In this document: positions 1 through 64,000 of the stretch, one piece after another
Layout: every line of letters begins with the position of its first letter
Numbering within the stretch: the stretch's first letter is position 1
From: Leidyana gryllorum EB-2025a
Lineage: Eukaryota > Protista > Apicomplexa
Direction of reading: 5' to 3'
DNA: 64,000 nucleotides
NCBI GenBank assembly: GCA_048772705.1
Contig: JBLWGC010000230.1
Location: 868,001 to 932,000 of the forward strand
Notes under the pieces: model-generated
What the model saw: the letters and a program-made list of their open reading frames with translations, nothing else
Told to the model about the DNA's origin: nothing
Database searches by the model: none
Program-made: the position numbers and the translations under genes

Positions 1-1895
1 AGCATTGCCAATGGTGAGTCTCACAGAGACACTTTAATCTGACGATTAATGATCCCAACTAATAATATGCCACCCGACAAACAATCCTTTCCACATCAAA
101 CAGGTTCCTGTCAACGTCTCGAGTTTGGAACATCCGAGTTGCTTAAGATTGTACATTTGAATCGCCCTGTCATGGGCACCCATGGACCCGACGAACATCT
201 CAGTGGAACCCTCAAGTAAGACACGGCCCCCAACTGGAAAGTGAAGCGCTCCGCGACCTCCAAATCCGCCTCGCGACCTCAAAATGCGCCTCGCGACCTC
301 AAAATGCGCCCCGCTGTCGCACCCCTCAGTCTCGCCCACGCTTCCCTCGCCGCCCCGACCGACTGCTCCAACATTACGACTAAATCCTCACAACTGATCC
401 CCTGCAGACTGCGAGATCTTCGTCAAATTTGCTCCAGTGGAGTCGGTGCTCAGCGTCCCTCCATAGAGCCCCGAAGGAGTTGTATTCTGGTCAACATGCC
501 TTACGTCAAGGCGCTAATCCTTCGAAATCGGGTAATCGTATTCTCCAAGAGACAATCGATACGAACACAATGCCCACATCACAGATATTCCTCCTTGCGC
601 GAGTTGGAGTTCCTGATGCCGACACACGCGCTCCTCAGTGGATCCATCGCTCCGAAGGCAGAGTTCGAGCCGGTACTAACAACACAAGTTGCAGCAATCT
701 TCATCACCACGTCATTGGGGCAGCCACACAAGATGATTTTCGTAAGTCAATCAAAGCTCAACGCGTGGCAAACATATTCTCACCACAAACAGTTTCAGAG
801 GTTGAGGGTGTGGCCAGTGTATCCTTAGTACAGAAATTGGTCCGGGTGTCCGAAGTGCAGAAGGCCGCACCCTTCGAGTTCCTTGCCCTCGAATCCATTT
901 TATTCGAAGTCGTCTCCCGCCTATCTGACGCACTCGACCCCATGCAGGTTTTGGCCGGTGAGTTACGAGTGCCCTCTCCGCTTCATCCCCATCAACTCTT
1001 TCAATCTACACAGACCGCGTCCAAAACCAGCAGACTTATGTCCTATCCTCGACAGCCAAACTGCACGAGATTAGGGATACTAAGCGTCTGCTCCAGGAAG
1101 TCGAAGCCGCAGCGAAAGGTGTGGCTAAGTCACTGGAGGAAATCCTCGAAAATGAGGAGGATGTACGGCGTCTGGAGATTTCCCGATTTTGGGAGGTAGG
1201 CTTGCTGTCACAGAAACCTCTGCAATGCTCTTGTCCTGTCCCCCCCTTAGCGCCCTGAAGAGTGGGACGAGCCCGCGGATTCCCCAGGTGCTGAAGATGC
1301 CGAGATCTTGCTGGAGAGTTATCAGCAAGATGTAAGTCACCTCTCACCAGTCCTTTAACATCGGATGTGGCCATAGATCGAGTCCTTACTGCTCAAGATC
1401 GATGGAATGGATGAGACTTTGGACACACTGCTTCAAATTATGCAACTTCAATTGGCTACCACCCGAAACAACCTTCTCAAGTTTGAAATTGGTGAGCTAC
1501 ACACCTATAAATCAGCGTGCGCGGAGTGTGTGTCACCCGGTGTCTCCCGACGGGATGCATTGCTGCAACACACTATTTCGTGACATCCCACACATATCCG
1601 CACGTGTTTCAGGGTTGCAAGTGATCAGTGTGGTGGTTGGAATGGTTGCTGCTGTGGCTGGAATATTTGGCATGAACATTCCGTAAGTTTCATGATGATG
1701 AGTGTCGCTCCAGTGGCGCCGAATGCGCTAGTAGACCCCTTGTGGCCGAAAGTCTGCCTGTCGCGAATCCCGTCTTATAGGAATGGATACGAAAAGGACC
1801 ACACTTTCTTCTGGACCATGTCTCGAGCTATGGGGTGGATAATTACAGTTGTCAGTGCCTCGGTGTTCGTCTTTATCCTGAGGCTCAAGCTCTAG
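1..1895 (+). CDS. MRS2/CorA-family magnesium transporter (multi-exon, 5' end probably outside the window)
   Basis: Spliced reading gives RLRDLRQ..PSIEPRRSCILVNMPYVKALILRNR, PFEFLALESIL, DAEILLESY, LATTRNNLLKFEI, then a TM ending VAGIFGMNIP (GMN signature) and a second TM ending at TAG 1893-1895. Confidence 0.9.
252..311. repeat. 20-bp tandem repeat x3 (CGCGACCTCAAAATGCGCCT), probably intronic
   Basis: Three adjacent near-identical copies with no spacers, between a GTAAGA donor (~215) and a CAG acceptor (~328). Confidence 0.85.
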
Positions 1896-1975
1896 TGTGA
1901 GCGGCAGAGTCAATTCTATCCCTTGCCTTTTTCGTCGACGAGATCCTAGCTTTTTTCCTGCACCTCCAGTCAGAG

Positions 1976-3300
1976 ATGTCTTCCAACTTGTGGGTTGAAC
2001 GATAGTAAGTACTCGCAATAGCCACTTCCCGCGGGCCACTATCAGCCCAGCAGGCCAGCCACGCTCGCCGAGGTCTCTCACCATGATGAGGTTAAGGAAA
2101 TGTTGCGAAGTGCCGCCAAAACGGGCCGTCTACCGCACGTTATCATGTACGGCCCTGCAGGCACTGGCAAGACATCGACAGTACTAGCCTTTGCCAAGGA
2201 TGTCTTTGGCCCCAAACTCTGGAGAGACCGTGTGCTGGAGCTGAACGCGTCGGATGAACGTGGTATCAATATGATTCGTGATCGAGTCAAGACGTACAGT
2301 CGCATGGCTCTGGCTGGCAATAAGACACTCGTCCAGAATGCCGACGGGTCAGTTGCAGCCGATCAAGCAGTAAGCAGCTACACGACTCATCACAACCTGT
2401 ATCTCTCTCAAGACTGCTCAGCAAGGCCAGGCCTCACACCTCATTCCGCCTTGGAAAATCATTTTGTTGGATGAGGCCGACATGATGACCATCGATGCCC
2501 AATCCGCTCTGCGACGTGTCATGGAAGACACAGCTGCACATACACGCTTCTTTATCATATGTAACTACCTCTCCAAGTACGCAAGCATTACATCACCACG
2601 CCTCTTATGTATGAGTTCCCCACAGAATTATAGAACCCATAACATCAAGATGTGTAAAGTGCCGATTTCAACCTGTAAGCCCGAAATCCGCACAGCCCTG
2701 TGGTATAAAGAACTGATCAGATCCCCGATGAAGTTCAAGTCAAGCGTCTCAATCAGATCGCCGACATGGAACAACTTCAAGTTACGCCGGATGCCCTGAA
2801 CACTTTAGTTCATATCTCACGAGGCGACTTACGTCTCGCCATCAATCTGTTACAGAGTACTGCGGCGGGCGGGCACAACAATATTGATGAAGAGGCTATC
2901 ATCGCTGCAGCTGGGGTAAGACCATTCATTGCCCAATTCTCATCCGCACAGCATCCTCCTCCTCGGGTTGCCAAGTCACTCTTGGACGTCTGCAAGGCTC
3001 GCCAAGGCTCTACCTCAGTCATTAACGCGATTGACTCAATCATTTCGCAAGGCTGGAATGTCGATCTCATCCTACAACAGGTAATTCTGCTTTTACCCGC
3101 TGATCAACTCGAGCCATCCGAATTGTTACTATCAGCTCTGTGATGTTGTGGTACACGACCAAACATTAGACGAGGGAGCAAAGGTCGTTATCGTCAATAG
3201 TATCAGCCTGGCGCAAAAGCGGCTCATCGAAGGTGCCAGCGAGTACCTTCAGCTCATGATGGTTGGTCAAGACATGCAAAGTCGCCTCGTCGCTCAGTAG
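1976..3300 (+). CDS. RFC4: Replication factor C small subunit (human RFC4 / yeast Rfc2 type), multi-exon
   Basis: [12 protein letters not shown] (split by an intron), Walker [21 protein letters not shown], Walker [20 protein letters not shown] motif, [11 protein letters not shown]; ends GASEYLQL...AQ* at TAG 3298-3300. Confidence 0.92.
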
Positions 3301-4662
3301 TCTTCTCCTTGCGCCCCACAATGAAGAACTGTGACATTGTTTGCCCCGCCTGTGTCTATTAGGCGTTCTGCTATCCCCAGCACATTATTTAAAGCCGCAT
3401 CATCTGCTTCTTCACACACGACCAAACATTCGTTGTTGCATATCATTCCCATTCGCTCCATTGAGGCGTCCGCCACACCATCTTCACCACAAAGAGCGGC
3501 TACCCACCCGTGACTCGCTTCTACAAACGGAGGAGTAGCGTCCTTTGGATTCACGTACTTGCCCCCTTCATCCCGTTCACTCCCAAGCGACTCGCAACTT
3601 CCATAGAGCTGAAAGTCATCTTCGCCCGCAACTATCGCCAATTGAGCTCGTAGGTGTTCAACTAGTGAATTCAATCCATGAACCATCGGTACTTTATCTC
3701 CCTTTGAGTGCAAAGGATACTTGATCACCACTAAGCACCGAGACCGTAGGTTCAGGTGTACCTCAGCTTCTTTCAAAGGGGCTGGAGTTTCCAGCAACGA
3801 TATATGATTGCGATAGCTGGGAATCGAGCCGATCAGCTCACCCCGTCGACTACACCAGTCGCGGTTTTGGAAGGGGATACCGCTCGAGAATGTCACAACT
3901 TGACGTGGGATACCTACCAGGAGTCGCTGACCCACATAAGGCTTCACACATTCGATATCCAGCGTCAATGTTCTCCATTCTCCATTGTTCAACCAACGAT
4001 CTTCGACTCGGCAACGATTCAAAAGTGCAAGGAGGACCGACAAGAAACAGCTATGTGACACCCAGACGAATTGACGGACTCCTGTCATCTTGCTGCGATC
4101 AATCATTTCACAAATTGCGCTGTACGCTCGATAGCGTATCCGCTGCGCATCCTCTCTTGATTTGGAGAAGAGCGCATCCTCCTCAGGCTGCACACCATCC
4201 AGATTCCAAATCTCGACTTGCGGAAAGGACTTTTTACACCATTTCTCCAACTCTGATTTGCTTGTGGACAATCAAGGGAAAGAACGAGTCTAGCACTCAC
4301 CATTGTCTGGCGTCACAGTATTTCTCTCCAGCTCGTTCACGCAGATCTTCTTTCACAATCCACGTTGAGACACCGGGGAGAGCCAGACATGCCGTCTGAA
4401 TTGCCCGCCGAAGGGGTGAAACCCAGAACTCCGTGCTTGTATGCTCCCATTCGAAAGCTGGAGTAGCCGTCGTCGCTTGCTCTTCGCCCACTGGTGTCAG
4501 CAGAGCATCGAATTGGTCCCGTTCAACTTCTGACTTAGACCTGGATTTGGTACTGCTGAGGAGATGGGCAGACGGGCCACCAAGAGTCGCTCACCCCTCG
4601 AGGGCATTCGGTAAGTTGTGTGTGGCCTGTCCGTGGCGCAAGATATGAAGTTTGATACTCAT
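3294..4662 (-). CDS. Histidine phosphatase (phosphoglycerate mutase-like) family protein with C-terminal extension
   Basis: First exon MSIKLHILRHGQATHN (RHG motif, ATG at 4662), then LTPVGEEQA, SPLRRAIQTA, DLRE and WVSHS, the catalytic quartet pattern of the family. Confidence 0.85.
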
Positions 4663-4776
4663 CTAGGGTGACTGTTGTTCTTCCTATCTTAAGTAGTTCA
4701 GACCATTCTTTTGTAATTATCGTGACAAATATATGGGGGCGCATGTGCATCTTCCGATTGGACTAGCTTGTGAGCG

Positions 4777-5436
4777 ATGCTAGTAGACACCATTGTCATC
4801 TTGATGATCGTCTGGGCCTGCGTCATTGTTTGTAGCGTCAACTGCGGGTTTGTTGACCACAGGAGCACGCTGCACACCTCCTGATGAGTTTTTTAAGGGG
4901 ATCTTAGATTGATCCTTACCGACATGCACAGCCGCGATGGCGAAGAAGAAGATCAATAAGTAAATCGCGGCAGATGAAGTTCGTTCCGTTGGGTTCTGTA
5001 ATGGGGCAAATCCTTCATCTATGGACATTCTACCCGTCAGGCGGGATAGCATGTTGAGAACGGCTCCCCAGGCACATACGCATTCCATTCTTCGTAGTCA
5101 AACAGTCTTCTGTTGTCGGCTTTCCAAAAGCTTTGGGACAGGAAGGATAGCAAACACGTGTGTGGTGAGGTTGGTGCGTGGCAGGGAGCTGTTTTTCGGC
5201 ACCTAATATCGCTGCACCCCTCGATGTTGGTCCAGAGGCATGCAACGGGGGGTTTTTACATATTGTTGGGAGGCTGGCTGACGGTGTGTGCGATGGCGCA
5301 GGAGTGGCCGGTGGTACCGGACGATTCCAAGCGGCATGACGTAAAATCGTATGCTGTTTTCGTAACCTACACAGCATTGGCAGCAGTGATGACAGTAATC
5401 TTCATAGTGGGGGCAGTGAAGGCTCACACATTCTGA
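4777..5436 (+). CDS. Small multi-exon membrane protein of unknown function (structure unresolved)
   Basis: Hydrophobic N-terminus MLVDTIVILMIVWACVIV and TM-like segments in the ORF ending at 5436 (YAVFVTYTALAAVMTVIFIVGAV). Splicing could not be reconstructed. Confidence 0.3.
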
Positions 5437-5972
5437 GAGACTAAGATTCGGAGAGCGTTCTGAAGACCTAGTGGCACTTTTTTGGTGGTTGATGATCTTT
5501 ATGATGTGTTGATTGCTGTTTCCCCCACAACGCTTGCATCTCCCCAATAACAGCGCGCGGGTCCTAATCAGCTGCACGAACAGATAGAATGTAACCTAGA
5601 ATTGCGAAAACGAAGCTCAGCTTGCATATCAGTCCAGATCTCTTCGCTCAAGGGACTTTTCATGAGCCCGCAGTGGTGGAACAACACGTTCCTTGTGTGA
5701 AGTTGAATGACGTTGGAGTAATAGAAAAGAGAATGAGACAACAATGCAAACAAGTGATGCGAGAAGCACACCCTCAATAGATACTCGGGAGTATTGCCTT
5801 GCATGTCGATTAATTAAGACGTAAGATCTCCTTATTGACTTGATGGAGGGAGAAGTGAGTATGTACCGATGATAGCAGAAAAGATAAAATAGATATAACA
5901 GGCATTGGGAGACTGACGAAGGTGCGAATGGACCGACAAAGTATAGCGTCCGTCATTCGTGGTTCGTCAAAA

Positions 5973-6959
5973 TCAAGATAGAAGATATAGAGAGCATATA
6001 ATAGCCAGAATAGTAGGCAGCAGGTTGCGGACAGAACCGCAGACACAAGGCTTCTCGGTGCTGGTCGTCGTTTCGTCAGTGGAAGCCGTTTCGTCAGTGG
6101 TAGCGGTGGCACTGGTTGTGGTGGTTGTGGTGGTTGTATCGTCGTCGCCGTCCTCGTCCCCCTCGCCGGTGGGCTCATCCTTGACAACAGCCAGGAAACC
6201 CTGGTAACCACCGACCATTACCGGGGGTGCTCGTGATTCCAATGTGCGGACAAACAACATATTATGGTCGTGTCCAAGATAGGTGGTGTCTAGAAGGCTT
6301 TTAATTTCGATAACCAGGGCTGTGGTGTTGGCAATATTGACTGTTGCACTCACAACACCGTCATCGGCTCTTTCATAATCCTCATCGTTCACAGCGCACG
6401 AGGTGCCTCCAGCGGAAAGACCGATGACAGCGTTGGAGTCGTCACGGGGAGTGTAAAGATGGATGCTCTCAGGAGCGAAAGGAGGATCGGCCGTGTTTAC
6501 CACTGGCAGGTAGATAAATGCATCGGTGCCGTCAGCCCAGAACTCATCATCGTTGCCGAAGCTCGGATCAATGGGGATGACATACATTTTGCCCACTTGA
6601 CAGACGTTGAAGTGGGCAACCTGCATGTACACTACCTCTGCTGCACAGCCCGTGGCTGCAGCACACTCGTGTGCTTCGGCTCGACTTTCGAACAATCTCA
6701 CGCAACTGCTGGCTTCGGACGGGCATCCGCAAAGACTCACGTCACAGGAGGGGTCAGACGCCAGGACTTGCCACGCGGCATCGCTAGGAAAGCCGGGATT
6801 CAGATCCGGTGCAGAGGGCTCAGTTGTCGTAGTCGTAGTAGAGGTCGTGGGGCGTGTGTGGAAAGCTGACAGATCGTCAATGTCGCTCAAAGAAAATGAT
6901 GCATGGGCAGAAGAATTGAGCAACAGCGATACAGCGGCACTATTAATCAGAAATCGCAT
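5973..6959 (-). CDS. Secreted, probably GPI-anchored surface protein with poly-Thr mucin-like tracts, 328 aa, intronless
   Basis: Signal peptide MRFLINSAAVSLLLNSSAHA, two Thr-rich tracts, a Cys-containing central domain and a hydrophobic C-terminal tail with no cytoplasmic part. Confidence 0.8.
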   Translation of the reverse strand: MRFLINSAAVSLLLNSSAHASFSLSDIDDLSAFHTRPTTSTTTTTTEPSAPDLNPGFPSDAAWQVLASDPSCDVSLCGCPSEASSCVRLFESRAEAHECAAATGCAAEVVYMQVAHFNVCQVGKMYVIPIDPSFGNDDEFWADGTDAFIYLPVVNTADPPFAPESIHLYTPRDDSNAVIGLSAGGTSCAVNDEDYERADDGVVSATVNIANTTALVIEIKSLLDTTYLGHDHNMLFVRTLESRAPPVMVGGYQGFLAVVKDEPTGEGDEDGDDDTTTTTTTTSATATTDETASTDETTTSTEKPCVCGSVRNLLPTILAIICSLYLLS

Positions 6960-6984
6960 GTCGATGAACGTGAAAAGTAACTGA

Positions 6985-7609
6985 TCTATATATCTTTTGG
7001 ATGTGGTTTAGCGCCAGCAAAGTTAGTCGCAAGCCAAGTCCTAACGCAGAAGACGGATTCCCAAAAAAGACAGCAGGCACACTCACTTTGTGACAGCAAC
7101 CAACCAGCGTAACTGTCCAGGATCGCAAACACCATCGGAAGGACGCCATACTGGACATGAGACCCTGGTCACATGGATGCCCTCCACTCGCTAGTAACCG
7201 TGTGCAGACAAACTTGCACTCCTCTGTCTGCTGTGCAGTCGGTCCCTCTAATGACTCGCAAAACTCATACGCCTGTATCCATACACTGTACTTCAATTCC
7301 GTCTGTTCCTCCCACCCTTGTTTGAACTGCACCCACAAGATCAATCAGTGTGAGGGTGGGAGAAGGAGAAGGGCCGGCCCCAATGTTGGAACACACGGAT
7401 AGAAGGAAAGACTCACTCACCCTTTCATCACAATCTGGATGTTCCATCTTGATACATTGAAGCAGCTCATGAAGCTGATTCGCCGGGAAATGAGGACATT
7501 GGTAGCCGAGGTATCTTTCGCAGTAGTCAGCACACAGAGTCGGCTCGTCTCCGGTCAACTGGGTGCCAGTAATGGCTGCAAAGGCACATTGTGACCACAG
7601 CGCACGCAC
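6985..7609 (-). CDS. Cys-rich hypothetical protein (multi-exon, ends uncertain)
   Basis: Protein-like Cys-rich exons (CADYCERYLGYQCPHF...; WIQAYEFCES..EECKFVC) bounded by GTGAGT donors. Confidence 0.45.
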
Positions 7610-7787
7610 GTGTTTGTGAGGGGGACAAGAAGGACTTGGTTTACAGGGAAGAATTCAGTTAAACGAACCAAGTTTGCAGAACCGAATCAGACGGTCAGAT
7701 CGGTCATCCAAGCGGCCGGAAGCGATGATTTGGTGCAACGAGACGCAAATGAGCACCCCTATCAACAGCGAACCAAAAAACATTTAT

Positions 7788-8903
7788 CTATTCATTCCAC
7801 GGCCAAGTGCCTCTGCAAGATGGTACCTTCTTAGGGGCAGTGATATGTGGCAAATGCAATGTGTCCTTGACGTCTATGACAAATCGGAAACGAACGTCGC
7901 CTCGAACCATTCGTTCCATCGCCTCGTCTAAATGATCAGCTTTCACAACCTCCACCCATGGGACAACATTGTGTTCGCCAGCGAAATCAAACATTGCCTG
8001 CGTCTCCTCCACACTACCGGTCAATGTGCCTTGGATTCCACGCCTTTTGAAAGATAGCGTGGCAGGGGGGATCTGAATTTTGAACTCCTTGTTCGGTAGC
8101 CCTATGTTGATGATCATTCCGTCAGTCTTTAACAGTTCGAGGAATGGCTCAATTGGCTTCGCCGACGGGGCTGTGTCGATGATGAAGTTCAAAGTGCGAA
8201 CCCGCTCTGCCATTTCCTTTGGATCTTTGCTGTTGATGTAGTGAGCCGCCCCCAACTCCCGAGCGATCTTCTCTTTCTCAGGGAAAATGTCCATCACCGT
8301 CACCTCAGCCCCCATAGCCACACCAAACATCACGGCCAAATGACCCAAACCTCCCATCCCAACAACCCCAATCTTCATCCCAGGCTTCTTGTCCATACCC
8401 CAACGCCGCATGGGGCTGAAGACTGTCACGCCGGCACACAAGAGAGGGGCTGTCTTGGAGGCGTCCAGGTTTTTGGGAATCACAACTATGAACTCCTGAG
8501 GGGCAACCACATCTCGCGCCCATCCACCCTTCGTTATCTCATCGTCCGGCATTTTCCCGCTCAAAGTGGTAACTATGTTGTCGCAATAGTTCTCCCGATT
8601 GCTCTGGCATTCCTCGCACTTCCGACACGACCAGCAAATGTACCCCAAACCTACACGGTCTCCAACCTTGATGCGATCCACGTCAGATCCAACCGCCTTG
8701 GCAATCCCAACTACTTCATGTCCAGGAACCACAGGGTAGTAAGAGTTGCCCCACTCATTGCCAATATAGTGCAAATCAGTGTGACAAACTCCACAATACT
8801 CCACCTCTATGTGTACATCGTTTGCTCGCAACTCCCTCAACTCGATCTCCTCGGGGTGCAATTCACCACCCTGCGTTTTCGCTACCAATGCAACAGTCTT
8901 CAT
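7788..8903 (-). CDS. Zn-dependent alcohol dehydrogenase, cinnamyl-ADH/YahK-like MDR family, intronless
   Basis: CGVCHTDLH, GHEVVG, structural Zn CRKCEECQSNRENYC, APLLCAGVTVFSP, GMGGLG, GDVRFRFVID; first true ATG at 8903. Confidence 0.95.
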   Translation of the reverse strand: MKTVALVAKTQGGELHPEEIELRELRANDVHIEVEYCGVCHTDLHYIGNEWGNSYYPVVPGHEVVGIAKAVGSDVDRIKVGDRVGLGYICWSCRKCEECQSNRENYCDNIVTTLSGKMPDDEITKGGWARDVVAPQEFIVVIPKNLDASKTAPLLCAGVTVFSPMRRWGMDKKPGMKIGVVGMGGLGHLAVMFGVAMGAEVTVMDIFPEKEKIARELGAAHYINSKDPKEMAERVRTLNFIIDTAPSAKPIEPFLELLKTDGMIINIGLPNKEFKIQIPPATLSFKRRGIQGTLTGSVEETQAMFDFAGEHNVVPWVEVVKADHLDEAMERMVRGDVRFRFVIDVKDTLHLPHITAPKKVPSCRGTWPWNE

Positions 8904-9395
8904 TCTCTTCACTACTTTCGTGTGCAACCTTTAGATGTGCAATTGCACGTTTCGGTTCCCACGAATTCTCACACATTTTCTCTTGCCGCCTCTGATTGTG
9001 CATTTACGCTCCCGCACGGTGCACCGAGAGACAAGCGTCCAGCAAGACCCTGGCCGATGTTGTGCTTTGTGCACAAAGTAGCATCCATTCAATCCCCCCA
9101 TGTACTCTCGACCGCGTGGGCAAGCGGCTTCGCTTTTGCTATAATGACCATGTTTATTCCTTCTGGACCCGGCTTTCAAAGTCCACACTAAGAATCACAG
9201 CAATACCATTCATTACTATTCGAGCGGCGCGACCATAAATTGATAGATTAGCAGCAATGTGTATCCAGCGTGGATGTATATGAGTAGGAGTTAGTGTCTT
9301 CCGGATTAGTCAGTCAATGAGTAAGTCAAGTGCAAATGACGATTGGAAGTGTTTTGAGTCGAGTTGTCATGTCAAACCAGTTGGGCCGCAGCTCT

Positions 9396-10908
9396 TTAAT
9401 CCACGGACCGATCAGAAGCTGGTTCTGAAGCTGGAATGTGAGGCGCAGACGGCGGGCGCTTACCCCGCTGTTGCCATGATTGTGAAGCTTCCGGGGGGGA
9501 AGTATTCTTGACATTGCGATTGGGTGGGGGTGATGATCTCCGGAACCTATTATTCGTCGTCGAATGAGCTTCGGTCGACCTTGAATCTCCCGTTGTGTAC
9601 CTCTCTTCTCCATGGTAGGCACCTCCACCTCCTCCCCCATGGGGACTCCGCGCACGATGGTGATAGCGACGGCGGGGCGGAGGAGATCGACGATGACTGG
9701 GGCCCCAACGGCCTGGACTGCTGTACCGCGGTGGCGGCATATCGTCCATTGAGCCATGAGGACCATTATATCGGGAGTGCGACTCGTATGGTCGCGATCG
9801 CATTGAGGTTGACGACGTTCGCGTCGGCGGAGGCAGTATCTCCAATTGAATTCGGCCAGTTTCATTCTGCAGAAAGTAGAACAGTGTGATGGGGACATGT
9901 GCATATCACACCAAATGGAAGAAGAAGCATCAGAGCATGTATCAAGCGAAACGATCGCAAAATCATTGTGAGCGACAAAGCGGACCGGAAAGCTCCGGTA
10001 CTATATGCATTGTGCAGTGCGGCAAGCACACATCGAGTTGCAGTGCAACGTGCAGGAAAATGCAAATCGGCGCAAATCATAGTGCAGAGGTGTGCTACGC
10101 ACACACCGAAGTGCGGGGTTGCGCACACTATGCACGAAAAATGCAAGTGAGAAAGTGGTTGAAGAGTAGTTTCGGAGAAGTATGAGTGGACATAGAGGTT
10201 TCAATGGACACACAGCAACAGTAATCACAAACCTGGTGTGAGCGGAAAGAAGAGTTGTCAAAGAGGCGGAGAGCTTGTTCAGCATCGTCGTAGTTGTGGA
10301 ATTCAACTACTCCAGTTCCATCGCCAAAGACATCAGCTATAGGCAGGATATATGTGATGGGAGGAGTAGATCTATCATCACTTACCGAAAACGACGTCCC
10401 CAGCCTCCCGGAAATAATCTTTCAGGTCTTGCCAGCTGCCACTGGGTGGCAAACCGTAGATCTTGACCGCCACAGGATGTCTGGCTGAGAGAGACAGCGT
10501 CCAATCGAACATTTGAGTCTTTTGACGTACGCATAGTGGGTCTTCGGGTCGGATGCGGGCGTCCGCGGGCGGAATTGCGTCCATAGAAGGGTAATTCCAC
10601 CCGGATCCGTCGGCCAAGGAAGTCCGATCCGTTGAATCCTATATGGGAGAGGAGGCGCCGATGCGGGGGGATGTCCAGGTAGTTACTCACTCTTCACGGC
10701 CTCGTCAGCACCCTCCTCATCCGCGAAATGCACAAACGAGTACCAGTCGTTGCTGATGGTCCGTTTGATCTGGATGTCGAGGATTTTGCCGGCCGCCGAA
10801 AAGAAATCTCGGAGCTCCCCCTCCGAAGGGTCAGCCTGAGTGTAATTGAGTCTGTACGTCCAATGTGTGTGGGCTTACCGGTAGGCCTCCGACGTAGCAT
10901 CGACTCAT
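9396..10908 (-). CDS. SR-type splicing factor (SRSF1/ASF-like, two RRMs plus Arg/Ser/Pro-rich tail), multi-exon
   Basis: [10 protein letters not shown] (RNP2), GRRIRVE, RRM2 hallmark [23 protein letters not shown], and an RS/RSP-rich last exon. Confidence 0.88.
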
Positions 10909-10970
10909 TTCCCTACTCTTTGGGTGTTCACTCGGTACGCAACTTTGTCAAGACCGTGTCCCAGAAAAAT

Positions 10971-12764
10971 TCAGACTTCCATAACACAGATCACGACACT
11001 TCTGGCACTGACAGCAGCGCAATCGCCCTCTCTGCAGTATACAGTAACTCCGTCGTTATTGCGACACACAAATGCGGGTCCAGAGACAGTTGTGCTCAAA
11101 ATCGCGCGTTTTAAGTCAGATCCGCCGGTGCGCACGAGTTGATTTGGCACATGTAGGATGCCGCCAATGGCGGTCTCGGGTAGCGGAGCGTTCAGTTGCA
11201 CAGTAACAACCCCTTCAGTCACTCCCAATTTGGCGACACACACGTGTGGGGCTTGTACGACGACCGAGGTCATGATTGGTAATACTAGTGGGCTGCGCAA
11301 CAGCCTGGTGGGGACCGGTAGGGCGCTCCGTTGGGCGTATTTGTTGTAGGAGACATTGGTGAACTCATCCAGGAAACTCTGTGGGTCGCCTGGGCGAAAG
11401 TGAGGGAGGTATATCTGTTCTCGATTTACACCGCCATCATGACTAGCGGCGTTGGCGGCCAGGATCTGAGTGGGAGCTTCGTATCGAAAGGAAGGGAGAG
11501 CAGCAAGGGCGGTTGAAGCGGGGCATATATCAGCGAGTTGCAGATGCAGACTAGTGTCGCCGACTGAGAGTACCAGGTCGACTTCTAGCAATTGTACCAA
11601 TCTCGCAATCACAGAAGCAGGTAGATTAGTTGGGCAATCGATGAGGCTTCCGCTGGCCTTGAACATGTTTCCTCCTTCGCCGCGCATGAATTTGGTCTCG
11701 ACCGCCGCTTTGAGTGTTTCAACTCCGTGTACTAGCAAAGGGCAGGTCTCTTGAGTCATCTCGCTGCAGCCGATCCACACCCCGATACAATCCTCCTGAG
11801 ACGCACTGCTCCCAGCGCCAGGGGTGTTGCCAGTAGCATCTTCAGCGGTGGGCATCATTGGACGGCACAAGCGTTCCCAGCTGGACAACGAAGCACATGT
11901 AGTGAACTGATTGGCGGCCTCTTGCTCATCCGCTTCGAATTGTTTCCGTGCCGCAGCGCTGTCACCGGGACCCCCTGTACCAATATCCTCCCCGCTTCCG
12001 ATTGCTTCGCGTCTTGCTAAGCCTCCCATCAGCGAAAGGGCCTTTTGGCGCGCTTCCGACTGCAAACCCCCTTGACGTCTACGGCGCCCCCTTGAGGCTG
12101 GAGATGTGGCTGTGAAGCCAGCCCCAGCATCATTCGAAAGGCACCAATCACGTAGCAGTTCGAGTCGCTCGGCCGAGTTGGCTACTTCGACACGTTGGAG
12201 GAGTGTTTCCAATACTTGTGGATTTTCAAGTCGGTCCGGGATTTCGGCTGTAATGATCCCCGCTAACCCGTTAACCCCCATCAAACACGAATTTACACTC
12301 GGGTCCAATTTGTAGATAACTGGGTGCCAACCAGATCTTTGAGAGTACGCGGCTATTGTGTGGCACATTGCAGTCTTTCCAGCTCGGGCGGCACCGACGA
12401 TCATCACATTCGGCCCCCTCTCCTCTCGCCCGGAGAAGACACCGAACCGAATAAGATTCAAACTTGTGGTTAAGTTGACCATTTGAGTCATCAGATGTCT
12501 ATTCCGCTGGGTTTGTTCCACTCTCTCGGGCAAACCAAAGGCGTCCAACTCTCCGCCAGTCAACGAACTGATGCTTGTCATACTATGGGGCAGAATCACA
12601 TAGGTCTCCCCTGGGAGCAGAGGCTCCCCGAATACTTGTGCAGACGACACCGACCCATCCGAGACCTCCTTGTCACGCAAAGCTATGATAACAGGGTCCG
12701 CAGCAGTGGCCAATTGCAGCTCGTCAAACGGCTTCAAGATCACCAAACCGCGTTGGTGACTCAT
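10971..12764 (-). CDS. CLP1: Clp1-family polyribonucleotide 5'-OH kinase / pre-mRNA cleavage factor, intronless, with a large insertion
   Basis: Clp1-like N-terminal domain (AQVFGEPL), GPNVMIVGAARAGKT P-loop followed by SGWHPVIYKLDP, ASGSLIDCP, VDLVLSVG, and C-terminal VTVQLNAPLP. Confidence 0.75.
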   Translation of the reverse strand: MSHQRGLVILKPFDELQLATAADPVIIALRDKEVSDGSVSSAQVFGEPLLPGETYVILPHSMTSISSLTGGELDAFGLPERVEQTQRNRHLMTQMVNLTTSLNLIRFGVFSGREERGPNVMIVGAARAGKTAMCHTIAAYSQRSGWHPVIYKLDPSVNSCLMGVNGLAGIITAEIPDRLENPQVLETLLQRVEVANSAERLELLRDWCLSNDAGAGFTATSPASRGRRRRQGGLQSEARQKALSLMGGLARREAIGSGEDIGTGGPGDSAAARKQFEADEQEAANQFTTCASLSSWERLCRPMMPTAEDATGNTPGAGSSASQEDCIGVWIGCSEMTQETCPLLVHGVETLKAAVETKFMRGEGGNMFKASGSLIDCPTNLPASVIARLVQLLEVDLVLSVGDTSLHLQLADICPASTALAALPSFRYEAPTQILAANAASHDGGVNREQIYLPHFRPGDPQSFLDEFTNVSYNKYAQRSALPVPTRLLRSPLVLPIMTSVVVQAPHVCVAKLGVTEGVVTVQLNAPLPETAIGGILHVPNQLVRTGGSDLKRAILSTTVSGPAFVCRNNDGVTVYCREGDCAAVSARSVVICVMEV

Positions 12765-12785
12765 ATTTCATTTTTATTACACTTT

Positions 12786-13418
12786 TTAAGACACTTTAAG
12801 CACACCTAACACCCGCTCGCAAAATATCCTACCCTTCGTACTCCACCAAGTCACACTTCCTGGCGAACCCCAAGTCTTCCGACAGGTTACACTCAGCCCG
12901 AACAGAAAACCCGACGTGGCCAACGGGTCACTCAAATTACCCAATTGCCATTTCCTCCCATCGTCAAACTCGACCTCCACAAATATACCCTCCGGGGTGG
13001 GAACTTGCTGAGCCACCGACAATGCCACTGTCTTTCCCCACCAATCCGTCAATGAAACTCGCTTCACAGTTCTTAGCTTCTCAGCCAACGGCGGTATCTT
13101 GTGCCCCTCAGGGATGAACAAGACCAGATTATAGGTTAAGACCAGTCGTCCAACCAGACCACCGCGAAATGTGCAACTGTAGAATTGTAAAGGCTCTTCT
13201 CGGAATGGGGCGACCTCCAGCTCGCGCCAGAAACGAGTATAAGCTGAATGATTACCACCTTTCGTCAGCTGTATGGGCTTCTCACAACCCAATCCTTCGA
13301 GCGCCTCATCCAACACATCACTCAGTACCTCTCGACCCAAACAAGGACACAGTAGAGACGTGAAGGCTCGGCTACAGACAGCTGAGCTCACCCGACAAAA
13401 AGCCAAAAAATTCTCCAT
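12786..13418 (-). CDS. Hypothetical protein, possible GRAM/PH-like fold
   Basis: Open frame with FYSCTFRGGLVGRLVLTYNLVLF, resembling the GRAM core. ATG at 13418 is the last Met in the frame. Confidence 0.5.
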   Translation of the reverse strand: MENFLAFCRVSSAVCSRAFTSLLCPCLGREVLSDVLDEALEGLGCEKPIQLTKGGNHSAYTRFWRELEVAPFREEPLQFYSCTFRGGLVGRLVLTYNLVLFIPEGHKIPPLAEKLRTVKRVSLTDWWGKTVALSVAQQVPTPEGIFVEVEFDDGRKWQLGNLSDPLATSGFLFGLSVTCRKTWGSPGSVTWWSTKGRIFCERVLGVLKVS

Positions 13419-13423
13419 CAAAC

Positions 13424-14541
13424 ATGTATACCTCAAGGTTAGCCTATATCCTAACCGCTCCCACACCATATTCACACTTAACACAGGAACGAATATGATC
13501 ATGATGTGAACTCATTTTCTCCAGAAGGTCGCCTCTTCCAAGTTGAGTATGCCCTCGGCGCTGTTAAGGTTAGTGTTGCGTCGCAACTACATCTACCGCT
13601 CTCCAACTTTTCAGTTAGGAGCAACTGCTATAGGAATCAGAACAAATGAAGGCGTCGTCCTCGCTACCGAAAAGAGATCGCCCTCAGCTCTGATGGAAGA
13701 AACCGAAGACCTTCAGAAGATCGTCGAGATCGACAAACACATCGCTTGTGCTAGTGCCGGTATTATTGCCGATGCGCGAACCCTCGTCAATCATGCCCGT
13801 GTTGAAGCCCTCAACCACTGGTTCACCTACGACGAGCCGATGCCCGTCGAGTCCTGCGTGAACAGTATTGCGCAACTGGCATTGAGCTTCTCTGGTAAGT
13901 GTTCAACTCGCACAATTTGATGAAAAGCCGTCTCCTCACCGGCGCCGCACACGTGTGTTCGCTACGGTTTGAAGAGCTCACGAAGGCATGGACTCCATTC
14001 ATGAATTCTCCCATCAGGTGTCCGGGCAGCTGGTCAGAAGAAATTGATGTCCCGGCCGTTCGGGGTCTCTCTACTGGTCGGAGGTGTGGACCAGGAAACT
14101 GGTCCTACATTATGGTGTACAGATCCCTCGGGGACGAATGTCAAATATAAGGCCGCATCCATCGGTTGCGCGCACGAGGGTGCTGATGCTGCCCTCCAGG
14201 AGCGGTATAAAGCCGACATGAGCCTAGCCGACGCCCAAGCTCTGGCTCTGCTGGTACTGCGACAAGTCATGGAGGAGAAGCTCAAACCCTCGACCGTGGA
14301 ATTGGCAGTGATCAAGGCGGATCGGCCAGTGTAAGTAATTCGTTGACGGTGAACGTGTATGTGGAATTTGGCGAAGGCATGTTGATGTACATCAGATTTA
14401 ATGTCGTGCATGGAAAGGGATTGTTCATGGTTCTATTGGGTCAGGCTACATCACTGTACCACTGACGAGGTTGATCTGATCATCCAAGGGTTGCCGGAGC
14501 CTGCGGAATGGGAGAATATGCAGCATGGCACTCAAGCCTAG
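13424..14541 (+). CDS. PSMA5: 20S proteasome subunit alpha type-5, multi-exon
   Basis: MYTSR|[71 protein letters not shown]; stop TAG 14539-14541. Confidence 0.96.
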
Positions 14542-15008
14542 TCTTTCTTCTTAGTTTGGTCCATTTTGACAGCCAATGCTCGGGATAGATGCGAACATAA
14601 GTGGTTGTGTACAACCAAGCTCTGGTTTTCAAGCTCAGTCAGCTCCATGACGAGGCGTCCAACGAGGATCTCGAGAGACGCCAACACCTCTTGACCGTTG
14701 GCAGTAATGTTGGGTCGCAGTTTCTCTATCTCCTTGTGAATAGCTTTGTCAAGGTCGTTGGCACCACTGGCCGACCGATAGGGGGTTGAGAGGCCAGCAA
14801 TGACCTCCTTATATTCTTCTTGGGACGCTTCGTGAGCGGCTAGTAGTCGCAAAGCTGGCAGCAGGGTCTTGAGGCTCATTGATGGAGCGAGTTGGGTGGT
14901 GTGAGACCGCGCATGGCCGGCGGTGAGGAAAGCCATGGCCTTGTTGTAGTAACGTTCAGGGTCTGTTCGGCCTATGGCCTCTGCTCGGGCCAGAAGGTCA
15001 AGGTTCAT
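14538..15008 (-). CDS. Orphan helical protein, 156 aa, intronless
   Basis: ORF MNLDLLARAEAIG...KKKD* with an AAA-ATG context and helical/coiled-coil composition; exactly fills the gap between UBLCP1 and PSMA5. Confidence 0.65.
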   Translation of the reverse strand: MNLDLLARAEAIGRTDPERYYNKAMAFLTAGHARSHTTQLAPSMSLKTLLPALRLLAAHEASQEEYKEVIAGLSTPYRSASGANDLDKAIHKEIEKLRPNITANGQEVLASLEILVGRLVMELTELENQSLVVHNHLCSHLSRALAVKMDQTKKKD

Positions 15009-16412
15009 TTTCGAACTTTTTTCTTCCAAGCGGAGTGATCCAAAAGGCAAACATCCTCCAATGGAGCTACACAACGCATGAGATACTCCCCCAACCCCAG
15101 CAATTCTCGATCGGTGACTCGCTGATCCACCGTGTACGGCGACACTCGTACACCATTCGCCGGATTGAGTATAAAGTTACGAGGCAGGTCATCGATTTGG
15201 AGACTGTTATGTGGGCCCCAACGCCCATTGCTCTTCTCCCAAATCAACAGCATCGCTTTCACTGCCGGCTCACTCCTCTTGGATGGCAATTTACAGTTAA
15301 TCATGCTCGATCTGAGGAGGACACTTGATGGGGGGGGGGCTCAAGACGTAGCTCGATACTCACTTATTCAAAGCAAATACGGGTCCAAATTCCGGATGGG
15401 CGAGCAGCCCCATCGAGGTCAGCTTCATTTCGACCCACTGCCAACGGGTTTGCGACCAGAAGGCTGTCACAGATTAGTGAGTGAAGTTAGAAGGGAGAAC
15501 TCGCTGAGCATTACCGAAATCATAGGCTGGCCACACCATCCGCAGGAACTCCATCAAATAAGGGCGGGCTAGCCACTCCATTGAATACCCTTGGGACGCT
15601 CCTACGAAAGATTAGTTAATGTAGAGCGATCACAGCATCTGATCGAGACATACCTCTGCAATCATAAATTGTATAGTCTATGTCTAGGACCAACAGCTTC
15701 TTGCCAGGTCGAGGCTGTCGTATGTAGCGCAAGTCGAGATTCTCCAAGGCCAGACGTAGACGCATTCTATTCACCGAACAGGATAAGCACTGTCCAGCGA
15801 GTTTCTGAGCCTCTATCGAGTTGTAGACCTCTGGGCTCATATCGAGATCTTCCTCCAGCGCCTTCTCCTCCTGTCGGTCTTGGGGTAGCTGTTCCGCTTC
15901 TGGGGTACCGACTAATATAAAGTCATTCGCAGTGAATTCGCATTGAGTCAAGTGGGTATCATCATCAGGCCGTCCACCAGTCTTCACTTTGATGCCGAGG
16001 AACTTCTGCAAGCCCAATACATGTTGTGACAATGTGGCAGGGGTGCTCGCGGGGGAAAAAGAGTGGGGGGAGCGGCGGCTGGCAACATTAGAAGTTCCAG
16101 AAACCGTCGACTCAGTGCCACGGCTCGCTGAAGGGGCGCGCAGAGTGGGGCCGAAGGGCCCAAAAGTCAGTTGAGGGGTGTTCCCACCCTCTCACCATGA
16201 CACGCGCGGTCGAGCAGCAGAGTTGCCCGCCCCGAAGTGGGTAGGAAGGAAAGGGTAGCCGGTCTTACCTGACGGTCAGCAGGAATGCAGAACTGCTCCT
16301 GTATGACCTGTTTGAGGTCACGAAGACTGCCGACCTGGTACTCGTCGGCAGTGAAGGGCAAAGGGTAGCCTTGACTCCGCCATCTGCAATTGAGCGTGAC
16401 TATTCCGTCCAT
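15005..16412 (-). CDS. UBLCP1: Ubiquitin-like domain-containing CTD phosphatase 1 (proteasome phosphatase), multi-exon
   Basis: N-terminal UBL (LRDLKQVIQEQFCIPADRQ|KFLG), PRPGKKLLVLDIDYTIYD (DxDxT), RPYLMEFL, WVEMKL, DDLPRNFILNP. Confidence 0.9.
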
Positions 16413-16436
16413 TTTTCTGACCATAAATCTCAATCA

Positions 16437-19400
16437 ATGAGACCCTCTCCTCCCAACTCCGCAGGTGTTCAGTCCAATGTTCCCGCCGCGTACAGTAGCC
16501 CAAACTTCCCCCCTCCCTCTGAGGAGTCCAACGCTCCCAGCAAGATGCAAGTCGATGCCCCAGACTTTGTCCCTGCACAGTGGCAACAGGCGCTTCCACA
16601 AGCACCACAGCAGCCCCAGCATCCGTGGCCCCTCCCTCACTTCACGCACGGTGGCTTCCAGCCCACCCTATATCAACACATGCCAGGTGACGAGCAGATG
16701 ATGTTCGGTCCAGGCGCCTATATGGCGCCCCACGAGCTCCATCCCTATCTGGACGAGCAAATGCGACAGCCGATGTGGCCCACAGCACATCACGCTATAA
16801 CTACTCTCACAACTACGAGCCCAGCTGAAGAAGAATGGACACGGACCACGCGCACGCGAAGCAGTCGTATGGCGGCTGATCTTCGGCCGGCCACACCCGA
16901 GCTATCACAGATACAGTTGCTGCAAATTGTCGTTGCCTGCAAGGAGAGTCTCGCTCTCGATCTTCAATTGGACTGGAAACAAACCTTCCTCGCGTACCTT
17001 GACAATGCTGCCCCACCCGACAAACTTCCTTCTCCGTTCCGACATTGTTTGGGTTACTTTATGCTCCCACCCCCCAAAATGCGATACATACATCCTTCCA
17101 TCACCGATGCGGCTTTATATGCTCTGCGCTGCCCCAAAGGTGAGTGCGAAGATCAGAGATCGGTCGTCGATTGTGCTGTGTTGAGTAGAAGATCGAGGAA
17201 CCCCGCCGACATTTGAGCTCACGACGACCCGTGCGCCTGGTTTTGAGAATGCCATTCGCAGCGACTGGCTCATACCCGTGGTTGCCTTCTTTTATTATGG
17301 CCTCCCGCCTCTGCGACTCCTAGTCGCCGGCCACGCTTGTAATGAAGCTTTGTGCTGGATTTGCGAACTGTCGTTCGTCTTTCGGGCGCTGGATGTCTGT
17401 CGGTGAGCCCCAGCTGGCTAGTGGGTCTGTGGTGTGACATCCCATCAGAGCCGAAGGTCGCGGCCAACCTATTCGCTTGGATAAATTCTGCGAGGCGTTG
17501 ATGCGAAGCGCCCCCACCACGCTCGGCTTGCAGACAGCTGAGAACAGTGAGGCTGACGCAGCGGACATGGTAATTTTACGTCCCCAAAATCGGTCTACTC
17601 AGTTCACTCCGATCAGTACACAAGATCGCTGCCTGGCGACAAGCCGCGACTGACCGCGCAAATCCGACGCTCCTGTGGAGCGCGTAGGAAGCTGCCGTGG
17701 CTTCGGTTGCGATCGGCACGCAACAATGACGATATGATACACAAGGCATCGCCTCATGACCGGCGTCGCGAACGAATAGCGCAAACAATTCGTAGAAATG
17801 AATCGGAGAGGAAGTGTGAACGCCAGCAACGCTTGGCCCGTAAGTCACGCCCAGCTATCTACTAAGCGCGAAAAATGCGCCTCGCTGTCTCCCTCCAGGT
17901 GCCAAGCTCCATTCCAAAGTCCATCTGGTGCTGAATTACTTCCTCCACGCGTTAGGAAATGTGCAAAGCACCCACGAGGATCTCTTCTGTATAAACATGG
18001 AAACTACGACCGAATGTCGTTTGGGCAGCTCTCTCCGACACAGAAGTGCTCCAGAAAGAGGCACTCACGTTCTCTATCAACACGCGGACGGCAATCGCAG
18101 CAGCAGTCTCAGCCGATCCTTGTCCGCTCGCGAAACCGTCAAGTCCACGCCCACGTATATCCTTGAACTTGACCACTCCATTTGGACACAGTAAGCCAAT
18201 CAACGCGTCCCCTGATTCACCCTATTCTAACTCAACCACAGATACAGAGAGCGGATCGTGACAGAGCCCGACTCCAATCCACCTGTTGAGCTGAGCTCGG
18301 GACCCGTGTCGACAGCAGAGAGCTTCATAGACAGTAGCCGCCCGTCGTCGCCTGCTATATCGTCGTCTGCTTCCTCAGCGTCGGACTCCCTCCCACGAAG
18401 TGTCGATGTTCCTCGCGTCACCCCCCGACCCAGCGAGATGAGGCCTTGGAAAATCTCCTTCGCTGACCTCTTGAGAGCCTCTCTGTGGCGAAGTTCAACC
18501 GTCCATATGACCTGTAAGCAGTGCGAGGCGGCAACGTCTCGTACTTCGCCACACGTCGTTTCTCATAGAGTGAAACAGGTTCGTATTTAACGGAACTCTG
18601 CACAGTGCATCCCTTCTCCCTATCAGATCTCTTCTCTGCCGGCAGTTCTGACCGTCAAAGTCAAACTGGCGAATGATCTCGAAGGCGGGGCGAAGGCTTT
18701 TGGACCACTGAGATTCTGGAGAGGCTTCAATCGACCGATCAGCGTTCCATGCGATCGAAAGGGTGTTGATGGCGGCTTGCGGAGTGTTTCCACCTTCTTT
18801 CCCAAGGGCACCCGTGGCAATCCTGACGACGACACCGATATGATGCGTCTCATCGCCAACCTTCTGAGACTCAAAGACAACCTTCGCAAACACCCGAACA
18901 GCACACGTACGAAAAGAGACCTGGAGGCACTTACTAGAGCTTTCAAAAGCATAATGGACTCCGAGATATCTCCGTTGCCAGGTAACTTCGACACGGAAAA
19001 TGTTCCCCTCTGAGCTCGGGACTTCTGACTCAGATCGGCTGCTGTTGAAGCTGCAAACGAGTAATCTTGCCACTGACCAGAATCCCTGGCGCGTCGTGGA
19101 AGCACATCGGGAGGATAGGGTCGCTTCTGACTGGCTGACTTATGATTTAATTGGGGTTCTGGTCTCAGTGAACCACATATACACTAGAAGAAGACGCCAC
19201 ATGCTGTTGCGGTTGTGGAAAGAAGACATATTGCCAAACCTGACGTCGGAGAACGGAAATGCAGTAAGTGACAGCCAGACTGCAACGAGATACTAACTAC
19301 AACCCATCGTGCCACTCACAACAGCTCACAGAAGAAGCATTGGAATCGGTGCTACAACGCTTAGAGGCTGAGGAAGTTGGTGTAGAGGCTCCGCCGGATG

Positions 19401-20541
19401 ATGATCAATTGGTTTGTTACATCCGGCAGGCGGGGGGAACATGGTTGATGATCAATGGTCCAGCCGTCTGCGAGGTATCCGAGCTCGAAGTCAGACAATT
19501 CTGTGTCCCTTGGAAGTATCCATGCGCACTGTTTTATGCGCAAACCTCCAAGATATGGTCTTCCCTCGGTCGGATGCCCCCACCACCGCCCCCTCTCCCC
19601 TCCACTGTCCACCTCTTCGCAGATGAGTCTGTCTCACAACTCCCATATGCCATGCGTCAACACCCAAGATTCCTGCCACTTTCGCCGGACGAAATTGCGC
19701 AGGTACAGGCTGGAGGATTCCTTGTTGCAATGGATGCAGAACACGTGGTCTTGGAACTGCTAAAGAAATCAAAAGCAGATCTGTTCCCCGGACACCCTTG
19801 CTTGGCTCTCGGCCGGTGAGCACTGATGCACGGAGAAGTACACACTTGATTATCAGAATGTCGTTGGTTCGAGCATACGGGGGACGTAATGACGGTCAGC
19901 CTTTTCTGGACCACTATGCACTTTTCAGAGACGAACCTTTCGACTACTGCACAGAGTAACTACACACGTGTGTGCTGCCTCATGCCATCGCCTTTGCCAG
20001 GTACTCGGGACTGTATCCTGGTGATCTGGACCTATCGGGCTCAACTCACTGGCTTGCGACTCAGAAACACATCTATCAAGTGATGCGATTTCTGGTGGAA
20101 AATCGATGTCGATTTATTGGGCACGATCTGTTTAACGATTTCCGGGTACTGGGGCTAATTGTACCTGCATCACAGATCATCGACACGGTGGAGATATTCC
20201 GAAAGTCGTTGAATTCACGTTTCTTGTCTCTCCGATTTGTGTGCTACCACGTGTTGCATCGCGAAGTGCAGCGTTACACACATGACTCAATTGAGGATGC
20301 GAGAGCTGCGCTGGCACTATATCGGTGAGGCACAAATCACTTCTGAGCACCTAAAGTGATCTTCCCCAGATACTATCTGCAATATGTGAATGAGCATTCG
20401 CAAGCTGATTTCCAGAACCAAGAAGTGGAACGACTGTACAATATTGGGTACCAGACGAACTTCAAGGTGCATATGCTTCCAAGTCCGTCGTCTGCTACTC
20501 CAACTGATCAGATGTTCGGCCATCCACCAGCCCCTTGTTAG
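16437..20541 (+). CDS. PAN2: PAN2-like poly(A) deadenylase (pseudo-UCH plus DEDDh nuclease; no WD40 seen), multi-exon
   Basis: GFENAIRSDW..HACNEALCWICELSFVFRAL (PAN2 pseudo-UCH start), WKYPCALFY, VAMDAEHV, YSGLYPGDLD, FIGHDLFNDFRV, IDTVEIF, SLRF, HDSIEDARAALALY. Confidence 0.88.
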
Positions 20542-20646
20542 TTAGAACAACACAACAGAAAATATACCAAAAGGAGATCTTGTTGTCTTCAAGAAGAATA
20601 AAAATGGCTCGGCAATCAAAGAATCGGCAAACAGGGAAAAATCAAA

Positions 20647-22005
20647 TCAAATCATTCCTGCGCCACCCATCATGGGAGGCTGTTGGGATTGCTGGGGTTG
20701 TTGAGCGGGCTGCTGAGGCATGGGAGGAGCCGGTTGGGGAAGAGGAGGCGGCTGAGCACTCTCAGTGGTTTCCTCCACATCTTCAGACGTCTCTTCCTGG
20801 CCAGCCTCCTCGGTCTCGGCTTCTTCCTCAGCTTCCTCAGTCTCCCCAGCCTCTTGTTCTTCGGTTTCTCCAGCTTCTTTTTCTTCAGTTTCGTCGCTAC
20901 CTTCTTCGGCGGCCTCGGTCTCGCCGGCTTCTTCCTCTCCTGCTTCTTCGGTCTCACCAGCTTCGGCAGCTTCCTCAGTCTCTTCGGCTTCCGTCTCATT
21001 GTCTTCGCCAGTTTCCTCAGTTTCTTCACCTTCGCCCTCTTCTCCAGCGGCTTCGGTTTCTTCGCCCTCAGCCTCAGTCTCTGAGCCCTCTTCCTCCTCG
21101 GCCTCAGTGGACTCTACTTCCTCCTCGCCTGCTTCCTCCTCATCGGAGCTGCTGCACGGACTCTCATCCGAGTCCGAGTCCTCGTCCTCATCACCAGGAA
21201 CGGGAGGTCGGGGGGTGGGTAGACCGCCGGACTTCTTACCACCGATGAGGTCGGCGGCGGCACCTGGGACGACGGGACCAGCCTGAGCAGCGGCAGCTGC
21301 TTCGGGGGTCATCTCCGGCACCGCGAAACCATCCGGATAGATCATGGCGTTCGAGAAACGGGAGGGATAGGGGGCGAGCGGGTTGACAAAGGGATAGGTA
21401 GGGGCAGCAACGGGTGACGCAGCAAAGTTGGCGACGGGAGTATAGGCAGGACTAGCATAGCTGGACTTGCTGGTGGTATAACCTTGATTGTACAATTGAG
21501 GAGCATAATAAGACGGTTGAGCAAATTGTTGTCCCTGTGTGGTAGGGTACATCTGTTGACCTTTCGTGGTGGGATACATCTGGGCAGCGCGGGAGAAAAT
21601 GGAGTCCTTGCTGGGAACTGAGGGGAAGCTGAAAGAGGGCAATTGAGACGCAGTGGGGAATGCAGCGCCCTTCTTTGAGCTTGCGACCGGGGTAGGCTGC
21701 GGGATAGCAGCCATGGAGCCCTTCTTTGAGCTGACCACCGGCGTGAACTGCGGGATAGCGGAGCCCTTCTTTGAGCTTGCCACCGGGGTGTATTGCGGAA
21801 CAGCCGCTCCAACACCTTGCTTCGAGCTGACTGGAGTCGGGACCGGGGTACCCTTCTTGGACAGCGTGGTGCTTGGCGCATATTGGCTGGGCTGAACAAC
21901 TCCGCTCTTGGTAGGCAAAACAGGGGTGAAACTCGGTTGGTAGCTGGACTTGGACAACTGGGCAGACGCCAGAGAGACGAGTCCGACAGCAAGGAGAGAC
22001 CTCAT
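20647..22005 (-). CDS. Secreted low-complexity repeat protein, 452 aa, intronless
   Basis: Signal peptide MRSLLAVGLVSLASA, repeated TPV(A/V)SSKKG units, Tyr/Pro/Gln-rich middle, Glu-rich acidic repeat region and Pro/Gln tail. Confidence 0.85.
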   Translation of the reverse strand: MRSLLAVGLVSLASAQLSKSSYQPSFTPVLPTKSGVVQPSQYAPSTTLSKKGTPVPTPVSSKQGVGAAVPQYTPVASSKKGSAIPQFTPVVSSKKGSMAAIPQPTPVASSKKGAAFPTASQLPSFSFPSVPSKDSIFSRAAQMYPTTKGQQMYPTTQGQQFAQPSYYAPQLYNQGYTTSKSSYASPAYTPVANFAASPVAAPTYPFVNPLAPYPSRFSNAMIYPDGFAVPEMTPEAAAAAQAGPVVPGAAADLIGGKKSGGLPTPRPPVPGDEDEDSDSDESPCSSSDEEEAGEEEVESTEAEEEEGSETEAEGEETEAAGEEGEGEETEETGEDNETEAEETEEAAEAGETEEAGEEEAGETEAAEEGSDETEEKEAGETEEQEAGETEEAEEEAETEEAGQEETSEDVEETTESAQPPPLPQPAPPMPQQPAQQPQQSQQPPMMGGAGMI

Positions 22006-22350
22006 TTCCAGAAATATACGGTAAACAGCAAAGCGACGTTAAAGGGGTGCAGGGTGCAATCTTGTTGCGTGCGAATACAGCCTCAAGATCCAAAATTGCA
22101 GCACTGGTCAGTGTTAACGGGGAACTCACCTTCCAAACGTTGCCGAAACCACAGCTTGCCTCAGCAAGCTTCCCTTCCTCTTCTTGAAGTAAGTTCCTTG
22201 ACGGAGTGTGTTACTCTTTGTGACCTCTCTTCTCTCTTCACACCCCGCTGTCGTCGCATTGAGTATTAGCATTCAGACACTTTTACAAAGCGCTTGAACG
22301 CTTGTCATTAGTGAGACCAATTTTCGATCTCCAAAGAGGCGTCTCTGGCG

Positions 22351-23612
22351 TCAATGACGAGTGGTAGTAGGTTGAGGACTGGCGAAGACCTCAATCATGT
22401 TACTGTAATGGTGAAATGTACTTTGATCCACATGCAACTCGTAGTCCACCATGTGTAAAAAGAGTCTCTCAATACGATTGAGCTCTTCAACCGACATCCC
22501 CCCAACGTCAGCGTAGTACTGATTGGAGTAATAAGTGTCATCGTAAAACTTCGCAGCGGTCACAAGCGCCGCAAACAGTATGCTGCAACACACCATGTCG
22601 GTGATTGATCAAATTCACACAGGAGAGCATCGCAAGGACAAACGGACTACACAAATGTCGGGAATAGCAATTCGCAAAGCACTGGTGCTACCAAGACCTT
22701 TGAGCAGTCATCGCACGTGAAGGTGACGCAATCATCAACAGGCAGGTGATCGAAATGTCAGCGCAAGATGCGCACAATAACGCTCGCCCACAGTTTCACT
22801 AGTTGCGCATGGCAAAAGTGATGCACTGGGAGCACTTCGGACCCTGCACACGCACATTCGCCGCACAAATTGTTGTTGCACATTGCAAGATTTGCTCTGC
22901 GGCTGGCACATATGCAAGGAAGATGCAGTTTGCGGGCACAATTGCACTGTAGATGCACTTTGCGCACAATATTGTGCTTGGGGCACACAAGACCTCTTGC
23001 TTGTGCGGCGTTGTCGTATGCACGAGAGAAGCTAGTTTTGAGGGTTTCAATGCAAGTATGGCCCCATATTGTCACGATTGGAGTGCCAGAGTGAATAGCA
23101 GTCGGCATGGAGTGAGGCTGCTTAGTGAGAGCTTACTTGCGAACATTGAAGGGGGACACCTCGAGTCCTTCTTGCCTTCTCAGTAGCCGGTCGACGTAAA
23201 CTAAGGCCAAGACGAAGCACTCATCAGAGCACCACATCTGTCGGTGGTATCGGAGTAGACAGCTTGACAAGTATGTGTCAAGCGGTTGTTTGGAGTCGAG
23301 TTCTGCCCAAGCGGTCGGGCACGTATTGGAAGCGCGGTGGGGAGTGAGCAGATGGTTATAGAGGTTAGAGAGTTTGGTTATCAAATCCGTCATGTGCCAG
23401 TCATCGCTGGGTGGTGCAACAGCTGTGTCGGGGTTGCCTCTTGTGAGGTGTTTCCGTCTCTGGGGTTCACATATGCTACGATTGATTCGGGCGCGGGGGG
23501 GCAGTGGTTTGAGCCTGCAGTTTGCGCGAGGCCTGGAGGTTGGTCGTGTTTGCCCGCGAATGATGTCGGTGTTGATCAGACACCCAGCGTTGACTAGTTG
23601 AGTAGCATTCAT
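22351..23612 (-). CDS. P/U-type (PHO80-like) cyclin, two exons
   Basis: CSDECFVLALVYVDRL..NVR|NILFAALVTAAKFYDDTYYSNQYYADVGGMSVEELNRIERLFL; intron about 22583-23136. Confidence 0.92.
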
Positions 23613-23731
23613 GTCTGATAATATCACTTTTGTCCAGAAAGAGGGACAGCGATTGATTTTCGGGGGGGGTCTCTATTGGACTACAAACTCCAGATATTGG
23701 GTACGACAGTCTCTGATATATGGGCGAACGT

Positions 23732-24496
23732 CTATGCTGAGGCGGGAGTGCGATGTGCCGGAGGCTTACCTATGACTTTTCGGCACCGTCCATGATATGC
23801 CGGATAGGTGTCGGCAGCCCACTGGAGCAAGTCGAGGGCCTGTTGTTGGGAAGAAAGACAGGGATTTGGGGCCCTAAGATTATTGGGGTGACTCACATCC
23901 ATTTGCATGATGACTGTACAACAAAGGGACATGGCAGTGCATTCGGCTGCCCGATTACCACCAAATATGCGGGGGAGATCTTCACATAACAAAGAGTGTA
24001 TTTTGCCCGTGCAGGCACCAATCCTTTCAGCCACATCATCGCTATCGCTCGCCAGAGTTTCTGTCGACGAACAAGTCCCTCCCCCAGCCATCGCTTCCTT
24101 CTTTAGTTCATGCAAACTTCTCAGAAGTGTTCGACACTCCTCTCTCATTTCCACTTGCTGTGCTGTCACTCGGGGAGAAGTACGCGGGCCACCAGGCGCC
24201 CGATCCAGCCGGTCTCGGCCCGCCTCAATCAGTCGCCGTAGAGGCAATCCCGCACTGAGATCCGAATGTGAGTTCCGCAACGCAGCTTCATCCTCCGACA
24301 CGAGACTGACGTCATCCTCCGCTTCCTCTTCACCAGACGCCTCGTCTTCTACATGACTCGACAACAGAGTCTCACCCAACCCCTCAACGCTCTTATCTCG
24401 CACCGGAGACGAGAAAAAGAACATCCATAATGCCCACACTCCCAATAGCAGGGTGATTACCCACGTTGCTATCAGTCGAATCAAGTGTGCAAGCAT
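23732..24496 (-). CDS. Hypothetical protein with N-terminal transmembrane anchor
   Basis: 254-aa ORF with a hydrophobic segment at aa 5-29, then an acidic linker and a helical domain. Confidence 0.65.
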   Translation of the reverse strand: MLAHLIRLIATWVITLLLGVWALWMFFFSSPVRDKSVEGLGETLLSSHVEDEASGEEEAEDDVSLVSEDEAALRNSHSDLSAGLPLRRLIEAGRDRLDRAPGGPRTSPRVTAQQVEMREECRTLLRSLHELKKEAMAGGGTCSSTETLASDSDDVAERIGACTGKIHSLLCEDLPRIFGGNRAAECTAMSLCCTVIMQMDVSHPNNLRAPNPCLSSQQQALDLLQWAADTYPAYHGRCRKVIGKPPAHRTPASA

Positions 24497-24526
24497 CTAA
24501 AATTGGTCGCACCTTGGTGCAGCACG

Positions 24527-25570
24527 ATGCAAGACAAAGAACCCATCAGCTTTTTCATTACATTGATATGTCTAATCGCAGCTCTCTTCTTTACCTTTGG
24601 ATTCCTCTATCATCTGCCCCCTGAAAGAGCCGTTGTCACCATCTCTGAAACCCTTGCCAGTGTGGCACCCATTTACGTTATCACCCCCACGTACTTCCGT
24701 GCAGCACAAGTGCCTCACCTCGTGCGCCAATTTTGGGCTCTGGCCGGTCCTCATGGCGCAAACATCACTTGGATCCTCGTACAGGACGCCTCGAAAGTTG
24801 ATCCAATGATAGAGCGCGAACTTTCAAAACTCCTCGACACTCTCTATCCTCCAGATCAAGAAGAGCAAACCCCTTCTGCGCGCATGCTCAATGTCCATTA
24901 TATCAGCCTCAACCGACCCCCAGTCACCAGCAAGAGATGTCGGGGGCTATTACCGCGCAACGCGGGTTTCCAACGGGTCTTCAAGTTGGCTGAAGAAGCT
25001 GACAACTGGGATGGCTGGCTTTACTTCCTAGACGATGACAACACCATCGACCCACGTTTGTGGGACGAAATACGTAAGGTTCAGCGGGTAGGCTTATGGC
25101 CAGTTGGGAATATGGGAGGTAGAGGAGTGAGCACCCCGCTGTTGAATGAGAAAGGGCACATTGTTGGAATGTTCGACGGATACATGAAAAGGAGGTTCCC
25201 TGTGGACACCGCTGGGCTTGGGTTCAAGTTGGATTTTCTGCGCACGCGTGCGCTAGACCAAAATGCCACCCCGGAGACGTACTGGCCGTGGGGGGAATGT
25301 CGGGCGGGCCTGCAGGAGTCTATCTTGATGGCCAAGACGGGTTTGGGGTGGAATGAGATAGAACCGTTGGCCAATCAGTGCACCGAGATTTTGGTTTGGC
25401 ACACACAGACAAAGGACATAGAGTTGGATTTGCCCTTGGAAGAGATTGCACAGACCGCGATGGCCCATTCGAACTTTGCGGCTTTCGCCAACCTACTTGA
25501 AAGGGAGGTGGTTCATCAGGAGCGGCAAAAGGCAACAAAAGTTGGGGCAAAAACTGCCAAGGCTACATGA
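24527..25570 (+). CDS. GT43 glycosyltransferase (beta-1,3-glucuronosyltransferase-like), copy 1
   Basis: Type II TM, IYVITPTY, YFLDDDNT, VGLWPVG, FPVDTAG, QES, EPLANQCTEILVWHTQT. Confidence 0.92.
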   Translation: MQDKEPISFFITLICLIAALFFTFGFLYHLPPERAVVTISETLASVAPIYVITPTYFRAAQVPHLVRQFWALAGPHGANITWILVQDASKVDPMIERELSKLLDTLYPPDQEEQTPSARMLNVHYISLNRPPVTSKRCRGLLPRNAGFQRVFKLAEEADNWDGWLYFLDDDNTIDPRLWDEIRKVQRVGLWPVGNMGGRGVSTPLLNEKGHIVGMFDGYMKRRFPVDTAGLGFKLDFLRTRALDQNATPETYWPWGECRAGLQESILMAKTGLGWNEIEPLANQCTEILVWHTQTKDIELDLPLEEIAQTAMAHSNFAAFANLLEREVVHQERQKATKVGAKTAKAT

Positions 25571-26760
25571 TCCGAGACCCTGTCATCTGCATTGGTCTTT
25601 TCACATTATTGGCGTGTCTCGGTATCTACCTGACTCACCGTAGTGAAATAGGCGCTTGGGTGGAGCCAAGATATCTTCAAGATTTGCAACCCAGCATTCG
25701 AGGTACACCATATAGCACGAGTGACAACGAGCCTCTTGAGCGAAGAGATGGTCCGGTTTACGTAGTGACGCCTGTCACCAAGAACGTGAGCACAATCCCC
25801 CATTTGACGAGACTGATGTGGACGCTGGGGACCGTTGGAGATGTGCACTGGATAATTATTGAGGACGACATCAATGTCAGTGACCGTCTGCGCAGTGTAT
25901 TGCAGCAGGAGTTGGATCGTCTCTGTTCTCATCGAGCTTATCCAAACTGTACCCTAGTGATCGATTACATGGCTCATGCAGACAAGGCGTCGAGGATGAA
26001 AAGGGTGTGTCGAGGCCGATTGCCACGGAATGCTGGTATCCGGCGTACTATCCAATTAGCTCAAGAAGCGGATACTGGCGGTTGGCTTTACTTTCTTGAT
26101 GACGATAACACGTTCTCTCCGCTCCTGTTTGACGAGATTAGGAAAATTAAGAAAGTTGGTGTATGGCCTGTTGGGAACATGGGATCGACATTGATATCTT
26201 CACCCCTGCTGGATGTAAATGGCAAGGTGACAGCGTTCTACGACGGTTACGCTGGTCGGAAGTATCAAATGGATATGGCCGGCTTCGGCTTTAATATTAA
26301 TTTCATGTTTGAGAAGGCAGCCTCAGCGGGCGTGCCGACAGCCGAGTACTGGACTTGGGACAAATGTCACGTGGGCAAGCAGGAGTCCGATCTCGTGTCT
26401 AAAGGCGTAGATAAGCTCGCTGATCTGGAGCCCTTGGCATCAAATTGCACAGAGATCTACGTCTGGCACACTCAAACAGCCAAAGTCCCTCCGATCAAAA
26501 CTTGGAAGTTCAAGGCTCTTGTCAACAAAGCATCGCAGTACATCAATGGCCCCCAAATATTGCAATTGTTCGAAACTTATGGAGCCGCCGTGCCTGAAGT
26601 TCCCGACAGTATACTCCCGATCATCCTGAAACAATCAACTCCAACTCCAACTTCCACCACCACTACCACCACTACCACTACCACTACAACGAGCCGAGAG
26701 AGTACGAGGGCTGCTGCAGACGCGGATGACGAGAGCATTTCTGGTGCTATTGCGGATTGA
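25567..26760 (+). CDS. GT43 glycosyltransferase, copy 2, with poly-Thr tail
   Basis: Type II TM, VYVVTP, YFLDDDNT, VGVWPVG, MDMAGFGF, QES, LEPLASNCTEIYVWHTQT. Confidence 0.92.
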   Translation: MIRDPVICIGLFTLLACLGIYLTHRSEIGAWVEPRYLQDLQPSIRGTPYSTSDNEPLERRDGPVYVVTPVTKNVSTIPHLTRLMWTLGTVGDVHWIIIEDDINVSDRLRSVLQQELDRLCSHRAYPNCTLVIDYMAHADKASRMKRVCRGRLPRNAGIRRTIQLAQEADTGGWLYFLDDDNTFSPLLFDEIRKIKKVGVWPVGNMGSTLISSPLLDVNGKVTAFYDGYAGRKYQMDMAGFGFNINFMFEKAASAGVPTAEYWTWDKCHVGKQESDLVSKGVDKLADLEPLASNCTEIYVWHTQTAKVPPIKTWKFKALVNKASQYINGPQILQLFETYGAAVPEVPDSILPIILKQSTPTPTSTTTTTTTTTTTTSRESTRAAADADDESISGAIAD

Positions 26761-27259
26761 AGGTCAGGTGCCAAGATTTGTGGCGCCACCAGACTCTTTT
26801 CGGGTATGGAATTTGTTCCGGTCGCTGGTGGAGTGAGGAAGCGGGCGAACTCACTCCCTCAACTCAACTCGCTCGAGTCAGGCGAATGGATCTCATACCG
26901 ATAGAATGCAAATGTATCTTTACTCTCTTCTTCTCCTCTCCTCTCTGTCTCACTTCTTTCCTCTTTGACTCTGTGTATCTCACGGTCCCTGTCTCTGTTC
27001 CCATGTTGTTTAAGTCATTGATAGTTAGCGTTACTGTGCTGACAAAATCGATGCAGAATAGGCGAAGCGTGAGTTGGTAATGACGTGTGTTATGACGGTA
27101 GGTTCTGGCTGTCCAGCAGCCTCACATCAGCAGCAATTGACCTTCCAAGCGGCACTGCGACCGAAATAATCTACGCAGTCTATATTGGGATCTCAGTTTT
27201 GTCTCTCGGATACACTTTACTGAATCGTCCTCGGCGCGCCGCCCCCCCCGCAAACGTCG

Positions 27260-28402
27260 ATGTCGAGGCGACTCTTTTTACTGTGCGCTGCCGTGTTGAG
27301 CTTTTGCGTCACTGCACTCTTCTTATATTCCAGCGATGGGGGTCATCAGCGGTACTCACCGTCGCCAAACATGAGTCAATCAGTGGACATGAAGGTTTCA
27401 CAGGAGGGGCCAACAATGGATGCGCGGGCAATCGAGAGACCGCTCCTGGTCGATGATCACGGGCCCCCGGTATATGTCATAACCCCAGTGAAGAAGGACG
27501 TTCGCACTATTCCACACATTTTGAGGCAGATGTGGATGATGAAAGCCGCAGGGAGTGTACATTGGATCATCGTGCAAGATGATCTCAAGGTAGACGAAGG
27601 ATTCCGAGACACAATCAATGAGGAGCTGCGTTATGTATGTTCTCCTTTGGGCGTGGAGGCTTGTAGTCTGGTGGTCGACATCATAAGTCCCCCCACGATT
27701 CCGGGAAAGGAAGATCAATCAACCTGTCGGGGGCGAGTGCCCCGCAATGAAGGCATTCGGCGTGCTCTCAAGTGGGCTGTGAATGCGCGAACCGCTGATA
27801 ATTCGACCGATGGCACCCATCATCGACCTTCGGGATGGCTATATTTCCTCGATGACGACAATACCGTGTCGCCACGATTGTTCGCAGAGATCCGGCGCAT
27901 CAAACGAGTCGGCGTGTGGCCGGTCGGTAGTATGGGGAGCACTTTGATCTCTTCACCCCTCCTCGACCACGAAGGGAAAGTTGCAAGTTTTTACGACATA
28001 TTCACTGAAAGGGAGTATCAGATGGATATGGCCGGATACGCCTTCAATATTGATTTAATGTTGGCCAGAGCCCTCGAAGCCGGACTCGATCCCGGCGATT
28101 ATTGGGTGTGGCACAGCTGCCATCAGGGCCAAATGGAATCCGAGCTCATTGCCAAAGCTGTCGATGGTTTAGATCAGCTGGAGCCATTGGCCTCCAATTG
28201 TTCCAAATTGTTAGTTTGGCACACTCAGACCTCCAAAGTGGCTAGCGTATTGGCCGCCAAACACCAGTGGCTGGCCAATCAATCATCTAATTATAGCAAC
28301 GTCCAGAGTCTGCTCAACATGTTTGACCTCTATGGGCCTCGTTTTTTGACCAACAACCGCCTTCGAAGACGCAAAGGGGGGCGTAAAAAATCTACCAGGT
28401 AG
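27260..28402 (+). CDS. GT43 glycosyltransferase, copy 3
   Basis: Type II TM, VYVITP, YFLDDDNT, VGVWPVG, MDMAGYAF, MES, LEPLASNCSKLLVWHTQT. Confidence 0.92.
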   Translation: MSRRLFLLCAAVLSFCVTALFLYSSDGGHQRYSPSPNMSQSVDMKVSQEGPTMDARAIERPLLVDDHGPPVYVITPVKKDVRTIPHILRQMWMMKAAGSVHWIIVQDDLKVDEGFRDTINEELRYVCSPLGVEACSLVVDIISPPTIPGKEDQSTCRGRVPRNEGIRRALKWAVNARTADNSTDGTHHRPSGWLYFLDDDNTVSPRLFAEIRRIKRVGVWPVGSMGSTLISSPLLDHEGKVASFYDIFTEREYQMDMAGYAFNIDLMLARALEAGLDPGDYWVWHSCHQGQMESELIAKAVDGLDQLEPLASNCSKLLVWHTQTSKVASVLAAKHQWLANQSSNYSNVQSLLNMFDLYGPRFLTNNRLRRRKGGRKKSTR

Positions 28403-28560
28403 CCTCTCACATGTGCAAAAGTAGAGTATCATTGTGTGTTCGACCATTCGACCCTATCCAAACGACTAAAAGAAACGGAGCAATACATACCCCCCCTTCA
28501 CCTTCCAAGGTACTTTGAGACTGAGTACGAGACTTCAAAAAAACTTATTACCAGTCCAGG

Positions 28561-30135
28561 ATGACCATCACGGTGGAAGTGCAGCCCGCATCCCACGATG
28601 AGCGAAAGACGCGGTCTCGTGCTGAGGTGATCATTTTCCGACTTTTGTTGTTAGCGCTGCTGGTATCCGCCGTCTTATTGATTGGGTTATTATGCTACAG
28701 TTCGGTGGGGCGGACGGAAAGCGAGCGCAGGGCTGCGGCAGCTGTGCAAGTGAATGAGGAGCTTTTTTCGACAGCCCCAGCTGCTCGGCGGAAACTAATG
28801 ATCGTTGATGGCAATGAAGTTGACGAGAGCTCGTTAACCAGCTTGGACTACGAGTCTCCTATATATGTAATCACTCCGACTTATCGACACCGGCAGCAAG
28901 TATTACATTTGACGCGACACCTATGGCTCTTAGCCACGGTACCCAATATAGTTTGGATTGTTATACAGGACGATGTTGAGACCGACCCCTTCATACGCGA
29001 TTACCTCCGGGATCAGATGCGCGAGATACGACAGAACCCCTTTTACCGCGAGTCCACTCTACAGCTCGTTTACATCGGACGAGGTCCCCGTGGCCGTGAT
29101 GCCAAAAGGCGAATCTGTCGTGGCCGTCTGGGAAGAAACAAAGCCTTCGCGGAAGTCGCAGCCCGAGCTTTGCATCCCCAGCTCGCGCTCGCTGATAGGG
29201 AGGAAGCCGAGTCTTCGGGAAGGTTTGTTCAGCAAGGTGTACACAACCACAGCGGTCTGCGCTTTGCAGAATCGAAGCCAAGTATGACTGGGTGGCTCTA
29301 TTTCCTCGATGATGACAATACCTTCACCCCGGCACTCTTCACGGAAGTGCGCAAGATCAAACGAGTTGGGGTGTGGCCTGTTGGAAACATGGCCAGAGTG
29401 CTGACGAGTTCCCCGCTTGTCTTCCCAAACAACACTGTGGGAGCCTTCCTGGACGGATACACCCACCGAACTTGGACGCTCGACATGGCTGGTTTCGGTT
29501 TCAGCATCGACTGGATGAACCAGAGGGCACAGGACGCTGGCCAGAGTTTCTACGAGTACTGGCACCTCAAGGACTGCCAAAGGGGAGGGATGGAGAGCAT
29601 CATGTTGGATAGAGCTGTTAGCTCTCGCCTCGAGATGGAGCCTCTGGCCGATAGATGCACCAAGACTCTTGTGTGGCACACGAGAACTGAGGACATTGGA
29701 GCCGTCAAAAACGGTTACCGGCAATGGTTGTATCGGCGAAAAGGTGTTTTTGTCAATGCTGACAGTCTCCTTCGGGAGATCGAACATCACGGGCTCGCCA
29801 AAGACCATATCGCTGCCCAGCCTCCTCCCTTCCTCGGTCTCCCTGGAGACGCAGATCAGATCATGGGGGTTGGGTGGTACCCCGATCTCCTCCACCACGA
29901 TGATGAAGAAGCCGATAACCTCCCCGCAGTAGCTGACAAGATCCCGTCGCGGCCCTCAGATGAGCTCCCAGTTGTTGAGTTTCTCGTCCCAGATGCCCAA
30001 GGCGACTTCCTCCCCCCCCTCTCTGACCGAAAGCCCCACAATCCGTCACCGAAAAACGAAGGGGTGCATCTGGTCGTCAAAGATGATGGAACCGTCCACA
30101 AGTCGAACCCTCCTAAACAAGTTATGGCCGTTTAG
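28561..30135 (+). CDS. GT43 glycosyltransferase, copy 4, with insertions and C-terminal extension
   Basis: Type II TM, IYVITPTY, YFLDDDNT, VGVWPVG, LDMAGFGF, MES, MEPLADRCTKTLVWHTRT. Confidence 0.92.
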   Translation: MTITVEVQPASHDERKTRSRAEVIIFRLLLLALLVSAVLLIGLLCYSSVGRTESERRAAAAVQVNEELFSTAPAARRKLMIVDGNEVDESSLTSLDYESPIYVITPTYRHRQQVLHLTRHLWLLATVPNIVWIVIQDDVETDPFIRDYLRDQMREIRQNPFYRESTLQLVYIGRGPRGRDAKRRICRGRLGRNKAFAEVAARALHPQLALADREEAESSGRFVQQGVHNHSGLRFAESKPSMTGWLYFLDDDNTFTPALFTEVRKIKRVGVWPVGNMARVLTSSPLVFPNNTVGAFLDGYTHRTWTLDMAGFGFSIDWMNQRAQDAGQSFYEYWHLKDCQRGGMESIMLDRAVSSRLEMEPLADRCTKTLVWHTRTEDIGAVKNGYRQWLYRRKGVFVNADSLLREIEHHGLAKDHIAAQPPPFLGLPGDADQIMGVGWYPDLLHHDDEEADNLPAVADKIPSRPSDELPVVEFLVPDAQGDFLPPLSDRKPHNPSPKNEGVHLVVKDDGTVHKSNPPKQVMAV

Positions 30136-30250
30136 ACATAATTTGATCTTCTCCATTGAGTGACCGACTTACCTTATTATGTTAGAGTCGATTATTTTGG
30201 CTTCGAGGGGAGGAGTTCTTTCCTCCCATCCACGCAGCCCCGTGCCAGCA

Positions 30251-31187
30251 TCAGAACTTTCGACGGCGAATGTGCAGGCGGAAGACTATCCACCATGTGC
30301 ACCACCCCACGAAGATTGTGCCCAATAGTACCAAGTATATGAAGAGGATGTTCAGCCGGCACCGTCCGATCACCAAATTGAAATCGTAATGGGGGGCATC
30401 TTTACTCAGTCCAAACATTGTTCCAAACTCAATGGACTGTCTGGGCTTCTCAGTCTCCCAGGCCTCTGGGCGCACAAGCGTCATGTCGCTCTGTCGGTAT
30501 CATACCATTTTTACCAACTCGTCTTCACCATCAACGGCTTACGGTTTGATCGTCGTCCAAACCCAAGAGATCGGCCAGGTTCCATGGGTTGCTCGTCCCC
30601 TCGTCCATTTCATCGTCCGGACTGAGCTCCATTCCCTTGGCTCCCATGAGGCCCTCCATCTGCAGAAGAAAACATATGAGGCATCCGAGAAGCGTAGCGC
30701 TAACCAGATGGGTGGTGGACCGGATAGACGAATCGCAGATCCTCAGTGGAGGCATCAGCCAACGAAGAAACTTGGGCACTCCTGGGTCACAGTGACACGC
30801 TCTCTCGTATGAGGGAACACACTGCCACAGCCCATCAGATCGACTATGACAATCCGCACGCAGTATCACACATCCCTGTTGGCCGAAGGACATCAGTGAG
30901 GGAAGATGGACGTTGCTTGGGACTCACCAGTTGATCAACAGACTTGTCACACACTTCCTCGACACCAGTGGCCCTCTCCACAAGATAGTGCTTGATCTTA
31001 TCTTTCAAGTGGATGGCCACATAGATATCAGTCCATACAGTGTGGAGAGTTCGGTAGCCGTGGATGGCCCAATTTGTAGCCAGATCGAGTCCTGAGAGTG
31101 TGTATCATCCAAAACCAATATCTCACCCAATACATGACGTGTAGCGGTCGCGCACGCGGTGACACACAGGACGAAGGGTAGGTGCAT
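30251..31187 (-). CDS. Hypothetical membrane protein (signal peptide, Cys-containing region, C-terminal TM), multi-exon
   Basis: Spliced MHLPFVLCVTACATA..|LDLATNWAIHG..VCDKSVDQL|GCVILRADCH..CHCDP; last exon carries a TM followed by RRRKF*. Confidence 0.55.
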
Positions 31188-31230
31188 AGTGCATGTCCCG
31201 ACGACAGCGTCTCCATGTGCGAAGGTAATA

Positions 31231-33086
31231 ATGGAGCAAAAGTTCAAACACACAACGGCCACCAACATGGATATCCACACTGTTCCCACAGCACCCTCCT
31301 CCCCCTCAACATTTTCTTTGAGCAAAACAGTTGTGGCAAGTTGGCTGGAACGCGCGGACGTGGTGAAATACCGCGCGAATTATCGTAACTTCCGGGTCGG
31401 GAAAGCTGCTGGTGCACGAGGCGACGTCAGCGATGTCGGTTTCACGCACTTCCAGGCTTCTATCTGCCCAGCAGCTAAAGAGCACGACGATAGTGCCTGC
31501 GACCCGGTGACTCGATGGCGGCTCGCATACCGTCGGTATCGACTTGGAGCACCTCACGGAGCCAAAGGGTCTGAGGATGCCATAGCGTCGCGCATAGATA
31601 GCATAGATCTCCTTCCCATTGTTCAAGCATTTAATCTCAGAAGGCGTTTGGTTCGATCCAAGTTGGCCGTCGCCTCTCCCTCGGCGAGTGCGCGTAGTGT
31701 ACTTCATGTGCATTTTGGGGGAGGCAAATTGGGTATCGGACTCATTCTACCTGCACTCGTTGCTTCCTGCACGCCATTTGTCATCGTTCAGTCAAATCGC
31801 GGTGTTTACGCGGGTCTGAACGACACTGTCTCTATTCTTGTCAACGAAGATACGATATGTTCCATGCACACTTTATATATTGAAGACAGTGTCCCCTTCA
31901 TTGATGCTGATCCCTCCACCCTCATAGACAACGCGTTACACCAAGCCTCCATCAAAGGCTGCAAAGGTGTTCTACTCCTCTCCCCCCGTGGCGCCGCATC
32001 TGCATTAAAAGAGTATCTCTATACTCAGCGAGCGACTTCTTTCTCCTGTGCTGTCGGACCCGGTTTGACTAGTTTGGCTGACGATCTCAAAAGCGTTCGG
32101 TGAGTTCGACGAACGCGCATGTGTGTGTGTGTGTATATATGTGTGTGTGTATATATGTGTGTGTGTGTGTGTGTTTCGCTTCATTCTGTCGCCGCCGCAG
32201 ATTCGATGCGCCGTTGTTTGCGTGCGAGAACGATCACGCTGCAGTCACAAAGCTCAGTGAGACTTTGACCACTTGCGGTAGCAGTGTGAAAGTCGTGGCA
32301 TGCATGGTGGATCGAATCTGTACTCGTCTCGAACAGACGTCTCCTTCTGTCCTACTGGCTGTCACCGAGCCCTTCCCGGGCGAGATTGTTCTTCTTGAGA
32401 ACTTTGACGATAAGGCAGACTCAATGACCACTCTTCCTTTGTGCGGTCCAACTGTCAAAGTACCGCAGATTGACGCACAAGCCAAGTATTTTGCTGAGAG
32501 AAAGTTTCTCCTCGTCAATGGGGGCCATACTGTCCTGGCCTTCCTCACCCTCCTCCGTCATACCCAAGACAGCTCGCCCTGGACACCACCCGGACACTTC
32601 CGTCTCCTTGACTGGTCGACTATGGATGAGCAAGAACGGTTGATCTTTTGGTCCGTCGCAATCGCCCGACTGCTTCTCCTCACCTGGGAGTACGACACTG
32701 AGGTTCTCAAGAATGCCCATGGAGCCGCGTCCGACGACGAGCTTTGTGATGAGCTTCTCAAGTATGCCAGAGAGGGCATACATCGGTTCAGCGCTGTTCC
32801 TGACTACACCAGTCGTATATTGGCTGCTGGCGTGGACAATAGGTGAGGCCACGGCACTTTCGAGCTGTGACACTTCCCTCCCGCTCACAGATATCTGGGA
32901 CGTCTAAAGAATATCCTGGATTTCCTGGAAGTCAGCAATCCGGCCACTCAGGGTGTGGGCTCCATGTTGCTTAGGAAAGCCAACGTGACGTATTGTGGTG
33001 TGGTTGCCATGGTACATCGGCTGGTCCAGGAGGCTTACCAATTCACCCGAAACATAGAGCTCTCGTTCGGTGTCAACCTGATGTAG
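31231..33086 (+). CDS. Mannitol-1-phosphate 5-dehydrogenase-like (MtlD / polyol-specific long-chain dehydrogenase), three exons
   Basis: VHFGGGKLGIG (Rossmann), SFSCAVG, FACEND, CMVDRIC, catalytic ERKFLLVNGGH; last exon ends GVNLM* at 33086. Confidence 0.85.
32120..32173. repeat. Intronic compound (GT)n/(AT)n microsatellite
   Basis: TGTGTG...TATAT...TGTG run inside the first intron of the dehydrogenase. Confidence 0.9.
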
Positions 33087-33509
33087 AGAACGAGCCCCCG
33101 AAACAACAACGCACTGCTTCTGCTGCTGATTTAGTTAGAGAATGAGAGAGAGAGAAAGAAACAGAGATCGCCGCTGTGCCTCTCGGTGCCTCACGACGGC
33201 ACCCGCGGAGGGATGGATGCTGTGTGTGACTGACTAAGTAAGGTTGGTTTGTTGATGATTAGTTATTTACTTTATCGCAAAGTGAACAAGCCATATAGCT
33301 CTGGCACTTGGACGGATGATCATTAAGCTAAAACTGACAGCTACAACTGGATATGTTCCAGCGGATGATTAGCCCCCCCCTCAAAGGCCTATTATCACGC
33401 GGAGGAGTAATAGTCTTTTGGTTAAAGTCTGCGTTGCCCCGGCTCCAACCCCAAAGTGTTGAGGCCGAGGAAGAAGCTCAAGGACCTTCATATGACTCTT
33501 AACAAGTTC

Positions 33510-34119
33510 CTACTCCGGATCACACCACCGGTTCTCCTCCTTGATCTGTGCTTCTTCCTCGGGCGAAAAGTCGTTCACAATTCCGAATGTCTTCCTGATC
33601 TCCTCAACGGTCTTTCCTCGAATCTCGCTGGCAACTTTGGCGCAGCACAGGTCAAGAAGTCCCGGAATATCGAGATAGTTGGCAGCCTACGGAAACAAAT
33701 GTCATACCGACCCCACTTCACTTACCAGAATCAACTCAAAAACCATGTCTTGTTCTAAAGAAGTCAAGAATTTGACATCCCACTCGTCAATGAGCTCATT
33801 GAGGGGTTGTTGCGGCAGTGGCTTCGGAATTTCCTTCACCGATCGACTCACGTAGTTCTTCATATATTCAACGGCCTTCTCCAGAACGTTGTACTTGACT
33901 TGGCCCAAAGGAATGGGTTGACTGGGATCTCCACCTGTGATTATCAAAGTAAATGATGATCCATCCTGTCAAAAATACTGTGACCTTACCCTCAATGGCG
34001 TTCCGAATGCACCCAGATTGCCGAGCTGCATCCATCTCGATCTCCAAACTCTTCTTGTCTTCCGACAAGAGAGTGATGGTACGCCGTTCGGTGGTGGGAG
34101 CGTCAGTAATCGGTGCCAT
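33510..34119 (-). CDS. SKP1: SKP1 (SCF ubiquitin ligase adaptor), three exons
   Basis: ITLLSED, IPLGQV, EWDVKFL, FELIL|[55 protein letters not shown]. Confidence 0.96.
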
Positions 34120-34362
34120 TATCAACGCCTTTCGCTATATTTACTATTGATAATGATTTTTTTGATACTCCTTTTTGTGTGTCCAGAGTGCGTAGACGCG
34201 CGTCTCACCACCTTCACACGAATCTTCCGTCAATGTTTGAAACCGGTCCGCTCAGGGTGCAACCGCCAGCAGCCTCTAATCTTTTCAGTATTCAAGAACC
34301 CTTGATTCTGTTGGATTAAGGCCACCAACACAGCCTCTCAAAATGATGCTTACTGTACTACT

Positions 34363-34392
34363 CCCGCCCACCTTTGTCCCGCCCACCTTTGT
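34363..34392. repeat. 15-bp direct repeat x2 (CCCGCCCACCTTTGT) upstream of SKP1
   Basis: Two adjacent identical copies in the divergent intergenic region. Confidence 0.8.
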
Positions 34393-34930
34393 TCCGCAAA
34401 CACAGCAGTATTCGCGCTCGGCAACGGGGGACGTGTGGGTGCGCAGTGTGTGTGTAGGTGGGCTAGAGCCTACCTGGTGTCCGGGGGGGGCAGAACGAGG
34501 GTTGGGGCCGCGTAGTAGTGCTGAGTCGATGTCGGCAACTCGTCAAAGTCGCCGACTTGGGACTTTTTTTAACAATACATGACGCTTTGCACTTCACAGA
34601 CTCTCAGTAACCCTTCCCGGGCATCGAGGTTGTCGGAAGGCATTTCTACTTGGCGCCATTTTCTCTTTTTGGTTGGGAAATGCACTCACTCATCGGGACA
34701 TTACCTTCGCATGTTTAGAGGGCAGACGTCACCTACTTGAAAAGACGTCACCTGTGGGTCGCCCTGAAGCCCAGTAATCGAGGGTCCCACTGTTGCCACA
34801 TGGGAATGAGGCGGTGGTTGCATCGATACCTTGAAAAAATGTCTTGCTGTGGGAGAGAAGTGGAGCATGCAGATTAGTGTAGACTTACACACTTACTGTG
34901 GTATATATAGTTGGAGTCGAAGTGATTACA

Positions 34931-35470
34931 ATGCAGCCTGAAGTTCGCAAAGGAGGTTTGGCCCGCGGGCGAAGCAAGGTGAAGCGTGGGTTGTCTTTCC
35001 ACCAGGACACCATCGATTTTGATGCCGTGGCCTCTAAACGTCCCGAGCGGACAGGTACTATGAAGTCGACGATGTCAAGAAGGAATAGAAGTTCGTTCGA
35101 GAAGGTGCCCCTCCCTGTTGAGGTTGCCCAGAGGTTCCACAAGCGAAAGGATTGTCGTTGCTCAGAGAATCCATGTCTGCTGCCAGTATCTCTGTGGGCC
35201 AACTACCCGGGTGGAGGTCAGAAGGAGCAGATTCTCCACGCGGTACAGATTGACGACGAGTTGAAGCAGCACCTTCCTCAGGAGGAATGGGAGGAGGCGA
35301 GCAAGCGTTCATCATTACGAGCCATTATGAACGATTATCTGTTGTGTGAATGTTGTCGAAGTGGTGGATACTCTGGTCGCAGGGGTTCCGCCTCTCAGTC
35401 TGAGATGGAATACGGCGGTATCCAACCAGCGTACAGCTTCATGGATAGTGTTCTCAATTTCAAAGAATGA
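34931..35470 (+). CDS. Hypothetical protein, about 179 aa, intronless
   Basis: ORF from ACA-ATG at 34931, with Cys clusters (CRCSENPC, CECC); no family recognised. Confidence 0.5.
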   Translation: MQPEVRKGGLARGRSKVKRGLSFHQDTIDFDAVASKRPERTGTMKSTMSRRNRSSFEKVPLPVEVAQRFHKRKDCRCSENPCLLPVSLWANYPGGGQKEQILHAVQIDDELKQHLPQEEWEEASKRSSLRAIMNDYLLCECCRSGGYSGRRGSASQSEMEYGGIQPAYSFMDSVLNFKE

Positions 35471-35483
35471 CGACAAGAAACTC

Positions 35484-37288
35484 TCAAACAGCCTCTTCAG
35501 TTCCTACAATCTCAGTATCAGGAGACGATTTCTCCTTTTTCTTGATATTGTAGCCCTTCTGTTCCACGGCATCGACTGTCTTGTGATGGATTCCGAGCTT
35601 ATGCTGTCGCCAGTAACACATGAAAGTCAGGAGTGCCATAAACACAGCCACAGCAGCGTAAGCCAGGAAGATCTCCTTGTACTTGGTGGAACTGGCGATA
35701 GGTGCGTTGACGTACACACCCACGCCTCCCATGATCCCGAGGAAACCCACCAACTTGCCAAAGTTGTAGGGGTCGTACAACTCGTTCACGAAGGTATACT
35801 TGATGTTGAATGTCGCCGACTGCATAAACACAAAAATGATGGACGTTGTTCGCATCCACCCATTGTGTTCGGGTACCAAAGCTGCCATCAACGACACAAA
35901 CAGGAGCTGAAAGGAACAAAAAGTGATGAGAGAAAGAGTGGTAAAAGGGGGGGATGGGAAGGGTCAGAGGTCGGAGGAGAAACTCGGCTCACCGTAGCAC
36001 ACATCGCAAACATAACGGTGACAGTTCCTGTATAATCCGTTACAAAGCCGATAACGATAGAGAACGGCGCTTGTAACGGAGTCATCCAACCGACAAAATC
36101 GGATATTGTGGTGTTAATAGCATCTCGGACCACAGAAGGGAAGTACGCAAATTGAAGCATAAGTAAGAAAGTGTAGATAGAACAGACTATCAGATCGATA
36201 GTCCTCAAGTCCCGCCAGAAAGCCTTCCATTTCTCTTTGGTGGTCACTGGCGGTCCATTCGCAGCGGGCTCCGTGACTTTTTCGGCTAGTGCCAGCGCCG
36301 ACTCGGACGTCGCAATCGTGTTGCCCTCCTTGTTGCTGTCTGCCCCAACTTGATCAGTCGTGACAGGAGTCGCCTCTACTTGTCCTCCTTCATCCTGTTC
36401 TTGGACCAACTTCCCATAGTTTCGTCGGGCAGGTAACACCCAGATATACAATACACTAACGGGTAGCCATATGGCCAACAGGTAGACCCCCCAAATGCCA
36501 AAGTAGCTGTACTCCGGATTATTGTCCCAGATTGTCTTGAGGATGGGTGCGATGACGGACGCCCCGCTCTGAGCTCCTACTATAACGCTCACAGCCAAAG
36601 CCTGTCGACTAGGCCAAGCTTCACACACGACCAGAGACGGGAACGCCACAATGTTTACACATCCTCCACTGATCAACATTGCCGGAATATACATTTGGAA
36701 ACTTTGAGTAGACACAGAAATCAACAGGATAGCCAGACCGAACAACGCCTCGCCAAGAATGGCTGTTTTACGAGGACCCAAATGATCCAACAGCAAACCG
36801 GCAACGAAAGCACAGGCACCTTCAGATCCTTGAGCCCAACTGTACAACCGTGTCACCGCCTTGTCTTGCTCGAGACAAGGCCCGAGGATGTCGTAGTCCC
36901 AGTCAGATGGACACTTCCACGCGTAGGCGCCTCCTCGGAACAGCATCTCTTGATACGGTTGCCATCCAAAATAGATACAGGAAGTAGTCAGACAAGCGAT
37001 TCCGTATACTATGATCTGAAAGTACGGACTCTGGTACCACGGTAGAGCGGCTTCTTCCTTCTCCTCCGACACCATAACCACAGAGTGATGTGACGACACC
37101 AAGGCTACTTCTTCGTACCCTTTCTTGTCTTCGAGGGTCGCGTGAGCCGAAGGCGAAAGCTCCTCAGCCGTGGAGGGGGACTGGGCTCCTCGTGGATACG
37201 GGGTGAAGGAGCCAGGAGGAGGTGAAGGGCCGGCCTCTTTGCCGTCTCCCGGGTGGTGATGATGATCCTCTGCTGACCAGTCCGACAT
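35484..37288 (-). CDS. MFS amino-acid transporter of the LAT3/SLC43-like ApiAT type, two exons
   Basis: About 12 TMs; CIYFGWQPYQEMLFRGGAYAWKC...CLEQ...AGLLLDHLGPRKT; FGKLVG near the C-terminus. Confidence 0.85.
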
Positions 37289-37773
37289 TGCTGAACGCAG
37301 ATTCTGTGTCAACCGACTTTAACCAATGGGGGGTCGGTAGGTAAGGTCTTTAAGCGCACCGGCACGTAGTAGGTCGGTGTGACTCTAATGCAGCAATATG
37401 AGCAACGATAGCGGCAAACGAGTCGTAAAGGGTGTCAAGAACGTTGAAGTTAGCCAACAAACTTGTCACTTGGTGCATTCAGCACTTGCGCAAGAAATAA
37501 TAATTTCCGAAGAGATCGAAAGAAAAACGGTATTCTCGATGTTAAATTGGGCAGTGTTTTGTTAGAACACACACGTTCGCGCAATTGTAATTGACCAGAG
37601 ACACCGGGTGGGCGAGCGGGCGAAAGCGCGTGATCCTTAGTATTTGATCGATTAAGCGGTTCCATTCAAAGGTTTCCTGCTGACACTGAGCCTTAGTTAA
37701 TCGCTAATGTGATAGATTGGAGAGAGGCTAGGCTGAACTCATTCGGCCGGATTCTGATCAGCCCTGGTCTTAA

Positions 37774-38898
37774 CTACTGGATTTTCTTGGCCTCGCCGGC
37801 TTTGGCGGCGGTGGCAGCTCTGCTCTTCACGATATATCGATTCACAAAGAAGGCCGCAAAGAGATAGAAGTACGTGGAGTACATGGCGGCAGCCGAAATC
37901 ATATTGCTAGGAGAGATGTAGCAAGTACCTTCAGCCCTTGGGTTTCGCGCAATGTCCGCAGTAGAGCGGTACATGAAGGGGTAGCGATATGAATTCCACA
38001 ACGACGCTCCAGTGATAACAACCCCTGAACCAAGGCATGTATTTTGATAAGCAGGCAGTGCGTGCGTTGTGCTCACCCATAATCATCTGAGCAATCTGCA
38101 AGATCGTTACCGTCATGCCCCATTTGGGAGGTTTCTCCATCGCAGCAGCCAAGTAGTAGTAAGTGTACATGATCGCATGGACTGTAGAAGATGGGTGTGG
38201 AAATTAGCGAACACACAGATCATGTAGCGTACCAGCGTAGTTCATTCCGCAGTAGTACACTCCTGGTGGCTGTTCAGTAACGAAGGCATCCCAAGTATAC
38301 ATCAGGACCGTAACATGATGGTACCAGTGGAGGAAAACGAGCTTCCTCTTCCGAAGGATGATGAAAACGGTGTCCATCAGCTCAAAATACTATGCGTTCC
38401 ACACGATAATCTAGGTAGGAGTGATGGCTTGCGTTTACCTTTGAGTATACGAAGAGAGCGGTCCACAGGCCCACGGCACCGCGACCGTAGGTGAAAACCG
38501 GTGGGGAGCAGAGGGAGGCATGCCATCCGAATTGATACAGGAAGACGAAGAGGTGAGGGAGAACTCGTAGAGTACCGATTGTGGAGAAGACTGCGAGGAA
38601 GAGGTTCCAGTATTTCAATGGGGTCCTGAGGTCGAAAGCTTTCCGTCGTTCCATCTGCTTCGGGACGATCCAGATGAAGCCTAGGTACAGGAAGCAGAAC
38701 AGAGGGCCGAGCCAGTAGTGACACCGAGACCAGAGCAGCACCTGGATCCCGTCATAGTTCTTCTCGAAAGCGGTGTACAACCAGGGTGCATATCGTTCCA
38801 ACAAAAGGATGGCATCCTCACTTGCTGGAAAATCCCATGCTTCCAGCCAAGCCCTCTTCTCAAATACGAAGGGCGACGCCGATATCGGTCCCACCATT
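37774..38898 (-). CDS. ELO/GNS1 fatty acid elongase, multi-exon
   Basis: YWNLFLAVFS, LFVYSK|..ELMDTVFIILRKRKLVFLHWYHHVTV (HxxHH box), VHAIMYTYY, TILQIAQM, YFYLFAAFF. Confidence 0.95.
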
Positions 38899-38980
38899 AA
38901 CAACACCGGTTGGGTTAGCAGCAAAATAAAATCCTCTCCACGGTGGTCCCAAGTACTGCCTTTTTTGTATAAACAGACAC

Positions 38981-41443
38981 TTATCGCTTTTGGCGCTTGC
39001 TCATGCCGCGTCCCTTTCGTGTCGTCTGGCTCCCTGTCGATCCGGACGGCGCCACTCTGCCATTCGCGCCCGCCTCCAGTAGATCCAGACTCGCTATCTC
39101 CAAACCACCCACCACCTGGCACACAGATCTTTCCCATACACACACTACACTGCCATCTCCACATACCTCGCCGTGTTTATTCACATAAGAGTAGAGGCTC
39201 TCTAATGTCGTCGACCCACCTGTCACGGTCGCCGAGTCTCCCACTACCGCCAAATGGCTAAACGCAAGTAACCTGTAAACCACCTCCACTCACCACATAG
39301 CTCTCGTAACAGCGACATTCAGCCGACGCTCGTCGTCCAGAAATCCGATCTCACCGAGATCGTTCGATCGGACCAAAGACAAAATGATCAAATGTCGTTC
39401 ACCGCCCTGAAACCCGTCCACTGTCGACACCTTAATCTTCTTCAGGAAGCTCGGGTCGTCCCCAAACGTCTGTGGTGAAAGCAACTTTGTACAGCAGCCC
39501 GTCCTTCTTACCTTTGTCAGCATTGATTGCAGCAACTTGACCTGTTTATTGTAAGGCGAGATCACTCCGATGCTCGGCACCTCGGCCTTCTTGGGATATA
39601 TCACGTCCGCCAAATACTTCACCACCAACAATGCTTCTCCGGGATTCCATTTCGACTGTTCCGTCAGCCGCTCCACTATACTCTGTTCCACTGTTATGAT
39701 ATCTTCCAGAGACTCGTCCACTTCTCCCTCCATCACGCACTCCCCGATTCCCGCGGTGTCGATCCAACGCACCGGAGTCAGCTCTGGCCACAGACGTCGC
39801 TCTGCCACCGAGGGCGCGGCCTCCAACTTTCCCCCGTAAAAGAGCTCCGACGACCATCCCATTATCTCATTGTTCATACGGTACTGTTCCTGCAGCATTA
39901 CCGAGATGCCCTCAACCTGCATCATCCGGCCGAGTAAGGATTCTCCAAGTCCCTTGGAGACAGCCTCGGGATGTCGAATGGTCGCTGCCAACTGTTTGTG
40001 ATCGCCTCCCAGTATCAACTGGTCCCCCAGTAAAGCTGGCAGCCACGTCTCGAGTTCGGTGGCCTGCCCAGCCTCGTCCACCACCACATAATCGAATCTA
40101 TGTGTGCGACTATACTCCACCAGATCACGTGATCCCGCGCCAATACACGTTGTAAAGACAATCTGAGCGCGACCAAATGCCTCATCTGACGCCTGTTTCT
40201 TCCGTTGACGGGCTTCCTTCCTCAAAGCCGCCAACTCGGCTTTCGCAGCACCTCTCACCACTTTCCGACGCGCACCATCCATAGAGCCAATCCGACCCAC
40301 AACATCTTTACCGCCCTTTTGTTTGCTCCCCACTGACGTGCTCCCGGCATCTTTGATCTCCAAACAAGCTGCAATCTCGGCTTCAATGTCTTTCAACAGT
40401 CTCGCCACAGACGTTTCAGTCAGCTGAAAACAAGGAAGGCGCTGTGTCGATCAAGAGGCCTACAAACCTACTCACCCTGGCATCAAAGGTGGAGGACTGC
40501 AGGTCGGGAGACACTCTGGCAGGGTGCCCCAGTCGCAATGTCCGGAGACCGCTGCACCGCTCTGTGTGTTTGAAAGCAATGTCATCGGTTCTGCAGACTT
40601 TCTACGTACCCAAAATATTGTCGACCGCCACGTTGCTGGGCGCGGCCACCAGCACCCTCTTCCCTCCGCGAGCCAGAACTCGGATGAGAGCGGCCAAAGT
40701 TGTAGTCTTGCCGGTCCCGGGTGGGCCATGCAGGAGACTGACAGGGGCCGTAGTGATGCAGAACTCAATGGCTTCACGTTGGAGGGGGTTTAGATTGGTA
40801 ATGAGATCTTCGTATGGAGGACTGCTGAAGAGCACTTTGCGTGGCACTCCATTCTGCGGCTCCATACAGAACTCCACGAGCCGTGTGCTGACGTTTGAGC
40901 GCTAATTTGAAGGAACAAAGAGGAGAGTGAGTCTTACTCTCGCGCATTGTACACAACCTGGAGGGCTTCTTTGCGCCTTCTCAGAGTGGTCTCGCTACCG
41001 ATCACAGCTAGACTCAGTTTGCAGCCTTCGAGTCCTTCTTCGGCACCCAGAAGATCCTTGAGGGTCTTGTAGTCTTGCGTCTGGCAGGCTATCTGCGCTT
41101 CACGACGGCCTTGTGAACTTTGGGAAACACCTTCTATCAGCTTTGCCTCGCCCATCGCTTCCGACAACTTGGAGGTGGCTCGGTATATCCCAATCACCTC
41201 TCCATTCTTGAAGCCGAAGGGACGATCCTCAGGGTACACGGCATTCGGGTTAGGGACGAAGGTAATCAGAACGCGGCCCCTCCAATGCTCGTCCACGTCA
41301 AAGACTTTGAGGTTCAATAGAGCCTTGCCTCTCTTCTCCAAACCCGCGGCCGTGAGACTGTTTAAGTGTGTGTGGACATCCAGTGCCTCTTCCTCCCGTT
41401 CAAGATTTATAAAGTCTTCCCATCGCGATTGCCAACGTTCCAT
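38981..41443 (-). CDS. IGHMBP2: SF1 Upf1-like helicase, IGHMBP2/SMUBP-2/Hcs1 type, multi-exon
   Basis: LNPLQREAI, HGPPGTGKTT, APSNVAVDN, RLGHPAR, VVDEAGQ, GDHKQL, QYRMN, ISPYNKQV, TVDGFQGGE, RRLNVAVTRA. Confidence 0.88.
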
Positions 41444-42040
41444 CAAAAAAAACAATGTCGAACTTCCGATTCCCTGTGAGTGTGTAAGTCGACGGAGAGC
41501 ACTATCACGCCTCGCTCACTCAGGATCTGACCTATGAAGAGTACATGCACGCTGCCACCTATATGGCTGGACGGATATTAGCTTGCCAAAGTGCAGGAGT
41601 CCCTGCCATAGATCATCTGGTGGTAAAATGGTATTTAACAACGATTCTACGAGTACAACCTGTGGGTGTGGTGGTGTAACTCAGCGTGGACCTTCTTGCT
41701 GGTGTGTTCAGGGTGCGGCAACTGTAAAACTACACTACAAATACCTCGGCGCATTCAACACGATGATTGAATCTAAACTGATTCGGGTAGGGATGGCTGA
41801 AACTGGACTACAAAGCGCGGGGTTATGTATGTAGGTCTTGGAATCCAGCCAACCCCTCAAGGGTGACGATCCAAACAGTCGATGTCAAGTAGTTCGATTG
41901 AATAGAGTGAGTCAGCACCCGTTGAGAGATCAAAATCCCTACATTGGTCTGAAGAATGCAGTGCCACTTACGTGGTGGATCAGTGTCGAGGCAAGAGGCA
42001 AACTTCATTGAGCACTCTGCTGCTGCTGCTAGCTAAGGGT

Positions 42041-42940
42041 TCAAGGAGGGGAGTTGTAATCCTGCACTTGGTGCAGGGGAGACAAAGCCACTGCAGAGCG
42101 ACGGGCTGGCGGAGGCCGAATGACTTCTTCTTCATCCCCATCACTTTCTTCCTTGCACCCACCCAAACTTGTCGGTGCTTCTGTACGCCGGCCGCAACCA
42201 ATCTCTCGGTCCCATGGCGACGCTGCCGGTGCTGCTGTGCACCAAGCGCAGTCACAACTCGACGGATCACTCTGACACCTTATGCAAGAGCTGCTGTTTG
42301 AGTTGTCCCCGTCCGTAGAGGCACTGCGACTGCAGCTGAAGCGGATCAGCCACTTTTGGAACTTGTCGGACGACTGAGAATTCTGACGTTGACTACCGTT
42401 GGTCGTAGTCGATGACGACTTTCCTCCATATCTTCTCATCCGCGTGCGATTATACGGTGCTGCCCAGTGTTGGCCAACAGTAATTACTTGTATATGATCC
42501 CTTCCCGAAGGAAGAATATGGTCTTTCTCTCGAAACGGCAGCCGGAAGTCTTCATTCTCACTCAGCGTGCAAAAGTCTTGGCGACTCCGCAATGAAATAA
42601 CCGCGTTAGCTCCAAGTTCTCCTTCATCACTCATCTCAGAGGTCAGTGCACACTGATATGAAATACGCATATTCTGACTCTCCTTCTCCTCCATTTTGGT
42701 GTAGATGTAGTTATCGGTTCCAAAGTCCATTGCGGACTTTCTCATCTTCTTCGCTGTATCATCATGTAAGAAGTAAAATGATTCCATAGAAGATGGTGTT
42801 GGCTTTGGGTCAATATTGATCCTGTAAAAATCCTGATGTCGACCTCCAGCCACCCCCAATTGGCCTCCTCCGGGGTAATCATTCTCAACGGATGTGGACG
42901 CAGCGCAAGTTGACTTACATTCACCAACTTGGTTCGCCAC
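42041..42940 (-). CDS. Probable terminal exon of an uncharacterised gene (upstream exons unresolved)
   Basis: 299-codon open frame with protein-like composition and splice-like signals near its 5' end; no family recognised. Confidence 0.4.
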   Translation of the reverse strand: MANQVGECKSTCAASTSVENDYPGGGQLGVAGGRHQDFYRINIDPKPTPSSMESFYFLHDDTAKKMRKSAMDFGTDNYIYTKMEEKESQNMRISYQCALTSEMSDEGELGANAVISLRSRQDFCTLSENEDFRLPFREKDHILPSGRDHIQVITVGQHWAAPYNRTRMRRYGGKSSSTTTNGSQRQNSQSSDKFQKWLIRFSCSRSASTDGDNSNSSSCIRCQSDPSSCDCAWCTAAPAASPWDREIGCGRRTEAPTSLGGCKEESDGDEEEVIRPPPARRSAVALSPLHQVQDYNSPP

Positions 42941-43805
42941 AATATTGACCCCATCGGACCTGAAACAAGGTGTCCAGCAAGATTTTCACTGTGCGGGTGA
43001 TTGGCCACAATACAACGAAGCAGCACAACATGTGATCAGCTACTGTGATCTTTGTCACAACATTGCACATTCATGTTCAATGGCCGATCGCTGCCACTGC
43101 CGCTCACACAGTACAGACCTTTCCAAAAATATTCTTCGTGTGCACAGCACTTTCGGATGTGTGTGTACATAAAGGAATGCGTGGTACTTTGCAGATTGCT
43201 GTCTCTGTATGCGGGCAGGGCTAATAGAAACTTGGCCGACGACTCACGCAGATAGCTTCTAAATATGAACACCAGATATCAGGTCACTTACCGGCCCCAT
43301 ATAAGATCCGTCAGCTGGTGTGTATGATTAGAACTAGACACTCCTGTGGGAGCGGCTTGATCTTTGAGCAAACACGTGCCTTCAGATGTCATGAACGAGC
43401 ATTGTTGGGCGTTATTAGGCTTTTGAATGCCCCAGCGACGTGTACAAATCCTTGGATATACTCTCAACGAACGATTGCCGCGAACGTCAATCCGGCTTTG
43501 ACCCTTGAGGGGGCCCTTGATCGTCACCAAACCAACCACAAGACGTATGGGAGTCATCCCCCTCTTGTCGCGGAATTTGCCAGTAAAAAGGCCGTGCAGG
43601 TTGGACCTGATTCGGTTTCTTGTTGTCATTAGGATGCAGTACAAAGTCAATAGGCGACGATTGCCTCTGCGATCCATTGAGGCGGAGAAGACACCAGCTT
43701 TCCCCAAGCTAAGGAACTCGATCCGTCCTCCTCTTTTTCGGCAGCAAGAGCCTGCGCAAGAAGCTTTTTCTGACAAAGGAGCTCGTCGGCGGATCATTCA
43801 GTGAG

Positions 43806-43843
43806 TCAGTCAGTCAGTCAGTCAGTCAATCAGGTAGTCAGTC
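43806..43843. repeat. (CAGT)n microsatellite
   Basis: TCAGTCAGTCAGTCAGTCAGTCA... run. Confidence 0.85.
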
Positions 43844-44914
43844 ACTCGCAATTCGCACGAAGTTCTTTCAATCTGTTGGACGCCAGGAGTCACGGTCCCT
43901 CACCAGTCATTCCGTGACAAATCATGGTACAAAGCAGACAGTTGTCAGCGAGAAAGAGGAGGATACGAGTGGAGAATAGAAGCCAAAAAGGAAGCCAGTC
44001 CGGACAAGATCATCACAGCGAGTAGGAGCTCCGATCGGTCGTCATGGGCGGTCGAGAAGTGGAGCGCATAGCAATCATGAGGTAGGTCTACAATCCAAGT
44101 AGTCAATCTTACTCACCAACGGGACCGCTTGTGTCATCCGTAGATCTAATGGGTAAACGAAAGCTCGACAAAGGCGACAATGGCGAATGCGTACGTACCC
44201 CAAGATTGCGAAGTGCTGGTTAAAGTCGGATATGGTGCATAGACGACGAGTGGTCTGCTCTGTCAACGATTGATTATTCAATATCAGATTTAGGCGAATT
44301 CTGGCCATCATCATCATCAACTGTGATATGATGCTGAAACGACTTTGGTGAAAGTTCTTTGAGGTGGAGTGGAGGCCCAACCACTGTGGTGGCATGCGCG
44401 GCTTCCTGCGCATCGCATATTTGGACGTCTTTCTGATCGCCGTTTTCATCCACTCCGATTGCCACCCGTGATCAACCGTCACCCGGTTCATCGATCAAGA
44501 TACCCTACCTAGCTGTGAGAAAAGCTCCGAAAAAAAAACAAAGGCAAAACCCAATGGCTGAGACCCTCGATGCCTTCGAGCGCCTCACCGAGGCTGTCAA
44601 GCAACGAAACAATGTTCAGGTGAGTGACTTGGTACCAAGGCGACTTGTCCCTTTGTCTGACTGTCTGGCTGTCTGTCTGTCTGTGGTGTGGTGAAAGCGA
44701 TATTTGAGACGGCATATATATGAGGAGGGGCCAAGATGAGATGGGTATTGACCGACCATCGGCTGGCAGCCGAATTGGAGCACCATAGCTACCACGCGAG
44801 CAAGCAGCCGCCGCCAAAGAGACTGCGTACTACCGGATCGATTGAACCCATCTATCTCATTATTCCTAAATGCACTCAAATTGTATTTATTCGGTTGGGG
44901 AACGCGCGAAGAAA

Positions 44915-45003
44915 GAGCGAGCGAGCGAGCGAGCGAACGAACAAACGAGCGAGCGAGCAAATGAGGAGCGAGGGAGCGAGAACGAACGAAAGAGAAAGAG
45001 AGA
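44915..45003. repeat. (GAGC)n/(GAAC)n/(GA)n purine-rich compound microsatellite
   Basis: GAGCGAGCGAGCGAGCGAGCGAACGAAC...GAGAAAGAGAGAG. Confidence 0.8.
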
Positions 45004-45523
45004 GTGGTGATTGAATGGGTGGTGGAATGATCACGATGGGTCTGGATGATGAATGATTGATTAATGAATGGAAAGAAGAAGGAGAAATGCAGAGTTTAAC
45101 TCTTTGAGGGGGAAGAACCACCCATCATGATCGATCGATTGATTGTTGCCTCGCTTTCGACTGACTTCTTCGTCTCCGTGGTTTCATTGTTGCCGCCCTC
45201 CACAAATGTTTTGCCGAGGGCGGCCAGCTCGTGTGTGCTGCTGTTCTTTCTCTTCCATGCGGGACCTTCCTTTCTTCTACTTGGATCTCACTTTTGGTTG
45301 AACAGTCGCAGGTGGTCGCGAGCGAAACACACGCCGCCGTGGCGAAGCAAGGATGGGTTCCCTACTTGAATGCATTGGAGGGCGAGACGAAGAGGTGAGT
45401 GAGAGTGAGAGCGCGCTCTATATGTAGTATATATATTATATGAGGGGTTGTGTGTCATTGAACTTTGCTTGGCAGTCTCAAGGAGAAGCATGGCGTTTTT
45501 TAGTCATGCTAGAACAACAGCGT

Positions 45524-47621
45524 TCATCTTTCATCCGCTTTGTATGCGGCGGCCGGATCAGTCGGAGCGAAGGTGTAGTCCTGCTGGGCAGAAGATTCAT
45601 TGATGAGAGAAGGAGGACCGCCGCCGCCCCGTGCTTGCTTGTCTGTGGCTGCAGCCAGATTAGTAGTGGTAGTGGTGTTGTTAGTGGTTGTGGAGGGGGG
45701 AGGAGGAGCTGCGGTCGCTGTCATCATATTCCGACAAAGCTCTCCAACAACCGATACCGCAACAGGACTCCGGCCGTCCGCACTGTCGTGCAAATCGTTC
45801 ATCGGTGTACCCGTGATCACTTGATTTGGCAACCACTCCGCGGGGAAGCCATGACTACTCCGAGCCGTCACGTCACTGCCCGCAGTCGGAGGTTCTCCTT
45901 CCTTTTTAACAAACTCCGGATTGGTGCTCGGACTCGGCGGTGGAACGAAGGGCGTTCCGGAAGATGAATATTGCTCCAGCGAATAATTGTTATTCGAACC
46001 CGCATAATACACATTTGCACTCGACCCGTCATTGGTGTGCCGTCGCTTCAACGCATTGCCGAACTCGAATTCATCCTCCAAAAGATGATTATACGATACC
46101 TTCTCCGCTTGACGTTTCTTGATCTTCGGGCCCTGAGGGCTCCCCCCCGCGCTCGATATCAACGCGTCGAACGTCCTGCAGGTCACAATTGATCAGAGAA
46201 GAAGAGAGACGCTCAACCACAAAGTCGTCTTTGTTCCACTTACGGGCCTAGAGTACCCTTTGGGTCGGGAGGCGGTTCTCCCTCGAGCCCTAACCCAAGG
46301 AGGAGACCTCGCTGTGTATCCGAGAGGTGGCTGAGGAAGTCTTTTTTATACCGAATTATAGTGCGCCGTTGCTTCCACTCATTCTTATAGCGCACCCACC
46401 ATAAGTCGTGGTCGCGATTCTGGAAGAAAAGGGGTTTCCAACAAAATTGAAAGAAGCGATCACTCACCTTCTGGGCCTCACAGCGCTTCACCATCGTGCC
46501 GTAACACCACTGCAACTTGAAGTTGGCATTGCATCGCTCGCCGCCCTTCTTGGTTTGACAGAAGAGGTCCAGCAACGGCAACACATGGCGCGAGTTGCAT
46601 TTAAGCACATATTTGTGTAGTCGGCGAGCATTCGAGACACCCAACAGCGCGTTGAACTCGTATAAATACAATACCGAATTGCACAACGGGCACAGTGGGA
46701 TGTCGAAGTGGTGATTCGATTCCAGGTCCTCGAAATGACTGCGGTAGTTCGAAAAGAGAAAGAGACGGGAATTGCTTACCGTTCACAGATGTAGCGTATT
46801 TTGAGCTCGCCTATGTGCCGATGAGGGCGCCAGGCCGAGGTCCCCAGGCCTTCTTGACGGCAACGTGGGCAGAACTCAATGGGAGATCCCATCACGCAAA
46901 TCCGTTCGCGTGGGCCTGCCAGGAACGCGACCGCTTTCTGTGAGCATAGCGCACTGTCAGTACTAGAATATATGCTCTGCGCCGACGGATTTTGCGCATT
47001 GTATATTTGAGCGAAGTGGGAGGAGGGGGACCCTTCGGGGGAAGTGAGTCGGCCGGCGCCGGAAGGCATATAGGCGACGGATGGGGAGTCAGAGGAGCCA
47101 GCCAATGTGTCTCCTGCAATCTGAGAGTAGTACTCCTGCTGATTTTGCGGTTGAAACCTTGGGCTGCCACTGTAAGATATGTAGGAAGCGGCCTGGTCCG
47201 ACTGGTCATTTTGTGGATTCGATTCAACGGGGGGGGGGCCTTGATTAGTGAAGTCATCTTGGACAGGGGGGGAGCCAATGTGATGAGATGAGGGCTCGCT
47301 CACAACGCGAGGCGCATTGGGGAAGGGCGAAGAGTTATATCGGGCTTCACTCGGCGCAGTTAAAGACCGGCCTGATTCATCAACGTATGCGTAATGGGAG
47401 GAAGACACTACAAAGTCATCAGTAATCATTATGGGATCGCAGTCGTCAGACAACGCGACTACTGACTGACGCATTGCGTCGGAGCTTTGGACGCGCTGCG
47501 TGGCAATCAGTGCTGCTGCTGCTGGCGCAAAGTGTGATTGCTTACTGCTGCTCGGCGGGTGGGGAGAATCGGGATCCGTGCTGGTGGCGTCTGGTGAGGG
47601 TTCGCCCTTAGAGGGCGACAT
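45524..47621 (-). CDS. Uncharacterised protein with central Cys/His (putative Zn-binding) domain between disordered arms, multi-exon
   Basis: Spliced CPRC..ICER|HFEDL..CPLC..KCNSRH..RC, followed by basic WWVRYKNEWKQRR; Ser/Pro-rich N- and C-termini. Confidence 0.6.
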
Positions 47622-48135
47622 GAGAGTCGGCCCCGCGGGGCAATGGCGGACGAAGGCGATGGTGGTCTGTCCCAGTCTAATGGGAGCACGTCCCAGCTTC
47701 CCAGAGGCTTGGGACAAAATTTCGGTTTCTAATAGCTATCAGCTGAGGGTGTGTGGGTACTAAGAAACGGTCCAGTTAGGTACAATTCACTCAGACGGAT
47801 GGAGAGGAACCACAGGCCGAGATTTGCCGGCTCAACCAGCTGTCGCTGTGTATCACAGTTCTTCTGGGGCAGGGTGTTTTTTAGGCGAGCCTGCCAGTGT
47901 TCTTAGCCTCGATTCGGGTCACAGGGGAAGTCGCTGGGAATTTGACACTTGACCTTCTCTCCTCGCCCAAGGGATACCTGTGTTTGGTTTTCTGAGACGA
48001 CCCGGCGCCGACTCCGTGGCCCCTTCTCCAATATGTAGATTGTTACAAGACAACACAAGCCGAAAAAATAAATTAGGGTACCTGACACTCCTCACTTTGC
48101 CCGTCTTTTTCGCACGGTAGGAAAGGCTTCAAACA

Positions 48136-48522
48136 ATGGCGCGTAGGACTAAGAAGGTAACATTTTTCAACTCGATGCCCTCCACATAGTCCGTAGGTTG
48201 GCATTTCCGGAAAGTACGGTGTCCGTTATGGCGCCTCTCTCCGTAAGATGGCCCGCAAGTTCGAGGTCGCTTCCCACGCTCGCTATGTTTGCGTCTTCTG
48301 CGGCAAGAACGCCGTGAAACGCGATGCTGTCGGCATCTGGCATTGCCGAGGCTGCAACAAGACCCTCGCTGGTGGCGCCTGGACCCTCAGGTAAATCTAA
48401 TACCTCACTTCTCATTCTAAACCGCTTCCTCTTTCAGCACTACCGCTGCTGCGACCGCCCGCTCCACCTTGGCTAGGCTCCGTAAGGCTATGGAGACTGA
48501 GACCACCACCACCACTGCGTGA
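48136..48522 (+). CDS. RPL37A: 60S ribosomal protein L37a (eL43), three exons (absent from the ORF track)
   Basis: MARRTKK|[41 protein letters not shown]|STTAAA..RLRK. Confidence 0.97.
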
Positions 48523-48958
48523 TTTCTCCTTCTATATGTGCGGAAACTAACTGACTCACAATCCAACAACCTTTCCTACGCGGCCTTTGCTCCTCAGCAC
48601 GTAATTATCAGTGAAGTAGTTCACAGTCTTATTTGTTCGCTGACAAAGCACTATTCATTCGTTCATATCATACAGTGCGCATCAGGGGGTCACACGACTG
48701 ACTATCTAAATCTTCCGGTGCTTTATCTGAACTCCGTTCTTATCGTACAAGGTCTCATAATGATCTTCCTGCTCGGAAAGATCCTTTGTCTTCTGACTGA
48801 AACCCTCGGCTATCACCTTCCGAACCACCGCAAAGTGAGCTTCGACCAAATCAGGGCAAATTGGGGTTTCACCCATTTCCGTCAAAATAAAAACCAAATG
48901 CAACTTTTCGCACGTGTTCGATCATCGAACACGTCTTTTGCCACTTATTCGTCAAAAT

Positions 48959-51957
48959 ATGTCTGGCCGGCAGTTCCCCTCGGAAAAGCGCCGCTTGCCC
49001 CTTTGCCGCATTGATAACGACTGTTTGGGGCACTTTCTGCACTTTTGTGACACCCACCACCTGGCACGATTTGGCACAGTCGGTGATGATTTCCGCAGAT
49101 TGATCAGCCGTCAACACTTCACCTCCATCTCTTTGTCACCGGAATTGCTACTTCCAGAGCACTTGACACTCATTAGGTCCATAACGTTGAATTCAGTGCC
49201 TGTTCTGCGTCGGTTTACGTTCACAAACTCGTGGCCGACTCCTCGACCTCTGAGAAGTCTCGCTCTCAGCGATCTGAAATACATTCTAGCGACAGCTGGC
49301 CCAGATGTTGAAAGCCTCACGTACTCTGGACCTGTGACCCTCGAGACCTGCTTAGGATTCGGCTGCATTGACCCCACTGTGCAATTAAAACCCTGGAAAG
49401 CTCTGAGTCAGCTTTGCATAGCTATTCCCATTGATGACATAGACTGCTGTGCTCAAAAGCGCATGCCATGCCACTCCGGATGTTGGGAGAGCACTATACG
49501 ATACTGGCGGATTCGGCATGAACTGGAACCACTGTTACAGCAACGGTGTATGGAATTGACCACCGAGGTATTACATGGCGTTCTGCGTTTCCGCGCAGGA
49601 CGGCGAACGCGTTCGTATGGACTTCCCTCATTGATCCAAGGATTAGGAGTTCGAGTCACATGATTGCATACGACCAGACAGACATGTGTGTTTGACGAAT
49701 GCATCCACAGTTATCGAGACAACACTGCCTTCAAGGTAAGGTGCTCACTCGCTAGCCATTGACGGAGTCCAACCTCTCAGAGCTCTGTCGGGAGGAGAAG
49801 CTCGATGCCAAGGCGCTCCACCAGCTGAAAGATGCTTTCACCTCTGCGAACACGTTCTTTCGACAGCAGTCGGCTCCGTCGAGTGTGGTCCCGTTTGATC
49901 TGGCGGAGGGGCTCGAAGAGGGAGAAGAGGTTGACGAACATCCACCAGACACTACTACACAACAGCGATTACGGAGTCTCGAAATTGATATTAGCATGGG
50001 TAAGTTGGATGCTGCACGAACACGATCGAAAAATCCTGATTGTTCCACAGAGCTTGCGTCTGACGCGATCCGAGGTGCAGCGAATCCAGCCATGAAAGTC
50101 ACGCCGGTGTCCGACCGAGCTGGTAACTGTTGCCGAGACTCCTCTGACAACGGAGAGACCGGTGATTCACCGATGCGGCCTCGTGTACCTTTGCAAGGGC
50201 CTCCACCAGAGATCACAAACGCTCAGATCACTAAGCGACATCGCTCAGACCTCGAGTTTCCATGTGTCGGAGAGTCCCCACCTGACGCGGTAGCATCCCA
50301 CTCACCCGAGAAGAACATGGCTGATATGCTTCTGCAGCAGAGGTGTCTGAGTACTATCCGCCCTCCGATGAATCTAGTCAAGAGGAGGCGGGTGAATCTC
50401 CATCCGTCGTTGGCAGTGGGGCGTCGAATTGCTGCGCCTCGAATAACTCGATCGAGCGAGAAAGAAGCGGCCTCACACGAAGAGGTGAAAAGTATGCAAG
50501 ACGAAGCAGCAATGGCCGGTCCGGAGAGGGACGACGGAACCAACAGCAAAGAGGAGGGTGCGGTGGACAGCATCAGCAGTTGCTTGACGAAGGGAGCAGA
50601 AGCAGAAGTTGCAACGGCGGCTGACGAAGGAGTCTTGGATACAGTGGTGGAGATACAGGGTCAAATTGCTCGAATGTCAGAGCTGGCAATATTTGAACAT
50701 GAATGGGGTCACTTGATTCAGAATAAGAGGAAATTGTCAGAGATTTATAGCTCAGCTCGATCGCTTTTGGTAAGCGCTTTGGTGCAGATAAGATCAAAGC
50801 GGGCAGGATTGGGAGCGAAAGGCTGGGCTCCTTGTAGCGATAAATCGTAAGCGGAATTGTGAAGCGAACACGAGAAAAGCCGTATGGTCATGTGATGATT
50901 ATGCAGGAAGGACAGCGCAATTGTTGGTGTTGAGTGAAAGCGGTTATCTAGACGCTGCGCTCACCAAAGGAGCGCATCCTAAAGTCCGATTGGTGGCATC
51001 AGGCAAAGCCGATGTCATTACCCGAGTTTCCACAACAGTATTAGGTGATGCGTATCGCTTTTCTTTCGCAGTAAGTTTGATGCGAGATCATGGGTGGGTA
51101 GGTGGTTTGATGTGCCATGTGAGGGCGGATTACAAATTTCCACTCAGTTTCACATAGGCGATGGGTCATTGTGTGAGTTGTGGGTCCCTGACGAGAGTGA
51201 AGAGGACCAAAGGACTTTTATGCGATTAGATTTGATGGATTGTCGCGTGGGACCGCAAGGAGGTGGCGGGTATCTAGTAACGACAGTAAGCGAGCGAATA
51301 CTGAATTGATGTGAGAGAGAGAATTGATACCGTTAGCGCATTCGGCTTCGCCTGAAAGTCGTGAATGTTGGGCGGGTGAGACTTGGTGGCTTGGGTAGTG
51401 GGCCGATGAGAGTGTACTGTCTTCCTCAACTGAATGGTGAGTGTGAGGAAGGTGCCCAGTTAGTGATCATGGGGCCCGTTTTACACTTTGGATGAGATAT
51501 TGTACACCTACGCAGAGGCGTTGTTGTTGGAGACCGCCGATGCACTAGAGGGACGTTCCCAGAACGCCGACGGTCCACATAATGAGAATGAGATGCGAAG
51601 CTTTTGGAAGGAGAAGCACGGATACGTTGTGAATAGTGCCATTTTGGATAAGGGTTACGGGGTGGTAGAATTTCGGAACGGAGGGAAACGTTTCAGTTAC
51701 CCCACCGAGTGAGTGTACTGTAATATATCGGGGGCGGTTCGTTAGTATTGTGACATTCTTCTATTGTTTGTAGATTCCTCTTCATGTATCACCCCGCTGC
51801 CGCCACGAGGACGGTTATGAAGAACACAACATCACCAAGTGGGAGAAAAGAATATTTGAGCTCTGCGTTGCTGAGACTGATAGCATCGTGTCAGCAGCTA
51901 TTGCGCAATTCTTCAGCACGAGTTCGATTGCTGACCGACGATAAAGATCAACATTAG
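48959..51957 (+). CDS. Multi-exon hypothetical protein with N-terminal F-box-like motif (may be more than one gene)
   Basis: LCRIDNDCLGHFLHFCDTHHLARFGTVGDDFRRL fits F-box spacing; successive + strand exons can be joined by GT-AG introns up to TAG 51955-51957. Confidence 0.45.
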
Positions 51958-52011
51958 CGACCTCATCAGTGGCAACTCAGAGGACTATTTTTCCTCGATT
52001 TATGCATTTTC

Positions 52012-55000
52012 TCAGATGTACCCAGACGCAATTTCCAACGCCAAAAGTAGTGGGATACTAGCAGTCGTCGGCACAGTGAGTGACTCAGACTGTACCTGAC
52101 GTAAGTAGGCGTCGACGTCGGACAGGTGGAGATCAGGAGGGACACGTTGGAAGAAACTTAGGGGGAAACCAGTCTTGGAAACCACATCGTATTGCAGTAC
52201 ACGAGAGGCAATGGCCATAAAATCCGGCTCCAGCCAAATCGTCCGACTCGTGGGCCCCGCGAACCGCTCGTCCATCCTCAAAATCCATACCCAAGCCACG
52301 CGTGCTGCCAACAATGCAATCTGAACAGCGGAAAGCAGTGATTTGGATGGGGAGGGAGAGGAAGAGGCGACTGCTGTCTCTCTCGAGAGAGACGACGGAC
52401 AACGCAGCCTCAACACAATTCAAACTCGAATACTACTTACCTCTGATTTGATGTTGGCCTTGACTCGCGGCAACACGTCTTCGGCGATTCGGGAGACCTC
52501 CCTGGACGATATGGTGCGCAGCCATTCGGATATAATGGAATTCCTCGATCGAAGACTGAATGTTTTCGACCTCTTTTGAACGGCGAGGACCGCAGCCTCA
52601 ATGGAACGAGTCGATTCTGGGATAGAAAAGAGACGACTCAAGTCAGCAGTGCTGTCTTGTTGCAACGGATCAGAGACACCGTCCGCAAACACTGATGCAG
52701 AATGGGATCCCCCGTAATGATGGCTTAGAACAGTGAGGCGTCGAGTAATTGCCACCACCAACCGTTCAGAGAGGTGAACGCTGGTGCTGACATGATACTG
52801 TTGGGATCTGGCAAGGTACTCAATCAATCCCACTAGCAGTGATCCTTCGGTGGGGTGACCCATGGGAGCTTTATCGGGTAGAATCAGTTGTGTGAGAGCT
52901 GATAATGGCAAACTCGATCGAGTCGTGACTTGAGAGCAGTCGTCGACGGACCAAACTTTGTCTATCGGAGGGAATAAACCGGTATCTTGGAGCAGTCCGA
53001 AATAAGTGAGCCACAATCCTGGGCTGAGAATGCAGTCGAGGGGGACTGTTGCGAGAGTGGACGGAGCCCTTTCAGTGTCGTGATGGCGTCTGGCATCGTC
53101 GTGTGTCTCATCTTCAGGATCGGCCTCCACCTCTCCCACAGTTATCCTATTGATGAAGTTCCAGAAAAAGGAGCTGTTGAGGACCTCCACATGACGTTCG
53201 CGGTTACACAGAGTCTCGATGTGTTTCAGGTTGACTGTCGTTGTTGCGCTCAGCAAAAGGGTGGCCAAAATCTCGGGCGTCAAACACGCGTCGGTCGGCA
53301 TCTGACACGGCCTCTTTTGGTCACTGCTGACAGCAATGTTCAGTCGTAGGGCAGAAAGTAGTGCACTGCACAACGGCTGGGTCCAGGGACACACCAGCCG
53401 GTAGTGCGAACCGTCGCCGCTGCTGAGCACCCGTGGATAGTAAGTGCTTGGGTTGCAGCTGCGGTAGGTGGAGAGCACTTCATCGCATAGTGTTCGTAAG
53501 GGTTCAAAGAATACCGAGATGAACGTCTTTGAGGGGCTGGCGGCGCTGAGTTTGGTTTGGTCGGGGGATCGGTTGTTGCTGGTGGGGCTCAGGCCAGTCG
53601 CATTGGTGTTTGCAGGAGCGTTACAATTATTTTGATTACTCGCGATTTCCCCACGGTCTTCGACGAATCGGGCCGCGTAAAAAGCTCTCAAGGCGCTGTT
53701 CAGGACGATGAGGGCTCCGACGCCGGCGTTACCTCCCTTGGTGGGAGGCTCGACGTCAGCGAGGCCGACATCACCGCCCGGAGCTACGACCCAGTCACAA
53801 TACACCCCAGCGGCATCCGCTTCCTCGGCCACTTCGTTGAGATCCAAACGCTGCAAGTTTTCCAACAATACTTGTTGAACGCGAGGTCGACTCAGCAGCG
53901 GATCCCATACGCTTTCATTGGCAACCTTACGGACACGTACGTGCGAAGTGACGTATCCGGTCATAGCGGCCGTGGTATTTCCGGACAAGAGTTGCTCGGT
54001 GAGCTCCAAGACGGTAGCGGTGTGCTCGAGGGTGGCGGCGAGGACAGTTTCGGCTCCACAGACAATGTCGAAAGTGATCAAGGAAAGCAGCACATTCTGT
54101 GCCCGCACTGTGTTTCTCGAGACGAACGAAGCGAAAGGCAGCGCGGCCTGACCACTCGCCGCCATGGACCTCAAAGAAAGGTGGACGAGAAGTCTCCATA
54201 AGCGGCAAAAGTTGACCGCGGCTTCCCGCTCAATAATTTCATGAGCTCCTTTCATCACTTGTTCGATGTGTCTGTGTAGGTTTCCGTTCAATACCAAAAG
54301 TGCGGCGGGGCAGGCCGCATCGAGGGTATCTTGGGCCAGATGCGGGATCCATTCGACAATTTCCTGGAGCGATGCGGGTAGTGCTCGACTGAGCAAGGTG
54401 GAGCGAGTCATGGAGGCGGTGCCGCCGAGGCTGCTGAGCCATTCCCCTGCAAAGAACCAGCATATTCCTGCGACTGGTATCTCTGTTCTCCCTTCGCTGG
54501 CGAACAGCACGGAGGGTGGGACCTTCAATGTGGAGCACAGTGCTCTCAACATTGTGAGCAGCCGGAGACAGACTCCTCTCCACTTGTCGCGTACAATCGC
54601 TAGTTCTGCGGTGTCAATCTCGCAGCTGTCGCCGTCCACAGTGAATATGAGCGCTAAACGAGCGATGGCTAGTGACAGCCAACTCTCAGAGTCTTCATCG
54701 TGGTCTTGCATCAGAGCTCTTCTAACTAGTTCGGCACCCAATCGGCTGTGAAGGCAGAAGCATTCCAGCAAACAGAGAGCGGAATGTGCGCTGCACGGTT
54801 CCCCAGTTGCCGCTTCTCTCGCCAGTAGTCGTAACACCAACGGGATTTGTAGCGTTGTCCCGGGGGAAGGGCCCCACAGCAACAGACTAAATAGAGGATC
54901 CGTCCTCCGGTGGTGAATTTCGGCATCCCCCAGGGGCGTCTTGCCACTCAACAGCTCGCGCGGGTGGGAGTCCGAATGGCCGTCGGGCCCATTGAGCACC

Positions 55001-56550
55001 AAGTCCTTCAGCTTCAAGCTCAAGTCTGTCTCCTCCCCCCGACCCAAGACTCGCTCGAGGTCCTCCGGCCTGAGCAGAGAGCGACGCGAAGTGAGGTAGT
55101 CCGCGTGGTGGGTGGACCAGAACAAGCCCCCTTCGGGTCCCTGGAAGGGGGAGAGGCCGTAGAACGTTTCGTCGAGGCAGCGGAGAGGACTCTCTCGTCT
55201 CGGGGCGAATAGAGCTGCCAGCGCTTTTAGTGCTTCACTTGCGACTTGCGGGTCATCCGAGCACGCACACACCAAAAGCTTCTCGTGTAGGAAGAGTGAG
55301 CCGAAGAGGTAGTCGTCGAAGCGTCGTCGGCCGAATCCGAAGCCGGAGAGGGGGCGCGGTAACTCGAAACGCTCGGTCGACTTTGGCCTATTGGTGGGCG
55401 AGGAGGTTACTCTACACCGCTCAGTGTATCGAACGAAGCGTTTCTCCGCTATTCCAACTAACATCCGAAGTCCCAGTACCTTTTGTGGCCGGAATTGTGA
55501 CGACAACAGAATCAATATTTCAGGCAGCGAGTATCCTGGAAGGTGAGGCAGCAGTCCGTGGTTCCGCAATCCCGATACATTGGCATTGTCTTCGAGAAGC
55601 TGTTCAGTTTTGGATTGGTTCACGGTCCAAGGTGCCACCATATCTCCATCGAAGTCGAACCTCAGCTCAGCCAACATCTTTTCGAAGACTTTCCCCCGTT
55701 CCTCTTCGTTGGCACTATCTATTTCACCCATCCAGTCCAACTTCTTTATGTCGCCACTGTGCAGTGGAAACGCTACTTCCGGGCCGTTCGGAGGCGCATT
55801 CGCCATCACTGTTTGTCGAAGCCCGAGAGCCGGTGCCACCATCTCGTGAACGCGCTGCACCTCATCCCTCCTCGGCGCCACTGGCGAGAGAGACGAGGCG
55901 GCGGACCCCGCAGCGGTCGTTTCCGCTGAAGGGGAGCTTCGCTGCTCGCGATTGATACCGCGTTCACGCAGGCGATGGAAGGCTTTCAGGATCGCTGGAT
56001 CGAGCCGTTCTTCCAACAGCCGGCGGGCGGCCAGAATTTGATGTGGCTGTAACGAACTTGTAGCCTCCTCGAAGTTGGGAACTTCTTGCAACTCCGCGCT
56101 TTCGTCGAGGAAGGAGCGCAAAGTGCCGTCAGGGGGCAATAAGTTCTCGAGATCCGCCGCTGAGGGCGCCGGGGACGACCACAGACGGGCCGCAGCCGGC
56201 GGAGCCGATACAACGTCCTCCTCTTCCAATGAAGTTAAGATGTCAATTCGTTGTCTCTGTATCAAAGAGTTGTAAAAATCTTCGGAAACTTGGGCGTCCT
56301 CTTCCACAATCTCTCCAAAGACGTCGGTTCCGGCGGCCTCCCATCCTCGTCGTTCGCCACCTCCCCCAGAGCCAAACTGCGAGGCAAAGAGAGACTGATT
56401 ATGATGCGCTCGATCAGTGGTCTTTTGTAAACGTGCGGCGGGACGACAAGCCTCAGCACCCCTTAATTGAGCTTCTCGACGGGCCCAAAATGCCTCAGAG
56501 CCCACATCATCGCCGTAATCATTAAAGGCAGAGGCATATGCCCGATCCAT
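52012..56550 (-). CDS. RPAP1: RNA polymerase II-associated protein 1 (RPAP1/Rba50-like)
   Basis: ILAARRLLEERLDPAIL (RPAP1_N-like); LRFDFDG and LRNHGLLPHLPGYSLPEILILLSSQFRPQKVLGLRML (RPAP1_C-like); long helical remainder; short 3' exons. Confidence 0.8.
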
Positions 56551-56563
56551 CGAATTTTTTTTA

Positions 56564-57208
56564 TCACACCTTCCTGAAGTAACTCGTACTCGTCACAGGA
56601 TTACCTCCTTCTTCCCAGTCGGCCCCAAGAAACTCCACTTTCAGTCCTATACTCTTCCACTCCAATGCAATTGGCCCCTTTCCCATACCTCCCATCTTCT
56701 TGTCTGGCTCTCCCAACCGCTCTACCAACTCCTTGATGGTATGATTCAACGGATTCAAACCACCATCAGCTGGCTGCAAATCCGGACAAAATCGATATTG
56801 CCGAACTGTCACACGTAGTCAGCCACAAATATTCCTATCCCCACCGTCTTTGAACCAATGAATGGCTTTCAGTTCAGGCAGCGGATACCCGTCGTCACCA
56901 GCAGCCCGCTCAAACCAGAAACTCAAACCCATTTGTGGAATGTCTACAAACCTCACTCGTCTTCTCCATATACACACTAATAAACGCTCACCAATGTACA
57001 TCCCGTCCTCATACGGCTTGTTCCTCAACCATTCCATCCCAGCTGCCATTTGCCGCGTCACCACTCACATTCTCACAACCCACTCACGCTTCAAAATCCC
57101 CTTCTGCAATAGATACACTCCGCATGCCGCTACAAAGGTCTGGAACTCTGGCGATTGAGGTGTGGCTGCAGGCTCAGCGTTCACCAGGTGTGTGGGCAAT
57201 GACAACAT
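56564..57208 (-). CDS. Hypothetical protein, three exons
   Basis: Three consecutive ORF fragments join in frame across two short GT-AG introns; C-terminus LGEPDKKMGG..LEWKSIGLKVEF..WEEGGNP. Confidence 0.65.
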
Positions 57209-57223
57209 TTCAGTACGGAAAAA

Positions 57224-57955
57224 ATGAGTGGCCTTATTTTGGGGGGAATCAAGGAGGAAAGGCAAGCGATCAGGTCACAGATACGCCAGCTTCACGTCGA
57301 TATTGAAGAATGCCTCAATCAACTCGCCACATTAAGAACCGAGCTCAGTCCGATAGGACAGCGGGAGATCCAATCATTGACTGATGAAGCCTTATCCAAT
57401 TTTGAGTCCATCGCGACTCAATCTGTAGCCAACGCTAGGCAGTTTCTACAACAGGCAGTCGTCGCCAATCAAAGACTACTATCCCATTCCGAGGCGACGA
57501 CCGACTACGCTCAAGCCAGACGCTTACAAGACATTACCACTACTCTACAATCGCGCTTCACTACCCTCTCGCAGGCGGTCCAACACCTTCTTGACGAACG
57601 AAGGGCACTCCAACTGCTCACCCTCGAGAGCGGGGCGCGTGGAGGCAGACATGACGCGAGTGTGCACACACTCATAAATCAGGAAAGAAGCGCTCTGGAC
57701 TCGAGCATTGATATTATAAATGAAAGCCTGGCAACAGCCAAGGCGAGCTATACTAATATGACGCAACAAGCGGGCCGGTTGCGTTCAGTAGGACGACGGG
57801 CAGGTCGGATGGCTAGTGAGCTGAAAGACGTCAATGTTCTGATGGATAGGATAAAACGGTTGAAGCTGAAGCAGCAGATGATTCTTTTACTTGTGTTTGT
57901 GATCTGCATGACCTTTACATTGGTAATGATCTTCAGGAGAACTCTCGGATGGTGA
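57224..57955 (+). CDS. Tail-anchored Qb-SNARE (Gos1/GOSR-like), intronless
   Basis: Helical N-terminus, SNARE motif (ERSALDSS..MTQQAGRL..VNVLMDRIKRLK) and C-terminal TM. Confidence 0.75.
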   Translation: MSGLILGGIKEERQAIRSQIRQLHVDIEECLNQLATLRTELSPIGQREIQSLTDEALSNFESIATQSVANARQFLQQAVVANQRLLSHSEATTDYAQARRLQDITTTLQSRFTTLSQAVQHLLDERRALQLLTLESGARGGRHDASVHTLINQERSALDSSIDIINESLATAKASYTNMTQQAGRLRSVGRRAGRMASELKDVNVLMDRIKRLKLKQQMILLLVFVICMTFTLVMIFRRTLGW

Positions 57956-57974
57956 TCGGAAAAAAAATTTGCGC

Positions 57975-58682
57975 ATGACTGGAGACCGCCACGGTCCGAG
58001 AGGCTCAGGTTCGAGTCATCAGTCTCGATGGAGCTATTGTGAGGCCATGAAGCATCAGTGCACTTCAGGGCATATTCATGCGACGCCTCACAAGCCAGTG
58101 GTGATTAACATTTGCACGCATGAAGGCCGAGAAGAGAGCCGCTCAATGAACCGTCAGAGGGAATCGAATCACAAGACCATAGATGTACGACACAGAATAT
58201 GTAGCTGCGAGAGTGAAGCCCTTCCGACAAACCATCTCCGGCGCTGCGCGGGTGGTTCCCACGGCTGCAGTGGTTGTTGGTCCCCGACCGGCAGTACCCA
58301 GCAGTACATGTGTCATTGTCCCCAGCCTGTCCCAATGGCATCATCGTGTTGTCAGGGAGGCCCGGTTATGGGTTCAAGCGGCATGCCGGCAGGTCAGTTG
58401 GCGGTGTCAGATCTTGTTGGACCAGTCATTCCTTCTTTGATGGGTGGTCAGCCGGGTCATCAGAACGTGTCATACATGCCGGCGCCGATGGTTGCGTCGA
58501 CCCCGACAATGGCCATACCGATTAAGAAGGCGTCTCGGCGTAATTTCGGGCCAACAGGGTACGTACCACTGCAGACGGGTTTGTGGGGGATAGGGCAGCA
58601 TCCGCGGCCGATGATGGGAATGGAGCAGCCACAACAACAACAGCCATTAGTTCATCTTCATCATTACCACCATTATCATTGA
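57975..58682 (+). CDS. Hypothetical low-complexity Cys/Pro/Gln/His-rich protein
   Basis: Open frame of about 235 codons filling the gap between neighbours; ends QQQQ..HLHHYHHYH. Confidence 0.5.
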   Translation: MTGDRHGPRGSGSSHQSRWSYCEAMKHQCTSGHIHATPHKPVVINICTHEGREESRSMNRQRESNHKTIDVRHRICSCESEALPTNHLRRCAGGSHGCSGCWSPTGSTQQYMCHCPQPVPMASSCCQGGPVMGSSGMPAGQLAVSDLVGPVIPSLMGGQPGHQNVSYMPAPMVASTPTMAIPIKKASRRNFGPTGYVPLQTGLWGIGQHPRPMMGMEQPQQQQPLVHLHHYHHYH

Positions 58683-58708
58683 TGGAATAAAGGTTTTTTG
58701 TATGCCTG

Positions 58709-61422
58709 ATGGGCGAGGATGTTCAACAACAACTGCTGAAGGATGCAGCACATCTGAATTCTAACAGTAGACTGACTATACTTTGCCGTTTCGCTGGGCA
58801 GTCGGAGCTATATCAGTTCGACAATAGAGTTGACTGGAAGACTATAAATGGTCACTTGTGGCAGACATGCCGGGCGGCCAGTCCTGATGCGTTTGGAAGC
58901 TTAGCTGGCTATGTTGTCCAGGAAGACTGGCAATGTCAATTTCGAGATGCGAACGGGGTCAATATACACCCCACTTGTTTGGAGAACGGAGCCGTCTATG
59001 ATGTGTCCTTCATTCACCGGCCTACATTTGGAGTTGTCACCGGATCCAAGGACGCCGCCTCGCCCCACCACGTGAAAAGACGACGCGAGAGCAGTCGGAA
59101 GCGCTCCTCATCCGAACCGCGATTGTCACCGGTCAAGTCAAAACGCGCTCGGTGCGCTCTTCTTCGACCCGAGCAGGGATTGTATATCAACTGGGAGTCG
59201 GACGAAGAAACTGAATTGCTCGTGGAACCCCCGACATCCCTCCCTGAGGCATCTCACCTTAAATCCAAACCTTCACCACCTCCAGACGTCACTGACAAAT
59301 CCTCGGCGGTGCCCAAATCGCATAGATATTCCGAACGTCCGAGACGTGGCTCAGCAGCCCCATCTCTCAGGCACCGCCCTCCCAACGAGAAGGAAGACAC
59401 TACCACACAAGCAGAAGATCCAAAGAAGCGCTTGTCAAAGAGAAAAAGTCGCCGTCGAACCATTCAGGAGCCCATCACTCACGAAGAAGATCCATCCGTT
59501 TCCACATTGTCAACACATCCCGCCGCCAGTCTCGTTCCCACTACAGCGACTGACCAAAAAGTAGCCAACACCGCTGCCGAAGCCGACGCCGAAGCCGAGG
59601 CAGAAGTTCTTCCGGCCACCTTAGTCACCACCCCGACCCCCCACACTGCTGTCAATGACAGAGGAGGTGCTCTTGAGGAGGAGGGGCCGCGAGATCACCA
59701 ACTCCCGCCGCTGGAAGACCCGACTGACGGTATCATTGAGATTGCTTCAACTGCGAGCCCCGCCACCACTGCCAGCCCCCAGTTACCATTACCACAGACG
59801 ACGCTTCCTCCCCCGTTTCAAGAAGACTTTACCACTACCACTGACACCAGCTATCCCAGCGACCCTCCCTCCTCTGGGGTCCAATTCACCACTGAAATGG
59901 TGAAGCCCACCACGGCCCAGCCACTGCCGAGTCCAAACTTGACCAGAATCCTCAGTGAAGTGGCAGGGAGTCCAACCAACACTCTGACCAACAGAATCCT
60001 TCAAGAAACGGCAGCTTCGAGAGTGCGGGCTGAGAGAAATGAAAAGCGCGCGAGTGACAGCACACACGCGGGGCCACCAGCTGCAGCTCCGGTCACAACT
60101 GTCACAGCCGACCCGAAATCGGCGGTGACGGTGACAATGGAACCCCACAGTCCCACAGCGACTGCGTCTCAGCCACCACCACCACCACAAGTTGAGTCCT
60201 CGGCTTCGCAACCGGAGAGTGCCAGTTTCATCCTCGCTAAGCCGTGTGTGGCGGCAGGCGACACTAACGTCACCACCCTCACTGGGATATCGGACGATGA
60301 CGAAGGAGACGACGTCCCGTTGATGATGAGTCGGCGTGGATCGATCACTTCGACGACGAGCGCACAGCGTCAGAGTCAAAAAGCTCCACCCCCACCTGTT
60401 GGCAAAGTGAAGGCGGTCAAACCCGGCGGCGCAATGTCGTCGTCTACGACCACTGATGGCAGACGAAAGGCGCTCCAAAGACGAGTTTCTTCCAAAGCGC
60501 CTCGAGGGAAGGAGAAGGGCAGCTCGAGTGCGTCCAGTGTCCCGACAAAGAGTCGAGACAGCACACAACCTGCGCGAGGTGGTAGGTGGACTAATGGTGA
60601 CATTCGGAATTGCATGTCTCTCGGTCAGGTCCGCGATCTAAGGTGGGGGTGGGGAAGGCTGCGAATCAGCCGCCCCAAGAAAAGCACATTCCGTCATCGC
60701 AGGACGACAATGACACAGAACCCGAAGACCACTCGGGCGGCCGAGGCCGGCGAGCGTCTCAGCGGGGAGGGGCGAGAGACACCGCGCCGCCGTCCGTCTC
60801 CACTGGTGACACAACAACAACAACAGAGGCCCCCAAAGACACCAGCGAGCGGATGGTGGAAGCAGAACCCCACTTCGCGACGCCTAATGGCGATAGACCA
60901 CCACCTCCGCCGGGCACGCCGCCGTCGGCAGTGAAGGAGGGCGCGATAGCCGCCGAGTTGCAGATTCCCCCGCCTCCTCCTCCTCCTCCTCCTCCTCCCC
61001 CCTCTGAGACAGCCTCTACCGCACAGGCGACGGGGGCAACTACTTCTTGTTCGCCGGCCCCCCCTCCGGCTACAGAAGTGGCACAACAGCAGGTTAACGA
61101 AGAGTGTTGTTCATCGTCTGTGTCGTCTTCACAGATGGGGTTGAGCACTTCGTCAATGACTGTGGGGTATCCGGTGGAGATGGGTTTCTTCAGGGCTACA
61201 GGCTTTCGGGACACAGTTTCTGAGAGCTTAGCTGAGCATAGTAAGGAAGACCGGTGTGGTGGGAGGAATGGTTCATCAACACAGGAGGGCACGGCAGCAA
61301 CAGTTGGCCAACGTCAAGGGGTGCGAGGCACGGAGGGATTGTTATCCACCAGCATTGGGGAGGCCATCGCATTCGGGCCGAAGGTTCAGTGGTGGCTGAC
61401 GGATACCAAAAAGGAGAGCTAA
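58709..61422 (+). CDS. Large mostly disordered Ser/Thr/Pro-rich protein with a small N-terminal globular domain and basic NLS-like clusters
   Basis: Long ORF from 58709; a GT-AG intron at about 60582-60628 shifts it into the poly-Pro frame ending at 61422; KRRRESSRKR and KKRLSKRKSRRR clusters. Confidence 0.65.
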
Positions 61423-61563
61423 GTAGTTGTCAAATGTTCTCGCTCTTGAAGCACAAACGCCACCGGCAGTGAATCCGACTGAGGGGAGTGAGGGTTATGG
61501 TGTGTGGTACCCCGTCTCAAGGCATAGCACAGAGAAATTTTTGCAGAGGACCCTTCGAGCAGG

Positions 61564-63327
61564 ATGGACCCCAGAATTGAGGCTCGCAAGAAGGAGTTCA
61601 AAAAGTCATTTGAAGACCCACGGAGAAAGCGCGAGGATGAGCAGGTGCAGATCCGTCGCGCTGCCCGCGAGCAGCACTTAGCCAAGAAGCGTCAGCAATG
61701 TGTAAGTGTGGCTTGTCAGTGGAGGTGCTCCACTCCATTCTTGCGCATCGCAGATGATGGGCGGCGACACCTTCAGTACTGGCCAGCCTGGTGGGGAGCC
61801 CAATGTTAAGGTGGAAGACCTGCCAGTTTTGGTGAAGGCGCTGTATATGGATAATCAAGAGACCATTTTCGAGGCTGCTAAGGCCATCCGGAAGCTCCTG
61901 AGTGTTGAGAACTGCCCACCTATTGAGGAGGTAGTGAACAGCGGAGTCATTCCCAGGCTCGTTAGCTTCCTCCAATGGGACAATCTCCCCCTGCTGCAAT
62001 TTGAGACGGCTTGGGCTTTGACAAATATTGCCTCTGGGAACCAACAGCAGACGGCTGCCGTCCTGGAAGCTGGAGCTATCGACGCGTTTGTGCGCTTGCT
62101 GAACAGCCCTACCCCCGAGGTGCGGGAGCAAGCCGTTTGGGCCCTCGGCAACATTGCCGGAGACTCCCCCGGCTTTCGCAATAAAGTGCTCGAGGCCGGC
62201 GCTCTCCCCCTTATCCTCAAAGAGCTCAGCGAAGCCGACCTGCCGCACACCAAGGCGAACATCGTGCGCTACGGCACCTGGACTCTGTCCAACCTGTGCC
62301 GTGGCAAACCGGAACCGCCCCTGCCTATGGTGTCTCCGGCTCTTCCAGTTCTCCGCCAACTGCTCTACGCTTCCGAAACTGATATCCTCACCGACGCCTG
62401 CTGGGCTTTGAGCTACCTCTCCGACACCCAGGAGACCAACGACGGAACCCGCATCGACGAGGTCATCAACTCTGGTGTGTGTGCCCGACTGGCGGAGCTC
62501 CTTGGACACTCTTCTTACCTCGTCCAAACTCCCGCACTGAGAGCCGTCGGAAACATTGTCACCGGTGAGTCGTCAGACGCTGTCGGAACTTCCGAGAATT
62601 CCTTTCTTTGTTCATTCACGCAGGCAACGACATGCAGACCCAAACGATGCTGGGTTTCAACATCTTGCCTCGGCTCCGCGCTTTGCTGGACTCCAATAAG
62701 AAAGCTATCAAGAAGGAGGCGTGCTGGGCAATCAGCAATATAACGGCTGGAAACCGCGAGCAGATTGAGGAGGTGATTTGCGCCGGCATTATCCCTGATT
62801 TGGTCCGTCTGCTGCAAACTGGCGAGTTTGATGTCAAGCGAGAGGCTGCTTGGGCGATCTCTAATGCTGCTTCCGGCGGCAACGTTCGCCAGGTGAGTCC
62901 TTCACGTAGCCCCGGAGCTGCTCCCACTCTCTCTATTACAGGTGGAGGCTTTGGTGGAGGCCGACTGTCTCAAGCCGCTGGTCGAGTTGCTGGAGGTCAA
63001 TGATAGCAAGGTCGTGAATGTAGCGCTCGAAGCCATTGAGAACATTCTCAAGACCGGAAAAACTCGCCAAGAGGAGGAAGGTCTCTCCGAGAACCCATAC
63101 GTGGCTTGGTTGGAGAGGGTAAGTACTTTCTTTGGCCGTCGCCAACTGCTCTTTCTCAACACTCATCGCTTCAGGCTGATGGATTTGAGAAGCTCGAACG
63201 GCTCCAATACGTTAGCGAAAGGAGTAGCATCCACAAGACGGCCGTGAAGATCATTTCTCAGTATTTGGAAGTTGAAGGGGACGAGCCAGTGACGGATTTC
63301 AATCTTCAGTTCGGCACCCGGATGTAG
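61564..63327 (+). CDS. Importin alpha (karyopherin alpha), multi-exon
   Basis: IBB domain (RRKREDEQVQIRR..LAKKR), ARM repeats LQFETAWALTNIASG, VREQAVWALGNIAGDS, WTLSNLCRGK, DACWALSYL, KEACWAISNITAG. Confidence 0.97.
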
Positions 63328-63904
63328 ACTCACTCACTCGATCGTCCAGCAAGATTCATCTCCCCTCTTCTCAATCAGCCTTCCTTCCCCCTCCTTCCTA
63401 CATGGTGAAAAAACCAAGCCTATGTACACGTGCTCAATGCATCCTCAAAGTAGGGACGAATTTCTTGCTCAAGTTGGCCGATAGTCAGTCAGTCACTCTG
63501 TCTGGCCACCAACACATTCTCTCTCTCGGGGGGGCATCGACGCCACCGTCTCTCTCCCTCTCTACTGTCTCTCACCACACTCAAAGTTCTCAGACTTCTC
63601 TCACGACCACCACCACAGAGTGAGTGTGACCAAGTGGAAGGGGGGGCGGGCTCGCTGGATGGTACGAAAAGAGGCTGCTGAAGACTACTCACTCAGTCCC
63701 CCCACTTCCAAGCATCTATCTAAGACTTTCGATGCCTTCACTCCGTTGTGCGTGTGTGTGTTGGTTGGTGTGTGTGTGGAGGGAGGTGGTTCCATCTCAA
63801 TCTCTGTCTCTCTCTCCAAATTTTCCGTGCGCCACAGGGGGAGGAATGTCATTCTCTTGTGTATCCAAAGTATGAGAGAGTGTGGGGGAGATATGATATG
63901 ATAC

Positions 63905-64000
63905 TTAGTTGCTGTCGCGGATGTACGCAAGGAATTCGTCCCAATCGATAACACCGTCCCCATTCTGATCTATTTTTGATATCATTCGTTCGACATCCTC
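63905..64000 (-). CDS. C-terminus of an EF-hand protein (CDPK- or calmodulin-like), partial; absent from the ORF track
   Basis: Reverse strand reads EDVERMISKIDQNGDGVIDWDEFLAYIRDSN*, a canonical DxNGDGxIDxxE loop. Confidence 0.85.
   Translation of the reverse strand, partial: EDVERMISKIDQNGDGVIDWDEFLAYIRDSN

What the first reader, a model, noticed from the sequence alone, without database searches (positions are those of the whole stretch)
16437..17400. PAN2 without WD40 but with its own PAM2-like motif: candidate PAN3-independent deadenylase
Seen: the pseudo-UCH domain starts only about 250 codons from the ATG; the N-terminus is Pro/Gln-rich with no WD40 repeats, and the divergent UBLCP1 start 24 nt upstream leaves no room for more exons. 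It contains SKMQVDAPDFVP (16539-16574), matching the PAM2 pattern (S-x-L-x-x-x-A-x-x-F-x-P). Established: canonical PAN2 is WD40-UCH-nuclease, binds PAN3 through the WD40/linker region, and PAN3 carries the PAM2 that binds the PABP MLLE domain. Inference: a single-chain deadenylase that docks on PABP directly, i.e. rewired mRNA-decay machinery.
Basis: partly seen in the sequence, partly recalled or inferred. Interest (0 to 1): 0.78.

Follow-up and report, generated by a model that had tools for sequence, protein, structure and literature searches.

The report
Gregarine PAN2 stripped of PAN3 dock
This gregarine-type parasite's poly(A)-trimming enzyme PAN2 has an intact active site but lacks the propeller domain that normally helps hold its partner PAN3, so it likely works alone, and a short motif near its start may let it grip poly(A)-binding protein directly, although that motif is missing from its closest relatives and binding is untested.

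Summary
Observation confirmed. The window holds a 12-exon PAN2 gene (16437-20541, 1186 aa) with a pseudo-UCH domain from residue ~250 and intact DEDDh nuclease residues. A WD40+linker profile finds nothing in it or in any frame of the window. The loss is not private: it is shared by a gregarine clade (Gregarina sp. Poly1 and unnamed relatives) and occurred separately in Neospora/Cystoisospora/Toxoplasma. SKMQVDAPDFVP meets the published PAM2 definition (shuffle P 0.007-0.02) but is not detected by Pfam, has Met for the usual Leu, and is absent from the two full-length gregarine orthologues. PAM2-like motifs recur sporadically in other PAN2s (Neospora, several protists); the scan noted a ten-motif PAN2 in another genome before. 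A better-conserved candidate for replacing PAN3 is an Arg-rich helix inserted in the UCH domain. PAN3 and PABP could not be searched (no genome held); a published survey lists PAN2 but no PAN3 for Cryptosporidium and Theileria. Verdict: new variant of PAN2, likely PAN3-independent (~0.8); PAM2 functional ~0.55, and accessory rather than defining.

The parts
16437..20541 (+). PAN2 gene, 12 exons (16437-17139, 17189-17402, 17449-17569, 17617-17839, 17899-18190, 18242-18578, 18627-18981, 19034-19263, 19325-19815, 19857-19955, 20001-20324, 20370-20541), 1186 aa
   Evidence: Pfam UCH_1 and RNase_T; PDB PAN2 hits
16437..16886 (+). Low-complexity Pro/Gln/Ala-rich N-terminus (aa 1-150), predicted disordered, in place of WD40
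16539..16574 (+). PAM2-like motif SKMQVDAPDFVP (aa 35-46; M3, V5, A7, D9, F10, P12)
   Evidence: not found by Pfam; not in orthologues
16887..17048 (+). Weakly conserved, predicted helical block (aa 151-204) of unknown role
   Evidence: 11/53 and 8/53 identical to the two full-length orthologues
17049..17235 (+). Conserved segment just before the UCH domain (aa 205-250, spans intron 1)
   Evidence: 21/46, 22/46, 21/46, 13/46 identical to four orthologues
17236..19543 (+). Pseudo-UCH domain with gregarine-specific insertions (about aa 251-898)
17740..17963 (+). Arg-rich helix at the end of a 70-150 aa insertion in the UCH domain (aa 388-442, spans intron 4); candidate RNA-binding element
   Evidence: net +8 to +13 in 5 of 6 clade members; helix 463-519 in the P0059 model
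19712..20373 (+). DEDDh exonuclease domain; D962 (19733), E964 (19739), D1068 (20137), H1116 (20281), D1121 (20296) present
15005..16412 (-). Divergent UBLCP1 gene; ATG 24 nt from the PAN2 ATG

Best explanation
This is the PAN2 gene of a gregarine-type apicomplexan, with intact catalytic residues and no WD40 domain, and it likely trims poly(A) tails as a single chain without PAN3, using its PAM2-like motif as a probable accessory tether to poly(A)-binding protein. Shown: orthology, active site, WD40 loss shared by the clade, motif present beyond chance. Inferred: the PAN3-binding linker is gone too; the UCH-nuclease module still contacts the 3'-most PABP as in yeast; a conserved Arg-rich helix in the UCH domain supplies RNA affinity that PAN3 normally gives; the species-specific PAM2 adds a weak MLLE contact. 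Predicted consequence: no preference for long (multi-PABP) tails, because in yeast the WD40 domain is the length sensor.
For: PAN2 identity: top PDB hits are PAN2; nearest named relatives Blabericola migrator (74% over the nuclease exon) and Gregarina sp. Poly1; clade of five at 100/100. WD40: held-out profile finds 8 of 8 non-apicomplexan controls and 6 of 15 apicomplexan PAN2s, not the window's; only ~204 residues precede the pre-UCH segment against ~300+100 for WD40+linker. Linker profile: 0 of 15 apicomplexan PAN2s, 6 of 8 controls at 40 bits or more. Survey tables list Pan2 for C. parvum and T. parva and no Pan3 row for either (PMC5862402 S4 Table C, D). WD40 and linker are the PAN3-binding parts (PMC4158885, PMC10590902 passages). 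PAM2: meets PMC2854688's definition, P 0.007-0.02, lies in a disordered tail; PAM2-like motifs recur in tails of other PAN2s (4 in P0098, 2 in P0137 with Pfam PAM2 E 0.005, 3 in Neospora). Apicomplexan PABP keeps an MLLE domain (Plasmodium, PMC5760745).
Against: Motif absent from P0002, P0059, P0060, P0003; Pfam PAM2 and PDB peptide searches give nothing; Met at position 3 and Gln at 4 instead of the usual Leu-Asn. The short pre-UCH profile also missed 15 of 15 apicomplexan PAN2s although the segment is visible by eye, the linker profile missed Perkinsus, and the WD40 profile missed Porospora when held out, so non-detection of the linker is partly a sensitivity limit. PAN3 was not searched in any gregarine. 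In yeast and Chaetomium isolated Pan2 has low activity, PAM2-MLLE binding is weak (40-150 uM) and the Pan3 N-terminus matters little in vitro. No RNA evidence for the 5' end.
Confidence: 0.5

Rival explanations
1. The enzyme is PAN3-independent, but the PAM2-like match is incidental; recruitment rests on the UCH-nuclease/PABP contact and the conserved Arg-rich helix, as it must in the orthologues that have no motif.
For: No motif in 4 of 4 orthologues with any N-terminus; the looser core pattern arises in 3-5% of shuffles of the N-terminus and 10% of the whole protein, and has a second match inside the UCH domain; the Arg-rich helix is kept in 5 of 6 clade members.
Against: The full published pattern is rare by chance (P 0.007-0.02) and falls in the disordered tail; short motifs turn over fast and the orthologues' tails are barely alignable (30/131, 34/137 identical).
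Confidence: 0.3
2. A partner is still needed: a diverged PAN3 or a new adaptor binds the helical block (aa 151-250) and supplies RNA and PABP contacts.
For: Yeast Pan2 without WD40 still assembles with Pan3 through the linker and is active on short tails (PMC6547884); linker non-detection is limited by sensitivity; PAN3 not searched in gregarines.
Against: The block 151-204 is poorly conserved and predicted helical, unlike the extended linker described in PMC4158885; no Pan3 listed for two apicomplexans.
Confidence: 0.12
3. The protein has left bulk cytoplasmic deadenylation and serves as a stand-alone DEDDh exonuclease for other RNA ends; the basic helix would be a nuclear signal or general RNA grip.
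For: Loss of the length-sensing WD40; the gregarine clade sits on a long branch; Plasmodium manages without a reported Pan2.
Against: Nuclease domain closest to PAN2 throughout, aromatic residue at the yeast Y975 position kept (role of that residue recalled); PAM2-like motif points to poly(A) RNPs.
Confidence: 0.06
4. Gene-model artefact: WD40 exons exist upstream or as a separate gene.
For: No RNA reads were available; the rest of the genome could not be searched for a split WD40 gene.
Against: No profile hit in 1920 six-frame segments; UBLCP1 occupies the upstream DNA; two independent orthologues (P0059 from a transcriptome-derived set, P0002) start with the same kind of tail at similar length.
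Confidence: 0.02

Closest known systems
PAN2 (yeast Pan2, human PAN2/USP52; PDB 6r5k, 9qtu, 4czw), catalytic subunit of PAN2-PAN3
   Same: Pseudo-UCH plus DEDDh nuclease in the same order; catalytic D, E, D, H, D kept.
   Different: No WD40, no detectable PAN3-binding linker, a disordered N-terminus with a PAM2-like motif, and a 70-150 aa UCH insertion ending in an Arg-rich helix.
Engineered yeast Pan2-deltaWD40 (PMC6547884)
   Same: Lacks the propeller; that mutant is normal on 40A RNPs, impaired on 90A RNPs and not stimulated by Pab1.
   Different: The mutant keeps the linker and Pan3; the natural protein appears to have lost both.
PAM2 motif of PAN3, eRF3, Paip2, Tob, ataxin-2 (Pfam PF07145)
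   Same: Hydrophobic 3, V5, A7, acidic 9, F10, P12 in a disordered region.
   Different: On PAN2 itself; Met-Gln rather than Leu-Asn; below Pfam detection; not conserved in orthologues.
Sarcocystid PAN2 (Neospora P0210/P0218, Cystoisospora P0215, Toxoplasma partial P0216)
   Same: WD40 replaced by a low-complexity region; Neospora has three core-pattern PAM2-like motifs, Toxoplasma a repeat of a near-motif with one full match.
   Different: Separate loss (Eimeria keeps WD40 and is their sister at 100/99; one clade of WD40-less proteins rejected, p-AU 0.017); N-termini over 800 aa in Neospora and Cystoisospora; Cystoisospora has no match.

Membership tests
PAN2 | C-terminal DEDDh exonuclease with catalytic residues | tested here: met
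   D962, E964, D1068, H1116, D1121; D1068 aligns with yeast D1020
PAN2 | Pseudo-UCH domain before the nuclease | tested here: met
   Pfam UCH_1 on exons 2 and 6; E 8e-15 on orthologue P0002
PAN2 | Orthology by best hits and tree | tested here: met
   (tree holds PAN2s only, no other exonucleases)
PAN2 | N-terminal seven-blade WD40 domain | tested here: not met
   too few residues before the UCH domain
PAN2 | PAN3-interacting linker (PID) | tested here: inconclusive
   no hit, but the short profiles lose sensitivity on apicomplexans; length and predicted structure argue for loss
PAN2-PAN3 complex | PAN3 partner in the genome and bound 2:1 | not testable with these tools
   no genome held; no PAN3 query sequence available
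PAN2-PAN3 complex | PABP-stimulated poly(A)-specific activity | not testable with these tools
   needs an assay
PAM2 motif | Sequence pattern x-x-hydrophobic-x-(P/V/T)-x-A-x-x-F-x-P | tested here: met
PAM2 motif | Pfam PF07145 match | tested here: not met
   no hit at E<=10 (the model also misses the four clear motifs of P0098)
PAM2 motif | Conservation in orthologues | tested here: not met
   0 of 4 orthologues with an N-terminus; nearest are only ~40% identical overall
PAM2 motif | Binding to an MLLE domain | not testable with these tools
   no PABP/MLLE sequence available for a complex prediction; needs a binding assay

The most novel reading that the evidence does not exclude
Apicomplexans lost PAN3 early and their PAN2 has since been rebuilt several times as a self-sufficient deadenylase: gregarines and sarcocystids each discarded the WD40 length sensor, and different lineages evolved their own PABP hooks on PAN2 (a PAM2 in this gregarine, several in Neospora/Toxoplasma, a conserved IPEF[VI]P insert in piroplasm WD40 domains, an Arg-rich helix in gregarines). 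These would be the first natural single-chain PAN deadenylases, in a phylum where a 2021 paper says Pan2/Pan3 had not been identified.
Probability: 0.35. Interest if true: 0.75.

Novelty: new variant of a known kind. Interest (0 to 1): 0.57.

Why it matters
PAN2 is held to need PAN3 for RNA binding and its WD40 domain for sensing tail length. Natural PAN2s that lack both give a ready test of what the minimal deadenylase is and of whether tail-length sensing is dispensable. The same architecture in Toxoplasma and Neospora makes the question tractable in a genetic model, and it corrects the statement that Apicomplexa have no Pan2 (PMC8562791).

Tried and rejected
No genome is held, so PAN3 and PABP could not be sought. 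No RNA holder was listed for 15000-21000 (no evidence either way). A metagenome scan gave 29 PAN2 loci, none closer to the gregarine proteins than to a canonical PAN2. A third protein search with an N-terminus-led alignment returned only P0002 (1 hit among 7989 scored candidates), so no close relative's first exon was found. ESM Atlas gave no usable hit for exon 1. An attempt to find an MLLE domain in records behind four loci was not possible; the RRM gene in the window is an SR-type protein by inspection, not PABP; no complex prediction was run. Both AlphaFold models are low confidence (mean pLDDT 46.0 and 35.8): used only for absence of beta strands and presence of helices, no fold search run. 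UBLCP1 exon 1 alone gave no PDB hit by phmmer. A degenerate remnant of the motif in P0002 (Leu and Ala in place, no Phe or Pro) was considered and not counted, since the alignment there is unreliable. The second core-pattern match at residue 646 lies inside the UCH domain, lacks position 5, and is taken as chance.

Full report
What is in the window. The region 16437-20541 reads as one gene of 12 exons with 41-61 nt GT-AG introns and a 1186-aa product. Exons 2 and 6 match Pfam UCH_1 and exon 11 RNase_T; the nuclease exon's best solved relatives are all PAN2 (6 of 7 hits). D962, E964, D1068, H1116 and D1121 are present, and D1068 aligns with yeast D1020, whose Ala mutant is the catalytically dead form. 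Six of eleven splice junctions align gap-free with orthologues. No genome is held and no sequencing run was listed, so the model rests on sequence and homology.

Whose gene. The nuclease exon search (55 hits among 403 candidates) and a profile search of all 50% representatives (best 150 of 2948 listed) give as nearest relatives Blabericola migrator (P0001/P0056, 5'-truncated), Gregarina sp. Poly1 (P0059), and unnamed P0002, P0003, P0060 plus fragments. In a 28-row tree of the UCH-nuclease part the window's protein forms a clade with P0002, Blabericola, P0003 and P0060 at 100/100 (P0059 was left out because its record goes out of frame before the nuclease). I call the unnamed proteins gregarine-like from this placement only.

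WD40 and linker. A profile from the pre-UCH regions of 127 stored PAN2s detects held-out Cryptosporidium (E 5e-36), Eimeria (5e-14) and Perkinsus (3e-79) but not the window's protein, P0002, P0059, P0060, P0003, Neospora, Cystoisospora or Toxoplasma, and nothing among 1920 six-frame segments of the window. With all 23 test proteins held out, a WD40 profile finds 8 of 8 non-apicomplexan controls and 6 of 15 apicomplexans (Cryptosporidium, four piroplasms, Eimeria); it misses Porospora, which has 477 residues before the UCH domain and was found only when in training, so Porospora is probably a diverged WD40. The linker (PID) profile finds 6 of 8 controls at 40 bits or more, one at 10 bits, misses Perkinsus, and finds 0 of 15 apicomplexans. 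Against over-reading this: the 31-position pre-UCH profile also missed 15 of 15 apicomplexans although that segment is visible in them. For the window's protein length settles the WD40 question (about 204 residues before the pre-UCH segment, the first 150 low-complexity and without predicted structure); loss of the linker is likely, not shown. P0002 and P0059 begin with similar tails of ~200 residues. P0003 and P0060 have only 101 and 120 residues before the UCH domain and may be truncated; Blabericola and the Toxoplasma record are partial, so their N-terminal state is not fully known. The WD40-less label needs 2 changes in 200 of 200 bootstrap trees, and a single clade is rejected at p-AU 0.017 in an 18-row quick tree without the mixture model: two losses, one in this gregarine clade and one in sarcocystids, with Vitrella and Perkinsus showing the ancestral state.

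The motif. PMC2854688 (passages read, including the section on conservation) defines PAM2 as hydrophobic at 3 (usually Leu), polar at 4, P/V/T at 5, A7, preferably E9, F10, P12. SKMQVDAPDFVP fits, with Met3, Gln4, Asp9. Shuffle probabilities are 0.007 (aa 1-150), 0.013 (1-243), 0.020 (whole); the looser core without position 5 gives 0.027, 0.048, 0.099. Pfam PAM2 and a PDB peptide search find nothing, but Pfam also misses the four motifs of P0098. None of P0002, P0059, P0060, P0003 has the pattern, even relaxed. Among 198 stored PAN2 records of 700 aa or more (some redundant), 7 have the full pattern against 2.5 expected and 27 the core against 14.7; clear cases sit in disordered tails: P0098 (four), P0137 (two; Pfam E 0.005), Rhodelphis P0094, Neospora (three). 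P0098, P0137 and P0094 keep WD40 and linker, so a PAM2 on PAN2 is a recurrent add-on, not a consequence of WD40 loss. Four of four piroplasm PAN2s examined share an IPEF[VI]P stretch in an insert of the WD40 region, with Ile where PAM2 has Ala, and have no room for a linker. If translation starts at Met37 (A at -3, against T for Met1; 10 of 15 other first ATGs in the window have a purine there), the initiator Met would be position 3, as in several other PAN2s whose motif begins at Met1.

A better-conserved feature. Between the C-x-x-C-E-L motif and the next UCH helix canonical PAN2s have a median of 56 residues (range 53-99, 67 records in which both patterns matched); the six clade members have 127-209, ending in a helix with 14-16 Arg/Lys and net charge +8 to +13 in 5 of 6 (P0060: +1). 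It is one of the more confident helices of the P0059 model. RNA binding is an inference; canonical PAN2s have basic patches elsewhere, and a nuclear signal is not excluded.

PAN3. Not testable here. PMC5862402 (passages, section 8, and S4 Table parts with Tables C and D) lists Pan2 for C. parvum and T. parva and no Pan3 for any apicomplexan or other alveolate; Gregarina does not occur in its supplements. [quoted passage not shown]

Mechanism. From PMC4158885, PMC6547884 and PMC10590902 (passages): the linker and WD40 bind the Pan3 dimer; isolated Pan2 binds RNA poorly; the UCH-nuclease module contacts the 3'-most Pab1; WD40 senses the second Pab1-Pab1 interface and its deletion removes Pab1 stimulation on long tails but leaves 40A activity; PAM2-MLLE binding is 40-150 uM. 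A natural PAN2 without WD40, linker and PAN3 needs another route to its substrate. The clade-wide candidates are the UCH-nuclease contact and the Arg-rich helix; the PAM2-like motif is a plausible extra tether in this species. Plasmodium PABP1 has an MLLE domain (PMC5760745, passages); the gregarine's was not seen. Also read as passages: PMC7356810, bioRxiv 10.1101/2025.09.27.678968 and 10.1101/2021.08.23.457426; supplements of the preprints are closed.

Novelty. Searches for PAN2 with apicomplexa, Toxoplasma, gregarine, Cryptosporidium/Theileria, kinome/PAN3, 'lacks PAN3', WD40/PAM2 and PAM2/Toxoplasma listed no paper whose title, abstract start or read passages describe a WD40-less or PAM2-bearing PAN2; most subscription journals are not covered. 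The scan's own notes hold a PAN2 with ten PAM2-like motifs in another genome and nothing on WD40 loss. I file this as a new variant of PAN2: it works like PAN2, is a PAN2 orthologue, and fails the WD40 feature of the canonical architecture. Estimates (judgement): PAN3-independent 0.8; motif binds MLLE in the cell 0.55-0.6; both 0.5.

Noticed in passing
window 16006-16437: PAN2 and UBLCP1 start codons are 24 nt apart head to head, so their 5' UTRs must overlap the other gene; UBLCP1 intron 1 (16006-16268, 263 nt) is far longer than PAN2's 41-61 nt introns and could hold a promoter.
   Followed up: partly
P0063, P0066, P0068, P0088 (Theileria, Babesia): Conserved IPEF[VI]P stretch in an insert of the WD40 region and no space for the PAN3-binding linker; PAM2-like but with Ile for Ala.
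   Followed up: partly
P0210, P0215, P0216, P0218 (Neospora, Cystoisospora, Toxoplasma): Independent WD40 loss; Neospora has three core PAM2-like matches and the partial Toxoplasma record a 19-residue repeat ending in PAFSP.
   Followed up: partly
window 24527-30132: Four tandem glycosyltransferase family 43 genes; the stop of the first overlaps the ATG of the second (ATGA at 25567-25570) (the third, 27260-28402, by inspection).
   Followed up: no
window 20647-22005 (-): Intronless ORF with an apparent signal peptide, Pro/Ser-rich repeats and a long Glu-rich tract; no Pfam match.
   Followed up: no
window 7791-8903 (-): Intronless zinc-dependent alcohol dehydrogenase in an intron-rich neighbourhood; origin not examined.
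   Followed up: no
P0059: The Gregarina sp. Poly1 record leaves the PAN2 frame at about residue 990, probably an assembly error in the transcript.
   Followed up: no
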